Source: an uncultured Thermoguttaceae bacterium (GTDB taxonomy: Bacteria > Planctomycetota > Planctomycetia > Pirellulales > Thermoguttaceae). Taken from it: a DNA stretch of 64,000 nucleotides. Position numbers and translations under genes: made by a program. Shown here piece by piece: positions 1-64,000 of this stretch (position 1 is its first letter; the number at the start of each line of letters is the position of its first letter). The stretch spans positions 88,949 to 152,948 of the forward strand of contig CALKER010000017.1 of NCBI GenBank assembly GCA_938084835.1, given 5' to 3'. The notes below the pieces were generated by a model that worked only from the letters and a program-made list of their open reading frames with translations, was not told the DNA's origin and made no database searches.

Positions 1-455
1 GCCGCGTGAGGTTTGGCCCTTGCAAAAATTGCGGGACGTTCTTCGACTATGCTTTATTTCTTAGGGAATAACCTCCGCCAGCGATCAGATCATTGTGGCC
101 GCCCCTGGCCCTGTGCCAAAGGACCGCACTGTTGACTTCCTTAATCACGTTGATAGCGAGAAGTTTACCTTATGACACACCGTTCTCCACAAGGCTGTTC
201 CTCAACGCCGATCGGCCGCCAAAATGTGAGGGCCCAAACAAGGCAAGTTCCTGGCCGGAAGGCACCCAGGTTCTAATCCGGGATATCCTGGAAGGTCATA
301 CCTTTAGATCGACCTAAGTGTAAGCCACTTTACTGGCAGCCAGTTAGTGAGTAATGTAAAGCCGGGAGAGATCGGTTTAGTCGAGATCCCTCATGGGCCC
401 GAGCCCGTGATGCCGGGCCGCCGGAGGAACAATTCAGCAAACGGAGGGAGACGGA

Positions 456-2024
456 ATGAAAGGACACACCGCGCCCCAGGACTGTAATAGCTCCCAAGGT
501 TCGTCCCCGGCAGGCGGACTTTGGGTCACCCTCGCTTTGTTCGGCGTGATAACCGCAAGTAACTGGGGGTTTCCCCACGTTATTGAGGGTGCTTCAAAAA
601 AGTTTAACGTGCTGATGATTTGCGTTGACGACCTTCGCCCGGAGCTTGGCTGTTACGGCGTCTCTACGATCAAGACGCCACATATTGACCGCCTTGCAGC
701 AAGCGGCTTCACTTTTCTGCGAGCCTATTGTCAACAGGCGGTCTGTAACCCCTCGCGGGTATCGCTACTTTTCGGACTTCGCCCGGATACGACAAGGATC
801 TATGACCTTCAGACCCACCCGCGAAAGACTTTGGGCGATCGTGTCAGCCTTCCTCAGCATTTTAAAAGCCACGGCTATACAACCATGGCTTTAGGCAAGG
901 TTTACCATGGGGGTTTAGACGATCCGCTCAGTTGGTCGGTTCCTCATTGGTCGCCCCCTGGGCCGGGGTACGCCAAGCCAGAGACTCTCGCGCGGGTAGC
1001 CGAAGAGGCCGCCCGGTTACGAAAAGAACAGGGACCGGCGGTTGAAGTTCTGGAACGCGACCCGAAGACTGGGGTACCGCTTCGCGTTACTCCGCCCCGC
1101 TATCGCGTTCGTGGACCTGCGTGGGAGGACCCCGATGTTCCCGAGGAAGCACTGCCCGACGGAAAAACAACTCAGGAGGCAATTAGCCGAATGGAAAAAT
1201 ATCGCAATCAAGCATTCTTCCTCGCTGTGGGCTATCTCAAACCACATCTGCCCTTTGTGGCTCCCAAGCGTTACTTCGACTTATACGATCGGAATCAGGT
1301 ACCGTTGGCTCCTTGGCCTCATCCACCGCGGGATTGCCCAGAGATTGCCCTTCACAACTGGGGTGAGCTTCGGGCTTATGAGGATATCACAGGCACAGGC
1401 CCCCTGCCGGAAGATATGGCCCGCCAACTTGTATGGGCCTACTACGCAGCCACAACCTACATCGATGCCCAAGTAGGAAAACTGCTCGATGCCTTAGATC
1501 GACTGGCACTGACGGACAAAACCATTGTGGTCTTGTGGGGGGATCATGGGTGGCATTTGGGGGATAACGGCCTGTGGTGCAAACACTCCAACTTCGAGCG
1601 TGCCACCCGATCGCCCCTCATATTCCGCGTTCCCGGCGCCGCAAAGGCTGGAGCAAAAGTGGATGCCTTGGTGGAGTTTGTGGACATCTACCCCACTCTT
1701 TGCCAGCTGTGTGATTTGCCCATACCCGAGGGTTTGGAAGGCCTCAGCCTTGTGCCCCTCATGGAGCAACCCCAGCAACCGTGGAAAAAGGCTGCCTTCA
1801 GCCAATATCCTCGCGGAAAGGTCATGGGTTACTCCATGAGAACTGACCGGTATCGATACACGGAATGGCAATCCCCAGATGGCACCGTGGTGGCCCGCGA
1901 ACTGTACGACCACCAATCTGACCCGTGGGAAAGTCAAAACCTCGTCAATCGGCCAGAAGTTCGTCAACTTGTAGAAAAGCTCAGCCAACAGTTGCGCGCC
2001 GGGTGGCAGTCTGCTTTACCGTAG
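456..2024 (+). CDS. Sulfatase (arylsulfatase / iduronate-2-sulfatase family), secreted
   Basis: 522-aa ORF with N-terminal hydrophobic signal. It carries the sulfatase signature CNPSR (C-x-P-x-R, formylglycine site) in ...QQAVCNPSRVSLLFGLRP..., metal-binding CVDDLRPELGCYG near the N-terminus and GDHGWHLG later. GGAGGGAG Shine-Dalgarno lies upstream of the ATG. Confidence 0.9.
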   Translation: MKGHTAPQDCNSSQGSSPAGGLWVTLALFGVITASNWGFPHVIEGASKKFNVLMICVDDLRPELGCYGVSTIKTPHIDRLAASGFTFLRAYCQQAVCNPSRVSLLFGLRPDTTRIYDLQTHPRKTLGDRVSLPQHFKSHGYTTMALGKVYHGGLDDPLSWSVPHWSPPGPGYAKPETLARVAEEAARLRKEQGPAVEVLERDPKTGVPLRVTPPRYRVRGPAWEDPDVPEEALPDGKTTQEAISRMEKYRNQAFFLAVGYLKPHLPFVAPKRYFDLYDRNQVPLAPWPHPPRDCPEIALHNWGELRAYEDITGTGPLPEDMARQLVWAYYAATTYIDAQVGKLLDALDRLALTDKTIVVLWGDHGWHLGDNGLWCKHSNFERATRSPLIFRVPGAAKAGAKVDALVEFVDIYPTLCQLCDLPIPEGLEGLSLVPLMEQPQQPWKKAAFSQYPRGKVMGYSMRTDRYRYTEWQSPDGTVVARELYDHQSDPWESQNLVNRPEVRQLVEKLSQQLRAGWQSALP

Positions 2025-2352
2025 GCGGTAGCCGCAGCCTCGAGTGGAGTACCCCGGAGTCACCTTGCCTTTTGCCGGGCCTGCATTCCCCCGGTCATAG
2101 GGGCACCGCGTGTATCCCTCTACAAGCCGGTACGCATGCAGACTGAGCTGTTTGATTAGCAAACCCCGGTCACTTCGCACCAACAACCCACGAAACAGCA
2201 CAAGCTCTGGTCACTTGGCAGTTTACACCCAAGCATCTTTGAGAATCAGCCTAGGGCCGCAAGCCGTCCTACAAACAAACCCGACAATCCCGTGCGCCCA
2301 CCTTGTACCAGGTGCTGGCATCCGCTATTCACCTTGGGCGGCACGGGAGTCT

Positions 2353-3528
2353 TCAACGTTCCTCTTCTGCCACCACCAATCGAGCAACCCCTAGCTGCCA
2401 CGGGATCTCACCGTAGGGCTTGCCTACCATCTCCTCATCACTTGCACCCTGAAAGATCATAATCAAATGGCTAGGATCCACATCCATAAATTCGTCTACA
2501 TCGGTGCGGAGTAATTCCCCGTGACTAAATGACTGACACCACGGCAGTCCACGGAAACGCACATTGTGCAGGTTGAGGAAAGGTTTTTCCCAGCGATCGG
2601 CCAGGGGCCGCCACTCTCCGTCAAGCCGGTCGGCCAGGTAAGCCTTGTAGTAGCGGCGAGAGCCGTGTTGCGCCTCGACGATGGCCAGATACCTGCCTGT
2701 ACCTTTAAGACGGTAGATATGGCCAGCCTCAAAAATGTCCGCTTCAAGGACCACCACAGGGTCAGACCAACCCTGGGGGAAATTTTTTCTTGATGTTTCC
2801 GCCCGCCACATGCGTCCGTCCAAAGAGGTAAAAAACAAGTGAGCTTTTCGCTCATCGCAAATAACCCAGAAATCGATCCACCGTTCCACGCGAGCCGGCC
2901 CCGTAGGATAGAGGAGCTGAGGCCGCGTCCATCCCTCAGGATCGCTTACCCGCGTGTTCGTGGAAAATGCAGGTTGGAGCACCGGTTTTCGCTGAGGATC
3001 ACTCGTCTGGTAAATCAAATACCATTTGTTATGAGGACGGTAAAAGAAGACTTGCGGAGCGCAATAATAACCGTCGGTGATCCCTAGGAGGACTCGGGAC
3101 TTCGGAGCATCATCCCACCGCACTAAACGAACATATTCCACCTGATGAGTGCGCGGCGATCCTCGTACCGTGCAGAACAAGTGCCAAGAGTTTCCAAACC
3201 AAACCACAGATGGATCTTTAACGGAGAAAAAAACCTGATTACTTTCCGGAATACGAGCCGACAGAATCGGTGGGGAAACCTCCCAGCGGAATTGACCCGT
3301 CTGGAAAACTAAAGGAAGCTCCTCCCCGGGTGCCGTTAGTCCTCCTACCCCGAGCAAGATCAAAATCGCCAAGAAAACCGCCGTACCTACTCCTCCCGAC
3401 GAACCCCAAATCCGCAGAGAGGCTTCGCCGAGGCCCAACCTTGCCGCCCGATGTGAACCCTCAGGGTACCAGAAATTCCCAAGGGGCTTACGAAGAGCCT
3501 GAGTGCGCAGAAAGATCTGGCCCGCCAT
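2353..3528 (-). CDS. Glycoside hydrolase, GH43-like five-bladed beta-propeller (secreted)
   Basis: 391-aa ORF. Hydrophobic signal segment TAVFLAILILLGVGG, DPSVVW motif typical of the GH43/GH32/GH117 fold, aromatic-rich propeller blades (YYCAPQVFFYRPHNKWYLIYQ). The start codon is uncertain and may be non-ATG; exact family assignment is inference. Confidence 0.55.
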   Translation of the reverse strand: MAGQIFLRTQALRKPLGNFWYPEGSHRAARLGLGEASLRIWGSSGGVGTAVFLAILILLGVGGLTAPGEELPLVFQTGQFRWEVSPPILSARIPESNQVFFSVKDPSVVWFGNSWHLFCTVRGSPRTHQVEYVRLVRWDDAPKSRVLLGITDGYYCAPQVFFYRPHNKWYLIYQTSDPQRKPVLQPAFSTNTRVSDPEGWTRPQLLYPTGPARVERWIDFWVICDERKAHLFFTSLDGRMWRAETSRKNFPQGWSDPVVVLEADIFEAGHIYRLKGTGRYLAIVEAQHGSRRYYKAYLADRLDGEWRPLADRWEKPFLNLHNVRFRGLPWCQSFSHGELLRTDVDEFMDVDPSHLIMIFQGASDEEMVGKPYGEIPWQLGVARLVVAEEER

Positions 3529-3677
3529 AAGAATCGCTCCGCAAAAAATCGATGCTTCCGGGTATCGGTACCGCTTAACTTGGCCGCCGGGACAGCAGAA
3601 GTCCGAGAGACATCCCTACAGCGATCTAAATAGCGGGTTGCTAGCCGGGGACGAAAAAACCAGCGGGGGCGGCGGAA

Positions 3678-4211
3678 TTACCTGGCCTCACCCCATGCTT
3701 TTGCAATTTCTGCCAGGAGCCATGGCGAGTTCTTTAAGCTACTTCGCAGGACAAATTGCCGCCTCGTTTCCCCGGTGATGTGGATGATAATTGCCAACCG
3801 TTGAGAGGGAAGTGCCGACGTTACGCGATCGGCCCACTCGATGAACACCAGCCCGGGACCCTCAAAGTACTCCTCAACACCTAATTCGAGGAACTCTCGA
3901 ATACTTCCCACGCGATAAGCATCAATGTGCGTTATTGTTCGCCGGCCAAAATATTGCTGAACCAAAACGAAGGTCGGGCTGACCACTAGGTGGTTGTGAC
4001 ATCCCGCGGCAGCAGCAACGGCTTGTACCAATCGTGTCTTCCCCGAACCAAGCGTCCCCTCCAATCCCACAATGGTCCCTTCCGGGAGGAGAGTCGCCAA
4101 AATTCCCCCAAGCCGAGCCGTATCCCGCTCCCCGAATGCCTCGAGGCAAAGCTCACTTTCGTTCGGATGCAAAGTGGGGGCGGATGGACCCTTCGAATCC
4201 ATATTCCTCAC
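3678..4211 (-). CDS. tsaE: tRNA threonylcarbamoyladenosine biosynthesis ATPase TsaE (YjeE)
   Basis: 177-aa protein with P-loop GLEGTLGSGKTRLVQAVA followed by SPTFVLVQQY, the characteristic TsaE/YjeE motif pair. Confidence 0.8.
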   Translation of the reverse strand: MRNMDSKGPSAPTLHPNESELCLEAFGERDTARLGGILATLLPEGTIVGLEGTLGSGKTRLVQAVAAAAGCHNHLVVSPTFVLVQQYFGRRTITHIDAYRVGSIREFLELGVEEYFEGPGLVFIEWADRVTSALPSQRLAIIIHITGETRRQFVLRSSLKNSPWLLAEIAKAWGEAR

Positions 4212-5178
4212 CGTTCTCGAAACTTGTTCGCTTCTACTTACCGAAGGCTACAGTCTCAGACCGGGTCTGCCTGGTTCTGGTTTGCGAAAACCCTTACAAG
4301 ATCCCCAACGTAAGTCCGGTAACTTTCCTCCCGCTAGAAAGGGCCAGCTTTTGGGGCTCCGCCTGCGGCAATGTCCAGCAGACCTTTTTTGCCTGAAATA
4401 CAGGGGAACCCGATCGAGGAAACTTCATGGGTTCCGCAAAGCTTCGTAACACGCCCCCTCGGGGCACTTGAGATGCGTACACCCTCGCAACCCGACAATC
4501 AACCAAACAAGTAAGACGAAGAATTGTTTACTTCCTTGATGCCCGAATTAAATATTGTGAGCTCCCAGGAGCGGTTTCCGAAAAAAACGCCGTATTTCCA
4601 GCCTCATTATGCCGCTCCCGCCTACGCTTGCAACCGATTCCATGGTCTTTTAGAATCAACCTGTTTTCACTGCAACGGCGCGCCGTTTTTCGTGCGAGAT
4701 CGTGTTCGTGACAAGTTTTTAGCAGTTGACTACCGGCACTATATTCAGCAACTAACTAATGCTACTAAACTTCGGCGATTCGATTTGGCAAACAGTTTAA
4801 CGGGTTAGATTGCCCGGTCATAAGCTTTCGCTCAGTCATAAACGATTGTGGAAAATTTTCAGCGGCCAGTCCGCGGCAAGGACATTTTCTTTAAGGCGAA
4901 AAGCTGAATTCGGGCAGGCGGCGAACTTGAAGAGACCCCACGCAGTTTCCTTACTCGGGCCTGGCTTACGCGTTTCCGTTACTAGTTTGCGCCATTTTAT
5001 GAATAAGATACCGAACCTCGACAAACTTGGCCAATTGAGGGTCGAACTTGACGCGGGTGATTCACGAATTTCTACAAAAAGCAATAACCGGCAGCAGAAA
5101 ATGTGAGAACCTGGCGCGGGTGGCCTGCCGGCGGAGAGGTGGTTGCAAGTCCGTTAACTGCAACCAAGGCCGTTAAGG

Positions 5179-5427
5179 TTGAATTTTTTGCCGAAAATCG
5201 AGGAGACGCAAAACGGGAGTAAATTGACCGTGGGACGGTTGCGTGAGCGAACGAAGCTTGTGTTAGCGCGGAAAATGCGACGATGCTCCCGCTGTGGAGC
5301 AAAATTGGGCAAGCACGACAAAAGGTGCAAACGATGTCATGTTGTCCAAGCCTTGCCCCGACCTAAGCCCCGGCGGGATGCTTACCGACGCCGAAAAATG
5401 AAGCGACTGAAGGCACTCTCTAAGTAA
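5179..5427 (+). CDS. Small, very basic zinc-ribbon protein (hypothetical)
   Basis: 82-aa ORF with C-x2-C-x10-C-x2-C (CSRCGAKLGKHDKRCKRCH) followed by a K/R-rich tail. No family recognised; it may not be expressed. Confidence 0.25.
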   Translation: MNFLPKIEETQNGSKLTVGRLRERTKLVLARKMRRCSRCGAKLGKHDKRCKRCHVVQALPRPKPRRDAYRRRKMKRLKALSK

Positions 5428-5834
5428 AACCGAGAAATACCCATCAATCGATAAGTTGGTGGCGCAAGGCGAAGATTCGCCGCAAAAGCTGCCAGGGCTG
5501 GACGCTGTGCGAAAATTTTCCTCGGCTCGAGCGCGCCAGAGATTCCTCTGTTACTTCCAAAACTTTGCGGACGTAAGGTGTTTACGTGCTCCAAAAAGTC
5601 AGCAAGAGGCCAAGGCCCTCAGATGCTCTCTCGTGAGCTGCAGGAACTTTTGGGGCTCTGACAGTTCAAATCTAGCAGGGCAGTCCTCGCGTAAGACCGA
5701 GCCCGTTGAAGCTTGCCGACCCAATGCAAGACGCGGGAGTCCCGGCGTGTGAAGCTCTGAGATATTTTCGGGCCCTTATTTGGCCGCTGATCCATTCACA
5801 ATGCGCCTACGTATCTTGCATCTTGGTCCGCCCT

Positions 5835-6785
5835 CTAACGGGCACATAGTTCCTTCATTTGCTCGACCAATTTTCGAACTGCCGAGATACTCCGGGCCAT
5901 GGCCGCCCGCTCCTTCGGAGTAAGATCAATTTCGATGATTCGTTCCACTCCCTTGGCCCCGAGGACGACAGGCACACCAATAAACAGACCACCAACCCCG
6001 TATTCTTGCCGGCAGAAGGCCGAAACGGGCAAAACCCGTTTTTGATCCCGAAGAATGGCCTCAACCATTTCCGCAGTCGCCGCGGCAGGAGCGTAGTAGG
6101 CACCACCAGTTTTCAACAAGTTAACAATCTCTGCTCCTCCATTTCGGGTCCGCTCCACAATTTCTTCCAGCCGTCCCGGCGGGATGAGCTGAGTAACCGG
6201 TATTCCGCCCACCACGGTGCAGCTCACCACTGGGACCATTGTGTCGCCATGTCCCCCCAAAAGCATGGCAGACACGTCCCGAACGCTTATCCCAAGTTCC
6301 ATGGCAATAAATGTTCGAAATCGCGCGGTGTCCAGAATGCCCGCTTGGCCCATCACCCGATGATGCGGAAAGCCCGTTACCTCCCACACACGGTAAACCA
6401 TAGCGTCAAGAGGGTTGCTTACCACGATGACAACCGCCTCAGGTGACGTAACCCGGATTTTTTCCGCAATGCCAGTCACGATTTGCACGTTAGCGGACAG
6501 AAGATCCTCCCGACTCATCCCGGGCTTTCGCGGAAAGCCCGCCGTAATGACCACAACATCACTGCCTTCGGTATCCTGATAAGAGGCGGTGGCGAAGATT
6601 TTGGAATCAAACCCAATGACGGGTGAAGCCTGAAGTAAATCCAGGGCCTTCCCCCGAGCCACGCCTTCAAGCTCTGGGATATCCACAAGCACCACGTCGC
6701 CGAGATCGCGCGCGGCACACCAGACTGCCGTTGTGGCCCCGACATTGCCCGCACCTACAATGGTAATTTTTGCACGCCTAGGCAT
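5835..6785 (-). CDS. mdh: Malate dehydrogenase (LDH-like NAD-dependent)
   Basis: Rossmann motif KITIVGAGNVGATTA directly after the start MPRRAK. The substrate-specificity arginine in AGFPRKPGMSRED indicates MDH rather than LDH (which has Q). The start was moved to the ATG at 6783-6785, because the ORF-track N-terminal extension lacks homology. Confidence 0.92.
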   Translation of the reverse strand: MPRRAKITIVGAGNVGATTAVWCAARDLGDVVLVDIPELEGVARGKALDLLQASPVIGFDSKIFATASYQDTEGSDVVVITAGFPRKPGMSREDLLSANVQIVTGIAEKIRVTSPEAVVIVVSNPLDAMVYRVWEVTGFPHHRVMGQAGILDTARFRTFIAMELGISVRDVSAMLLGGHGDTMVPVVSCTVVGGIPVTQLIPPGRLEEIVERTRNGGAEIVNLLKTGGAYYAPAAATAEMVEAILRDQKRVLPVSAFCRQEYGVGGLFIGVPVVLGAKGVERIIEIDLTPKERAAMARSISAVRKLVEQMKELCAR

Positions 6786-7644
6786 GATCAAAACAACTCC
6801 TTCGCGAATCAACCAGTTTATTTTCGAAAGACCACCGACTCCCAACTTTGCAACCAGCAACAAGCAGAATTTCTGCATCCTGTTAACGTGATTATGACCC
6901 GGCCCTCTTCCAGCCCTGGACCGCAGAAAACTCCTGAAGAGTTTCTCCACGCTCGCTGAGGCTGAAGATAAACTTAAATCGGCCGGACTATCGAACCAGT
7001 TACGGTAGTATCAAGGGATTCTCCGACTTGGTCAATAACGTTTGGTAATTTCCGCAAAAATGTCGACCGGCATGTGACCGCCACGGATGGCTCTGCCCCT
7101 CACGGCTAGGCCGATTTGCTTGAATAGGGGGAGCACAGCTCAGATTTTTCACCCGGTGGATAAGCCAACGACCTGTTCGGCGGTGTGTTTTTTAATGTGA
7201 TAAGGGAGTCAGGCCCAGAGAAATCCCCGGGGAAAAATTTTAAAAAGGTAGCCTCGGAAATCTGGTCTCAAAGATACTTGAGACAGCATCTTGCCCTAGG
7301 AGTATTCTGCCTGCGAGGTTTCGCTGAAACAAAGCCAGCATTTCTTGGGCGTTTTACACTGCAAAAGGAGGAGTTGGTGGCCGAGCCGAAAGTCGCGGAA
7401 ATTGCGGAGGTTATCGCGCCGCAAGACCTCCGCAGATCCTGGGGCTAAATGCCCTTTTATGTGCTTAGGTTTATGGGGGAAGCCCGCACCCGCCGTGACA
7501 AGACTGAAGACTAGGAGTTGCTTCAGTCCCGGCGGGCTGTCCGAAAAAGTAACGCAGAGGAAAACATGAATGGCAGGTGGCCTGCCCCCAAGTTGCCTCA
7601 GGAAGAGCTTGGAAAAGTCTCTGTGCAAAAGGTGAAAATCTCGG

Positions 7645-8853
7645 ATGCATTTCCTGCCGGCACCCACAGACACAAAGCTTTTTCTGGAAAGACTTCAGGA
7701 GGCCCTTTGTCAGCTAGGGTGGCAAGAAGCACGCACACTCGTCGCCGTGTCGGGTGGGGCTGATAGTGTAGCGCTTCTTCGTGCTCTGTGTCACCTCGGT
7801 TGGCATCGGCGAGGTGTCCTTGTGGCAGCCCACTTTAACCATCGGCTGCGGGGAGCAGAATCGGACGAGGATGAGCAATTCGTCCGCGAACTTTGCCACA
7901 GGTTAGAAGTCCCTGTAATCACTGGGCGCCCCCCTGGTGAAGGTTTGTCTGTTGAGTCCAAAGGGGGGATCGAACAATCCGCACGCCTGGCACGCTATCG
8001 CTTTCTTTTCCGAGTAGCCAAAGACGTAGGTGCCCGATATGTCTTCACGGCACACACCGCCGATGACCAGGTCGAGACTGTGCTTTTTCGTATCATACGC
8101 GGCAGCGGGCTTCGCGGGCTGGTCGGCATCCCCCCTTGCCGAAAGATTACCGCAGACATAGTTCTGATGCGCCCATTTCTCGCCTTTTGGCGCGACGAAA
8201 TCCGGGAATTCTTAGTCAAGCTTGACCAACAGTTTCGGAGGGATAGCTCTAATCTCGACTTGCGAATCACCCGCAATCGTGTAAGACATAAACTGATACC
8301 CCTCTTGGAGGAAAGTTACCACCCCGGGGTCCGGCGCTCAATTTTGAAACTAAGCGTGCTGGCAGGAGAAGTGACCGAGTTTTTGACGACAATCGTCGAA
8401 GCAGCCGAGAAAAAAGCAATCGCGATGGAGAATTTCGAACGTCTTGTAGTGAATGCGAACTATCTCGTGCGCTATCCAAATTTCCTGATTGGGGAAATTT
8501 TGCAAAGGATGTGGCAACGGCGCGGCTGGCCGTTGGGCGAAATGACGCGTCGGCACTGGGAAACATTGGTGGCTATGGCGCATCAAGCAGCCGCCGCAGG
8601 CTCCGCGGAGCCAAAAGAAAGCGAATCGTCGGCCCGGGACTCTCCCGCCGACGCGGCCCTTCCGGAGGGCGTTGCGGAGTGGAAAGCCGCGTCATGTACT
8701 CTCCCTGCTCTTGTTGCGCTTGCATTGGAGGCGCACCCAAGGATTCGGAGGTTATCCCGAATTCCGAGCCAATGGAAGTTTCCCGGAAACTTGGTCGCAC
8801 GTGCCAAACCCGGGTTACTGGAATTCAAACTCGAAGATAACTCGAACACTTGA
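7645..8853 (+). CDS. tilS: tRNA(Ile)-lysidine synthetase TilS
   Basis: PP-loop ATP pyrophosphatase motif VAVSGGADSVALL and the downstream HFNHRLRG motif typical of TilS. Length 402 aa with a C-terminal extension. Confidence 0.85.
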   Translation: MHFLPAPTDTKLFLERLQEALCQLGWQEARTLVAVSGGADSVALLRALCHLGWHRRGVLVAAHFNHRLRGAESDEDEQFVRELCHRLEVPVITGRPPGEGLSVESKGGIEQSARLARYRFLFRVAKDVGARYVFTAHTADDQVETVLFRIIRGSGLRGLVGIPPCRKITADIVLMRPFLAFWRDEIREFLVKLDQQFRRDSSNLDLRITRNRVRHKLIPLLEESYHPGVRRSILKLSVLAGEVTEFLTTIVEAAEKKAIAMENFERLVVNANYLVRYPNFLIGEILQRMWQRRGWPLGEMTRRHWETLVAMAHQAAAAGSAEPKESESSARDSPADAALPEGVAEWKAASCTLPALVALALEAHPRIRRLSRIPSQWKFPGNLVARAKPGLLEFKLEDNSNT

Positions 8854-9470
8854 TGCGAAAATTTCTTGTTTGAGAGCAATTTGAGACTGAAACCGAGGAC
8901 TCACTATCACACACAAAACCCACGCGCACACGAACCGGAAGTTATCCTCCATGCGCCAAGCCCAACCGTGCATGGGCAGATTACAAGGACACATGTACAA
9001 GTGATCACGGTTGAAATTGAGCTTAACCGCGCGTGCGCAGAATACGGAGATTGTATCTCTATTTTTCCGGAAGAGAGGCAAACGCGACGAATGGCGACCC
9101 GGGGAGCAAAAAAGTTGTTAAAGTCGGAAAATAGTGCGAGTGCATTCAGAACATTAATGGCGGATCTGCCGTTGATTTCGGCGGAATTTTCATCAAGTCA
9201 CCCGGCCTTTTCCTGATCGGGGGCATCCGAAGGGCTGGGTATAAGCTTAAGGCGCTGATTGGTTCGCGGTAATGGACCGCCCTGACGCCAAGTAATCCAC
9301 AATTCGTTACCTCTCTGGGTAAGTTCCGAGCAAACTGACGCCCCCGCAAGTCCTGCCGGGAATTTTGCCCACAACCAGCTAACACGGCTTCTTCGATCAA
9401 GGAACGCCCCGGTCTACCAGGAGGCACGAACTCGTCGAAGAGGCCAAGGCGCAAATGGACAAATGCGAAT

Positions 9471-10307
9471 ATGACCAAAGATGATTCGGGTTTCAAAGGC
9501 GGAAGTAGATATAGCAAGAGTGCCCCATGGATGCTGAAAAACCGTGGGCAGTTGAGATCGAGAACGAACTTCCCCCCAGCTCACTCCTCGGAGCCTTGGG
9601 TACGGGCACGGCGCCTGCTCCGCCCGATTCTAGCGATCTTTTTTGCAACTTTCGTTCTTGGAGCTCTCATGGCGCTCCTTGCGCTCTGGGCTCTTTATCG
9701 AGCGATGTCTTTCGTGCCGCAGTTTTACGCCGATCGGGTGGAGTGGAGTGAATCCCAACTGGATGAGGCCCATGAGGTATTTATCCAGCGGACATTCAAT
9801 ACCTTCAGCGAGCTTAAACGGAAGCGGGAATTAGAAGAGATCTTCACAGAGGAAGAATTAAACGGCTGGATAGCGATTCAAGGTCCCCGGCTGTGGCAAA
9901 GGGTGGCTACCATGCGCGTCAGTCGACCACGCCTTCAGCTAACTGATAAGGCAATCTGGATTGGCGCAGAGATCCACACAAATTGGTTGCGCGGCGTGCT
10001 TTGGGCAATTATAGAGCCGGCAGTCCGGGGGCCCAACGTTGTGGCCCTCAAATTCAGAGAGGTGCGACTTGGGCGTTTACCTCTTCCCACGACTCGGCTG
10101 TCGCAGCTTCTAGTGACCGGCTTCTTATCGGAGACCGCCGGTCACAGGGTGGCTGGCTTTTGGGAAACAGCCAACGGTCAGCCCGTGTTGGTGCTCCAAA
10201 TCGACGTGACACCCGATCCAAACTCCCCGGAGAGAGTTGAGGTAGAAGACCTGCGAATTGGCCCCAAAGCAATCGCGGTGAAACTTCGGCTCGTTGGCCC
10301 CGGATAG
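9471..10307 (+). CDS. Hypothetical membrane-anchored protein
   Basis: 278-aa ORF with one clear TM helix (ILAIFFATFVLGALMALLALWALY). No recognised domain. Confidence 0.5.
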   Translation: MTKDDSGFKGGSRYSKSAPWMLKNRGQLRSRTNFPPAHSSEPWVRARRLLRPILAIFFATFVLGALMALLALWALYRAMSFVPQFYADRVEWSESQLDEAHEVFIQRTFNTFSELKRKRELEEIFTEEELNGWIAIQGPRLWQRVATMRVSRPRLQLTDKAIWIGAEIHTNWLRGVLWAIIEPAVRGPNVVALKFREVRLGRLPLPTTRLSQLLVTGFLSETAGHRVAGFWETANGQPVLVLQIDVTPDPNSPERVEVEDLRIGPKAIAVKLRLVGPG

Positions 10308-10354
10308 ATCTCCCTTGTGAGGGCGAGATTGACCTGTCCCTTGTCAACCCGATC

Positions 10355-10404
10355 GAAATGGCGTTAGAACTCGTTCCCCGGTGGAAATGGGGTTAGAACT
10401 CGTT
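10355..10404. repeat. Two-copy tandem direct repeat, 21-nt core with 29-nt period
   Basis: GAAATGGCGTTAGAACTCGTT at 10355-10375 and GAAATGGGGTTAGAACTCGTT at 10384-10404, one mismatch, inside the 1.1 kb non-coding region upstream of leuS. Confidence 0.8.
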
Positions 10405-11436
10405 TTCGTCGGGAAGGTTCATCTCCGTGCAATGGGGGTGCGATATAACCATATAGCGGCAATTTGCCCGGAATTAAGGTCCGATGAACTGTTGGCAAAT
10501 AGTAAAAGAAGAGCCGTTTCGACAGTGATCCTCGGTGTTAAATCAGTCAATTTTCGTAAAGTAGGTTATGAGACTTGCCCCATCGGACATTGATTTTAGC
10601 ATTTGAGCTCTTTAACTTTTCCCGAAGTCTCCCGAACATAAACGATTACCCACTGCCGAACTTAACATCTATTTATAGTAGACCGTTTGCGGGAGTGGCG
10701 AGGGTGACCTGAGGGTGTCCGTCTACTCAAGCTGTTGAGACCGGTTTTTCGTAAAGTGAAGAAACTTTAAAATCGGCCTTTCAAAAACAGCCTTCCACCG
10801 GCGGGAGGATGCAGGAAGTTGCGACCAAACTAAATTGCGGGGGAAGTTTGTATTCTCGGTTGGGCGACGTTTTTCCCCGGATTAATGGTCGGGACCACAA
10901 AACTGCCCACAGCCGCCAGCAGATTGCTCGGTTAGAACCACCGAGGAGTGGCTCCATGCCAAATTCGAGGCATTGGTCCGACGGAGTAACCCTGTGGCAA
11001 TGCAAATGCCATCATGTGATGAAAGATGATGGTGTATTGACCTGGGGTTAATTTGCAAGAACCACCCTTTGGTCGTGTAACAACTGAACCAAACTCTCGA
11101 CCATTTTCGGACTAAAACCTGCCATCTATCCATTGTTACTCGCAAAGATGAGGGATCTAGGAAAACTAGGGCAAGTTGCATGATTTTATTGAGGAAGGTA
11201 CCCCTTTCGTCACGACGCGAGACCGACATTTGGGAATTAGGGGGTACCGCGTTGGTTTAAAGGTTGGTCACCGATTTTTCGCAGAAGCATCGGAATTTTT
11301 TTGCTGAAATGCTTCATAAATAAAGTTTGATTGTCTTTCGAGCGGCAAATCTGTTGCGGCCTAAAAGAATAGCCACAAAGGTGCTGAAGCTGCAGGACAA
11401 TTTTGCTAACTAACCGATTAGGGGACGAGTGCGGCG

Positions 11437-14274
11437 ATGCCCAAGTACAACCCGGCAGTGATCGAGCCTAAATGGCAGCGTTACTGGGAAGAGCACAAAG
11501 TATTCAAAACTCCCCGGCTACCGACCGGGCCGAAAATTTATGTTCTGGACATGTTTCCGTACCCCAGCGGAGAGGGGCTGCATGTTGGACATCCCGAAGG
11601 CTACACAGCGACTGACATCGTAGCACGCTTCGAGCGCATGCGGGGCAAATGTGTGATGCACCCAATGGGTTGGGATGCCTTCGGTTTACCCGCTGAACAA
11701 CACGCCAAACGCACAGGTGAACATCCCCGCCTGGCCACCGAACGCAACATTGCCACATTCCGTCGCCAATTGAAGATGCTTGGTTTTAGTTACGACTGGG
11801 ACCGGGAGTTAGCAACAACCGACCCCCAGTATTTCCGCTGGACGCAATTCATCTTTCTGATCTTGTTCGACACCTGGTTCGATCCGGAACAACAGCGCGG
11901 CAGGCCGATCAGTGAACTGCCCATTCCCGACGAGATTCGCCAGCAAGGCGAAGAGGCCGTGCGCCGGTATCAGGACGAACATCGTCTGGCTTACCAACTA
12001 GAAGCACCAGTCAACTGGTGTCCTGCCCTGGGGACGGTCTTGGCGAATGAAGAAGTAGTAGGCGGAGTAAGCGAGCGGGGGGGGCATCCCGTCGTCCGCA
12101 TCCCGCTCCGGCAATGGATGCTTCGCATTACCGCCTACGCGGACCGCTTGGAGCGAGACCTTGATCTTTTGGACTGGCCGGAAAATATCAAAACCCTTCA
12201 GCGAAATTGGATTGGCCGGAGTACCGGCGCGGAGGTGGACTTCTTCATCGGCTCAGAGCCTTGGCCCGATGGAAAACCGCCGGCAGAAGCTTATCATGCG
12301 TGGCTTGCCGAACGAGCCAAAACTGGCTACCCGCGAAAGCCGGGACCTGATGTGCTCCGAATTTATACCACTCGGCCAGATACGCTCTTTGGCGCAACGT
12401 ACATGGTGGTGGCCCCTGAGCACCCGTTACTTGATCGGCTGACCCAGCCGCAGTTCTCCGCGCAGGTCAAAGCATATCGCGAGCAAGCTGCTCGCAAAAG
12501 TGATCTGGATCGAACCGACTTGGCTAAGGAAAAGACAGGGGTCTTCACCGGCTCGTATGCCATCAATCCTGTCAACGGGGAGGCTATTCCCATCTGGGTT
12601 GCCGACTACGTTTTGGCCACCTACGGTACGGGGGCCATCATGGCCGTTCCGGCACATGATACACGGGATTTTGAATTCGCCCAAAAGTTCGGTTTGCCCA
12701 TCGTGCCGGTGGTAGATCCCGGGTACGCACCGGAGGTGGATCGCCAGGCGGTTCTAGAAGGCCGGGAGTGCTTTACGGGGGATGGAATCGCCATTGCCTC
12801 AGGTAAGTTTACAGGTTTAACCACCGCGGAGTTTAAGAAAGCCGTAACCGAAGATTTGTCACGCCGAGGTATCGGCCGATTTGCAGTCAATTATCGTTTA
12901 CGCGACTGGGTCTTTAGCCGTCAACACTTTTGGGGTGAGCCATTCCCGATCCTCCACGAGCTCGACGAAAACGGCAATCCGACGGGCCTGGTCCGTCCCC
13001 TTGATCCAGGTGATTTGCCCCTAGACCTTCCCCCAAAAATGGAATTCGACGCCCACCATGATAAGCCAGAACCCCCCTTGGAGAAGGCTCCATCAGAATG
13101 GCTGTATGTGACTATCAACGGAAAAAAGTATAAACGAGAAACTAATACCATGCCCCAGTGGGCAGGCTCCTGCTGGTATTATCTGCGCTTCCTCGATCCA
13201 CACAATGACCAGGCTATGGTGGATCCCGAGGTCGAACGGGCCTGGATGCCGGTCGACCTTTATGTGGGGGGAGCCGAGCATGCGGTACTCCACCTCCTGT
13301 ATGCCCGGTTTTGGCACAAGGTACTTTACGACCGCGGTTTTGTGAGCACCCCAGAACCGTTCATGAAGTTGGTCAACCAGGGCATGATCCTGGGAGAAAT
13401 GGAATACACTGCTTATCAGGATCACGAGGGCAAATGGGTGAGTTACGACGTTGTCGAGGACAGCGTCGGTGACTATCGCCCCATAAAATTAACGGCCGAT
13501 CAAGTGGAAAAACGCGGTGACATTTTTGTTTTGAAAAGCGACCCCACCATCCGGGTCGAAGCTCGTGCTTATAAGATGTCGAAAAGCCGGGGAAATGTCA
13601 TCAACCCCGATCAGATCGTGGCCGACTGTGGAGCAGACACCCTTCGGCTGTATGAGATGTTCATGGGACCGTTGGAAGCGGTCAAGCCGTGGAGCATGGA
13701 AGGGGTAAACGGGGTGCGCAATTTCCTGGATCGAGTCTGGCGGATGATCATCGATGAGCGCGCGGAAGACCTGCGGCTCCATCCGGCCGTGCAAGACGTG
13801 GAACCCAGTGAGGCTCAAAAGCGTGTCCTGCATCGGACGGTGAAAGCAGTTACCGACGATATCCAGCAGATGGCATTCAATACTGCCATTGCACGTATGA
13901 TGGAATTCGTCAACTTCTTCATGAAGGAAGAGGTCCGGCCCAAGAAGGCCATGGAGGTTTTCGTGCTCATTCTTTCCCCGTTTGCGCCGCACATTTGCGA
14001 GGAGCTGTGGCAAGTTCTCGGGCACGCAAAGACGTTAGCCTACGAGCCTTGGCCCACTTATGATGAAGCTTTTCTGCGAGAGGGAACAGTGGAAATTCCC
14101 GTACAGGTCAACGGCAAACTGCGCGGGAAAATTAGTGTCCCAGCAGATGCGGATGCCGCCACGATCGAAAATGCGGCGCGTGCCACACCGCGAATCGCTC
14201 AGCTCCTTGCAGGAAAGAATATCCAGCGAGTCATTGTCGTGCCCGGAAGAATGATCAACTTTGTAGTGGAGTGA
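11437..14274 (+). CDS. leuS: Leucyl-tRNA synthetase
   Basis: 945-aa class I aaRS. HIGH-type motif ([15 protein letters not shown]), KMSKS motif (YKMSKSRGN), editing (CP1) domain and the LeuS-specific C-terminal domain. Confidence 0.97.
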
Positions 14275-14343
14275 ATCCCCTAACGGCGGCGTGCCATTAT
14301 TAGTAAATCATATGGGCGCCGACCCCTCGGCAAGTGAAGCGTT

Positions 14344-15336
14344 ATGTCTCGGTCCCAACCATCACAAAAGACTGGTCTCGTTTACGACGAGATTTTTCTT
14401 CGTCATGAGACCTCTCCCGGACATCCGGAGCGGCCAGAACGTCTTCTAGCCATTCGCGAAGCTTTGACAAATACTGGGCTATGGTCCCAACTTGAGCTGA
14501 TATCTAGCCCGCCTGCCCCGCAGGAAATTGTGGAGTTGGTCCACGACCGCTTTTATATCGACCGCGTAAAATCTTTATCTTCGCGGGGTGGGGGTTATCT
14601 CGACAGCCCTGATACTCCGATTGGAGAGGAATCATTCCGCGTTGCCATGGCGGCCGTGGGAGGAATCATCGCTGCGGCCGATGCCATTATGACAGGGGCT
14701 ATCCGGAACGCCTTTGCTGCGGTCCGCCCACCTGGACATCACGCTTTGCCCGACCGCGCGATGGGATTCTGCCTCTTCAATAACGTCGCGATTGCAGCGC
14801 GATATCTCCAGCATGCGTACAAGCTGGAAAGGATTCTTATTGTCGATTGGGATGTGCACCATGGCAACGGTACCCAAGCTATCTTTTATAGCGATCCGAC
14901 GGTGCTTTTCTTTAGTGTTCATCAGTATCCATTTTACCCCGGCACGGGTTCTCGCCAGGAACGTGGGTGGGGAGACGGTCTCGGGCTAACGATCAATGCC
15001 CCCGTGCCTGCTGGAACCGATGAGAAAACATGGCTTGGCACGTTTTACACGATGCTGCTGCCCGCCCTCGAACACTTTCAGCCGCAATTCGTGCTCATCT
15101 CCGCAGGATTTGACGCTCATGAGCTGGATCTTTTAGGAGGGCTCGAGGTCACCAGCGAAGGCTATGCTCAGGCAACCCGGCTTGTTCGGGAAATAGCCGA
15201 TAAGTATGCCCATGGCCGACTTCTGTCGGTGCTTGAGGGTGGCTACCACTTAGGGGCCCTTGGTTCCTCAGTCGCAGCCCATGTGAAAGCTCTTATGGAG
15301 GATACAAAGCAATCCAGGGATGAAAAGAAAATTTAA
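14344..15336 (+). CDS. Histone deacetylase-family protein (AcuC/AphA-like acetoin utilisation or acetylpolyamine amidohydrolase)
   Basis: 330 aa with HDAC motifs: PPGHHA, DWDVHHGNGTQ, FSVHQYPFYPGTG, SAGFDAHELD and the EGGY motif. Confidence 0.85.
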   Translation: MSRSQPSQKTGLVYDEIFLRHETSPGHPERPERLLAIREALTNTGLWSQLELISSPPAPQEIVELVHDRFYIDRVKSLSSRGGGYLDSPDTPIGEESFRVAMAAVGGIIAAADAIMTGAIRNAFAAVRPPGHHALPDRAMGFCLFNNVAIAARYLQHAYKLERILIVDWDVHHGNGTQAIFYSDPTVLFFSVHQYPFYPGTGSRQERGWGDGLGLTINAPVPAGTDEKTWLGTFYTMLLPALEHFQPQFVLISAGFDAHELDLLGGLEVTSEGYAQATRLVREIADKYAHGRLLSVLEGGYHLGALGSSVAAHVKALMEDTKQSRDEKKI

Positions 15337-15719
15337 TCGTTGCCGCAACTGACAGCGGAGAGGCTGGAGTGTTGGCGCTTACCTTAATAAAAAACTTCCA
15401 CGAAAAACAGGGCCGGATGCACTTACGAGGCTCCTATCGCACCCACGCTGTTTGCGTTGCGTAAGATTCGGCCGCTCATCCGCGCTGTTCATCGTTTAGA
15501 TAAAACCCAGTATCTCGACCTGGACGTTGCCTCGTCGTAAACAAAATCGCAGTCTCATGGCCAAATAGATTTCGGACAGTAATCGGTAATAAGCAAGGCC
15601 CAGTTCATCCTGGCGAAAAGGTTAAACCCATCCTCGCGTGAGAAAAGATACATCCGGCGGAGGAGAGCTCAAAATTCACCCTCTGTGGGTCACCTCCTTA
15701 CTCCTCTGCAATTGCCAAC

Positions 15720-17423
15720 TTAACGCCGTTGAACCTCCAAGAACTTCTTAGCTTTAAGAGCTTCCTGAATAATCATTCGGTTTCCGCACTTATACGCGCT
15801 TTCCAAAGCGATATCGAGGAGACGTTCAGCAGTGTTCGGTCTCTTCAAATTCAGGGCATCGGCCGCCAAGTTCAAAGCTGCCACAGCAATCCGCCGATGA
15901 AGTTCAACATCGGAAGACTGGGCCAACTTCTCAAGTTCACTAATGGCTTCCCAAAATGGGTCAATTCCTCGGTATCTTTTCTCTAAGTCGATACATGCTA
16001 GCAACAATTGCACATCACCCGCTTCCGTTGCCAAAGCACGCGCTTGATCTATCACTGCAAGCCGTTCGCGTGCAGGGACCTTCCCCAAGCGAATATCCTC
16101 TAACATTTGGCGAGCAAGACGGGCTTTCGCCGCTGGTCTGGAGGCAACTGGAGACTCCGAAGACTCTGCGTCACCTCCCGGGCGACCGGAATCGGATTCG
16201 CTCGTTGGCGAGTCAGTGTCGGTGGCTCCGTGTTGGACAGTTGAAAGACTTAAGGGCCCGCCTGAGCCTAGAAGCCGTTCCATCGCGGCTTTCTGCTCTG
16301 AGACCGTGGGAGCCTCGATCACTTCCCCAATACTTTGCTCATCGATAAAGGCAGGAAACTCCAAGATGAAGTCCCCTGGATCAAAACCAGCAGCCATGGC
16401 TGATAAAAGGAGCTCGCGAGAAAAGCGTCGGTCCCCTCGCGGATCAATCGCATGATATGTCGCAAGCACCACTTTACTTTGGGGACTTTGTCCAAATCGT
16501 TGCCGTGCCAAGTAATGCACCACGGCCGGAGGAATCCTGCGAAGTGAGTAGGTGACATTTCGCCCCTCCACCCGCAAGGTCAGATGCATCGACGAGGCCT
16601 CTACAATCATCACCTCGGTTTCACTCAAGCGGATGGTGGTCAACGGCTCCAAACTTGAAACTATGCTGCTCATTACCTTCCAAAATTGATCCAAGACGCC
16701 ACATAGCCGCAACCAACGGGTCAACTTCAATTTGTCTTCCGGTAGGGATGTCCGCGAGAGTGCCTCCGTCAATTGCTTACGTGCCAACTCGCTTTCATGT
16801 CGTCGAAGCGCATCCCTAGCCGCCCTAAGGATAGGAATGAGCCACTCTGACACCTGCTTGACTTCGCTTCCGTAAATGGAAGCCCCGTCGGCTTCGAACG
16901 GCTGAGCCATGTGGCCTCCTCTTGACCTTCCTCGAGTACTCGGCACCTGTTGATCACCGAAAGTGCCGTCTCCGGGAACTCCACCTCGCGGCGCAGCGGG
17001 GTCGGCCGGGCTTCCCCCAGCGTCCTGGCCCAGCGATGCCGGCTTGCCTGGGGAAACCGTTGGCACGGTGGACTCCAAAGCTTCGGTGGGAGGGCCGGTC
17101 TTACTTTCGGACTTTAACTTGGATTTCGTACCGGCAGGACTGTCGGCATGAGGCCCCGACGTGCCCACAAGTATGAGGAAAAGAAGAGCCCCCAGCGCCA
17201 ACAACGCATAGAGTATTGCCACAATAACTCGCAGCGATTGGAGTGACACAGCAGCCCGTCGAGAATAAGGGGAAAGTTGAACGCCGCCTGACGAGCGCCC
17301 CACTGAGAGAATGCATCCTACGAGCCCCTTGCCCCTATGCATGTTGAGTCCTCCTAAAATAGACGGACTGAACCCACTTCGGGCCCCCGTACGGTAAGAC
17401 ATAATCCCGGAGGGAGAGGACAA
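15720..17423 (-). CDS. Hypothetical single-pass membrane protein with long P/A/G/S-rich disordered region and alpha-helical C-terminal domain
   Basis: 567-aa ORF with a TM segment (VIVAILYALLALGALLFLILV) followed by roughly 100 aa of low-complexity P/G/S/A sequence. No recognised catalytic motif. The start is ambiguous (MSSPSG, MSYRTG or MHRGKG). Confidence 0.5.
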   Translation of the reverse strand: MSSPSGIMSYRTGARSGFSPSILGGLNMHRGKGLVGCILSVGRSSGGVQLSPYSRRAAVSLQSLRVIVAILYALLALGALLFLILVGTSGPHADSPAGTKSKLKSESKTGPPTEALESTVPTVSPGKPASLGQDAGGSPADPAAPRGGVPGDGTFGDQQVPSTRGRSRGGHMAQPFEADGASIYGSEVKQVSEWLIPILRAARDALRRHESELARKQLTEALSRTSLPEDKLKLTRWLRLCGVLDQFWKVMSSIVSSLEPLTTIRLSETEVMIVEASSMHLTLRVEGRNVTYSLRRIPPAVVHYLARQRFGQSPQSKVVLATYHAIDPRGDRRFSRELLLSAMAAGFDPGDFILEFPAFIDEQSIGEVIEAPTVSEQKAAMERLLGSGGPLSLSTVQHGATDTDSPTSESDSGRPGGDAESSESPVASRPAAKARLARQMLEDIRLGKVPARERLAVIDQARALATEAGDVQLLLACIDLEKRYRGIDPFWEAISELEKLAQSSDVELHRRIAVAALNLAADALNLKRPNTAERLLDIALESAYKCGNRMIIQEALKAKKFLEVQRR

Positions 17424-17786
17424 AAACCCTGATAAAATGAGAGTTTAGCCCCGCTTGTCAGAAAAATCAAGCTTGCGGGAAATCTTCTGGATAGCCACCT
17501 GGGAAAATATCTCCCACCAGATGGGGAGGCCCTCCGCCCTCCTTGAGCAGCCAAGTGGTTTAGTCGTATGGGATAAGCGCTCGACCGTGTAACCCAGACG
17601 AAATTGCGGCCATGACCGCCATGAGCCTACGGGCAGTTCCCCGGAGCCCGTGCGAGGAAGACTGTCGACGGGCTCGATGGAGAGCCACCTTTGGAGAGAA
17701 TCGTCCGCAAATCAACCGGCTACCGCTTCCCACAGCGTTGACAAAGTGGAACAACTTGGCGCCGACCGCCAAGCGCGAGAGAACTT

Positions 17787-18038
17787 TTAAACTCCGCCTT
17801 CGCCCGGATCTGGCCGCGCCGCGGCGTCCCCCACCACCCGAAGTGCCTCGGGGGGTATGTCATACCACGCTCGGTCCTCGCCAGCAAATTGAACGAGAAC
17901 CCGTCCGTTACAGTTAACCCCTTTGACCAGCCCCACACGATCAAGGAAACGAGCATATTCCGGGAATTGCTCCACAACTCGGACCTGCTTCCCCAAAAAA
18001 CGAGTTTTTAAACAACCCCAATCTGCTTGCCATTGCAT
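17787..18038 (-). CDS. Small hypothetical protein downstream of prfB
   Basis: 83-aa ORF on the same strand between prfB and the 567-aa hypothetical. No family recognised. Confidence 0.3.
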   Translation of the reverse strand: MQWQADWGCLKTRFLGKQVRVVEQFPEYARFLDRVGLVKGVNCNGRVLVQFAGEDRAWYDIPPEALRVVGDAAARPDPGEGGV

Positions 18039-18257
18039 TTGAGTTTAGTACGAATTGCTGTATGCCAATTTTGCGGCTTCCCCCACGGTGCCCGAACCTC
18101 AGCAATCGAAAAAGATCTTCACGGCAAAGTATCTACCCCCAGTCAACGCCCCCCGGACGGAAGACCAGGGGGATAAAAACGTCCACGGTTATCACGAACC
18201 GGCCATCTTAAAGTTTGCCCGAAGGAGGGAGCGGAGCCCCTTACCGGTTTGATCTTT

Positions 18258-19398
18258 CTAGCCTTCGGCTTCTCTTGCGGCAGGGGAGTAGGGCCTGGCT
18301 CCCTCGGTGGCGCGCCACCTGAGATACGCTTCCAGAAAATCCTGAATGTCACCGTCCATCACTGCGTGAAAGTTGTACACAGTATGACCGGTACGGCTAT
18401 CCTTCACACGTTGCTCGGGATGGAGGAAGTAGCTGCGAATCTGGGATCCGAACCCCACCTTTGGCATCTGTTTATATTTAGCTAGTTGCTCGGCCTCACG
18501 TTTCTCCTCTTCCACCCTTGCCAGCCGAGCTAAAAGCATTTTACGGGCAGTAGCTCGATTTTGGTGCTGGCTTCGCTCGTTTTGGCACATCACAACGATT
18601 CCGGTAGGCAGGTGAGTCAGACGCACAGCACTGGAGGTCTTGTTGACATGCTGCCCGCCAGCCCCACCGGATCGAAACACGTCTTCGCGAACATCTCGGT
18701 CCCAATCAACGTGGATGTCTAATTCGTCTTCGACTTCGGGCGATACGTCGACCGCAGCGAAACTGGTCTGGCGCTTGCCCTCCGCGTTGAACGGGCTGAT
18801 TCGAACTAGACGATGAATTCCAGATTCCCCTTTGAGATAGCCATAAGCAAAAGGTCCCCGCACGGCAATCGTCGCACTAGTAATGCCAGCTTCCTCGTTA
18901 TCTTGTCGATCAAGGAGCTCCACTTCGTAATGTCGCCCCTGAGCCCAGTTAATGTACATGCGAAGGAGCATCTCGGCCCAATCGTTGGCGTCCACCCCCC
19001 CGTCGCGTGCGTGGACGGTGACAATGGCATTGCGATCATCCATAGGACCATTGAGGAGGGCCTGCGTCTCTAACTTCTCAAGTTGCGACTGAAACACTTC
19101 CAGTTCGCGAATAAACTCCTCCGCAAGCTGCGGATCTTGGTCGGACAACTCTGCCAAGACCTCAAGGTCTTCTAAACGTCGGAGGGCTTCCGTCATTGGC
19201 TTCACGAATGCCAATAACGTTTTCAGCTGGCCAACTACCTCCCGAGCGCGTGTAGGGTCGCTCCACAAATCCGGGCTGGCCTGCAACGCCTCAAGCCGAT
19301 CCACCTCCGATTTCTTACCCGCATAGTCAAAGGGAGTCCCTCAACGTTAGCAAACGCTTTCGAAGGTTTTCCAGCCGATCCAGCAGCTCGCGCTCCAT
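18258..19398 (-). CDS. prfB: Peptide chain release factor 2, expressed via programmed +1 ribosomal frameshift
   Basis: GGQ motif (SGGAGGQHVNKTSSAVRLTHLPTGIVV) in the main ORF 18258..19304. A true ATG at 19398-19396 (minus) is preceded by AGGAGG. The upstream frame encodes MERELLDRLENLRKRLLTLRDSL (23 codons) and ends in CTT TGA C at 19332-19326. Shifting +1 over the T at 19329 joins in-frame with the main ORF (...DYAGKKSEVDRLEALQASPDLW...). Confidence 0.93.
19326..19342 (-). other. prfB +1 programmed frameshift site (CTT TGA C) with upstream internal SD-like GAGGGA
   Basis: Minus-strand sequence TTGAGGGACTCCCTTTGACTATGCGG. The canonical RF2 autoregulatory slippery site CUU UGA C is preceded by a Shine-Dalgarno-like element. 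Confidence 0.9.
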
Positions 19399-20025
19399 TG
19401 AAATGCCTCCTAAGGTCGAAATTGCTAAAGGCCAGCACAACTTGCCCACCAAAAAACCTAACTTTTGTCCTCCGGTCCAGAAAACGCCGAAACGTTCCGC
19501 ACCACTGCAAATGATACCTCAATATCTCTTTTTCTCTGCAGCTTCCGAGACGGTACCACCAACATGGATCTTCGCCCCAAAACCGATCATATCCATAAAA
19601 CTAAAACCTTTGCCTCCACGGTCGTTGCCGAAGCATGGCAGGTCTCAAAAGCGGTCTGTCGCTCCCGGTCCGATCGATCGGCCCAAGGTACCCGTTCAAT
19701 CGCCTGATACGTGACTAAAAAAATCATCATATTCAGAGATTTCGTCCGTAAGAGATTTCAAATGGGCTTTGCCCTTAGGTTATTTTCGCAGATGTGATTC
19801 CCACAGAAAACTGGGAATGTCGAGGGAGCCACGGACGTCTCCGCCCATCCGGAAATCCGTCCTGAACTCACGACGATGAGCTAAAACAAATCCATCCTGA
19901 AACATAATTAGCAATGCTGATATAAAAGAAACGCAACACCGGTGCGGAATAACAGTTTTTTTATAGACCCGATAATATCGGCCCCGCCTTACAAAATATC
20001 GGCCTAACTGTTCTCCCGCCCGCGA

Positions 20026-20069
20026 TTTGACACGCGTCAAACCCCTTCAGATCGCGGTACACCGCGATC
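20026..20069. promoter_or_regulatory. Two adjacent perfect inverted repeats (candidate operator or protein-binding sites) in an AT-rich non-coding region
   Basis: TTTGAC-ACGC-GTCAAA at 20026-20041 and GATCGCGG-TACA-CCGCGATC at 20050-20069, both perfect palindromes. Confidence 0.4.
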
Positions 20070-21007
20070 CCCCACACCCTGGTTCGGTTTTGTCTGAATT
20101 GAGCCGTTACCCACCGACAAAATTTTTCAGCCAAGGAACCTAGCAGTGATCTTTCGAACGTGGCGTTTTGAATATTTATTTTCGCACTTAATTTTTCAGC
20201 AACTGCTTTTGCCCTTTCTATTTTCACCTAACGGGATGCGCTACCAGAAAGCCATCTAATAATCGGAGGAGGCTGTTTCCGGATCTCTCCCTTCTGATGC
20301 CGATCGTTAAAAAAAGGATAACGAGCCCTCCAAAGTAACAGAGCACAAAATCTGGGGTTTAATTAACAGGAGAACCAGCCAAGGGAACTGATAGTTGAGC
20401 AGCTGGAAAGAAACAAGCGTTTGACCTTTGCAGACACTCAGGTGCCGCAGGCCCAGTTTGCACGGCACCGAACTTCAACACGGTTCCGGCGCTCCGCGCG
20501 AGAGGGTTGCAGACAATTTGCTGCCGGAGGAAGCTTTAGCCCACAATAAGGGTCTTTTATATTAATTAAAGAACAGGAGCCCAAGACTCGCTGCCTGCTT
20601 AAAAAAATCCGGTATTTCCATAAGAAAATCAGCGATTGCCGTTTGAACTTCCCAGCGGAAGAGCTCCCGAGGCAGTAACGGTGGGCACGACATCGGCTCC
20701 GATCGACTCGTAAAGCGGTTGTACGAGGTGTGGAAAAAATGCTGTCGCAACAAATACTTATAAACTTAATTGTTTTTCGGTAATTCTGTCGGGGGACGCA
20801 AAAGAGGGATGTGGTAGCGCGATGCCGTATGTCAGATTACTTGCGCGGTGGTAGAACGGAAAACCAAAAGAACCATGGGATAAAACTAATTTCGCCTTTA
20901 TTTTATCTCAACGGCTCGCACCCGATATATGATTTACTTGTGGTGCGGACTCATGCCAGGTTAATCTAATTGGTGCCAATTTAAGCCGAGCGGCGGGGAA
21001 GTAGGCC

Positions 21008-21784
21008 ATGATAACCCAAAAATCTGTGCAATCGGTGGCTTTAATCGCCGCAATCGCTGCGTGGTGGGGAGGCAGTTTGCTTGCCTCTCAAGCATTTGCT
21101 CAGTTCAACCGGTCTGGCCGGTTCGGAACTGCAAGCTCCTCCCTTGGCTCGACGTCCATGGGTTCCTCTAACTTCCGTGGGCTCTCCGGGACGGGAACCA
21201 GTCAGAGAGTTTCTTCAGGGACCGGACTTTCGGGTGGCCTCGGGCTAAGCTCAGCATTAAGCTCCCGACTTTCGGGGCAGCAGACAAGGCAGGGAGCCGC
21301 GCGGGCGGGACGTCAGGCGGGACGATTCGTGGGGGCTGATGCGTCCGACGTCGCCAATTTGCTTGGGTTCATTACCAATCCCAACCAAGCTACGCAAGCT
21401 TGGCGGCAAGGACTGAGTGCGATCCGGACCACTCAGCAAAGACAGCCCACGCAGCTCAACCGTGGCACCACTATTGCTGGCGGTCGAGGTGCAGCACGCG
21501 ATTTGGGCGAAATTTCCGCCATCGTGGAAGTGGGCTTCGAACCGCCGATGCCCACCCTGGCCGAAATGACGTCTTCGTTGCAAACTCGGTTCGAAAAAGC
21601 AGGAGTTTCGCGACTCGATTCCCCCATTGACGTTGTTATTGAAAGTGACACAGTGGTACTCCGCGGCACGGTGGGAAGTGCGCACCAAAGGCTTTTAGCG
21701 GAGAATTTGGCCCGCCTTGAGCCAGGTGTCCGAAGCGTCCGCAATGAGTTGGTAGTTTCTTCTGCGACCGTAGAATCCGAATAG
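21008..21784 (+). CDS. Secreted Ser/Gly-rich protein with C-terminal BON domain
   Basis: 258 aa. N-terminal signal (VALIAAIAAWWGGSLLASQAFA), long S/G/T low-complexity region, and a C-terminal segment (IDVVIESDTVVLRGTVGSAHQRLLAENLARLEPGVRSVRNEL) matching the BON-domain pattern. Confidence 0.55.
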   Translation: MITQKSVQSVALIAAIAAWWGGSLLASQAFAQFNRSGRFGTASSSLGSTSMGSSNFRGLSGTGTSQRVSSGTGLSGGLGLSSALSSRLSGQQTRQGAARAGRQAGRFVGADASDVANLLGFITNPNQATQAWRQGLSAIRTTQQRQPTQLNRGTTIAGGRGAARDLGEISAIVEVGFEPPMPTLAEMTSSLQTRFEKAGVSRLDSPIDVVIESDTVVLRGTVGSAHQRLLAENLARLEPGVRSVRNELVVSSATVESE

Positions 21785-22485
21785 TCCTCACGCTGATCCC
21801 GACGGATGAGTAGTTTCAGTTACTGGATTTACGCTGGGACGGATCTGTTGCGTTGAATGAGGCTTTACTTCTTGTGGCCTTAAAGCACCCGTCGTTGACC
21901 AAAGCGAGCTGACCGCCTTCCAGATTCTCATCTTTCCATACGTCGGTGTTCCTCAGGCTTGGAGGACTCTTAACTCTACTTTGTTAAAATCGCAAGACGC
22001 GAACAAAACCGCAGTTAATTTGCGATCATGGCGCGAAGCTCCTCTTAGGGTTTGTTACTTCTCATGGATGGTTGGAGCCTGTTCTCAAGAAGTGTTTTTG
22101 TCTGCGGTAAGGCCTTGAGCACAATTTCTTCAGAGAAAATACCACCAATGCGCATCGCCAACCCCGCGGCCCGGCCCGCGCCCAATCGGCAAACTACTAG
22201 CGGGGCAACTACTCTTTTGGTGAACCGCCCCGCGCTTCCTCCGCTCAATTTCCAACAGTCTCCGTGCAGGAAGCTCCAGCAGGTAGCTCCCTCTGGCCTA
22301 ACGCCTTAACCTAAAGGTTTTGTTTACTCGTTACCTTTGTTCGGGGCGCTGGTCTTTCCCCCGAACCGCTTATAATGCGATACAATGGAGCGAAACGCTG
22401 CGGAGTACCGGTCGGCTCCTTCTCCTGGCGGAGCTGGTCTTTAGCTACAGCCAATCTGAAGCCAAAAGCAGGAGAGAATACTCCA

Positions 22486-23486
22486 TGGGCGAGGAAAAAC
22501 CTCTGCTTTCCGTGGTTATCCCTTGCTATAACGAAGAAGCCACGCTGGATGTGTTGTACCAAAGGCTTACCGAAGCAGCCCAGTCTTGGGGCTTACCGTA
22601 CGAGGTGATTGTAGTGGACGATGGGTCGGTTGATGGTACTTGGGCCAAGCTTATCCGAATCCACGAAAGGGATTCGCGATGGCGGGCCATCCGGTTCTCC
22701 CGAAATTTTGGACACCAAACTGCTATCTCTGCAGGAATGGTGGAGGCTAAGGGCGATGCCGTGGTCATCCTGGATGCAGACCTTCAGGACCCCCCAGAAG
22801 TGATCTCGGAGTTTCTCGCAAGGTGGCGGGAAGGCTATCACGTTGTTTACGGTGTGCGGCGTCGGCGGAAAGAGGGCCTTCTCAAACGCGTGGCATACTA
22901 CGTTTTTTATCGTTTCCTTCGCGCCGTGGCAGCTACTCCCATACCTGTTGACACCGGTGACTTTTGTCTCATGGACCGAAAGGTGGTCGATATCTTAAAT
23001 CGCATGCCTGAACGGAACCGTTTTGTCCGAGGTCTACGTGCGTGGACGGGTTTCTCGCAGATTGGCGTGGAATACGAACGGCAGGCACGTGCGGCCGGCC
23101 AACCCCAATACACGTTCCGCAAATTGGTTCAGCTCGCAATCGACGGCATTTTTTCCTTCTCAATTTGGCCACTCCGACTTGCCACGCGGCTCGGACTCCT
23201 GGTGTCCACAGTTGCCTTCTTCGGGGTTGTATTTACACTTTTGCAACGTATTTATGCAGATTGGTTCGACAAGTACTTGGGGCTGCGCCCGGTACCGGGC
23301 TTTGCAACGACTGTGATTGCGATCCTGTTCCTGGGCGGCGTACAACTCATTTGCCTGGGAATTATTGGAGAATATATCGGTCGCATTTACGAGGAGGTTA
23401 AAGGTCGGCCGCCGTGGATTATCGCCGAAAGGTTGGACAGGCCCTCTGCGAAAGCCAACACCTCCGCAAGTCCGGGATTGATCTAA
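22486..23486 (+). CDS. Family 2 glycosyltransferase, polyprenyl-phosphate sugar transferase (GtrB/ArnC/DPM1-like) with two C-terminal TM helices
   Basis: GT2 motifs LSVVIPCYNEE and VVDDGSVDGT, the DAD motif (ILDADLQDPPE), and two C-terminal TM helices as in GtrB-type bactoprenol glycosyltransferases. The start is set at MGEEKP; the ORF-track extension upstream lacks homology. Confidence 0.85.
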
Positions 23487-23529
23487 TTTAACCGCGGCTA
23501 GGCCCAGGGTACGTGGTGCGATCCAGGTC

Positions 23530-24447
23530 TCACACTAACCGCTCGGCTGACCGAAGCTTCGCGCTTCGAGCACGCGGGTTGGCTGCGATCTCCTCAGGTT
23601 TTGCCGTCACAGGATGAGGCGTCAAAGCTCGGAGCCGAGAATCACTTCGAAATGCATCCTTCACCAAACGATCTTCCAAAGAGTGGTAACTGAGAACAAC
23701 AAAACGTCCTCCCGGGCGAAGAACCTCCGGGATTCGCCGCAAGGCAATCTCAAGCCACTTAAGTTCTTCGTTCACCGCAATTCGGAGCGCTTGAAAAGCT
23801 TTTGTGGCAGGATCCAGATGGCCCTTCCGCCGTCCAATTGTCCGCCGAATGATCTCCGCCAACTCCACGGCCGAGCGAATGGGGCGACGTTGGCGCGCGG
23901 CCACAATGGCCCGGGCAATCCGTCGACTGTGCGTCTCCTCACCATAACGATAGAACAGGTCTGCCAACCGAGCTTCCGATAGGCGATTCACTAAACGATA
24001 TGCTGGCTCCCCACTAGCCGGATCAAACCGCATGTCAAGCGGACCCGGTGCATCAAAGCTAAAACCACGTGACGGATCGGCTAATTGATCGGAACAGACC
24101 CCCAAGTCCAAAAGCACCCCGTCAACCACCGAAAGATCGAGCTGATTTAAGATTTCTGACAAATCCGCATAGTTGCCCTGAACCAGAATGTGGGGAAAAC
24201 CTGTCAGCGCGACCTTGCTACGGGCAAGTGCCTCCGGATCCCGATCGATGCCCACTAGCAATCCCTCAGGGCCGAGGGTGGCAGCAATAGCCCGGGCGTG
24301 TCCACCACCCCCTACTGTCCCGTCCACCACGACGCTTCCCGGCTGCGGAGAAAGCCAGTGCAACACTTCTCCGACCATCACAGGGTGGTGTCTGCTGACG
24401 ACTTTGTCGATTCCAAAGCTTTCCTTGTGGAGCTCCATGTTCGTCAT
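23530..24447 (-). CDS. rsmH: 16S rRNA (cytosine1402-N4)-methyltransferase RsmH (MraW)
   Basis: HHPVMVGEVL near the N-terminus, SAM-binding DGTVGGGGHARAI and DLGVCSDQL motifs typical of RsmH. Confidence 0.88.
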   Translation of the reverse strand: MTNMELHKESFGIDKVVSRHHPVMVGEVLHWLSPQPGSVVVDGTVGGGGHARAIAATLGPEGLLVGIDRDPEALARSKVALTGFPHILVQGNYADLSEILNQLDLSVVDGVLLDLGVCSDQLADPSRGFSFDAPGPLDMRFDPASGEPAYRLVNRLSEARLADLFYRYGEETHSRRIARAIVAARQRRPIRSAVELAEIIRRTIGRRKGHLDPATKAFQALRIAVNEELKWLEIALRRIPEVLRPGGRFVVLSYHSLEDRLVKDAFRSDSRLRALTPHPVTAKPEEIAANPRARSAKLRSAERLV

Positions 24448-25888
24448 TCATCAGGCCTAGGACCGCCAGGATCTAAGCCGAGCTACGCGAAGTTGATGCG
24501 ACTAATTTTAGACAACTTTCCGCACGGAAAGGCGACTGATGCAACAACCGCACAAAGTAAAATACCCTCGGGACTGATTCGAGCCCGAGGGCATTCAGAC
24601 ACGGATTGGCTCCCGCAGTAATCTCCTACTGAGGGAACCCGGTTTTTCGAAGCCGAGGGTCCTCCATGAACCCTTCGGCCCGTGAGACCCGGCCCCAGCC
24701 CAATGGGACGCCGTACGAAGCGCCAGTCGGTGGCCGGGACTGGCGCTTCGGCCTCACGCTTTAATGGCGACCAAATACACGAATATCCGCCAGCTTCGCC
24801 GGGCAGGCATAAGCTCTTTTCGCCCCCAGCCATTCACCTGATTCCACTTGCATTGGCCTGAATCCCAGGCCAAACCAACCCTTTAACATGTCCCGGCGAA
24901 GTCAATTGTCAGTATGTTCGAAGGCCATTCCCAAGTTTTGTCAAACTACACTCAGCACAATTCTCCTCCCTCGGTCATGCCCGGCATCAAGTCTGCCTCC
25001 CACCTGCCAAAGCTAAAACGTCAACCCATCCGTCCTGAAGGGGAGTCGAACCACGAGGCCTCGACCTTCGCCCCGTCTTCTGGCAAGCCTCCCAGTGAAC
25101 CTTCCACAAGGGTTAACCATCCGCAACGAAGTTATTTGCAAAGCCGGAAACTTTGCTCCGGCCCATGAGTTGATAGGCACCCGGGTTAAAGCCAGTTGTC
25201 ACGAATTTCCGAAACCGGAACCAGCTTGTTCGTAGCCAAATACAGTTTAACCGAGGGAACCAGACGAAGCACGGGGATTCCGAATTAAATCTTTCGTCAA
25301 CCAAAACGTGTCTCGTCTCCATACATAACTATCTAGATGGTAATAGTGATAAACTTAATCCCAGACGTCATCCTCGGGAAACGAGAGAGTTGAATCAGGA
25401 TTTTCAAACACCACAGTTACTGCCCGAATTTTGTCTTGGGGGGTATTAGCACCCCACCATCGCTCCTTTCCCAAGCGAGTACTTTGTCAATATGGGTAAC
25501 ATGGGGAGAATAAATCACATCTGATGGCCTTTTTGACTCTTGGCGTAAAGTGACTACTTACACAATTCGGAACGGGTTTGCCGTCGTGCCCACGTGTCGC
25601 TGCTTGGTTCCGCTGTTCAGTATATTTGGACAATAGAATATCGGACATCCCGGAACGGCTGGACGGAAATCCTTACGAGTCACGCCCAGTTTGCCCGCGG
25701 AGATCGCAGAAAGGGATCAATGGCCTCGCTCGGCCTAGTCGCGCTTCCCCCTTAGAGTCCTCGGTCTTAAACTGAGATCCAAAATTCTTGGGTACTAAAT
25801 CCGTTTGGTAAGTTTCCTAAAGAAGGCGAGCTTTCTCGGGGTTCCCCTCCAAAAATCGTGCAAAATGGTCACAAAAAGGTGAGAACAG

Positions 25889-26833
25889 ATGAGACAACTG
25901 AAACGGCATGCGGTGGGCTTAACTTTGGTCATTCTTCTGAATTTTTTGTGGGAAGCGCACGCGCATAGTACTGCTGGAGATCAGGTGGCCTCTAAAGCGG
26001 CTGGAGGGTCTCGCCGTTGGTCCGTCGATGACTTTCTACGCCTAAGGCGTGACAGCTCACGGACTCCTGTCGCCCTTGAAACATCGATAGTCCGGTTCGA
26101 AGGAGTTCCGGGCCCAAAATCAGGACTGGTAGATTTCAGAAATCCAGTTACGGTGGATCTTGTAGCAGCAGTACATATAGCCGATCCGGCATACTACAGG
26201 ACTCTGAACAATCATTTAGAACGGTACAATGCCGTGATGTATGAGTTGGTGGCTTCACCCGATGCTCGGTTTGCTCCCGGGGAGGCACCTTGGGATTCTA
26301 GCTTGCTTGGTCTGGGTCAACGGATTTCCGCTAGTGTGCTCGGGCTTCAGTTTCAATTGGATGGGATTAATTACAAGGCGACGAACTTTGTCCATGCAGA
26401 TATGACTCCGGAGCAGTTCAAACAGAGCATCGCAGAACGGGGCGAAAGTGCTTGGCAAATCCTTCTGCGTTTAGTTAGCGAGGCGATGAAATCCGATAAG
26501 CCCCTGGAGGCTGGCCTGGACGAGCTCTGGCACGCGCTTCAGCAACGAGGCAGAGCTGGGCAAATCGCTCTGCGCCGTTGGGCAGCAAAACAATTTACTG
26601 ACGTGGAGTTGGCGATTCGCGCCGTGGAAGGCCCACACGGTTCTACTCTTCTCAGCGAGCGGAACAAGGTGGCATTGCAGGTCCTTCGACAGCAACTGCA
26701 GAAAGGGAAACGGAATGTGGCCATCTTCTATGGCGCCGCCCACATGCCGGATTTTGCTACCAGACTTCAAGAAGAATGGGACCTCCGCGCAAAAGCACAG
26801 CATTGGCTTGTAGCGTGGGATCTTTCGGATTGA
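25889..26833 (+). CDS. TraB/GumN/Tiki-family protein (secreted), putative
   Basis: 314 aa with a signal peptide. AAVHIADPAYY near the N-terminus and FYGAAHM near the C-terminus resemble the paired GxxH / GAGH motifs of the TraB/GumN family. The assignment is inference. Confidence 0.45.
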   Translation: MRQLKRHAVGLTLVILLNFLWEAHAHSTAGDQVASKAAGGSRRWSVDDFLRLRRDSSRTPVALETSIVRFEGVPGPKSGLVDFRNPVTVDLVAAVHIADPAYYRTLNNHLERYNAVMYELVASPDARFAPGEAPWDSSLLGLGQRISASVLGLQFQLDGINYKATNFVHADMTPEQFKQSIAERGESAWQILLRLVSEAMKSDKPLEAGLDELWHALQQRGRAGQIALRRWAAKQFTDVELAIRAVEGPHGSTLLSERNKVALQVLRQQLQKGKRNVAIFYGAAHMPDFATRLQEEWDLRAKAQHWLVAWDLSD

Positions 26834-27080
26834 AAAGGGGGGGTAGGCCTTCCCCGGCGCATTTCAATCCGATTAACTCGTATCTCGCGCCGAGGAAGCC
26901 AAAGCCACCGTGGGAAAGGATTCGCACACAAAGCGGTAGTGATAAGCGAAAAAGTATCCCGACCCACAAGGGTGTGGTGACGGGTAACCCTGGCAACTTC
27001 TTCCCACTCAACCAGGCGATTCCCCGAGGGCCGAGGATAGTCACTACGTGCACAACGTCGCTATCGAAACACGAGCCTCC

Positions 27081-29378
27081 TCAGGGACGAGGCGAAGCTT
27101 TCTCTGCGTCCCCATAAAAACGATTTGCCACAACTAACTCGGCGAGGAAGAACAAGGCGGCAGCAATCAGGAAATAGCCAGATAACTCCCTCCCGGAGGC
27201 ACGCCACTCCTTCGCAACCGAAAGCTCATCGAGCGAGGGAACCACCTCGACCCGCTCGGAGGACAAAGCAGCCCGCACCTCCTTTCCACAGTGGCGCAAA
27301 TCTGTGTCAGCCTGGCGAATATTTACACTGAACCCATAAAAATCCCGAGCACCATCGGAAGTGAATTCCAATCGATAATTGCCGACTAGGTGTGTGCCTG
27401 GAATCTCCACTACTCGCCCTTTATGCTCCAGCAAGACGAATTCTCCCGCGGGGACACCTGCCACGGTAATTAGCCGGGGAGTTCCAACTGGATCCTTAGG
27501 AAGCCTCCCGATCAGTCGGGGGCTACTCCATAATTGAAGTTGAAGCAGTTCTTTTTGACTTAAATACAAAAACAGTTGCTGGACCACGGCAAGTAAAGGC
27601 CAGCATTCTCCCGCGGTAAACCAATTCCAGCTCCCCTCTCGGGGCGGATCCGAAAATGGGGTAGTGAAAAGAAGCACGCGGCCCTGTCCTATGTTTTTTT
27701 CCACTAAGGCCGGCTGTCCATCGGAAAAGCTTATCACGGTGTAAACGTCCGAGCCAAATTGACTTAGTTGCCAATACCGAAACACAGGAGCCAAATCCCA
27801 GGGAAGGTTTCCAGCATAAGGTTCCAGGGATTGGAGAATCGGATGCTGAAAACTTTCCGGTCGCAATACGATTCCGTCCGGGGCGCGGGCCTGCCTCAGC
27901 GGGGTTGCCGGCAAAAGTTTTGTGACCACATCGCCCTGCCAGCTGCGGGGGTCTTCGGCTTGAGCGCCAAGCAAGATTAGTAGTCCCCCTCCTTGCAGCA
28001 CATACTCGTAAAGCCTTTGTGCTGCGGCTTCCTCGATTGGTTGGGGATCCACTAAGGCGACCACGGAAAAGCCAGAAAAATCGACTGTGGCCAGTTGCGA
28101 CTGCCCCACTATTTCGCAGCGGAAGCGGCCGAGACCAAACTTGGTCAACTCCTCAGGCTCAAGCATCAGCCGAATGTACAGGGTTCGCTCTTCTACCTCG
28201 TTGGGTGCCACCAGCAGCACCGGCTCCGCCGGCCGGACCATGACCGTAAAATACCGGCGATTATCCCATTCCAAGGGATCGGGATGGGCAAGCGCCACAC
28301 AACCCTGGTAGAAGCCCATCCGCTGAACCGGAAACCCAAATTGAATTTCTGCTTTGCTTCCGGCATCAAGCGATACTGTCTGCATCCCGCGTTTCTCTCC
28401 GCAGGCCTGCGCTAATGTATCGCCCCGAGTGCGCACCGTCTGTGGCGAAAAAGCTTCCTCTTCCATCCGCGCCCCATGGTACCGTAAATAAAGCTCGACG
28501 GTAAAACTGCCGGAGATACTGCCGGCCAAAAGGGTGCGTACATAAACCGTATCGCCGGGGGCCGCAATTTCCGGCAAAACTTGAAGATCGCCAAACTGGA
28601 GGTTTGCGGACTCCTCGGCGCCTACGTCAACAATCGAGAGTCGAATCCCCGGATGAGTGGAAAGCACCTGCCGAAGTGCCGCTATGGTTTCGGAAGGCCA
28701 ACCGGGAGTGGTCAAATCGGAAACAACGGTCACTTCTCCAACTCCTTCCCCATCGGACACCAGGAGCTCGCAACCCCGAAGTGCCGCGGCAGCCACCGGA
28801 AGCGCTCCCGAAACCGCGCGAATACGCCGCAATTTGGCAATCGCTCCGGCGCGATCTGCCTCGAAGCCGATCGGCCCACCTTGACAATCAACCACTGCGA
28901 TGGAGCAACCCAAGGGCAACCGAGAAATAAACCTTTCAGCAATCTCCTTGGCCCGCTCCAGTCGGCTGGATCTTCCGTCGACGTAATCCATACGAACTGA
29001 GTTGTCCACGATCAAAACTAGCCGGCGAGGAGCTGAGGTCGAGGGCGTCGGCCCACCTGGCCCCACGATAGGCCGCGCCAACCCAAGCGTCAACGCCAAG
29101 AGAGCAAAAACCCGCAGCACCAGAAGAAGAAGCTCGCGGAGGCGAAGTTTTCGCTGAACCTGTTGATGACCTTCACGAATAAACTGAACGGCGGGGAAAA
29201 CAATTCGTTGCGGGCGGCGCCGCCACATATGAAGAATGATTGGGGCAAGCGCCGCTCCTCCCGCCACCAACATCCACGGGTTCACAAAAAACATAAGCTT
29301 CTTGCTCTCGCCGTCCTTTCCTTGCTGTCTAAGGCGTAAGGGCGGATCTCTCCCTAAATAACGTTCCGCTTCCCCCAA
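27081..29378 (-). CDS. BatA-like vWA-domain membrane protein with N-terminal double-transmembrane anchor
   Basis: MFFVNPWMLVAGGAALAPIILHMWRRRPQ matches the N-terminal double-TM (two_anch) signature. A vWA domain follows (LVLIVDNSVRMDYVDG...), then a large C-terminal region and a C-terminal TM helix. The likely true start is the internal MFFVNPW at about 29297. Confidence 0.7.
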   Translation of the reverse strand: MGEAERYLGRDPPLRLRQQGKDGESKKLMFFVNPWMLVAGGAALAPIILHMWRRRPQRIVFPAVQFIREGHQQVQRKLRLRELLLLVLRVFALLALTLGLARPIVGPGGPTPSTSAPRRLVLIVDNSVRMDYVDGRSSRLERAKEIAERFISRLPLGCSIAVVDCQGGPIGFEADRAGAIAKLRRIRAVSGALPVAAAALRGCELLVSDGEGVGEVTVVSDLTTPGWPSETIAALRQVLSTHPGIRLSIVDVGAEESANLQFGDLQVLPEIAAPGDTVYVRTLLAGSISGSFTVELYLRYHGARMEEEAFSPQTVRTRGDTLAQACGEKRGMQTVSLDAGSKAEIQFGFPVQRMGFYQGCVALAHPDPLEWDNRRYFTVMVRPAEPVLLVAPNEVEERTLYIRLMLEPEELTKFGLGRFRCEIVGQSQLATVDFSGFSVVALVDPQPIEEAAAQRLYEYVLQGGGLLILLGAQAEDPRSWQGDVVTKLLPATPLRQARAPDGIVLRPESFQHPILQSLEPYAGNLPWDLAPVFRYWQLSQFGSDVYTVISFSDGQPALVEKNIGQGRVLLFTTPFSDPPREGSWNWFTAGECWPLLAVVQQLFLYLSQKELLQLQLWSSPRLIGRLPKDPVGTPRLITVAGVPAGEFVLLEHKGRVVEIPGTHLVGNYRLEFTSDGARDFYGFSVNIRQADTDLRHCGKEVRAALSSERVEVVPSLDELSVAKEWRASGRELSGYFLIAAALFFLAELVVANRFYGDAEKASPRP

Positions 29379-29764
29379 AAGGAGGATCCCGACAAGAACC
29401 AGCTTAGATCAAAAGTTCCAAACCAAAACTGTCTGTGGCTGCGCGTTGCAAGCCCCCGCGTAAACACTGCAGAGCTACGCAACCGGTAATCATCGCCAAC
29501 CCTTACGTTGCGACATTTGCGTCCTGTAGGTTAACATGTTGGAAGACCCGTACGCATTCGCCGCAGCGGTCCCCCGGCAAAGCGACTCTACACCTTGCCA
29601 GGTGCTGCACAAGGAGGCGTAGCATCCTATCCAGCCAGAGAGGCAGCCGGGGACACCTCCCGGGCAACCTTGCGCCATTGAGCGATGTTCCACCAGCGAT
29701 AAAGACCCTTGTGGAGCACCTGCACAGACCGGGTACCCCACCGTGAATGAGACCAGCCGGCCTT

Positions 29765-30916
29765 TTAGGGAACTTCCTGATATCGGACAAATTTTTGCAC
29801 CCGCTTGCCCACAATATCTCCTAGGTAAACATTTCCTTTCGAATCAAGAGCGATCGCATGAACCCAGTTGACTTCACCCGGTTTTTCTTGTCCGTCCTCC
29901 CCCTTCGGAATCATCCAAAGCTGCAACATTCGTCCAGTGGTATCAAAGCGCGCTATTAGTTGATCCTTGGGCGGACAGCTTAACACCTCATCAGTTTCAC
30001 GCCAAATCATCGGAGAGCAACCGCAAACCCATAGCTCATCCTCCTTTGTCATCCACAATCCCCAGGGCACCACCAAATTGCGCCATTCGGCCAGGAAGTT
30101 TCCCCGAGCATCGAAAACTTGAATCCTCGCGTTGTTTCTGTCTGCCACATAAATTCTTCCCTTCGAATCCACGGCGATAGCATGCACCAAGTTGAATTGC
30201 CCTGGCCGAACACCAATTTCGCCCCATTGTCGAACAAACTGACCCGTAGGGCTAAAGTGTGCCACCCGCGCATTGCCGTAGCCGTCCGCAACGAAGACAT
30301 CGCCCGCAGGCGAGATCGCCACATCGGTCGGCATGTTGAAATGCCTCTCATCGCAGCCGGGTTCGCCCGGGGTACCTAAAATCTGGAGAATTTTTCCCTC
30401 CATAGAAAGTTTCCACACCACCTGATTACCCAGATCAACCAGCCAAACGTTGTTTTCGTGATCAATCCGCAACCCATGTGCTACCTTACTCTCAAGAAGC
30501 TTCCCGAATACCTCCTGGCCCCAAGCGAACAGAAACTCGCCATTAGCGGAAAACACTTGAACAGGCGGATTGGTCCGAGTGTAAATCCACACTCGATCCT
30601 GGTTGTCTACGGCAACCCCAGGACAATCGGACCAGGAGAGGTTTTCTGGTTTTCGTGGCCAACTCGGGTCCACCTCGTACCAGATGGACAAGTTCACACG
30701 CGGATACTTCCCCACCGGCGCGCTAACCGCCGAGGGTGCGGGCTGCGTTTGCGCCCATGCGTAAAATCGTTCTTCCGCTCCTAAAAGTGCCACCGCTCCC
30801 AAGGCCATCAACGCCCTTACCAAAGAAAAGATGCCTTTTTCGTAGGCCAATCCTGCCTTGAAAGCACCGGAGCGCACCGACTGAGCCACGATTGTCAGGT
30901 TAATTCTGGTCAGCAC
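29765..30916 (-). CDS. NHL-repeat six-bladed beta-propeller protein (secreted)
   Basis: 383 aa with a signal peptide and repeated NHL-like blades (VAVDNQDRVWIYTR, LVDLGNQVVWKLS, DVFVADGYGNARVAHF, YVADRNNARIQVFD, YLGDIVGKRVQKF). Confidence 0.75.
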   Translation of the reverse strand: MLTRINLTIVAQSVRSGAFKAGLAYEKGIFSLVRALMALGAVALLGAEERFYAWAQTQPAPSAVSAPVGKYPRVNLSIWYEVDPSWPRKPENLSWSDCPGVAVDNQDRVWIYTRTNPPVQVFSANGEFLFAWGQEVFGKLLESKVAHGLRIDHENNVWLVDLGNQVVWKLSMEGKILQILGTPGEPGCDERHFNMPTDVAISPAGDVFVADGYGNARVAHFSPTGQFVRQWGEIGVRPGQFNLVHAIAVDSKGRIYVADRNNARIQVFDARGNFLAEWRNLVVPWGLWMTKEDELWVCGCSPMIWRETDEVLSCPPKDQLIARFDTTGRMLQLWMIPKGEDGQEKPGEVNWVHAIALDSKGNVYLGDIVGKRVQKFVRYQEVP

Positions 30917-31288
30917 AATTTCCTCCCTTTCGCACGAAATGACTCTTCACTTATTGAACTAAAAACCTCTTAGCCTGATTGTTTTCGACCGTCCTTGCCC
31001 AAGGATTACCTCACAGCCATTGTGTCGAATACCCCAGGAAGCAATTTGAGGTTTTGGCCAATCCCACATGTCGACCTCACCCGTGCTGTCCCGATACCGT
31101 GTGATTTCAGACGGCCAAAGTGAGTTTGTTCTTAGCTTTCGTCTTATGTGTCAACGACTTGAAGCCGCCTTCATCTACAGTAACGCAGCGACGGAGAAAC
31201 GGTCTTTGGTTTTCTTGGGCATCCTCCAAATATCTCGCACACCGTGTTGCCAAGTCTACGACAGATGCGCCTCTACGTTCCCACAACT

Positions 31289-32803
31289 TCAAAAAGCATC
31301 GGCACCAGTTAGTTGTTGCTCCACATGATCGGCCTGCCATGCCAAAGCTGGCAACACGCGGGCCACGTCTTGTGGCGAGAGGGTGTCCGCCAAGAGATTA
31401 GCCTGAAGCACCACCATTGGCGGCCCGGTTCCTTCGTGAACGGCAAAGGCCCCATAGGCAAGCCGAGCATTATACCGCAGATATGTGAGCATGTGTTTGG
31501 CTTGAAGCGGTCCGCAAACTGAATAAAACGCCACCATCCGATCAACCTGCTTGTTGGGAGGCTGTAGCCGAACGTGGACCACCTGTTTGCGTAGCGCGCC
31601 CACCGGGACAACAATCTCCATGCTTCCCTCGCGGTCGGTGACTGAATATCCAGCATTCTCTGCCACTTCCCGAACAAGAGCAAGCGGGTCCGTTTCTTCT
31701 CCCTGTTGCGTCTCTGCGAGGCTGATGGGCACAACTCCCGGAACCGGGCCGGCGCTGCCAGCCTGTCCGCTCCCTGCCGTCCCGGGTGGAGCTCCCCCGC
31801 TGGCAGATGGGCCGACGGAACTCGAAATTCCTCCGGACCCTTCCGACGGGCCACCTTTGGCTACCTGTGTTTGCGTCAAGGCTTGCTGGACCATTGCAGG
31901 GATCATTACGCCAAGACCGGCCCCCATACCCATGACCATGGCATGGCCCCCAGTTCCCGACACCTCGGCCAGTTTGGGAATGGTCTGTGCCATCTGGTAA
32001 CGTGTGTACGAAGCCAAATCTCCTACGGCGGCCATCGCGCCGCGGGCATCGATCGCCCGTTGTACCTCCTCAGGCGGAGTAATCGCGTTAATGAATAGGT
32101 CAACCAATTCCAATCCATATTTCCCAAATTCCTCGGCAACCCTCGCCCGCGTGGCCGATGCTATCAGCTCGTATTGCCCCGGCAGGTCAAGAAGCCTCGC
32201 GCGAAACGCCCCAAGCACATCGGCCAAACGAGCTACAATCAAATCCCGCAAAAATGCTGTGACCTCTTCCGTAGTGTATTTCCCCTGAGTACCCACCAGC
32301 GTGTTGACAAGAAGCAGGGCATCCGTTACCCGGAAAGAATACTTCCCAAAGCTGCGCAAACGAACCACGCCAAATTCCGCATCTCGGAAGGCAATTGGCT
32401 GTTTTGTCCCCCATTTTTGGTCAATAAAGGTCTGCTTGCCCACAAAGTACACAACACATTGGAAAGGCGATCGCTCCCACGGGATCGTAAGCAATCGCGT
32501 AATTAAAGGGAGGTTTTGGGTCGTCAGGGTATAACGCCCTGGACCGAATCGGTCCATGGCCTTGCCATCTCGGAAGAATACCGCTTCCTGATTCTGCTGG
32601 ACAATCAGCTGCGCCCCCAGCTTAATGTCGGCGGATCCCTCCGGCGGTATCCGCTGTACCAAAGACCGACCTGACTCGTCGAAAAATTGGATCACTTCAA
32701 GACGCACACCCACGGCCTTTCTCCCTTGGTTGAATGGGTCCTCAGGCTGGCTCACCTTCCGCGGCAGATCTCTTTCCCATCTCTTACCCCCGCGCAGACA
32801 CAA
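31289..32803 (-). CDS. SPFH/band-7 protein of the COG4260 (virion-core-protein-like) subfamily fused to a C-terminal YbjN-like domain
   Basis: The N-terminal region [43 protein letters not shown] matches COG4260 SPFH proteins. A G/S/P/A-rich linker is followed by a roughly 120-aa alpha/beta domain resembling YbjN (PF10722-like); the YbjN assignment is inference. The start may be a non-ATG codon internal to the listed ORF. Confidence 0.65.
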
Positions 32804-33040
32804 AGTAAACCTGCCAGCCCGGAACCTTTCTGCAGAATTTTTGAGTTCATTCGGGTGGACCGTTAACAGTCACCGCATCAACGCAGTCTTCAAAGGTCTG
32901 CTAGTGTTCCCTAATTCCAGTGTGAGGCTCTCTCCAAGCTGCTAACCAGTTGCCCACCACTGCTTCGCACTTCCTATTAGTTGGCCTCCTTGCAAGGAGA
33001 AATCAAACGATTTTCACCGGTCCCGAGCCTTGCCGCGAGG

Positions 33041-33634
33041 TTAGTCGATGCCTTCTAGAATATGAGTCCTGGCATCCCATTGACGGTTGAGTTTTTCAAG
33101 CTCATCAAGCAACGAATCGAATTCACTCTGGCCTAGAGTTTCCGCCTGCCACGATTCTATGCGCTGGGCAATGTGTTCCACCGTCTGCATGAGTGTCACG
33201 TCGTGTTCGTAGATCCGGTCGAGGATTGATATGTTGACGCGCACGTAGTCGAAGAACCCGCTGTAACCGGCTACGGCACCGTCGACGCGCCCCATAATCG
33301 CATCCAACCGACCGCGAATACGGTCGAGGTGGGGAAGGAGCTGGATGCGCTGGTGTGCCAGCAAGTCCCGGGCTACGCCATCCGCCACCCGCTTGCACTG
33401 ACGCAGGCGGTCCACAATCCACATTCGCACAAGCCGATCGCTTTCCCGCCGATACTCTTTTTCTAGGTACCCCCTAAATCCAGGTATGTACCGCCCGATG
33501 GTTTCGACCACGTTACGGCGCCGCCTATGGTCGCGTGGATCAGGCATGAGACTACTCCCTTTGCAGCCTCCCATTCTTTCGGGTCGCGTCCCTGGAACCG
33601 CCGGTGCGCGAAACTTGCACAACAGAGCTTCCAA
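33041..33634 (-). CDS. Hypothetical alpha-helical protein
   Basis: 197-aa ORF (the likely start MPDPRDHRRRRN gives about 168 aa) between the DUF502 and SPFH genes on the same strand. No recognised motif. Confidence 0.45.
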   Translation of the reverse strand: MEALLCKFRAPAVPGTRPERMGGCKGSSLMPDPRDHRRRRNVVETIGRYIPGFRGYLEKEYRRESDRLVRMWIVDRLRQCKRVADGVARDLLAHQRIQLLPHLDRIRGRLDAIMGRVDGAVAGYSGFFDYVRVNISILDRIYEHDVTLMQTVEHIAQRIESWQAETLGQSEFDSLLDELEKLNRQWDARTHILEGID

Positions 33635-33809
33635 ATCTTAATTTTCGCAGGTAAAACACAGACAACGCAGATCGCCCTGAACACGTCGCCCCATCACCGC
33701 CGTAAGCCCTTCAACTCCTTTCCTTCCGGCATTCGACCACAGCGCGGGGGAGAGTCCTGTCTCGCCTCCGAAATTTGCCGCAAGTCCACCAGGAACTGGG
33801 GAATGGCTA

Positions 33810-34526
33810 CTACGAGCGTGTTTCCGGGCACTCCGAGGCCAGCAGCCCCCTTGCCGTCAACTTATCGAGGCGGTACTCCGGGGCCACGACGGCATCGGCC
33901 AGCACACCGATCGACAGATAAAGCTGCATGAGCCCATCCACACCCAGATTTACCGGGTAAACGCAATCCCGCGGCACCAAAAAAATGGCCCCACTCATCG
34001 GCATCGGAGAGGTGGGAACGTATACGAACAGCCATTCGCGACCACCGAACACAAAGATCTTTTCGGAAACCTGCAACCCCAAAAGCCCAACCCCCGAACC
34101 ACCTCCAAAGCGGCAAAAAACCACCGAAGCCTTGTGCAGTCCCGCAGATTTATCCCGGCTGAGGAGCTGAACTACTTGGGCCACCGATCTATAGATACTC
34201 CCACCCAACGGCACACGCTCAATCGCTTCAGATATCTGCCGGCGAAACCATTCCCGGCCCACGGTGGTTGCAGCCACCCCCACTAGCCAAATCCCACCAA
34301 GAAGGATAGCCCATCCTATTACGAGCGCAGCCGGCTCGGCCGCAAATAGAAGCCCCACCTCCCGAAGCAACTTACCCAGCGGACTTTGCGCCCCAAACCA
34401 AGCAATTGCAATCGTGGTTACCCAACTAAGCAGAGCAACAGTTACGAAAAGTGGGAGCAACACAATTAGGCCCGCAAGAAAATTCCCAAGTATCCCCTTT
34501 TTCCAAAGCCATGTGAAAATGTGCAC
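33810..34526 (-). CDS. DUF502-family (COG2928) membrane protein
   Basis: N-terminus MHIFTWLWKKGILGNFLAGLIVLLPLFVTVALLSWV and internal YVPTSPMPMSGAIFLVPRD, typical of DUF502 proteins. Confidence 0.65.
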   Translation of the reverse strand: MHIFTWLWKKGILGNFLAGLIVLLPLFVTVALLSWVTTIAIAWFGAQSPLGKLLREVGLLFAAEPAALVIGWAILLGGIWLVGVAATTVGREWFRRQISEAIERVPLGGSIYRSVAQVVQLLSRDKSAGLHKASVVFCRFGGGSGVGLLGLQVSEKIFVFGGREWLFVYVPTSPMPMSGAIFLVPRDCVYPVNLGVDGLMQLYLSIGVLADAVVAPEYRLDKLTARGLLASECPETRS

Positions 34527-35086
34527 GGCGACCTCCTTCAGGACAAGAGCCCCCGGTTGTTACAGACACCCTTCACTACCAAGAGGGAAAAATCCGAGCG
34601 TCACTTTTATGTAAAACATCCTACCACACCTTCGCTTGACCGTCAAAACATGCATTCAACCTAAAGCCCCCAATCACGCAATCGACTCAAGGCCACATGC
34701 CAGCTGCACCGCTGGAAGCGTCACTTTGAAGTAGCTGCCCACTTATTCCCAGCAAGAGTTACTTACGAAAGGATCGATGCTATCGTAGCCGAGTTTCTCG
34801 CATACCTCACAGAATCCCACACCATGCGACCTCAGAAAGATACGGCATGCCGCTAGGCTTTGTTGCCTGGTTGAACATTCGAAGCAGAGGGCCCTTCTGG
34901 CTCATCGATACCTCAAGGTTTCGTGAGGGACCCCCAATCGCCAGAGAACAAGAAATCGGCCAAGTTTTTCAGCGTTTTCGCATGGTCTCTTGGATTGCCC
35001 CTCAATTGCCGACACAACCCACCAAACTGGGATCTGTCGCGGGTGCGAGAAGTTTTTCGCCCTTCGGTCTTGCTTCCCGAGAAATG

Positions 35087-36598
35087 CTATGAGAGCTGGT
35101 ATTTCTTAATTTTGCGATACAGAGTTCGTTCACCAATCCCCAAGATACGAGCTGCTTCCTCCCGATTTCCGCCGGTAAGCTTCAGAGTCTCGGCAATAAA
35201 GAAGCGTTCAATCTCGTCTAAGGACTTTCCGAGAAGTTGATGAAGACCTCCGGGAGCCTCGTTGACTTGAGTTAAGTGACCTGAACCAATACCGGCACCC
35301 TGCGGCACAGGAGCAAGTGTCTGCCGGAGTAGGTCCTCGTGGCATACCGCCTGAGTCAGCGCTGGCACCTTCTCACCCTGTTCCAAAAGTTCTTCCGGCA
35401 GGTCATCCACATCGAGTACGCCGTCGTAATCTACGACAATCATGCTTTCGATAACATTTCGCAGTTGCCGCACATTTCCAGGCCAATCATACGCCATGAA
35501 TTTCTTTCGCACCGCCGGGGAGATTGCGCGAATCTGTTTCCCGTGACGTTTTCCCAATAACTTGATAAAGTGGTCCACGAGCACGGGGATATCTTCCCGC
35601 CGCTCTCGAAGGCTGGGCAAGCGAATGGTCACCACTTTCAGCCGATGGTAAAGATCTCGCCGAAAAAGACCGGCCTCGATCGCTTTTTCCAAGTCTTGAT
35701 TGGTAGCAGAGATAATCCTTACGTTTACCTTTATGGGCTCGTTAGATCCCACCCGCGTGATTTCGCCCGTTTCCAGCACTCGCAACAGCTTGATCTGGGT
35801 AGTCAGGGGCATATCGCCCACTTCGTCTAGGAACAAAGTTCCGCCATTGGCATATTCAAACTTGCCCACGCGATCACTGGTGGCGTCCGTAAACGCCCCT
35901 TTAACATGTCCGAAAAGTTCACTCTCCAGGATGTTTTCGCTTAGAGCCGCGCAGTTGAGGGCCACAAACGGCTTATTTCGGCGCGGGCTATTCTGATGAA
36001 TAGCCTGGGCCACTAATTCTTTGCCAGTGCCCGTTTCTCCTAGGATGAGTACAGTGGCATTGGTGGGAGCGATACGCTTGAGCCGTTCGATTACCTCCCG
36101 CATCTGGGGGCTATTGCCAATAACTCCCTCAAACCCAAACCGCTCGTCTAGGCGCCGGTGAAGTTCGAGGTTCGCTCGCCGGAGGCGAACGTTTTCCGCC
36201 GCCTTCTCCGTCACGGCGCGGAGTTGGGCCATGTCCAATGGCTTCAGCAAATAGTTGAAGGCCCCCTGCTGCATGGCGGCCACGGCCGACTGAATTGTCC
36301 CATGGCCGGTTATTAAAATGACTTCCGAATCCGGCAAATTTTGCTTTGCGTGGGCAAGTACTTGAAGCCCGTCCAAGTCACTCATCACCAAATCGGTGAT
36401 GATCACGTCATAATCACCGGATTCGATTAACCGGGCGCCCTCTTTCCCAGAGGTCGCTATGTGGCAGGAAAAACCCGCACGCTCCAATGCCTCCGCAACC
36501 GCCGCCGCATGACTTTCATCATTATCGATCACTAAGACATCCACTGGCGGCGTTTTCCGGACCTCGGATTTTGTTGACTCCTTGGGTGAGGCGCTCAT
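35087..36598 (-). CDS. Sigma-54-dependent response regulator (NtrC family: REC-AAA+-HTH)
   Basis: REC domain ([19 protein letters not shown]...D), sigma-54 interaction domain with Walker [18 protein letters not shown], the GAFTDA motif and ESELFGH, and a C-terminal Fis-type HTH ([16 protein letters not shown]). Confidence 0.9.
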
Positions 36599-36795
36599 CG
36601 GCTTTCAGTTCGCTTGGAGAACTGCCGTGCTAACCCGAGGATGTCTTCCTTGTCCACCCTCGCCAAAGCTCGTTCCCTTAATAACCCCGCAAGCTGCGCA
36701 ATTGGCCAGCATCCGTCGTCCATTCCGGAACAACTCCGCTTTGACACCATACAGTAACCGCGAAGACGCCAAAGTTTTGCCGGCTCTTTCGCCGC

Positions 36796-37602
36796 TTATT
36801 TAGCGGGCAATTCTGGGCGATCCAAACTGTGATTGGCGGGGATGCAGCGCGGCGCAGGCAAACGAATGGTGAATTGGCTCCCCGTGCCCACCTGGCTTTG
36901 AACCTCAATCGATCCTCCATGTCCTTCAATAATTTTCTTGGCAGTCGGTAAACCTAACCCGGTGCCCCCTTTCTTTGTGGAGAAAAAGGCCTCGAAGATA
37001 TGTGCCAACGTATTTTCGTCCATCCCGATTCCGGTATCAATTAACTCTAGCGCTACGCCATGCGGAGTGCGGTAGGTGCGCACGACTAATTGCCCACCGT
37101 GGGGCATGGCTTGCTCGGCATTAATAATGAGGTTGGACAGGGCCGACTCAAACGCCTCGCGATCTAGAAGCACCAGCGGTAGATCAGTCGTTAAGTAATC
37201 GATGACCTCAATCCCCGCCTGCTGAAGCTTGGCCCGGTACAAATCAAGCACTTGGCGCACTACCTGATTAAGATCAGTAGGCTTAAAGTGGTAGCGGCGA
37301 ACCTTGGCAAAATCAAGAAAGCTATCGAGGAGCTCCTGAAGCCGTTGACATTCGCGCTGCACAACTTTCACCTTAGCCAAGGCGCGGCGTTCTTTCGGGG
37401 TCTCCGGATTGGCAAACTCCTCGGCCAACAGATCCATGTTGAGACGAATGGTGGAAAGCGGATTCTTGATCTCGTGAGCCAGCCCACCCGCAAGCCGCGC
37501 AATTTCCACATATCCGTCGATAAGTTCCTGGTTGGCCCGCTCAGAATCTACCCCTCTATTCTCGGGTAAGGGATGGCCGGTCATGGTCGTTGTAGGCCTC
37601 AA
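36796..37602 (-). CDS. Sensor histidine kinase, minimal (HisKA + HATPase_c, no sensor or TM domain)
   Basis: H-box LAGGLAHEIKNPLSTI 30 aa from the N-terminus, N-box NLIINAEQAM, and G-boxes DTGIGMD and GGTGLGLPTAKKII. Only 268 aa with no hydrophobic segments. Confidence 0.85.
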   Translation of the reverse strand: MRPTTTMTGHPLPENRGVDSERANQELIDGYVEIARLAGGLAHEIKNPLSTIRLNMDLLAEEFANPETPKERRALAKVKVVQRECQRLQELLDSFLDFAKVRRYHFKPTDLNQVVRQVLDLYRAKLQQAGIEVIDYLTTDLPLVLLDREAFESALSNLIINAEQAMPHGGQLVVRTYRTPHGVALELIDTGIGMDENTLAHIFEAFFSTKKGGTGLGLPTAKKIIEGHGGSIEVQSQVGTGSQFTIRLPAPRCIPANHSLDRPELPAK

Positions 37603-37915
37603 TCAGATCGGGAGGTCAGCTCGGGAGACACTTCAGGCAAAAGAAAACTTAGCCGGCACGCGAGGACCCATCATTAGAGGACACATTTTCAAATGAAGGA
37701 AACGACGCAAAACTACCCAGCCGCCACCGGAAGTGCCCCCTTAGCTCGACCGCAGAAACACCCTAAATTTTTGATTTGCCAACTAAATCCACGACTCTTT
37801 GCCAACTTCTGTGGCCGTGTGGGTTTATACTTCAATCCGAAGGCAACTTTGCGGCGGAGACGACATTTTCTTGGCCCTACTTACCACCCGGCAATACCGA
37901 AGCCGGCTCCGATTA

Positions 37916-40078
37916 CTAGTGCTTACGGCCACGTTCCTCTCGGGGTGGCGAGCCGGATGCCTGCTGTTGCTGCTTCTTTTGCTGGGCGCCAAGCTCCCTA
38001 AGGGCTATGCGCCGGCTTAGCTTAATTCGATCCTGGTCATCAATTGCGATTACCTTGACCTGAACTTTGTCGCCAACTTTGCAGACATCGCTGACGTGGG
38101 AGACATAACCGTCGGCTAACTCGCTGATATGACACAACCCATCTCGCCCAGGCAGGATTTCGATAAACGCGCCAAAATCTTTGATGGCCGTCACACGGCC
38201 TTCATAAATCTTTCCCACTTCCACGGTGGCGGTCAGGGCTTGGACCTGGCGTAGGGCCTCCTGGGCCGCCTCGTCCGTTCCACCGGCAATGACAACGGTC
38301 CCATCGTCCTGAATCTCGATCAAAGTGTCCGTAGCTTCCTGAATCTGTCGTACCGTTTTGCCGCCCGGCCCGATTAGCAACCCAATTTTCTCCGGATCGA
38401 TCTTGGTTCGCAAAACCCGCGGAGCAAATTCCGAAACTTCCGCGCGAGGCCGCGCAATTGCCGTCAGCATCTTTTTGAGAATTTCCATCCGCGCTTGACG
38501 CGCCTGGGACAAGGTGGCCCGAATGATTTCGTGGTCAATACCGCGAACTTTTAAATCTAATTGCATACCGGTAATCCCAGTTGGGGTACCGGCAACTTTG
38601 AAATCCATATCGCCGAAGTGATCTTCGTCGCCAATGATGTCGCTCATAAGAACCCACCGATCAGGTTCCTTTACAAGGCCAATCGAGACCCCCGCCACAG
38701 GGGCTGTGATAGGTACCCCGGCAGCCATTAAGCCCATGGTGGCTCCACAGACGGTGGCCATAGAGCTCGAGCCGTTCGATTCGAGAATATCGGAGATAAC
38801 ACGAATGGTATATGGGAACTGCTCTGGATCCGGTAGGACGGCCTTCAAACTCCGCTCCGCCAAGGCACCGTGACCGATTTCTCGCCGCCCCGGCCCACGG
38901 ATAGGTCGACATTCCCCAGTGCAGAATGGTGGAAAATAATAGTCGAGCATAAATTTCTTAAATAGATCCTCCTCCATAAGGCCATCCACTTTTTGTTCAT
39001 CCTTGCTCGTCCCTAACGTCACGGTAATCAGCGCTTGCGTTTCACCCCGTTGGAAGAGCGCCGAGCCGTGGACCCTCGGCAGAACATCCACCTTACACAC
39101 TATCTCACGCAGATCTGTCAAACCTCGACCGTCGGGCCGATGCCCTTCCAAGATAAGATCGCGGACGACGCGCTTTTCTAACTTAGTCCAGGCCCGCTCG
39201 AACTTCTCCACCTCGGCTAGCATTTCCGGAGAGGCATCCGCGAACAATTCGCTTATTGCTTTATCTTTCAGGGCGGCTACGGCCTCCGCTCGGGCCTGCT
39301 TTCCCGGAGTCTTTTTCGCCTCCCGCATTGGCTCGTAATACCGTTCGCGGAGTCGGTCGAACCACTCCGAGCTCGGCGCCTCAGGAAGTGGGTTCTTTAC
39401 CGGCGCAACACGCTCTGCGAGCTCTTGTTGAAGATCGCAAAGGACTCGCACGAGGTCGTGGGCGACCTCGATGGCCTCCGCCACACGGTCTTCCGGCAAC
39501 TCCTGAGCAAAACCTTCGATCATTACGATGGCATCGCGAGTCCCTGCCACCACCAAATCAAGATCGCTCACCGTCTCGAGCTGCTCGTGGGTTGGGAACG
39601 GCACAAAGGCACCATCGACATAGCCCAAACGGACCGCGGCCACAGGTCCCAGGAAGGGTATGGGCGATACCGCCAAAGCTGCTGCCGACGCATTAATAGC
39701 CAGCACGTCACCGTCCGTTTGCCGGTCACTAGCAAGCACCATCGCCTGAACTTGCACTTCGTCATAAAAATAGTCAGGAAACATCGGCCGGAGTGGCCGG
39801 TCGATGAGCCGAGAGGTAAGAATCTCTTTAACCGTCGGCCGCCCTTCCCGCTTAAAAAATCCCCCGGGAAACTTCCCAGCGGCCGCAAGCCGCTCCCGGT
39901 AATCACATGTTAGAGGCAAAAAGTCCACCCCCAACTTCGCCGCAGTAGTCGTGACTGCCGACAGCACTACTGTATCCCGAAATCCCACCAAACATGCACC
40001 GGCTGCCTGCTTGGCCAGTTCGCCCGTCTCGAGCCAAAACACACTGTCGCCAATTTCACGTTCGACGCGGACTTTCAA
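37916..40078 (-). CDS. pnp: Polyribonucleotide nucleotidyltransferase (PNPase)
   Basis: 720 aa with two RNase PH domains, a KH domain and a C-terminal S1 domain (GKIYEGRVTAIKDFGAFIEILPGRDGLCHISEL...VGDKVQVKVIAID), and a C-terminal K/Q/R-rich tail. Confidence 0.97.
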   Translation of the reverse strand: MKVRVEREIGDSVFWLETGELAKQAAGACLVGFRDTVVLSAVTTTAAKLGVDFLPLTCDYRERLAAAGKFPGGFFKREGRPTVKEILTSRLIDRPLRPMFPDYFYDEVQVQAMVLASDRQTDGDVLAINASAAALAVSPIPFLGPVAAVRLGYVDGAFVPFPTHEQLETVSDLDLVVAGTRDAIVMIEGFAQELPEDRVAEAIEVAHDLVRVLCDLQQELAERVAPVKNPLPEAPSSEWFDRLRERYYEPMREAKKTPGKQARAEAVAALKDKAISELFADASPEMLAEVEKFERAWTKLEKRVVRDLILEGHRPDGRGLTDLREIVCKVDVLPRVHGSALFQRGETQALITVTLGTSKDEQKVDGLMEEDLFKKFMLDYYFPPFCTGECRPIRGPGRREIGHGALAERSLKAVLPDPEQFPYTIRVISDILESNGSSSMATVCGATMGLMAAGVPITAPVAGVSIGLVKEPDRWVLMSDIIGDEDHFGDMDFKVAGTPTGITGMQLDLKVRGIDHEIIRATLSQARQARMEILKKMLTAIARPRAEVSEFAPRVLRTKIDPEKIGLLIGPGGKTVRQIQEATDTLIEIQDDGTVVIAGGTDEAAQEALRQVQALTATVEVGKIYEGRVTAIKDFGAFIEILPGRDGLCHISELADGYVSHVSDVCKVGDKVQVKVIAIDDQDRIKLSRRIALRELGAQQKKQQQQASGSPPREERGRKH

Positions 40079-40552
40079 GGCTCAAACTCCATCACACAGA
40101 ATCAGAATAGATGACCTAACGATCTGCCTAGAGTTCCCAACTGAAGAGGTAAACCTTTGCCCCTATTTAGGGCGGCTACTACCCTCTCCGCGATGGATTT
40201 GATGCAAAAAGATGCTGCTATTAAATACGTAACTTTCCAGTACCACAACCCTATACCCTATTCCCGGCTGGGTTCAGCCCAACCCGGAGCAGGTACCAGG
40301 ATAATATTAGGGTGACTTCACCTGACTACACCGCCCCCATACACACCTCTGGGACGGCAACAAATACCCCACCGTTCCAAACGATCCCCGGTCAATTCCT
40401 CGGAGCTTGCGCCCGAGTTACCTCGCCATCAACCACGGGAGTTGTGTACCGCCTCAAGACCCGGTACCCACCAGCCAAATCCCTCAGCTAATGCCACCCC
40501 GGAGGACCAATGGCAAAACTGTTCGTTTGGACGCGCGACCTGGCACCGCCGC

Positions 40553-40822
40553 CTATTTTCGAATATTCAGTTGCTGAATAACCTGCAGATATCGCTGGGG
40601 AGCCGTTCGCTTGAGATAGTCCAGCATTCGGCGCCGCTTGCTCACCAACATTAGTAGCCCGCGCCGACTTGCAAAATCCTTGCGGTGCTCCCGCAAATGG
40701 TCGGTAAGGCGATTAATCCGGGCCGTCAATATTGCAATCTGCACTTCCGGCGATCCGGTATCCGTTTCGCTCAACCGAAACTGCCCAATCAACGCCTGCT
40801 TCTGTTCCTTGGTGAGAACCAT
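40553..40822 (-). CDS. rpsO: 30S ribosomal protein S15
   Basis: [72 protein letters not shown] is the canonical uS15 sequence. The start is set at the internal Met; rpsO-pnp synteny is conserved. Confidence 0.9.
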
Positions 40823-41746
40823 AGACTTTTTGACCCCAAACACAAATTCACACTACTAGCAGAACCTTAAATTACGGTCTCGGTAAAAAGCCTTGAAGAT
40901 TCATATACCCCGGCGCCGCACAGGACCCGGGTCCTTCCGCAAAGCTGCCTAATCCGGGCACTGGGAGGACCCCAAATCCAGGCCGAAATTTTCTGGATGG
41001 AACTATTTAAGGGCTCAACGATCTTACCGGCTTCCCAAAAGGCCGCGCCCACCGATCGAAAATATTCTCTAAAGTCTATCGCACCGCTCGGCATTTGAAA
41101 AGCCATGCCCTGCAAAAGGCACTTACAACCGATCAGCAAGCCCGCTTTGGCCCACGATGTCTTCGAAGACCTTCCGGATTTTCCCGATAGCTTTCGACTC
41201 CCGCGCTCAAATACGATCCGCTGAAGCATCCGCTCAACAAGGCTGTATCAGGAATTCCGGTTTGTGTCTTCCGCCGAACCCACCTTCGCTTGACTCGGAA
41301 ATCAAAACCATCAATGTAGAAGATTCGTCTCTGGCGAGTGAGCAATTAGTCATCATAGTGATCAGTGATCAGGCGGAGGGAGCCTGCTTCTTGGCCCTGC
41401 GGGTAAAGTCGTTCCAAAGATTTAGACCAATGGCATATCTTTACGGAGGAAACCCGACTGCTCCCTCCCCGATTGGCGAAGGTCGGGGAATTAGGCAGCC
41501 TTGAAAAAACCTTGGATCCTATTGGTCCGGGCGGCTTTCGCCCCGGGCTTACCGCGTAATGTCCCTTTCTGTTTTGAAATATGGCTGCGGATCCCCTCGC
41601 CCCTCAGTCCAACGATTTTTTCGCTTGACTTTTGTCCGCATTGGTGCGAAAGGAGGTACCATTTTTTGCCGGAACCCTAGCCGAGGGTTCTTCTCCGTCC
41701 ACGACAAAGGCCTGCGGGAGACAGGGCGACTAATCGGCTTTTGAAA

Positions 41747-41836
41747 GGTTTTCCCACGTTGGGGAAGGAGACCTTTTGCTCAAACCGGGAGGCCGCACCG
41801 ATTGCACGGTTTTCCCACGTTCGAACAAGGAGACCC
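41747..41836. repeat. Pair of direct repeats GGTTTTCCCACGTT-N(6-7)-AAGGAGACC separated by 61 nt
   Basis: Copy 1 is 41747-41773 (GGTTTTCCCACGTTGGGGAAGGAGACC) and copy 2 is 41808-41836 (GGTTTTCCCACGTTCGAACAAGGAGACCC). Both end in a Shine-Dalgarno-like AAGGAGAC and lie about 370-460 nt upstream of pilT. Confidence 0.7.
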
Positions 41837-42204
41837 TTGGAGAAAGAGAGGAAAAGTCCCCTTCGCCGCTCCGAGGTCGGCACATGCGGAGAAAATTGCG
41901 CGTCGGGAAAAATGGTTGGCGCGCCTGCTGTCACGGTACGAATGAATTCGGCACTGGCCGCCTTTAAATGACCGCTGGCCCGCCCCCCCGAGCGAATCGC
42001 AGGCCGCTCGGTTGACCGAAGGCTGTCGGGCGTTTAGAGTATCAAAAAGCACCACTAATTCTGACACCAAATTGAGATTCTGTTCCAAAACCTTGGAGCC
42101 AATTGAAGTAGCGAAGGCGTTCCGCCACGGGCAATCGCCGAGCCACAATTCGGCAAGACCAGTCGGAGGTACACAATTTTCGAAGTTTTCGAGGGTTCTA
42201 GGCG

Positions 42205-43356
42205 ATGGTGTTACCTTTGGAAGCTGATATCGAAAGATTTCGAGGAAAGCGGAAGGAGCTCGAAATCGACAAGCTTTTCCGGTCCCTTGTCCGTCATCAG
42301 GGCAGCGACCTCCACTTGAAGGTGGGTTTGCCACCTTACATTAGGGTGGCTGGGGACTTGCGGCCCCTCAATCGGGACCCCATCGACGACGAGGAAATGA
42401 TTCGCTTGGTGTTCCCGATGATGAATGAGCGAGCCCGCCGGCTGTTTGATGAGAATGGAGGAGCGGATTTCGCTTACACCGTCGATGTAGACGGCAAGAT
42501 GTGGCGGTTCCGCGTCAATGTCTTCCAGCAAATGGGACATGTGGGGCTTGTGGCACGTCGTGTCAACAATGTGATACCCAGTTTCGAGCAGTTGCATTTG
42601 CCCCCAGTCTTGGAAAAACTCTGCACTTACCACCAAGGGATGATCTTGCTGGCGGGGATTACCGGATCCGGCAAAAGTACAACCATTGCAGCCATGCTGG
42701 ATTATATCAACCACCGGTACCGAAAGCATATCCTGACCCTGGAAGATCCCATCGAGTTCGTCTTCACTGAGGATAAGTGCATCATCAACCAACGGGAGAT
42801 TGGGCAGGACGTTAAGGACTTTATGGTCGGCATGAAACATGCTGTCCGCGAAGACCCGGATGTCATCCTTGTGGGTGAGATGCGTGATAGGGAGACATTC
42901 GAGACGGCAATTCAGGCAGCGGAGACAGGCCATCTCGTCTTCGGAACCATTCACGCGAACACCGCTCCAAGCACCATCGGTCGAATCTTGGACCTTTTCC
43001 CGGAAGGTATGCACCAGGCGGTGCGAAGCGCTATCGTCTTTAACATGAAGGCGATCATCGCCCAGAAACTCCTGCCTTCAATCAAGCCGGGGGTGCAGCG
43101 GGTCCCCACATGCGAAATTATGATTTTTAACCCTATGGTGAAAAAGTTGATTTTGGAGCGGCAGGATGAAAAACTAGCGGATGCAATTCGGGTGGGAGCC
43201 TCCGAAGGAATGCAAGATTTCACCATGAGCCTTAAGGACCTCGTGGAAAAACAACTCATCGACCGACAAACGGCCTTCGAATGGGCCCCGAACCCCGAAG
43301 CATTGAAGATGGCACTGAAGGGCATCCAAGTCAAAGAATCTGGGATGGTGGGATGA
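42205..43356 (+). CDS. pilT: Type IV pilus retraction ATPase PilT (twitching motility protein)
   Basis: Walker A LLAGITGSGKSTTIAA, Asp box ILVGEMRDRETFETA, His box TGHLVFGTIHANTA, and an N-terminus (GSDLHLKVGLPPYIRVAGDL) matching PilT/PilU. Confidence 0.9.
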   Translation: MVLPLEADIERFRGKRKELEIDKLFRSLVRHQGSDLHLKVGLPPYIRVAGDLRPLNRDPIDDEEMIRLVFPMMNERARRLFDENGGADFAYTVDVDGKMWRFRVNVFQQMGHVGLVARRVNNVIPSFEQLHLPPVLEKLCTYHQGMILLAGITGSGKSTTIAAMLDYINHRYRKHILTLEDPIEFVFTEDKCIINQREIGQDVKDFMVGMKHAVREDPDVILVGEMRDRETFETAIQAAETGHLVFGTIHANTAPSTIGRILDLFPEGMHQAVRSAIVFNMKAIIAQKLLPSIKPGVQRVPTCEIMIFNPMVKKLILERQDEKLADAIRVGASEGMQDFTMSLKDLVEKQLIDRQTAFEWAPNPEALKMALKGIQVKESGMVG

Positions 43357-45137
43357 GCCAGGCGTTTGTTTGCTCCTTTGTTTGGGCCTCGCAGATGGGG
43401 AGAATTCTCGTCGCGCCGGCTTGGACCATGGCGCCGGGCTTCTTCTTAGCACAAGAGATTTCCGAGGGTTGGAGCGGCCCGGGCCTGTATTTCAGTATTT
43501 GGAAACTCGCAATCCTGCTCGTTCTCTACCTTTTGTGGGTGGCCACGAGCGACTGGGTTAATCGCGACATTTTGGAACATGATTTCGATTACAAACTTTG
43601 GAACCCAGTGGTATTTTTCACTTTTGTGGGCGCGTTTGCTTTCGCCCTTTTGGTTCCGATTTTCTTTATCGGGCTTCCTGTGCTTTTGCTGGCTTGGGCG
43701 GTACCGCTCGGTGCCTATATTGTGTTCCGAAACAAACTTGTGCACCCCAGCGACCGGGTGTTAACCAAGGCCCACTTTCGTCGTTTGATCGCCCAGCTGG
43801 GTAAACCGGCTGGGGTAAAAATCGAACCGGAAGAGGTTGACCCACGCGATGCCGGCGTACCGTTGACGCTTGCAGGGCGAGGTGGGCCGACTCCGCGGGA
43901 TGAGAACGCCCGGCTGCTTGCAGCGCGGCAGGCCGCCGGTTACAACGATCTTCGTCGCTTACTTTTTGATGGAATCAAACGTCGGGCTGAAGCCATCCTG
44001 CTTGATTACACTCAGCAAGGGGTTACGCAACGGTATTTGATCGATGGTGTGTGGATCCAAGGGGATCCCCTGGAACGAGAAGTGGGCGATGCCTTGCTGG
44101 AGGCACTTAAACTGCTCTGTGGGGCCAATCCCGAAGATCGCTCGCGCCGTCAGCAGGGGCAGTTCGCCATTAAGTGCGAAAATCGCTCTTACACCGGCGA
44201 AATGATCAGCCAAGGAACTCGCACCGGAGAGCGACTACTCATCAAACTGGAAGGCCAACGCACCCGCTTCCGGAGCCTGGAAGACCTGGGGATACGGCCA
44301 AAGGTGGCCGAGCAACTTCGCGAGATCTTGCATCGCCCCTCAGGTTTCGTTCTGTTATCAGCGCCCCCCGGTCACGGAATGAGAACCCTATGTACTACCG
44401 TTCTCCAAGTAATGGACCGGTTCACGCGGGATTTTATCTCGGTAGAAGATGAGCTTAATCGCTACGAGACGGTGGAGAACGTCCAGGTCAAGACCTATAA
44501 CTCTTCCCTGGGGCACACCCCCGCAAGTATCCTTCGGGAGGTTTTCTTGTTAGAGCCAGGGGTGGTGATCATCCGTGACCTCCTTGATGCAGACACCGTT
44601 CATAAAATGTGTCAGGAGGTCGACAACGAGCGGATGCTCCTGGCAGCAATCCGTGCCGGAGAAGCGGCAGAAGCTTATATGAACGTCCTGAAACTGGGCG
44701 TCAACCCAGGCGAATTGGGGCGTGTAATCACGGCTATTGTTTGTCAACGTCTCGTCCGCAAGCTCTGCGAATATTGTAAAGAAGCATATGTTCCGCCCCC
44801 GCAACTCCTACAACAGCTGGGGATTCCTCAGGGTCGGGTAGAGGTTCTGTTCCGACCACCCCAGCAGGCAGAGGAACCTTGCGAACATTGTTATGGCACG
44901 GGGTATCTTGGCCGCACGGGTATCTTCGAGGTGATGGTTGTGGACAATGGCTTGCGGGGTGTGTTGACTAATTTCCCCAAGATCGATTTGATTCGGCAGG
45001 CAGCCCGCAAAGCAGGGTGGCGTTCCTTCAAAGAGGAAGGGGCCCTCCTCGTGGCCAACGGCACGACTTCGGTCGCAGAATTGGCCCGCGTTCTTCGCGA
45101 GTCAGGAGAAACGAAGACCTCCCCACAACCGAGTTGA
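43353..45137 (+). CDS. Membrane-anchored GspE/PilB-like secretion ATPase homologue with degenerate catalytic motifs (predicted pseudo-ATPase)
   Basis: About four N-terminal TM helices, then a GspE N2-like region (GQFAIKCENRSYTGEMISQGTRTGERLLIKL). At the Walker A position the sequence is LLSAPPGHGMRTL instead of GPTGSGKTT. The Asp and His boxes are absent or degenerate (IIRDLLDADTVHKMCQEVDNERM). The tetracysteine zinc motif is retained (CEYCKEAY...CEHCYGTGYLGRTGIFEVMVVD). The start ATG overlaps the pilT stop (ATGA); an in-frame ATG at 43281 is an alternative. Confidence 0.75.
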   Translation: MSQAFVCSFVWASQMGRILVAPAWTMAPGFFLAQEISEGWSGPGLYFSIWKLAILLVLYLLWVATSDWVNRDILEHDFDYKLWNPVVFFTFVGAFAFALLVPIFFIGLPVLLLAWAVPLGAYIVFRNKLVHPSDRVLTKAHFRRLIAQLGKPAGVKIEPEEVDPRDAGVPLTLAGRGGPTPRDENARLLAARQAAGYNDLRRLLFDGIKRRAEAILLDYTQQGVTQRYLIDGVWIQGDPLEREVGDALLEALKLLCGANPEDRSRRQQGQFAIKCENRSYTGEMISQGTRTGERLLIKLEGQRTRFRSLEDLGIRPKVAEQLREILHRPSGFVLLSAPPGHGMRTLCTTVLQVMDRFTRDFISVEDELNRYETVENVQVKTYNSSLGHTPASILREVFLLEPGVVIIRDLLDADTVHKMCQEVDNERMLLAAIRAGEAAEAYMNVLKLGVNPGELGRVITAIVCQRLVRKLCEYCKEAYVPPPQLLQQLGIPQGRVEVLFRPPQQAEEPCEHCYGTGYLGRTGIFEVMVVDNGLRGVLTNFPKIDLIRQAARKAGWRSFKEEGALLVANGTTSVAELARVLRESGETKTSPQPS

Positions 45138-45275
45138 CGCTTAAGCAGATCGGTCTTTGCCCAGTAAAAACGGTTTGTTTACGACCGGCAGTTCTGCGGA
45201 AACCGGAATCTATATCAAAAATTTGAGCCCCTCCCATTCAATCCGCCACAGGGAGTTGTAAACAAAGGTGCTGCG

Positions 45276-45941
45276 ATGGGCGCGTTGCTACCGGTTTTGC
45301 TCCTACTGATCGTGGTCTTTGTCATCGCGTTTACCTATCGCGATGGGTTATGGAACAACACCTTGCGGGTAGTCAACATAATTTTTGCCATCTTGGTGGC
45401 CATAAATTTCTGGGAACCATTGGCCGGCTTTTTGGAAAACATGTATGTGGGGGCCACATATTTTTGGGACTTTCTTGCATTGTGGGCCCTGTTCTACTTG
45501 AGCTTCGTTCTTCTGACCTTGGCCACCGTGGCAATCTCCCGGGTTAAACTCCGATTTAAAATGGTAATGGATCGTGCGGGGGCAATAGCGGCGGCGGTCC
45601 TCGCTGGGTGGCTACTCATGTCTTTTGCGGTGGTAACACTGCACACCGCGCCTTTGGCGGAGAGATTTTTCTATGGGGGCTTCGATCCCGATTCCCGACT
45701 GGTTTTCGGGACCGCTCCCGACCGTGTTTTACTGACTTTGTGTAAATATCTGTCCCGCGGGCCTTTGGCGCGGAGCACCGGGGAGGGACAAGTTAACGAA
45801 TTTGATCCAAATAGCGAGTTTATCCGCAAATACGCAAGCCGCCGTCGCGCGTACGAAGAACATCTCAAACAAAATGCCTCTGGGCCCAGAGATTTGTTAG
45901 TGCCGGAGGCAGCGGCTCCTCGGCGGTTCCGAGCCAGTTGA
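45276..45941 (+). CDS. CvpA-like (colicin V production protein family) integral membrane protein, putative
   Basis: 221 aa with four predicted TM helices. The N-terminus LLPVLLLLIVVFVIAFTYRDGLWNNTLRVVNIIFAILVAINFWEPLAGFLE resembles CvpA-family architecture. The assignment is inference. Confidence 0.45.
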   Translation: MGALLPVLLLLIVVFVIAFTYRDGLWNNTLRVVNIIFAILVAINFWEPLAGFLENMYVGATYFWDFLALWALFYLSFVLLTLATVAISRVKLRFKMVMDRAGAIAAAVLAGWLLMSFAVVTLHTAPLAERFFYGGFDPDSRLVFGTAPDRVLLTLCKYLSRGPLARSTGEGQVNEFDPNSEFIRKYASRRRAYEEHLKQNASGPRDLLVPEAAAPRRFRAS

Positions 45942-45981
45942 ACTTGGCCATGGGATAACTTGACTCCAAGGGTTCTGTATT

Positions 45982-46809
45982 TTGACTGGGCGTCCCAACA
46001 CTCGAAGGAGGACCGTAGGCGTGGCATTTGCGCCTGAGCCCAATGATAAAGCATGGAAAGTCGCGGAAGCCGAGGTTCCCGCCAGCCGGCCTGTGGCGCC
46101 GCTGGCTATTTTGTGCGCCATAGGCGGAGTGCTCTCGCCCCTGGCGTTCCTCGATTGGTCTCTCTTAGTCTTTCCCCTTGGAACCGTAATTCTTGCGATT
46201 TTCGCTTGGCGACAAGTGTACAGGTATGACCCACCTGCTTTGGGGCTGGGCAGCATCCGATTCGGGTTGATACTGGCAGCTTTTGCCGGAATTGGTGGTC
46301 CTGTACGGTTGTTAACCTTTCAAGCATATCTTCAAAGCGAGTCTCGCCCCACGGCTGAGCAATTCTTGGCACTACTCCGGGAAGACAAGCCACAAATGGC
46401 ATTTCAGTTGACAAGGGATCCTAACGTTCGGCTGCCGCTTGAGGATGCGCTCTGGGCAGAGTATGCCCTTACCCCCGAAGCTCGAGAGCAACTTTTCTGG
46501 GATGTTATCGCCAAGGACCAGGGTGAAAGGGAAAACTTCGAGGGGTTTGTCAATCGAATTCCGGTCCGGGTCGTCCTTGCGCTAAAAGATCAAAGCCGGA
46601 TCCGATATCTGGGCACACCTGTCGCCCATCAGCGACACGGGCGTTACCAGGTGCATCATCTTTACGCAGTTACGTACGACAAAGAAGCCAAGCGGCGAAC
46701 AGTGGTACTTGCGATTCAGCTCGAGCGTCAGCGCTTGCGGCAAACCAGAGCAGCGGATTGGGTGGTCACCGATATCTTCGGACCTGTTAACCCGGACCAA
46801 TATCCTTAA
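45982..46809 (+). CDS. Hypothetical membrane protein (2-3 TM helices plus cytoplasmic domain)
   Basis: 275-aa ORF 41 nt downstream of the CvpA-like gene on the same strand. Hydrophobic helices LAILCAIGGVLSPLAFLDWSLLVFPLGTVILAIFAW and FGLILAAFAGIGG. No recognised domain. Confidence 0.5.
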   Translation: MTGRPNTRRRTVGVAFAPEPNDKAWKVAEAEVPASRPVAPLAILCAIGGVLSPLAFLDWSLLVFPLGTVILAIFAWRQVYRYDPPALGLGSIRFGLILAAFAGIGGPVRLLTFQAYLQSESRPTAEQFLALLREDKPQMAFQLTRDPNVRLPLEDALWAEYALTPEAREQLFWDVIAKDQGERENFEGFVNRIPVRVVLALKDQSRIRYLGTPVAHQRHGRYQVHHLYAVTYDKEAKRRTVVLAIQLERQRLRQTRAADWVVTDIFGPVNPDQYP

Positions 46810-47163
46810 GACGATTTCGACTGAGCGCTTTATTTTTATGGGGCCAAGAATTTCCAATGCTCCCATTCGCGCTTCCGGGCAAAAGTCCTGCTTTTCCAGA
46901 CATGTTTTCCTAATACCTTCCCCATCTTTAAGAAGATTGCGCATATGACAGGTGATTTATCGACGAACCACAACTGTTTTGGCGCTTCCTAGGGATTCTC
47001 CTTCCAAGGAGTAGCTGGTACCTGAATATAATCTGCTCGTACGTCTTGCCATCATTTCATCCTAAAGACCACAGCCGAAAAATTTGTTTCAACGACTTTC
47101 GGCTTTGAGCAAAGCAAGTGGCTTATAAAGAACTTTTCACGAGGGGATTACTTCCGGTTCGGC

Positions 47164-48852
47164 TCAATCCGCGGGAAAACCCACCACCGTGCCGAAGGCC
47201 TCCTCTGGATCTTGAGCGACTTCATCGGACAAACTTTGCGAGCAACTGAGAAGATCGTTGGTGAGCGACTGAAGCGCTGTAGCTGCCCCCACGACCGTAG
47301 GAACAACCTCGGCCTGTGGACGACTCAAAAGTTCTTTCAACTTGTGGCCGAGATAGACTAATTTTTCGGCAACGTGGCCGATCACCGCCTCAACCCGTAC
47401 AAAAAGCGACTGCTGCGCACGATCCGCCGCTTCTGCCGAATACAAAGGCAGCAACCCTTTTGCAAGAGCCAAGTTACGAAACCAACGGAGCAGTGTGCCG
47501 CGGCTAATGGTGCCCACGGGCTTGTTTTTCTCCACAATCACTACCCGGCGGATTGTCACGCGACATAAAAATTCGTAAATGCGGCGTACAGGCGTTGTGA
47601 CGTCGAAGGTCACCACGTTGTGGCGCATAAGCTCGCCCAGCGGTTTAAACCACGCCGATAGTGAGCCAAGCGCGTGCATTAGATCCTTCTCGGAGACAAT
47701 ACCTACAAGCGCTCCGTCCGACCTTACCACAGGGGCAGAGTTTGTTCGCAGGCGCGTGAACACTTCGATAGCCGAGGCCACGGAATCCGTCTCAGAAAAC
47801 GTAACTACCACGGGGGTCATCACATCCGCGGCAGTAATGCCAGCAAACGGATCATGCGTGCCTCGCGTTTCCTCAAGTGGGAAGATGGATTCCTCGATCG
47901 CCGCGGAGTAACGGACTACACGGTCGCGACCTGCCTGCTTTGCACAGAGAAGCGCTTGATCCGCCCGGTCAAGGAGCTCCTCGGGCGAGTTGACGTCCTC
48001 CTCCAAGGCCGCCACTCCAAAGCTGGCGGTGACAAATAGCGTTGTATCGCCCATTACAGCTGGAGTTCGAGCAATCGCCAGTCGCGCACGTTCTGCCCAT
48101 TCTTCAGCACCCTCCTCATCACAGTTCGGAAGGACCACACAAAACTCCTCCCCACCCAACCGGCCCAATACATCACTTGCCCGCACGTAGTGGCGCAGCA
48201 CTCGGGCCACGCTGCGCAGGACTTCGTCCCCAGCGGCATGACCATAGCAATCGTTGATCCGCTTAAAGAAATCAATATCGGCCATCGCACAAGCAAGAGG
48301 CTGCCTTTCCCTTCGCGAACGATGCCACTGCCGGTAAAACTGTTCCATGAAGGCCCGCCTCCCCGGAAGACCCGTGAGGGCATCCCGCAAGGCAGCCTCT
48401 CTAAGTTGTAACTCCAAATCGAGCAGTCGCGCGCTGGTCCGCACTCGTGCCAATAGTTCTCCTTGCGACACAGGCTTATGGAGGAAGTTGTCCGCTCCCG
48501 CGTCTAAGCAAGCGATGAGGAGGTCTTCTTCACTTTTTCCCGTCAACACGACGATGTAAACATAATGCGGCAAACTCAGCTGGCGCACGGCCCGGCAAAG
48601 CTCGATTCCGTCCAACCCAGGCATCTCCCAATCCGTAATGAGAATGTCCGGAGGAGATGCCCTCACGAGCTCTAATGCTTCTGCGCCGTCGGTAGCCTGC
48701 ATCACGACATATCCGACGGACCGAAGCCAGTGGGCAATCAACCTGACTAACGCCAAATCGTCGTCCACAACAAGGACCGATCGTGGTGTGTCGGACAATC
48801 CCCTGCCGTCTGGATTCACGTCACTCCCCCCAAAACAAAGATGTGCGTCCAA
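47164..48852 (-). CDS. Response regulator with GGDEF diguanylate cyclase and tandem CBS domains (REC-GGDEF-CBS-CBS)
   Basis: REC (VLVVDDDLALVRLIAHWLRS...ILITDWEMPGLDG), GGDEF domain with an intact GGEEF active site (RLGGEEFCVVL) and an RxxD-like I-site region, followed by two CBS domains (ITAADVMTPVVVTFSETDSVASAIEVF...; ...LGELMRHNVVTFDVTTPVRRIYEFL). Confidence 0.85.
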   Translation of the reverse strand: MDAHLCFGGSDVNPDGRGLSDTPRSVLVVDDDLALVRLIAHWLRSVGYVVMQATDGAEALELVRASPPDILITDWEMPGLDGIELCRAVRQLSLPHYVYIVVLTGKSEEDLLIACLDAGADNFLHKPVSQGELLARVRTSARLLDLELQLREAALRDALTGLPGRRAFMEQFYRQWHRSRRERQPLACAMADIDFFKRINDCYGHAAGDEVLRSVARVLRHYVRASDVLGRLGGEEFCVVLPNCDEEGAEEWAERARLAIARTPAVMGDTTLFVTASFGVAALEEDVNSPEELLDRADQALLCAKQAGRDRVVRYSAAIEESIFPLEETRGTHDPFAGITAADVMTPVVVTFSETDSVASAIEVFTRLRTNSAPVVRSDGALVGIVSEKDLMHALGSLSAWFKPLGELMRHNVVTFDVTTPVRRIYEFLCRVTIRRVVIVEKNKPVGTISRGTLLRWFRNLALAKGLLPLYSAEAADRAQQSLFVRVEAVIGHVAEKLVYLGHKLKELLSRPQAEVVPTVVGAATALQSLTNDLLSCSQSLSDEVAQDPEEAFGTVVGFPAD

Positions 48853-49751
48853 ACAAGCGGCGGTTTCCCGTGAGTAAGAGAGCAGCCGTGGAGCAAGCCT
48901 TCACGCGGAGGCCTACCCTAACTTCGGAACGTACTCGTTCCCTCCTAATCTGCACGACGGCAACCAGGCCGCAACACCGTTGGGCATGGGCCTGCGTGTC
49001 CCATTAAATGTAGCTTACTTTCTTACAAGCGGTAATCAGAGAAACCCGAGTTATTGCCGAGCCTTATGATGGATGGAGCATCCTCCCGGAACCGAAGCTC
49101 CACTAGCCCTCGCGCTCTTTGACGAAACATTCCATCGCTCCAAAATGATTGGGCAATTTCACGTGAACTCGGCAGTTTGCATGAAATTTACCGAAAAGGC
49201 ACCCCTCTCCGATGCCGCAACCCACTCCCGGTCCCAAATGCTAATCCAATGCCGGTGAATTTTTCTCGCCAAATTCGTCCGGCCATACCACCAGCGGTAA
49301 GTTGCATGTGAGGGCATCGTCCGAAACAACTGTTAAACTCGCAGAGCTTCTAGCCTCTCCACGAGCAGGGTACCTCCTCTTTCTGAAGCAAATCCAGTCG
49401 AATCGGGTGGAAAATTACGTAAAAATCGGGCTAAAATCGTAGGGGCAGATAAGAACGAAATGGCGGCCACAACTTTGAAAGAAATCCTTCGCCCCAGCTA
49501 GGTTGAGGAAAACCTGTACAGATAGTCCAATTAACTTCCCGACAAATTACCCCAACCAAAACCAGTGGCCATACAGGCTGCAAATGTCGCCTTCTAAGAA
49601 AATTCGATTTGCAGAAGCGAAACAATCCTGAGTTGTGCAGGAAGCTTCCTTGGAGTGAAATTGGAGTGAGACCTCTCGCTGAGCGTCGACACTTGCCCAC
49701 CACTGCCCGCAGCAATCGGAGCAGTAAAAACCCCTTTGGAGTAGGCCGGAT

Positions 49752-52700
49752 ATGACGAATTTTATGAATGTTCCGATCATCGCCTTGGCAACAACTGTGG
49801 CGGCGCTTGTATCACCGGGAATGACGAGAGGCCAAGATCGTAGGGAAGCGCCCCAATTGCCCCCAGCAAGACTTGAGGTCACAATCGGGGGCGTCGAACC
49901 ACAGGCAAGCTTCGAATGGTGCGGGGCGTACCTCCTCTGGTCACTCGCGGCCGAAACTCTCACAGAATCCGCCTTAGGACAAACATGGGCGTGCATCGGT
50001 TCCCGAGCTGCTCAACTCCTCGTCCTCTCGCCGTGCAGGGAGGCAGTCGTGGCTTTACCGCCCGAGAGTACCGTCGAGTTTACCCTTTCGTCGGCTCTTG
50101 CCCTTCACGGACATTTCGAGATTTGGACCGAGCCTACGTGGGATCTTGAGGGATCAACACTTCCGCAACCCGAAGTGCTCATAATTCCGAACCCGGGGCG
50201 TGAAGCATGCTCCGTCCGAGAGGGGGAGGCTTACAATTTACATGATTTGGCGGAAAAAGGGGTTAGTAGTTTTGGGCGGACCCAGTACCGTATCCCTCTT
50301 TTCCACAACCCGAGTGAGCCGAGTCCGCGGGCAGTTGCTCGGATTGTCATTCGCAGTTCGTCGGTGGCCGGTGCCATTCGTGTGGGCGGATTCACATTGG
50401 TGCTGGGTGAGAACCGTTGGACCGTGCCGATCAGTCCGCAGCCGACTGAAGAGGTATTTCCACCACCTCGCCTTCCAATTTACTTGCCGGGTATCGACGC
50501 CGGCCTCGTGGAGTGGGACTGGCGGCTTCAAGACGGTATCGGCACCCCTCGGGAGCCACGATCCTTTTCCGAAGCCCTACAACTTCTCCTTCAACGGGTG
50601 GAAAAGCTTCTTTCCCACTTGAGCCGACACGGATATGACGTGCGAAAGTGGCAGAATGAATTTGGAGAAATTCTTCATCAGTATACAATCCGTGCGTCCT
50701 CCAATCATGGCACCGACGATGATTGGCGGGCCTTTTGGCGTGAGGTCCGCTGGTGGGGACGAAAATTGATCAGCTCTATTCTTTTTGTGCGCGTTGGACC
50801 CCTGGCCTTTGTTAAGCACGTGCCTGCAGCATTCAGTCATCAGCTGACGCAGTATTACGGTCGCGACGCCCGGCCGGGCGGTGGTATTTTTCTGCTCCCT
50901 CAGCCGGGTACATCGATGACGGCGGTGGACCTTGTAGGTTCGCGACTGCCTTGCGGGAGCTACCAGCATCTTGATGTCTCGGCCGATGGAAGTCGCCTGC
51001 TTTTTGCCTTCTGTGCTGTTGATAAACCGCCTATGAATCGGGAGGCTCCCACGGACCGATATTTCCACGTATACGAACTCCGCCTCCACAACGGGGAGTT
51101 ATGTCGGCTAACAGATGGGCCTTACGACCATTTCGCGCCGCGCTACCTTCCGGATGGGAAGATCGTGCTTGTGTCGACGCGGAGGGGAGGCTTCCACCGA
51201 TGTGGCCGTGGCCCGGCTCCGGTTTACACCCTTTCCCTCTTGAAGCCGGATGGTACGATTCATGTCATCTCTTATCATGAAACACACGAATGGGATCCAG
51301 CGGTGTTGTGGGATGGAAGGATCCTTTACACTCGATGGGACTATGTGGACCGTCACGCGGTGTTCTATCAGCAGCTGTGGACGGTTCGTCCAGATGGGAC
51401 CAACGTGCAAATCTATTTCGGCAATGGAACTTTCAACCCGGTGGGAATTTGGGAAGTAACTCCCATCCCGGGGAGTCATCGGGTGATGGCAACCGCTGCA
51501 GCCCATCATGCGATGACGGCCGGATCGATCATCCTTCTGGATATTAACCGCGGACTTGATGGATTGGTGGCAATCGAGCGATTAACACCCGATGCCCCAT
51601 TTCCGGAATCTGAGGTCCCCGTCATCCGCGAACCCGGGGGTCACTGGTTTGCCCCAGTAGGAGTGGCTCACCCACTTCCTCTTCCCGTGGAAGCCCGCCG
51701 ATGGCCAGGGCACTGTTATCGGTCACCTCTCCCGTTGGACGAAGATCACTTTATTGCTGCCTATAGTTACGATCCGCTAATTGGAGAACCAACTGCCAAT
51801 CGGGCCAACATGTTTGGGCTCTATTTGTGCGATCGTTTCGGCAATAAAGAGCTTATTTATCGAGATTTGAATCATTCGTCTTTGTGGGCTGTATTCCTCC
51901 GGGCCCGTCCCAAACCGACTACCGTAGCATCCGCACTTAATTCGGAAATAACTCCGGCCTTTGGCGGTCAATCGGGCCTTAGTGCAGTCCCGATGACGGA
52001 TTCTGTCAACATAGCGACAAATGATCTCGTACGGGCTGTCTGTTGGAGCAAAGGGCCTGGGCGGCTCCCGGAACGGTCCGGACCGATCGGCCAAGGAATC
52101 TTTTTCTTGCAGAACGTTTACGAAGCTTGGCCAGCCCTTCCAGACGTGAGAATCACCCGTTTGCGAATTGTGCAGGTGCTACCAAAAACCACGCCACATA
52201 TAAACACTCCGCCGGTCGGCACAGCTCATGCCTCGCCCGGGAAACAAGTACTGGGAACCGTCCCTGTTGAGCCGGATGGATCCGCATACTTTGTCGCTCC
52301 GGCAGGAGTGCCCTTGTCATTCCAGGCCTTGGATGAGTTGGGACAGGCTGTCCAGATAATGCGGAGTGTCACCTACCTCCAGCCGGGCGAGGTGACATCG
52401 TGCCTTGGGTGCCATCAACCGCGGACTATGGCCCCGAAGCAAGGGCCTTTGCCCGCGGCTCTTCGCCGGCCTCCGTCACAGATCGTGCCGGGCCCACCCG
52501 GATCGCGGCCGCTTTCCTTCCCCCTGCTTGTCCAGCCCATTTTGGACCGGCATTGCATACGTTGTCATAATGACCAGCAAGCCGAAGCTGCCGTAAATTT
52601 ACTTGGCCGACCGGAGGGAAAATTCACGGCCTCATATCTTGCTCTGGCACCGCGGGTGAAAACTGCCGCCTGGGACAGTCGTTCGGACTTTCTCGTTACC

Positions 52701-52922
52701 AATTGCGAACCTTATACTCGTCCCGATTTCTTCGGAGCCCGCGGTTCTCCCCTCATGAAGCTTCTATTGGCCGGGCACGCCGGTATCACACTCTCCCCGG
52801 CCGAACTGGAAGCCCTTGCCACGTGGATGGACACCAATGCACTTTTCTACGGGACATTCGATCCGGAGGACCAGAAACGTCAACTTCGCGGCGAAGAGAT
52901 CACAGGACCCGCCTGGGAATAA
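49752..52922 (+). CDS. Large secreted protein with a TolB-like (PD40) beta-propeller and two C-terminal CxxCH heme-binding-type motifs
   Basis: 1056 aa with a signal peptide (PIIALATTVAALVSPG). PD40/TolB-like repeats (LPDGKIVLVSTRRGG, LLKPDGTIHVISYHETHEWDPAVLWDGRILYTRWDY, TVRPDGTNVQIYFG). C-terminal motifs SCLGCHQP and HCIRCHNDQQ each carry CxxCH. The domain family is inference. Confidence 0.6.
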   Translation: MTNFMNVPIIALATTVAALVSPGMTRGQDRREAPQLPPARLEVTIGGVEPQASFEWCGAYLLWSLAAETLTESALGQTWACIGSRAAQLLVLSPCREAVVALPPESTVEFTLSSALALHGHFEIWTEPTWDLEGSTLPQPEVLIIPNPGREACSVREGEAYNLHDLAEKGVSSFGRTQYRIPLFHNPSEPSPRAVARIVIRSSSVAGAIRVGGFTLVLGENRWTVPISPQPTEEVFPPPRLPIYLPGIDAGLVEWDWRLQDGIGTPREPRSFSEALQLLLQRVEKLLSHLSRHGYDVRKWQNEFGEILHQYTIRASSNHGTDDDWRAFWREVRWWGRKLISSILFVRVGPLAFVKHVPAAFSHQLTQYYGRDARPGGGIFLLPQPGTSMTAVDLVGSRLPCGSYQHLDVSADGSRLLFAFCAVDKPPMNREAPTDRYFHVYELRLHNGELCRLTDGPYDHFAPRYLPDGKIVLVSTRRGGFHRCGRGPAPVYTLSLLKPDGTIHVISYHETHEWDPAVLWDGRILYTRWDYVDRHAVFYQQLWTVRPDGTNVQIYFGNGTFNPVGIWEVTPIPGSHRVMATAAAHHAMTAGSIILLDINRGLDGLVAIERLTPDAPFPESEVPVIREPGGHWFAPVGVAHPLPLPVEARRWPGHCYRSPLPLDEDHFIAAYSYDPLIGEPTANRANMFGLYLCDRFGNKELIYRDLNHSSLWAVFLRARPKPTTVASALNSEITPAFGGQSGLSAVPMTDSVNIATNDLVRAVCWSKGPGRLPERSGPIGQGIFFLQNVYEAWPALPDVRITRLRIVQVLPKTTPHINTPPVGTAHASPGKQVLGTVPVEPDGSAYFVAPAGVPLSFQALDELGQAVQIMRSVTYLQPGEVTSCLGCHQPRTMAPKQGPLPAALRRPPSQIVPGPPGSRPLSFPLLVQPILDRHCIRCHNDQQAEAAVNLLGRPEGKFTASYLALAPRVKTAAWDSRSDFLVTNCEPYTRPDFFGARGSPLMKLLLAGHAGITLSPAELEALATWMDTNALFYGTFDPEDQKRQLRGEEITGPAWE

Positions 52923-53049
52923 AGAACCAAAGCAAGAATTGGATCTCTCCCTTGGATCCAAACTGCTCGGCAGTGTGGTCCCACAGTATGACCTTCTCGA
53001 CGACGTCGCCCGATTAAGCGAACCACAGCGGGCGAGAGCCAGCCGAACT

Positions 53050-53673
53050 TCACCCCCCGCAACCCTCGAACGTTCCCTGCATTTGCCCGAAAGGTATTCT
53101 TTCTGCGATACGGAATACGTCGTCGGGTGGCTCGTTGCGCCAAATGAGGGCTACGTCCCTTACCGCAAAATGTAAAGGTTTCCATTGCTCGACAAGCTTG
53201 GCGAGAACGCTATTTCGTTGACCATCTCCTCGGATCTGTCCGACACTCAGATGAGGCCGGAAGGGGAAACGGAAAGAGGGCTCTTCCGCCCGAATCCCTA
53301 AGGCACACAGAACTGTGGTATGAAGCCTCATTAAGCGCTCGGCCGGCTCGGGAGCAAGCCACATCGTATACTTGCCCCCGCCGTGATCAAACACATTAAA
53401 TTCCTTTAGGGTCAGGAAGAAAGGCCGGGTTTCGCATAAAGCCATACGCAAAACGTTGGCGGCATCGGCGAATTTTTCCCGCGGCCAAAAAGGGTAAACA
53501 AGCGTGATATGGGGCATCCATCGGCGAACCTTTTCATCATATTTTACCCGAATCGCCTGGATCGGGGGCCACACTTCCTCGGGTGGAATGATAACAATCG
53601 CCGATGTGTACACAAATCGGTCAGACCTCATGAAAGTCAGCCGTTTGGCAGAACCATCACTTCGAGCTTCCAA
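53050..53673 (-). CDS. 2H phosphoesterase superfamily protein (LigT/ThpR 2'-5' RNA ligase-like)
   Basis: Two H-x-T/S-x motifs at the expected spacing: PHITLVYPF and PHLSVGQI. Confidence 0.55.
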   Translation of the reverse strand: MEARSDGSAKRLTFMRSDRFVYTSAIVIIPPEEVWPPIQAIRVKYDEKVRRWMPHITLVYPFWPREKFADAANVLRMALCETRPFFLTLKEFNVFDHGGGKYTMWLAPEPAERLMRLHTTVLCALGIRAEEPSFRFPFRPHLSVGQIRGDGQRNSVLAKLVEQWKPLHFAVRDVALIWRNEPPDDVFRIAERIPFGQMQGTFEGCGG

Positions 53674-53815
53674 CTTTAGCCTGTTAGTTACCCCGAACCG
53701 TCTCCCTCACCGCGAGCCTTTAGCCTTGAAGACGATCTTTCTTTCCCCTTGATCGGTCACGTCGCACCGAGAAAACAGCCCGCAAGTTTAGCCGGGAAGC
53801 TCAACGGCTTTCCCT

Positions 53816-54826
53816 TTATGCAATATGGGGACGATGTCGCTCCACTATTTCCGTCATCGCTGTTATATCTGCCGGCTCCAAGAGCACGTCACCCGCCCGA
53901 GCATTTTCTTCCACTTGTTCCGGTGTCCGGGCTCCGCAGAGAGCATGTGTGATGCCCGGCTGAGCGATCGTCCACGCGATTACCAGTTGTCCCAAGGTTA
54001 AACCGTACTTTTCCGCGAAAGGCCGAAACTCGTCGAGCATTGCCTGAATTTTTACTCGGTTCTCCCGAGCGAACCGTGGTTTTGTGCGTCGTTGATCTCC
54101 TTCGGGAAACTCCCGTTCTGGCGGCACCCGCCCCGTCAAAAGCCCCTGCGCCAACGGAGAGTAGGCAAGAATGGCGATATTTGCCCGCCGGCAATACTCC
54201 GCCAAGCCACTTTGAACGATGTCGGGATCTAGCATGCTAAATTTTTCTTGAGTGGAATCCACCGGCCCCAACTTCCTGTATCGTTCCAGTAGCTCGATGC
54301 TTACGTTGGAGGTGCCAATGGCGCGAATTTTGCCCTCCTCTTTGAGCCTTAACAGACAAGCCATCGTATCCTCTACCGGAGTAGTGGAATCGGGCCAATG
54401 CGTTTGGTAAAGGTCGATATAGTCCGTCTGCAACCGTCGAAGACTTTCCTCGATTTCACGCCGGATCGACTCCGGCTTCAGGCACCGATAAATCTTGTAA
54501 GGCCCCGGGCCTTGGCTGATATTACGGTCATCGGCAAAAAAGAAGAATTCTCCCTCTTCCCGATCTTTGATTAAGCCACATTTGGTAGCTAAAACCACCT
54601 TGTCGCGGCGATCTTTAATAGCCCGCCCAATCACCTCTTCCGAGCGCCCATACCCATACATCGGAGCTGTGTCGATAAGGTTCATTCCTAAATCGATGGC
54701 CCGATGGATCGCCGCGATAGATTGCTGGTCATCGGCGCCGCCCCACATCCATCCCCCAATCGCCCAAGCTCCAAGGCCTACCACTGATGCCTCGATCCCC
54801 GATTGACCCAATGGCCGCGTCCTCAT
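53816..54826 (-). CDS. Aldo/keto reductase (cytoplasmic)
   Basis: MRTRPLGQSGIEASVVGLGAWAIGG N-terminus typical of AKRs. Catalytic-tetrad context (D...Y...K...H) with IDTAPMYG and LYQTHWPD motifs. The start is set at the internal Met. Confidence 0.85.
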   Translation of the reverse strand: MRTRPLGQSGIEASVVGLGAWAIGGWMWGGADDQQSIAAIHRAIDLGMNLIDTAPMYGYGRSEEVIGRAIKDRRDKVVLATKCGLIKDREEGEFFFFADDRNISQGPGPYKIYRCLKPESIRREIEESLRRLQTDYIDLYQTHWPDSTTPVEDTMACLLRLKEEGKIRAIGTSNVSIELLERYRKLGPVDSTQEKFSMLDPDIVQSGLAEYCRRANIAILAYSPLAQGLLTGRVPPEREFPEGDQRRTKPRFARENRVKIQAMLDEFRPFAEKYGLTLGQLVIAWTIAQPGITHALCGARTPEQVEENARAGDVLLEPADITAMTEIVERHRPHIA

Positions 54827-55403
54827 AATCGCCTCTCCACCATTGATTTTCGCCAAAGAGTCCCAAACCTAAGATTCCTTTTGGTCTCACCTTTGGGTGG
54901 GGTGTTGACCGGACCATGTCTTTCCTAAATCCCATCGGGGTAAGCCCCAAAAACTATGGGACCCTCCCTCAAAGCACATACCCATTTCAGCTGTCCAATC
55001 CCCCGGGCCGAAACCCTCATGGCGGCGTCTCCCTAGCTTAACTTTGGAGCGGGAGCAGCCAATGTGACGTTTGCGAATATCTCGGGTAAAGTCCTTGGCA
55101 CCTTCCGATCGCTTCAAATACCCTAACCCGAGAAGAACCATACCGAAGTTCATCTACGGGCTTAAGTATCGGCTTCCTGAGGAATATCCCCCGATTCCGG
55201 TTTTTGTGCCGAAGAAATGTTACAAACCCATCCGGCATTTGCAAGTGACTCGGCGGTCCGTAAAATGAAATCAATTTTAGACTTTATTATGCCAGTGCGG
55301 CCGATCGCTTCGCATCCACATAATTTGGAGATTCGACCGCTTCGGTGCTGATATCCTCGGGAAGTACTCCGGGAGTAAATCCTCAGAAAAAGGAGAACGA
55401 CAC

Positions 55404-56282
55404 ATGCGGAATATTTCGCGTCGCGATTTCTTCCGAGGGACCGCCGCTCTTGCTAGTGCTGGGCTGTTCACCCACCAATTGGCTGCCGGGAGCCAAAATC
55501 CTTTGCGCGTTACCTCCGGGACCGACATGGTTCCCCTCGGCAATACCGGCTTAAAAACCTCAGTGCTGGGAATCGGAACCGGAACTAACGGCGGTCGGCA
55601 GCAGCGGGAGCTCGGCACAGAAGGCTTCACGCGGTTGCTTCGGCACGCTTATGAGCGAGGAATTCGTTATATCGATACTGCCGATAACTACATGATGCAT
55701 ATCTACATCCGGCAAGCCATGCAGAAACTCCCACGAGATCAGTTCTTCCTCCTCACTAAGACCCGGGCGCGCCACCCGGAGGTAGCGCGGGCGGATATCG
55801 AGCGTTTCCGACGGGAACTAAACACCGACTATTTGGACTGTGTCCTACTGCACTGCATGACAACTGGCAATTTTCCCACGGAAATGCGCCCGGTGCTCGA
55901 TGTGCTCTTGGCGGAAAAAGCCAAGGGGCGGATACGTTCCGTAGGCGTATCCTGCCACGGGTATGAGCCCCTTGTGGCCAGCGTGGATTGCCCCGACTTG
56001 GATATTCACTTAGTTCGCATAAATCCTTATCAATTGCATATGGATGAAACTCCCCAAAATGTCATCGCGGAAATGCGTAAAATGGCGGAAAAAGGGCGAG
56101 GTGTCTTAGGAATGAAGATCTTCGGGGAAAATGGGTACGATAGCCGTCAAAAACGGCTCGAGGCCCTCAAGCTTGCGTTAAGTCTCGGATGTGTTCATGC
56201 GTTCACAATCGGCTTTGTCTCGACGACACAGATCGACGAAACGCTCGAACTGATTGAAGAGGCGGCAAAAAGTCTCGGTTGA
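55404..56282 (+). CDS. Aldo/keto reductase with twin-arginine (Tat) signal peptide
   Basis: N-terminus MRNISRRDFFRGTAALASAGLF is a Tat signal (SRRDFFRG). AKR motifs follow (GIGTGTNGG, IRYIDTADNY, LDCVLLHCM). Confidence 0.85.
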   Translation: MRNISRRDFFRGTAALASAGLFTHQLAAGSQNPLRVTSGTDMVPLGNTGLKTSVLGIGTGTNGGRQQRELGTEGFTRLLRHAYERGIRYIDTADNYMMHIYIRQAMQKLPRDQFFLLTKTRARHPEVARADIERFRRELNTDYLDCVLLHCMTTGNFPTEMRPVLDVLLAEKAKGRIRSVGVSCHGYEPLVASVDCPDLDIHLVRINPYQLHMDETPQNVIAEMRKMAEKGRGVLGMKIFGENGYDSRQKRLEALKLALSLGCVHAFTIGFVSTTQIDETLELIEEAAKSLG

Positions 56283-56900
56283 CATCCTAGTTATGACTTA
56301 AGGCCTGCGAACGGTGAATTAAGCCGTGGGTCCTGCGTGCGAAGTATTACTGGCCGCTAAGCGAGTCCGAAAAGGTTTGCTCCAACAACCACGTGTCGGG
56401 AAGTGGCTAGTAGACCCAAGTTGATAAGCCGTTATGCTCGTCCCCTGCGAGGCGGGAAATTTCACGATAAATCGCAGCCCCCGGTAAGCGTACGCGAAGG
56501 CTCCGCGCTGCATGGAAACGCTAATTCACTCTGTCGTGAGCCCGCAGAGTGGATCAGTAGCACAATTAAACCGCGCAAACCTCCTAAGGTTAGTTGCCGT
56601 CAAGGGCCTCAAATTATCGCCCGCTTACGGCCGCTTGGTTACTAATAATTTTCTTGCGGCAGAGGACGAAGTTATTCTCCCAGTTTATTCTCTCAGGGTT
56701 AGATGCGGTGTTTTATCCCAAGCAGCAAAAATTGGGCATGTGGCGGCAAAAAAGTGTTTCAGCTTTTCTCCACCTGAGGAAGAAGGCAGATTTTTTCGGC
56801 TTGCAGTATCAAAGCAATTCCTAAAGGATTTCGGTGGCACTCAACAGTCCTTGCTACACCAACATTTGTTGGGGTTTATCAATACGGATCCATCGATTAA

Positions 56901-58355
56901 TTGTGGATGGTGGCGACCAAACAGCCAGCGGCAAAAGGCTTGTCCCACATGTCACCTTGGTTTCCTTGCACCGCTTGGCGCCTCCCTCTTATGACGTGCC
57001 TTGTCCGGAGGAAGTATCTTGTCATTGCGGCGTGCACCGTTCTAGGGATTGCTGGGAATTCGCGCGTTTTGCCTTCGCCACAACATCTGGCTGCTAGCCA
57101 GGATTTCTCCCCAGCCGCAAATGCTTCCCTGGGTGAGATGGGGGATTTACCCATTCCTGACGACGAGCTCGTGGTGGGTCAATGGGTCGCGCAAATAGGT
57201 GGACGAATCCTTCTCGATCAATTCGGTGGTTACCGTCATATCGTAGCGGTGAACCTTGCCGGCACTTTGGTTGGGGATCCAGACATCGTCCGGCTGAGGG
57301 AGCTAAAGAAGCTGCGCCATCTTGAGTTAGCTTACACTAAAGTGGGGGACCTAGGGTTGGCGGTTATCAATGACTTTCTCGAGTTGGAAGATCTCGGACT
57401 AGCCTCCACCCGGGTGACCGATGCAGGACTTCCCCTTCTTGCACCACTACCCCGACTGAGGAAATTAAACTTGGAGGCCACGACGATAAGCGACGTAGGT
57501 ATTGCGCGCCTTGCCGCAGCGGGACACCCCTATCGGCCTTTTGCGTTAAAAGAACTTTATCTGGGCCGCACTCGAGTAGGGGACGCGGCCATCCAACTCT
57601 TGAAGCACTTCCCTCATCTTCGGGTGCTAGATGTGAAGTTTACCCGTCTTACTGACTTAGGCACGAAGGCACTTTGTGAGCTTAAGAGCCTTCGCTCCCT
57701 GAATCTTCTCGGCACGCAGGTGAGCGATGCTGCGGTGGCGAAAATCTTGGAAACTGGCCTTTTCGAGGAGTTTTATGCTCCCGCTACCTTTAGCTCGGAT
57801 AGCCTCGAAGCCCTCCTGGGGAACGAGAATCTTCAATATTTAGGACTGATGGGAACCTCCGTGGACGACGCTGCAATCGAGAAACTTGCGAGCTTGAAAC
57901 GCCTCAAGGGCCTAAACTTGGCCGGCACCCAAATCTCGGACCAAGGGCTTGCGCCTCTTGCAACGCTTCCCCACCTGGAAATGCTCGACCTCAGTGCCAC
58001 TCGTGTCACCGCCGAAGGGCTATGCCACTTCAAAGGAAATCGGAATCTCAAAATTTTAGAGCTCCGCCAAACAGCCGTTGACGACGCGGCGATCGATGTT
58101 TTTCTCTCTCTGCCCGCTCTAGAGATGCTGGGGCTATCGGAAACTAAAATCACCGGCAAGGGGTTTGGTCAATTGTCCTCCACGTGTCAAGTACGCCATC
58201 TTGTGCTTCGAGGTACTGTGCTTTCCCAAGGTGCCGTTGATGAACTAAGTCATTTAAAAACGCTCCAGTTTCTAGATATCTCTGAATCAAACCTCGACGA
58301 TGCGGCGGTGCAAAGACTGCGAAAACTTCTTCCGGGAACTCAGATCATTCGCTAG
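56901..58355 (+). CDS. Leucine-rich repeat protein (RNI-like/internalin-like LRRs), secreted
   Basis: About 15 tandem LRRs of roughly 24-26 aa (LxxLxLxxTxVxDxGLxxL...). The start is probably at the internal MTCLVRRKYLVIAACTVLGIAG (signal peptide) near 56991. Confidence 0.7.
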   Translation: MWMVATKQPAAKGLSHMSPWFPCTAWRLPLMTCLVRRKYLVIAACTVLGIAGNSRVLPSPQHLAASQDFSPAANASLGEMGDLPIPDDELVVGQWVAQIGGRILLDQFGGYRHIVAVNLAGTLVGDPDIVRLRELKKLRHLELAYTKVGDLGLAVINDFLELEDLGLASTRVTDAGLPLLAPLPRLRKLNLEATTISDVGIARLAAAGHPYRPFALKELYLGRTRVGDAAIQLLKHFPHLRVLDVKFTRLTDLGTKALCELKSLRSLNLLGTQVSDAAVAKILETGLFEEFYAPATFSSDSLEALLGNENLQYLGLMGTSVDDAAIEKLASLKRLKGLNLAGTQISDQGLAPLATLPHLEMLDLSATRVTAEGLCHFKGNRNLKILELRQTAVDDAAIDVFLSLPALEMLGLSETKITGKGFGQLSSTCQVRHLVLRGTVLSQGAVDELSHLKTLQFLDISESNLDDAAVQRLRKLLPGTQIIR

Positions 58356-58774
58356 CTGTGGCAGCTGTCTTGTTAACAGGCGTGAACGGTCTCCCCGCAA
58401 ACTTCAGTAGCATGTTGCGGAAATACCCCCAGGCAGAACAAAGGGAAGCTTTAAAGGAAAATGGGCGACCTTGAAAGCCGCTCGGCGCTGCGAAAAATTC
58501 TTGCCCACTCCTGCGGAAACCTTCCGTGCGCTACTCCATAGCCCCTGGCAACATATAAAATTCTGTCCACCAGCATCTAACCTGCGCTTTGTGTCAAAAG
58601 GCGCTACTTGTGCGATGCAACTTCCTCAAGTAGCCTTTTTATTCAAAGCGAAGGCTCAACCTCGTGGCCAGGAAAGCTCCTAGATGCGTCCCGAGGTGAA
58701 AAGGTGCTTATCATCAGGGAAACAAGGCCGACAGATCGAGTTTGTCAACACAATTCAAGGGTTGAGAAGAGCGA

Positions 58775-60052
58775 ATGGTACGGAGACCTCAGGATTCAGA
58801 TTTAGAACAGTGGCGCGTTGTTATTACCGGTGTTGGACTAACATGTCCTCTCGGAAACTCGCTGCGAGAGTTTCGGGCGGGACTTTTAGCCGGGCGTAGC
58901 GGGATTCAAAAATATGAAATCCGCTATTTCGGACCGACCTTGGCGGGCGTTTGTCACTTCGACGAAAACAAGTATCAGCGAGCTAAAGAGCGCCGGCGGG
59001 GAACCCGGGCGGGAAGTATTGCCATCTTTTGTTCCCAGGAAGCCGTGCGTGATGCGGGCCTTGATTGGTCAACAATCGATCGGTCCCGCGTGGGAGTGTA
59101 CATTGGTGTCACCGAACATGGCAACGTGGAAACGGAAAATGAGATCTACATCCTCAGCCAATACAATTATGACCTTCAGGTGTGGAGCCACTACCATAAT
59201 CCGCGTACGGTGGCCAATAATCCCGCCGGAGAGGTGACGCTGAATATGGGGATCACGGGACCGCACTACTGCTTAGGGGCGGCTTGCGCGGCGGGAAATG
59301 TGGGCATTATTCATGGTGTTCAAATGCTGCGGCTGAGAGAAGTGGATCTGGCGTTGGCTGGTGGTGTTTCCGAAAGCATTCACACGTTTGGGATTTTCGC
59401 TAGCTTTCGTAGCGAAGGAGCACTGGCATGGCACGAGGATCCCACTAAGGCCTCCCGGCCATTCGACCGCGACCGAAACGGCATCGTCGTTTCCGAGGGG
59501 GGATGCATGTTTGTGCTCGAAAGGCTAGGAGATGCCCTCCGGCGTGGGGCGCGAATTTACGGGGAAATCATCGGCTATGCCATCAACAGCGATGCCTACG
59601 ATTACGTTCTCCCCCTCCCGGAACGTCAGGTGGAGTGCATCCAGCGGGCGCTGGAGCAAGCACACCTGGAACCAGAAGATGTGGACATCGTGAGCACCCA
59701 TGCCACGGGCACTCAAACTGGCGACGCTCTCGAATGTCGCGCGCTACGCACCATCTGGCCCAAACCAGGACGGACCCGGTTTAATAACACCAAAAGTTTC
59801 ATCGGTCATGCTATGGGAGCCGCCGCCGCTCTCGAACTGGCAGGTAATTTACCCTCGTTCCAAGATCATATCTGTCATCCCACGATCAACATCGATCAGC
59901 TTGATCCCGAATGTGAGTTGCCCGGCCTTGTCATCAACAAACCTGAAAAGCTTCCAAAGATTCGCACAATCCTCAACGTTTCGTTCGGGATGCTAGGGAT
60001 CAATTCCGCTGTTGTTGTCCGAATGTGGCCTCCAGACAACAAGAGCTTATGA
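58775..60052 (+). CDS. Beta-ketoacyl-[ACP] synthase I/II family (FabF/FabB-like KAS)
   Basis: Active-site Cys context GPHYCLGAACAAGN, catalytic His motifs HATGTQTGD and KSFIGHAMGAAAA, and the thiolase fold throughout. Confidence 0.88.
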   Translation: MVRRPQDSDLEQWRVVITGVGLTCPLGNSLREFRAGLLAGRSGIQKYEIRYFGPTLAGVCHFDENKYQRAKERRRGTRAGSIAIFCSQEAVRDAGLDWSTIDRSRVGVYIGVTEHGNVETENEIYILSQYNYDLQVWSHYHNPRTVANNPAGEVTLNMGITGPHYCLGAACAAGNVGIIHGVQMLRLREVDLALAGGVSESIHTFGIFASFRSEGALAWHEDPTKASRPFDRDRNGIVVSEGGCMFVLERLGDALRRGARIYGEIIGYAINSDAYDYVLPLPERQVECIQRALEQAHLEPEDVDIVSTHATGTQTGDALECRALRTIWPKPGRTRFNNTKSFIGHAMGAAAALELAGNLPSFQDHICHPTINIDQLDPECELPGLVINKPEKLPKIRTILNVSFGMLGINSAVVVRMWPPDNKSL

Positions 60053-60147
60053 TCTTGTTTACAAAGTCTTTTCCGATTAGAAGGAGGAAGGTTATCACCT
60101 GGAACGGGATTGGCTTACCTGCCCGGGCGTCTGGTGGCCTAAAGGCC

Positions 60148-61335
60148 CTAACGAGTGATTGTAGCCGGCGACCCCATGGCCGGCGGGACAGATAAAATGG
60201 CTGGTCCGTTTAGACCTCCGGGGACATCCTCCGCCCAAACTGGGCCCGGCAGGGAAGTTGATCCGGTGCCAAAGTCCGGAGGGATAAATGGCCCCGGTGG
60301 AGGCAATCCGGAAAGATGATCCGAACCACCAGGCCCAAGTGGCCCCAGAGAAATCGAAGCACCCGGGGAAGCGCCATGCGTGCCGGTAAGGGCCTCAAGC
60401 CACTGTCGGGCTGCCTCCAGCTTCGGGTTATGGTCCAAAGCCTGTTGGAAATAAACATACGCCAACCCCACATCTCCCTTCCGATAGGCGAGGTAGCCAA
60501 GGTTATAACAGGCCGAGGCCGGGTCCTGCACCACCTGAAGGTGTTCTAGCGCCTGCTGCGGTTGCCCCAACTCAAGCATTATTACCGCCATGTTTGTGCG
60601 ATAAAGCCAACGCCGCGGCTGAAGGCGGATGGCCTCCTCCATCAATCGAGCCGCCTGGCCCAGATTTCCCCGCCGTGCTTGGAATAAAGCAAAATCGTTG
60701 TAAACAGCAGGCTCCCGGGGATGAGCGGCTAAAGCCCGCCGATAGAGTGCGGCCGCAGCCTCAACTTCTCCCAACCGGTCCTTGAGCCGAGCATATCCCA
60801 GCAGCGACTCTAAGTGGGTAGGCGCAATATGGAGGGCCTGCTGGTAGTACTGCTCGGCCTCGTCGAAGCGGCCTCGTTGTTCCGCCAAGCGAGCCAAGGC
60901 CTCGTAAAGTTGCGGACTAGGTTTTGCGGGCCGGCTGAGTGAGATAGCGTCGGCCTTAAACGCGGGCTCAGTCCGGGGAAGATCGCCACCCCGGAAATAA
61001 CCCGCGAATTTCTCCGCGGAACTCCTTAACGGCTGGGTCAGGCGCGCCCACCACCCTTGGTTCCCCGACGGATTCCCCAAGTTTGTCGCCGGCAGCTGGA
61101 CAAAAATTACGCTTCCGGTTGTCGTGGCACCTAAAGCACTGAGAGTTGTTGAATCATTCAAGTGCTTATTTAAGTAATAAATGGGTACCCTGCTCGGCGA
61201 TTTTTCACCTTTTAGAACACGATCTTTATTCATGCACAAGAAGTCCGTCGCTGACCGGGCAATCAATGGTCCGGTGGCACAAAAAGCCTGGACGACCCCT
61301 AGAAGAAAAATGCACCCAAACCGGACTATTGGCAT
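60148..61335 (-). CDS. Tetratricopeptide-repeat (TPR) protein with N-terminal signal or anchor
   Basis: 395 aa with multiple TPR units (AEQYYQQALHIAP, AAALYRRALAAHP, AARLMEEAIRLQP, AYVYFQQALDHNP). Confidence 0.7.
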   Translation of the reverse strand: MPIVRFGCIFLLGVVQAFCATGPLIARSATDFLCMNKDRVLKGEKSPSRVPIYYLNKHLNDSTTLSALGATTTGSVIFVQLPATNLGNPSGNQGWWARLTQPLRSSAEKFAGYFRGGDLPRTEPAFKADAISLSRPAKPSPQLYEALARLAEQRGRFDEAEQYYQQALHIAPTHLESLLGYARLKDRLGEVEAAAALYRRALAAHPREPAVYNDFALFQARRGNLGQAARLMEEAIRLQPRRWLYRTNMAVIMLELGQPQQALEHLQVVQDPASACYNLGYLAYRKGDVGLAYVYFQQALDHNPKLEAARQWLEALTGTHGASPGASISLGPLGPGGSDHLSGLPPPGPFIPPDFGTGSTSLPGPVWAEDVPGGLNGPAILSVPPAMGSPATITR

Positions 61336-62006
61336 ACGACGGTCACTTACTCACAGGCGCTGAGAGCCCCGAAAAGTTGATTTCCTCAGAAAACTACTCC
61401 CTCTTACTCCCTCTGCCTTATCCCTCCTTAGGAAGGCCCCTTGAGACTGACGCCCAGGCGCCGAGTCTCCCTCGCGAGATACTCCTAATCCCCGAGTGCC
61501 GGGACCCATTTCGACTAGTCTGCGGAAAACTGGCAATTCCCAAACCGCTTTTCCTTTCGAGGATGAAAGGGGGCGACAATTGCCTCGGGCCAGCCGCAAA
61601 AAAACTCCCGCGAATTCCTACTGATGAGACCCCAAGCGAAAGGCTTAGCCCAACTCACTGCCGGCTTCACCGTTTCAAGCCAACTTAGAAGCCTCGGTGC
61701 GAAACTTTGCCAGGCCAAAAGCCGGACCCGGAATGTCGGCGGAGACGATATCGCGACGGAGTATGTCGGGCTTGGGTCCTTAAATCGGCACCGGTCCGAT
61801 GAAACTTTATTTTTTGGAAATCTGAGGATCAAACTTCGCTTCTCGGAAAATTTAGGCCGAAAAGAATAAGCTCCCCCGGATGCATCCCAAGGTTTGAATA
61901 CCCCTACAAGATAAATCCCTCCGGCAGGCAACGTGACCTAAGCCCGGCCGTACTACTGCCACCTTAACTTATGGCTACCGTCGGTTTTCGATTGTACATC
62001 CCGAAG

Positions 62007-62726
62007 TTATGGCGAGCTTACCTGCAGTGGCTGGTAGGCCGGCAGCCGAGGGGTGGGTGCGGTCTCGAGAAATTTCTTATGAACGTAATCGAGTTCCTTG
62101 CCCGAAGCCCAGACTGGAGGACTATCCGTAACGACCACTGTGGGAACCATTCCGCCAGGTGCCCAGCTTTGGAGGAACGATTGCACCGCAGCAACCCGTC
62201 GTTGGGCTAAGCTTTGGTCGGGAGAGTAGACAAAAATAATCTTTCGAGAGGTAGGCTGGCGCGTGACGATCCCTATGATTTTTTCCTTGCCCGCCTCGGA
62301 AAGCTGATCTCTGCCATCAACAAAATGAGGATCGGAGAGGATGTTCTGCCGTAGCCAGCCCTCGTTCGTTATCTGCCTGAATGCTTCAGGAACCACTGCC
62401 CGATCCATCTTCACCATGGGATAGGGCCATCGGCAATTCAACTGATAAGTGCACACGAACCAGTGCCAGGCACCCGCTATCGGGCGCCAAAGCCATGTGA
62501 CTGGTCCGGCCGTGGGGTGTGGCACCTCGCAAAAATCACAGGAGTCCACACAATTCTCCCCTTGCGCTCCTTCTTGTGCCATCGCTATCGTCACTCCCCC
62601 GGAGGCCGCCCAAAACAGAAAGACGGAGCCGACACAGCAAAAATAGTTACAAAGTGACCTTATAAGCGCACCTCGAGAGGCACCTGTCGAACGACAACTT
62701 CTGGTAAATCCCTGGTTTGACTGCAT
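62007..62726 (-). CDS. Hypothetical Cys/Trp-rich protein
   Basis: 239-aa ORF. The N-terminal region is rich in C and W (CDFCEVPHP...WHWFVCTYQLNCRWPYP). No family recognised. Confidence 0.4.
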   Translation of the reverse strand: MQSNQGFTRSCRSTGASRGALIRSLCNYFCCVGSVFLFWAASGGVTIAMAQEGAQGENCVDSCDFCEVPHPTAGPVTWLWRPIAGAWHWFVCTYQLNCRWPYPMVKMDRAVVPEAFRQITNEGWLRQNILSDPHFVDGRDQLSEAGKEKIIGIVTRQPTSRKIIFVYSPDQSLAQRRVAAVQSFLQSWAPGGMVPTVVVTDSPPVWASGKELDYVHKKFLETAPTPRLPAYQPLQVSSP

Positions 62727-63147
62727 TTCTCAGCTCCACAGGTTACCGAACAAGTTTCGGAGTGGGAAAAGTGTGGGGTGGCCCCCGGTTGTCATCTTGG
62801 CGAAATCACGATCGCACCGGATGAGGCAAAGCTAGTTCGGGTGACTGCCTTTAAAAATTACTCGCATCTGCTTAAATCACGTGAATTTGCCTATTGGTTA
62901 TAGCCTCCAAAACTTCAACCGATTTTCCTCAGCCAGAATTGCAACGATCAACCAAAAAATCTTTCACAACCCCACTTCGTTGTGGCGTGCAAATTGTCAG
63001 GGAAGGCATTTATTCCACGGTAAGAATCGGCCAAATCTATTAAAGAACTCCGAAATAAAATCGGCGATTGTGAACTGGAGTATTCTTTCGGAGCCCTCAA
63101 GCCGTTCCGCCGATCGTCGTGCCGATTCATCTCATCACTCATCTGCC

Positions 63148-63193
63148 GCTTGAGCTCATATCGCAATTGCTGCTTGAGCTCATGGTGCAATTT
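63148..63193. repeat. Two-copy tandem repeat, 22-nt core with 24-nt period
   Basis: GCTTGAGCTCATATCGCAATTG at 63148-63169 and GCTTGAGCTCATGGTGCAATTT at 63172-63193. Confidence 0.7.
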
Positions 63194-63502
63194 TGGAGGT
63201 TTTTGGCAGCAAACTTGGCACTCAGACACGCCCAAACTTGGGGGACCAGGAAACCAGCGGCGACACTTTTCAAAGACGATACTTTTTTCAAATCGGAATA
63301 GCCTCGCGAGCACAGAATGTCATAGGTCCGAGATCCGTGACGGACCCTTACAAGATTGGTTCTGTCCGACAATTAATAACACGTCAGATGGGTATAATAC
63401 CACCACATATATTCCGCCTTTTAACCCCTCGACAACCCCCCAATAACTTTCGGACAAGCGCGGAAAAGTGAATCTGGTAACTTTGCACAGGGTTTATGCG
63501 TC

Positions 63503-63539
63503 GTTTACCCCAAGCGTTTTTGTTTACCCCAAGCGTTTT
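63503..63539. repeat. Two-copy perfect tandem repeat GTTTACCCCAAGCGTTTT with 19-nt period
   Basis: The 18-mer occurs at 63503-63520 and again at 63522-63539, separated by a single T. Confidence 0.8.
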
Positions 63540-64000
63540 GAATAAGGCACGCCTAAGTCATTGCGCAAAACTCCGCCCAATTGTGTGCCCCGAGGATGCG
63601 GCAGACCTTCGACGAAGGTTTTGAGTTCCGGCATTTCGTCGATTTGCCGGAGGCTTCATCGGGAGGAACACAAACTAAAATGCGAGGCTCTTACTACTTC
63701 TGATTTTTGAAATAATTCAAATGAATTTCTCCCCAATCTACCTTTCCAGAATTTTGGTATTGCCTCGGCTTAAAAGGCATCGGTAACAATCCCCGGGGTC
63801 AGTTCTGGGTCGAATAAAGCGAGTTTGGGTCTGGTAGCTGAAAATCCAGCTTCCTCGTGGAGATAGCACCCGCACATTTTCATCTTCATCCTAACCGAGA
63901 AGTGGGCCAAATTCGGCAATAGAGGTGGAACCTTCCTAGGACGTGATCTCCCAATGCAGAAGAGATCCGGGGTACCAAATCGAGCAGGTAGTGCCGCCCC

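Follow-up and report, generated by a model that had tools for sequence, protein, structure and literature searches.

In the current understanding, motors of the PilT superfamily are soluble homohexamers whose docking to a membrane platform is transient, and the recruitment, positioning and regulation of PilT are still debated. The N1/GSPII domain serves for docking to GspL/PilM or c-di-GMP. In the archaellum, FlaH/ArlH is a non-hydrolysing RecA-type partner of the PilT-superfamily motor FlaI. The protein described here, designated pseudo-GspE, can be likened to it, although FlaH is a soluble protein of KaiC-like, not PilB-like, type that still has its Walker A and binds ATP. The closest relatives of pseudo-GspE are PilB and GspE themselves, with which it shares the N2 domain, the flexible LGM linker, the CTD fold and the tetracysteine zinc subdomain typical of that clade, and which are its top matches in both sequence and structure. 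It differs from them in the loss of the catalytic elements and in the replacement of N1/GSPII by a signal-like helix, three transmembrane (TM) helices and a new linker. In addition, its gene follows pilT, and is not found with pilC/pilD or gsp genes as theirs are. To our knowledge, this family would be the first described case of a PilT-superfamily motor that is both membrane-integral and catalytically dead.

Two further systems are comparable in part. GspL and PilM-PilN (PDB 4PHT, GspE-GspL) are non-enzymatic membrane tethers for a PilT-superfamily motor; the likeness is by analogy only, because these proteins are actin-like and unrelated in fold and origin, whereas the tether proposed here would be a dead copy of the motor. 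PilU, the accessory ATPase of PilT (PMC6762196, PMC6821130), is likewise encoded by a second PilT-superfamily gene directly 3' of pilT and depends on PilT, as we presume for pseudo-GspE. However, PilU is a soluble, active ATPase of the PilT clade that lacks a zinc motif, while pseudo-GspE is of PilB/GspE descent, predicted to be membrane-anchored, and apparently catalytically dead. The features of the locus are collected in Table 1; the window means the whole 64-kb stretch of DNA that was analyzed.

Table 1. Features of the pilT/pseudo-GspE locus, in positions of the window.
Feature	Position	Strand	Basis
PilT-family ATPase, catalytic motifs intact	42205..43356	+	TIGR01420 413 bits (cut-off 319), A. 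aeolicus PilT alignment
Pseudo-GspE, PilB/GspE-like protein of 594 aa, predicted to be membrane-anchored and catalytically dead	43353..45137	+	T2SSE match, AF2, Foldseek
N-terminal hydrophobic helix, residues 1-25 (predicted)	43353..43427	+	signal-peptide-like start of relatives, AF2
Three predicted TM helices, residues 49-76, 80-100, 104-129	43497..43739	+	hydropathy, AF2 pLDDT >89, invariant columns, loop charges
Ordered linker, predicted cytoplasmic, residues 130-196	43740..43940	+	AF2, conserved columns
N2 domain, both arginine fingers lost, SQGT.TGER kept	43941..44267	+	PilF/GspE alignments, family columns
Degenerate Walker A SAPPGHGMRT (residues 336-345)	44358..44387	+	PilF/GspE alignments, direct reading
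Asp-box region SVEDELNRYETVENV	44439..44483	+	profile alignment, family columns
Walker B/catalytic-Glu region PGVVIIRDLLD	44556..44588	+	PilF/GspE alignments
Former His box NERMLLAAIRAGE	44625..44663	+	PilF/GspE alignments, family columns
Tetracysteine zinc subdomain CEYC...CEHC	44766..44891	+	invariant columns, regional conservation
CvpA-like (Colicin V production family) polytopic membrane protein	45276..45941	+	PF02674 E=2e-9
Membrane protein, 262 aa, with NTF2-like domain	46021..46809	+	start GTG 46021

By direct reading of the sequence, the pseudo-GspE frame starts at ATG 43353, which overlaps the pilT stop codon as ATGA, and ends with the stop codon at 45135-45137. Pfam T2SSE (PF00437) covers residues 200-579 with E=4.7e-42, and among proteins of solved structure, T. 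thermophilus PilF (E=4e-41) and PilB/GspE are the best matches. The AF2 model (pLDDT 90.9) consists of TM helices followed by a PilB-like core, for which Foldseek returned PilF/PilB/GspE with E values down to 7e-35 and a target TM-score of up to 0.90. The predicted architecture is therefore a signal-peptide-like helix, three TM helices, an ordered linker and a PilB/GspE core comprising N2, CTD and the tetracysteine zinc motif. None of the curated families searched reached its cut-off with this protein. The scores stayed far under the NCBIfam equivalog thresholds of TIGR02533 (176.7 of 630 bits), NF007755 (166.9 of 617) and TIGR02538 (146.8 of 676), and TIGR01420 for PilT/PilU gave 17.7 bits against a cut-off of 319.

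The catalytic motifs were called from single-sequence and profile alignments of pseudo-GspE against PilF and GspE, and the columns were counted over 106 relatives. GPTGSGK[ST] of PilF/GspE is changed to SAPPGHGMRT, so that the P-loop Lys becomes Met, as the sequence-only reading had proposed before these profile alignments gave the same result. The corresponding column (residue 343) holds Leu in 104 and Met in 2 of the 106 relatives, and the Lys is also absent from 58 of 59 members of a wider sample at 30-50% identity. A conserved GxxGxGK[ST] elsewhere in the sequence had been named as the finding that would speak against this reading; the pattern [AG]x4GK[ST], searched along the full length of the 106 family members, occurs in none of them. 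On the other hand, IIRDLLDADT had been mistaken for the Asp box. This segment aligns instead to the atypical Walker B and catalytic Glu, where DIIMVGEIRD is changed to GVVIIRDLLD, with Gly-Glu replaced by Arg-Asp409 and thus the catalytic Glu by Asp. The true Asp box is SVEDELNRYE (residues 363-372), in which the first Glu-Asp (E365) is kept; in the same region N376 is invariant and E375 is present in 105 of the 106 relatives. The Mg-coordinating Glu falls at R370 or Y371 by two alignments, a position uncertain by one or two residues, and neither candidate column is conserved as an acid (R/P/K in one; Y 64, E 21 and D 11 in the other). The His box is gone, as had been stated: TGH...LHTN is changed to NER...IRAG and both His are Arg (R427 and R434). 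Arginine finger 1 (QDGR) is changed to QQGQ at residue 270, which is T/S/K/A/Q across the family, and arginine finger 2 (dvRvS) to geMiS at residue 284, which is L/F/I/M; the loss of both fingers had not been noticed before. In G. metallireducens PilB, R271 and R286 are the arginine fingers, E357 is the Mg-coordinating Glu of the Asp box and E395 is the catalytic Glu after the atypical Walker B, and in PilT-like ATPases the residues missing from pseudo-GspE are catalytic and show complete or high conservation (PMC5424180). From these replacements, the ATPase activity of pseudo-GspE is probably absent.

The loss of the catalytic residues is accompanied by strong purifying selection, which bears out the suggestion that the fold has been retained in evolution. 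Hundreds of lineages, with identities as low as about 30%, have preserved the ORF at full length, and 41 columns are invariant across the 106 sequences. With the N-terminal membrane module as the sole query, 505 clusters at 50% identity were obtained at E<=1e-10; 559 candidate stretches were confirmed, and at least 80 GTDB species carry the protein. Pseudo-GspE thus represents a large family in Pirellulales-type planctomycetes, and it is a pseudoenzyme, in which the catalytic residues have been lost from a GspE/PilB fold while fold and sequence are under purifying selection across many lineages. The sequence-only reading knew of no characterised membrane-integral GspE pseudo-enzyme, and no paper was found that contradicts it: the family is described nowhere in the literature searched (planctomycete PilT/PilB, degenerate GspE, CvpA-PilT, membrane-anchored ATPases and type IV filament surveys). 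A 2024 PilB-cofactor review, searched by terms, likewise contains no description of the family, and the words 'transmembrane' and 'membrane-anchored' do not appear in it. A preprint on archaeal TFF had no bearing on the family.

Pseudo-GspE is predicted to be anchored in the membrane, based on the AF2 model and the properties of the N-terminal region. About four TM helices had been assigned to the N-terminal 140 residues. Three of them were predicted with confidence, whereas the fourth would exist only if helix 1 remains uncleaved. In the region of the three helices, W62, W68, W83 and N127 are invariant and D67, D72, N84 and Y122 nearly so, mostly at the cytoplasmic ends, and Lys plus Arg are enriched in the loop after TM3. 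AF2 modelled the first helix at residues 2-25 with a pLDDT of about 74, and residues 25-43 after it as disordered. Relatives start with M-R-R-hydrophobic-A-x-A/Q, resembling a cleavable signal peptide; the present protein, which has no N-terminal positive charge, is atypical among them. One public gene call (P0001) begins at M26. The linker after TM3 contains the conserved motifs RVLT..H.R, GPPV.L and ARLL.ARQ.PG and stands where GspE/PilB have N1/GSPII, for which (T2SSE_N, MshEN) no Pfam match was obtained before residue 200. The N2 region is retained, as had been recognized, in agreement with the PilF/GspE alignments. The zinc motif is also intact, with the putative ligands C472, C475, C510 and C513 (CxxC...CxxC) invariant in the 106 relatives. 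The zinc subdomain together with the LQQLGIPxGR...RP loop is the most conserved part of the protein (0.76 versus 0.62 for the CTD core), so that the conservation maximum lies in this subdomain and the C-terminal helices, not in the former catalytic core. Such a distribution fits a protein-protein interface.

The upstream PilT aligned to A. aeolicus PilT with E=4e-89 and has Walker A (GITGSGKST), Asp box (LEDPIEF), Walker B/Glu (DVILVGEMRD) and His box (TGHLVFGTIH). Its identity across 80 loci is 69-99%, and 56% of the positions are at least 90% conserved. The AIRNLIRE motif is diverged, the family consensus being TVRKLILE, and judging from this motif, this PilT may be something other than a pilus retraction motor. 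The connection between the two genes suspected earlier turned out to be very tight. An intact pilT lies immediately upstream of pseudo-GspE in all loci of the GTDB species with room for it, and in the reverse test, starting from close PilT orthologues in metagenomes, pseudo-GspE was the next gene in 69 of 70 loci. The stop and start codons overlap as TGATG/TAATG in 43 of 76 loci, and as ATGA in two more ATG-start loci and in this window. The pairing of pilT and pseudo-GspE is obligate. Pseudo-GspE persists throughout an entire order of bacteria that are abundant in the environment, in a fixed genetic link with an active PilT. Synteny and the stop/start overlap indicate co-expression, not binding; we infer that pseudo-GspE binds PilT physically, in a role that may be regulatory or scaffolding alike. 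In R. baltica, pilT RB12773 and 'pilB' RB12774, which are candidate orthologues, are adjacent and co-induced by salt.

Two membrane protein genes downstream, which the sequence-only reading had not included, are conserved parts of the same module. The CvpA-like gene is present downstream in about 90% of the loci, including 45 of the 50 PilT-anchored loci with room, and the module provides the CvpA family, which is poorly understood, with a concrete genomic partner. The fourth gene, found in about half of the loci as far as it is detectable by sequence, encodes a protein that has TM helices at its N terminus, a long helix and an NTF2-like domain, and no family was assigned to it. Homologue searches with it were shallow (7, then 11 matches) because the gene evolves fast. 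A gene for a REC-GGDEF-CBS cyclase adjoins the module in this window; it was rejected as a member because it is absent from the other loci read. Pfam scans of the rest of the 64-kb window detected no pilus or secretion genes, and in none of the loci read was the module linked to pilB, pilC or pilM. No PADLOC defence-system model matched the other three module proteins, and PilT had only weak generic P-loop matches. A promoter and terminator scan performed no better than on shuffled sequences.

Taken together, the catalytic loss, the strong conservation and the place directly after an intact pilT suggest that pseudo-GspE is a non-catalytic, inner-membrane-anchored PilB/GspE paralogue and a dedicated partner of the upstream PilT-family ATPase, a reading to which we assign a probability of roughly 0.55. 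The PilB-like C-terminal core would be cytoplasmic and held at the membrane by the three TM helices, keeping the N2, linker, CTD and zinc subdomain of the ring-forming PilB/GspE and presumably hydrolysing no ATP. Translational coupling would produce pseudo-GspE and PilT in a fixed proportion, and the former could bind the latter as a stacked or mixed ring. In this way the one motor of the module that is active, PilT, would be tethered or positioned at the membrane. In addition, pseudo-GspE may relay the ATP-driven movements of PilT both to the TM segment that it carries and to the CvpA-like and NTF2-domain proteins. The target could be the base of the type IV pilus, where retraction would be controlled, or else a distinct membrane device driven by PilT. 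If pseudo-GspE indeed tethers or gates PilT, the module would offer a simple natural system for studies of motor recruitment. A bolder version, which we consider speculative, is that the four genes encode an unrecognised, filament-independent inner-membrane machine of Pirellulales. In such a machine PilT would be the sole engine. The dead PilB ring, either on top of PilT or interleaved with it as an F1-alpha/beta-like mixed ring, would serve as the transmission: ATP-driven deformation of the ring would be turned into motion of the TM helices, and by way of the CvpA-like protein this would power transport or remodelling of the envelope. A module working without a pilus would be a new use of the PilT engine.

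Other explanations were weighed against the same data. Pseudo-GspE could be a ligand-sensing switch: its remodelled pocket would still take up a nucleotide or second messenger, either a cyclic dinucleotide or ATP/ADP that is not hydrolysed, and occupancy of the pocket would control the activity or recruitment of PilT. The substituted residues are in turn conserved within the close clade (G342-L343; D409, 100 of 106; R427, 101 of 106; R434, 104 of 106), which looks like remodelling rather than free decay. Together with R/T-S/T following the former P-loop, the Asp at the Glu position and the two Arg at the His positions may allow a non-canonical binding of nucleotide or ligand, and the adjoining cyclase in this window would suit a switch of this kind. 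However, in the wider family residues 409 (D/E/Q/N/H) and 434 (R/K/H/A/L/P) vary freely, so that the family as a whole shares no conserved set of ligand-binding residues. The P-loop Lys is lost along with both arginine fingers, and the cyclase gene does not recur in the other contexts read. We therefore regard the switch as unlikely.

It also seems rather improbable that pseudo-GspE competes at the pilus base as a placeholder or inhibitor, a dead PilB mimic that takes the PilC/PilM site of the extension ATPase and gates extension versus retraction, for which binding to PilT would be unnecessary. Its descent from the assembly ATPases, seen in the zinc motif and in the higher scores to GspE/PilB than to PilT, agrees with such a role, as does the retention of the N2 face that would point to the membrane. 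Nevertheless, N1, by which assembly ATPases dock to GspL/PilM-type partners, has been replaced by TM helices, and the missing linkage to pilB, pilC and pilM is at odds with a place at the pilus base. The placeholder would, moreover, give no explanation for the strict translational coupling to pilT or for the conservation of the CvpA-like and NTF2-domain partners.

An ATPase that is still active through non-canonical residues, for example with Asp409 as catalytic base and Arg344, Arg427 or Arg434 doing the work of the P-loop Lys, is very improbable, because five independent catalytic elements have been lost together and Arg344 is Thr in 28 of the 106 relatives. The features in its favor are S/T at 345, E365 and D409, which are conserved in the close clade, and one member of the wider sample (P0260), which has an intact Walker A. 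Finally, a decaying, functionless pilB duplicate, which the degenerate motifs alone might suggest, is effectively refuted by the conservation of the full-length ORF and the invariant columns, together with the confident fold and the conserved synteny.

The family also concerns genome annotation. Its proteins currently carry names such as 'ATPase, T2SS/T4P/T4SS family' and 'GspE/PilB-like', and in some cases 'TadA', so that inferences of secretion or pilus capacity drawn from planctomycete genomes will miscount the assembly ATPases.

The gene for the GspE/PilB-like protein with lost catalytic residues (pseudo-GspE) was taken to start at ATG 43353, because this codon shares bases with the preceding gene's stop codon (ATGA) and gives a protein of 594 aa, the length of close relatives. 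Public gene calls are split between M1 and M26, one of them (P0001, 569 aa) beginning at M26. The segment 43353..43427 has neither the positive M-R-R start nor the A-x-A site, both present in relatives; either it is a signal-like helix degenerating in this copy, or the true start is internal. Pfam T2SSE (PF00437) matched residues 200-579 (E=4.7e-42), and the top NCBIfam models were GspE (177 bits; equivalog cut-off, 630) and PilB (147 bits; cut-off, 676), far short in both cases. These matches indicate a real gene, not a chance ORF. Neither a curated family nor a paper describing it was found; pseudo-GspE is a real, conserved protein that is unrecognised in the curated families and literature searched.

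Coordinates of the features in the window
Feature	Position	Strand	Remarks
Region without a convincing ORF	41300-42200		about 0.9 kb
PilT-family ATPase, bona fide	42205..43356	+	TIGR01420, 413 bits (cut-off 319)
Pseudo-GspE	43353..45137	+	stop 45135-45137; in-frame starts 43281, 43353, 43428
Receiver-GGDEF-CBS diguanylate cyclase	47164..48852	-	convergent with the module end
1056-aa protein	49752..52922	+	

The catalytic motifs were located by aligning pseudo-GspE with T. thermophilus PilF as a single sequence, and a 106-sequence family profile with PilF and V. vulnificus GspE. The same assignments were obtained from both. In PilT-like ATPases, the Walker motifs, the catalytic Glu (E395), the arginine fingers (R271 and R286), the Mg-binding Asp-box Glu (E357) and the His-box histidine contacting the gamma-phosphate (H420) are completely or highly conserved, with roles assigned (McCallum et al., PMC5424180).

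Catalytic motifs of pseudo-GspE and its family (n=106)
Motif	Canonical	Pseudo-GspE	Family
Walker A	GPTGSGK[ST]	SAPPGHGMRT	Lys position: L 104, M 2
Walker B and catalytic Glu	DIIMVGEIRD	GVVIIRDLLD	Asp replaces Glu in 100/106
His box	TGH...LHTN	NER...IRAG	Arg at the two His positions, 101/106 and 104/106
Arg finger 1	QDGR	QQGQ	T/S/K/A/Q
Arg finger 2	dvRvS	geMiS	L/F/I/M
Asp box	EDPxE	EDELNRYE	first Glu 105/106; Mg-Glu position unconserved

The sequence-only reading had described a Walker A with Lys changed to Met, a lost His box and an intact tetracysteine zinc motif. The alignments bear out all three, with Leu or Met at the Lys position in 106/106 members and all four cysteines invariant. One correction was needed: IIRDLLDADT, read as the Asp box, aligns to the Walker B/catalytic-Glu region. 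When the whole sequences of the 106 members were scanned for a Walker A elsewhere, the pattern [AG]x4GK[ST] was absent from all of them.

The AlphaFold2 model built from the family alignment (mean pLDDT 90.9) has helices at 2-25, 49-76, 80-100 and 104-129, followed by an ordered linker (130-196), the N2 domain, which had been said to be kept, a linker and the CTD. In Foldseek searches of the PDB, PilF, PilB and GspE chains came top (E down to 7e-35; target TM-score up to 0.90). The zinc motif places pseudo-GspE, by fold and descent, in the PilB/GspE branch. Relatives have N-termini typical of signal peptides: M-R-R, a hydrophobic stretch and A-x-A/Q. A conserved GWxGPGFY motif comes next, and Lys and Arg are enriched C-terminal to TM3. 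From these features, the protein would probably have three TM helices ahead of a cytoplasmic PilB-like core, with either an outside N-terminus or an uncleaved helix 1. The roughly four TM helices first proposed would hold only with an uncleaved first helix. Most of the invariant or nearly invariant residues of the membrane domain (W62, D67, W68, D72, W83, N84, Y122 and N127) sit where the helices end on the cytoplasmic side, a hint of a juxtamembrane surface in the cytoplasm and not of a periplasmic sensor.

All catalytic motifs of the upstream PilT are intact, and its AIRNLIRE motif is diverged (family consensus TVRKLILE). PilT lies directly upstream of pseudo-GspE wherever the contig allows, in all 80 species loci and three metagenome contexts, with 60-99% identity (at least 69% in all but one). 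The pilT stop and the pseudo-GspE start share bases as TGATG or TAATG in 43 of 76 loci; two further ATG-start loci and the window have ATGA. Counted from PilT (metagenome loci with at least 72% identity and room downstream), pseudo-GspE is the next gene in 69/70. The single exception (L112:2316-3461) is a 77%-identical PilT followed by an acetyltransferase-like ORF and an HlyD-like gene. In three distant relatives (L001, L003 and L005), a hisF-like gene (His_biosynth, PF00977) stands immediately 5' of pilT, about 1.2-2 kb 5' of pseudo-GspE; the region without a convincing ORF occupies this place in the window. For R. baltica, one hour of salt stress was reported to induce together two adjacent genes annotated pilT (RB12773) and 'pilB' (RB12774) (PMC2754498); these would be the pair's sole expression data, should RB12774 prove orthologous.

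The best-supported reading makes pseudo-GspE a PilB-derived partner of PilT that is non-catalytic and anchored in the membrane (probability about 0.55). The data establish its fold, the loss of catalytic residues, maintenance by selection, a predicted membrane anchor and the obligate pairing. Presumably lacking ATPase activity and retaining a ring-building architecture, it would be produced in step with PilT, form rings, bind this motor and tether or position it at the inner membrane. It might also relay PilT movements, both to its TM segment and to the membrane proteins of the CvpA-like and NTF2 types.

A word-indexed search found 191 relatives, and those named are all Planctomycetota (Thermoguttaceae, Pirellulales and 'Planctomycetaceae' MAGs). 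In a scan with each GTDB species represented by one genome, 559 candidate stretches were confirmed, and the best 80 are planctomycete MAGs throughout, save one. This one (L083), labelled as a Granulosicoccus (gammaproteobacterial) MAG, is 38% identical and is likewise flanked by pilT and cvpA; a binning error is therefore most likely, rather than horizontal transfer. A profile of the N-terminal 196 residues alone matched 505 clusters (50% identity) at E<=1e-10, always N-terminally in proteins of 575-760 aa or in fragments. As had been proposed, the predicted fold is retained while catalytic residues are lost.

In 59 distant full-length members (30-50% identity), the Walker A lysine is missing in 58, and the former catalytic Glu and His positions vary freely, which argues for a dead site over a rebuilt ligand site. 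A ligand-binding switch is unlikely; the Arg and Asp replacements conserved in the close clade speak for it, their variability in the wider family against it. Somewhat less probable is a placeholder that competes for the pilus base with true PilB; this leaves the PilT coupling and the extra membrane proteins unexplained. A non-canonical active ATPase appears very improbable beside the motif losses. The protein is under selection, with conservation higher in the zinc subdomain (0.76) and C-terminal helices (0.73) than in the former catalytic core (0.62), and a decaying duplicate is effectively refuted.

Compared with assembly ATPases, the PilT partner proposed here has no Walker A Lys, catalytic Glu, arginine fingers, His box or N1 domain, and scores under the equivalog cut-offs. 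Most defining features thus failed; identity as GspE or PilB was rejected and the protein is not filed as either. Likeness to PilU is limited to gene position. Its role could be analogous to that of membrane tethers of the GspL/PilM type, or to that of FlaH in the archaellum.

Several variants were observed. Among the members seen, P0260 (L087:58-1797) alone has an intact Walker A (GPEGAGKTTT); it has no catalytic Glu or His box, a CvpA-like gene is still downstream, and it may mark an evolutionary step from an active ATPase with a membrane anchor to the dead form. About one tenth of the family (P0016, P0038, P0044, P0052 and P0079; for example L005:8001-10028) carries a mostly helical, charged insertion of about 90 aa in the N2 domain, between the FxxEY strand and the SQGT motif. 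In one distant lineage (L088), pilT and a TM-anchored copy (6001-7869) are directly followed by a TM-less copy of 441 aa (7896-9221, +; Walker A STLPGDGLST, zinc motif kept), and therefore the dead paralogue has been duplicated.

A CvpA-like membrane protein (PF02674) is encoded downstream in about 90% of loci. The 64-kb window holds no pilus or secretion genes besides pilT and pseudo-GspE, its neighbours being housekeeping genes such as pnp, rpsO, leuS and a release factor, and no defence-system model matched. A filament-independent membrane machine powered by PilT, with the dead PilB as transmission ring, is a doubtful further idea. The diguanylate cyclase is probably outside the module, because it is absent from three other contexts. 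In the 1056-aa protein, the hydrazine-synthase-alpha middle domain PF18582 matches at E=6e-22, and two CxxCH motifs of the haem-binding type lie close to the C-terminus.
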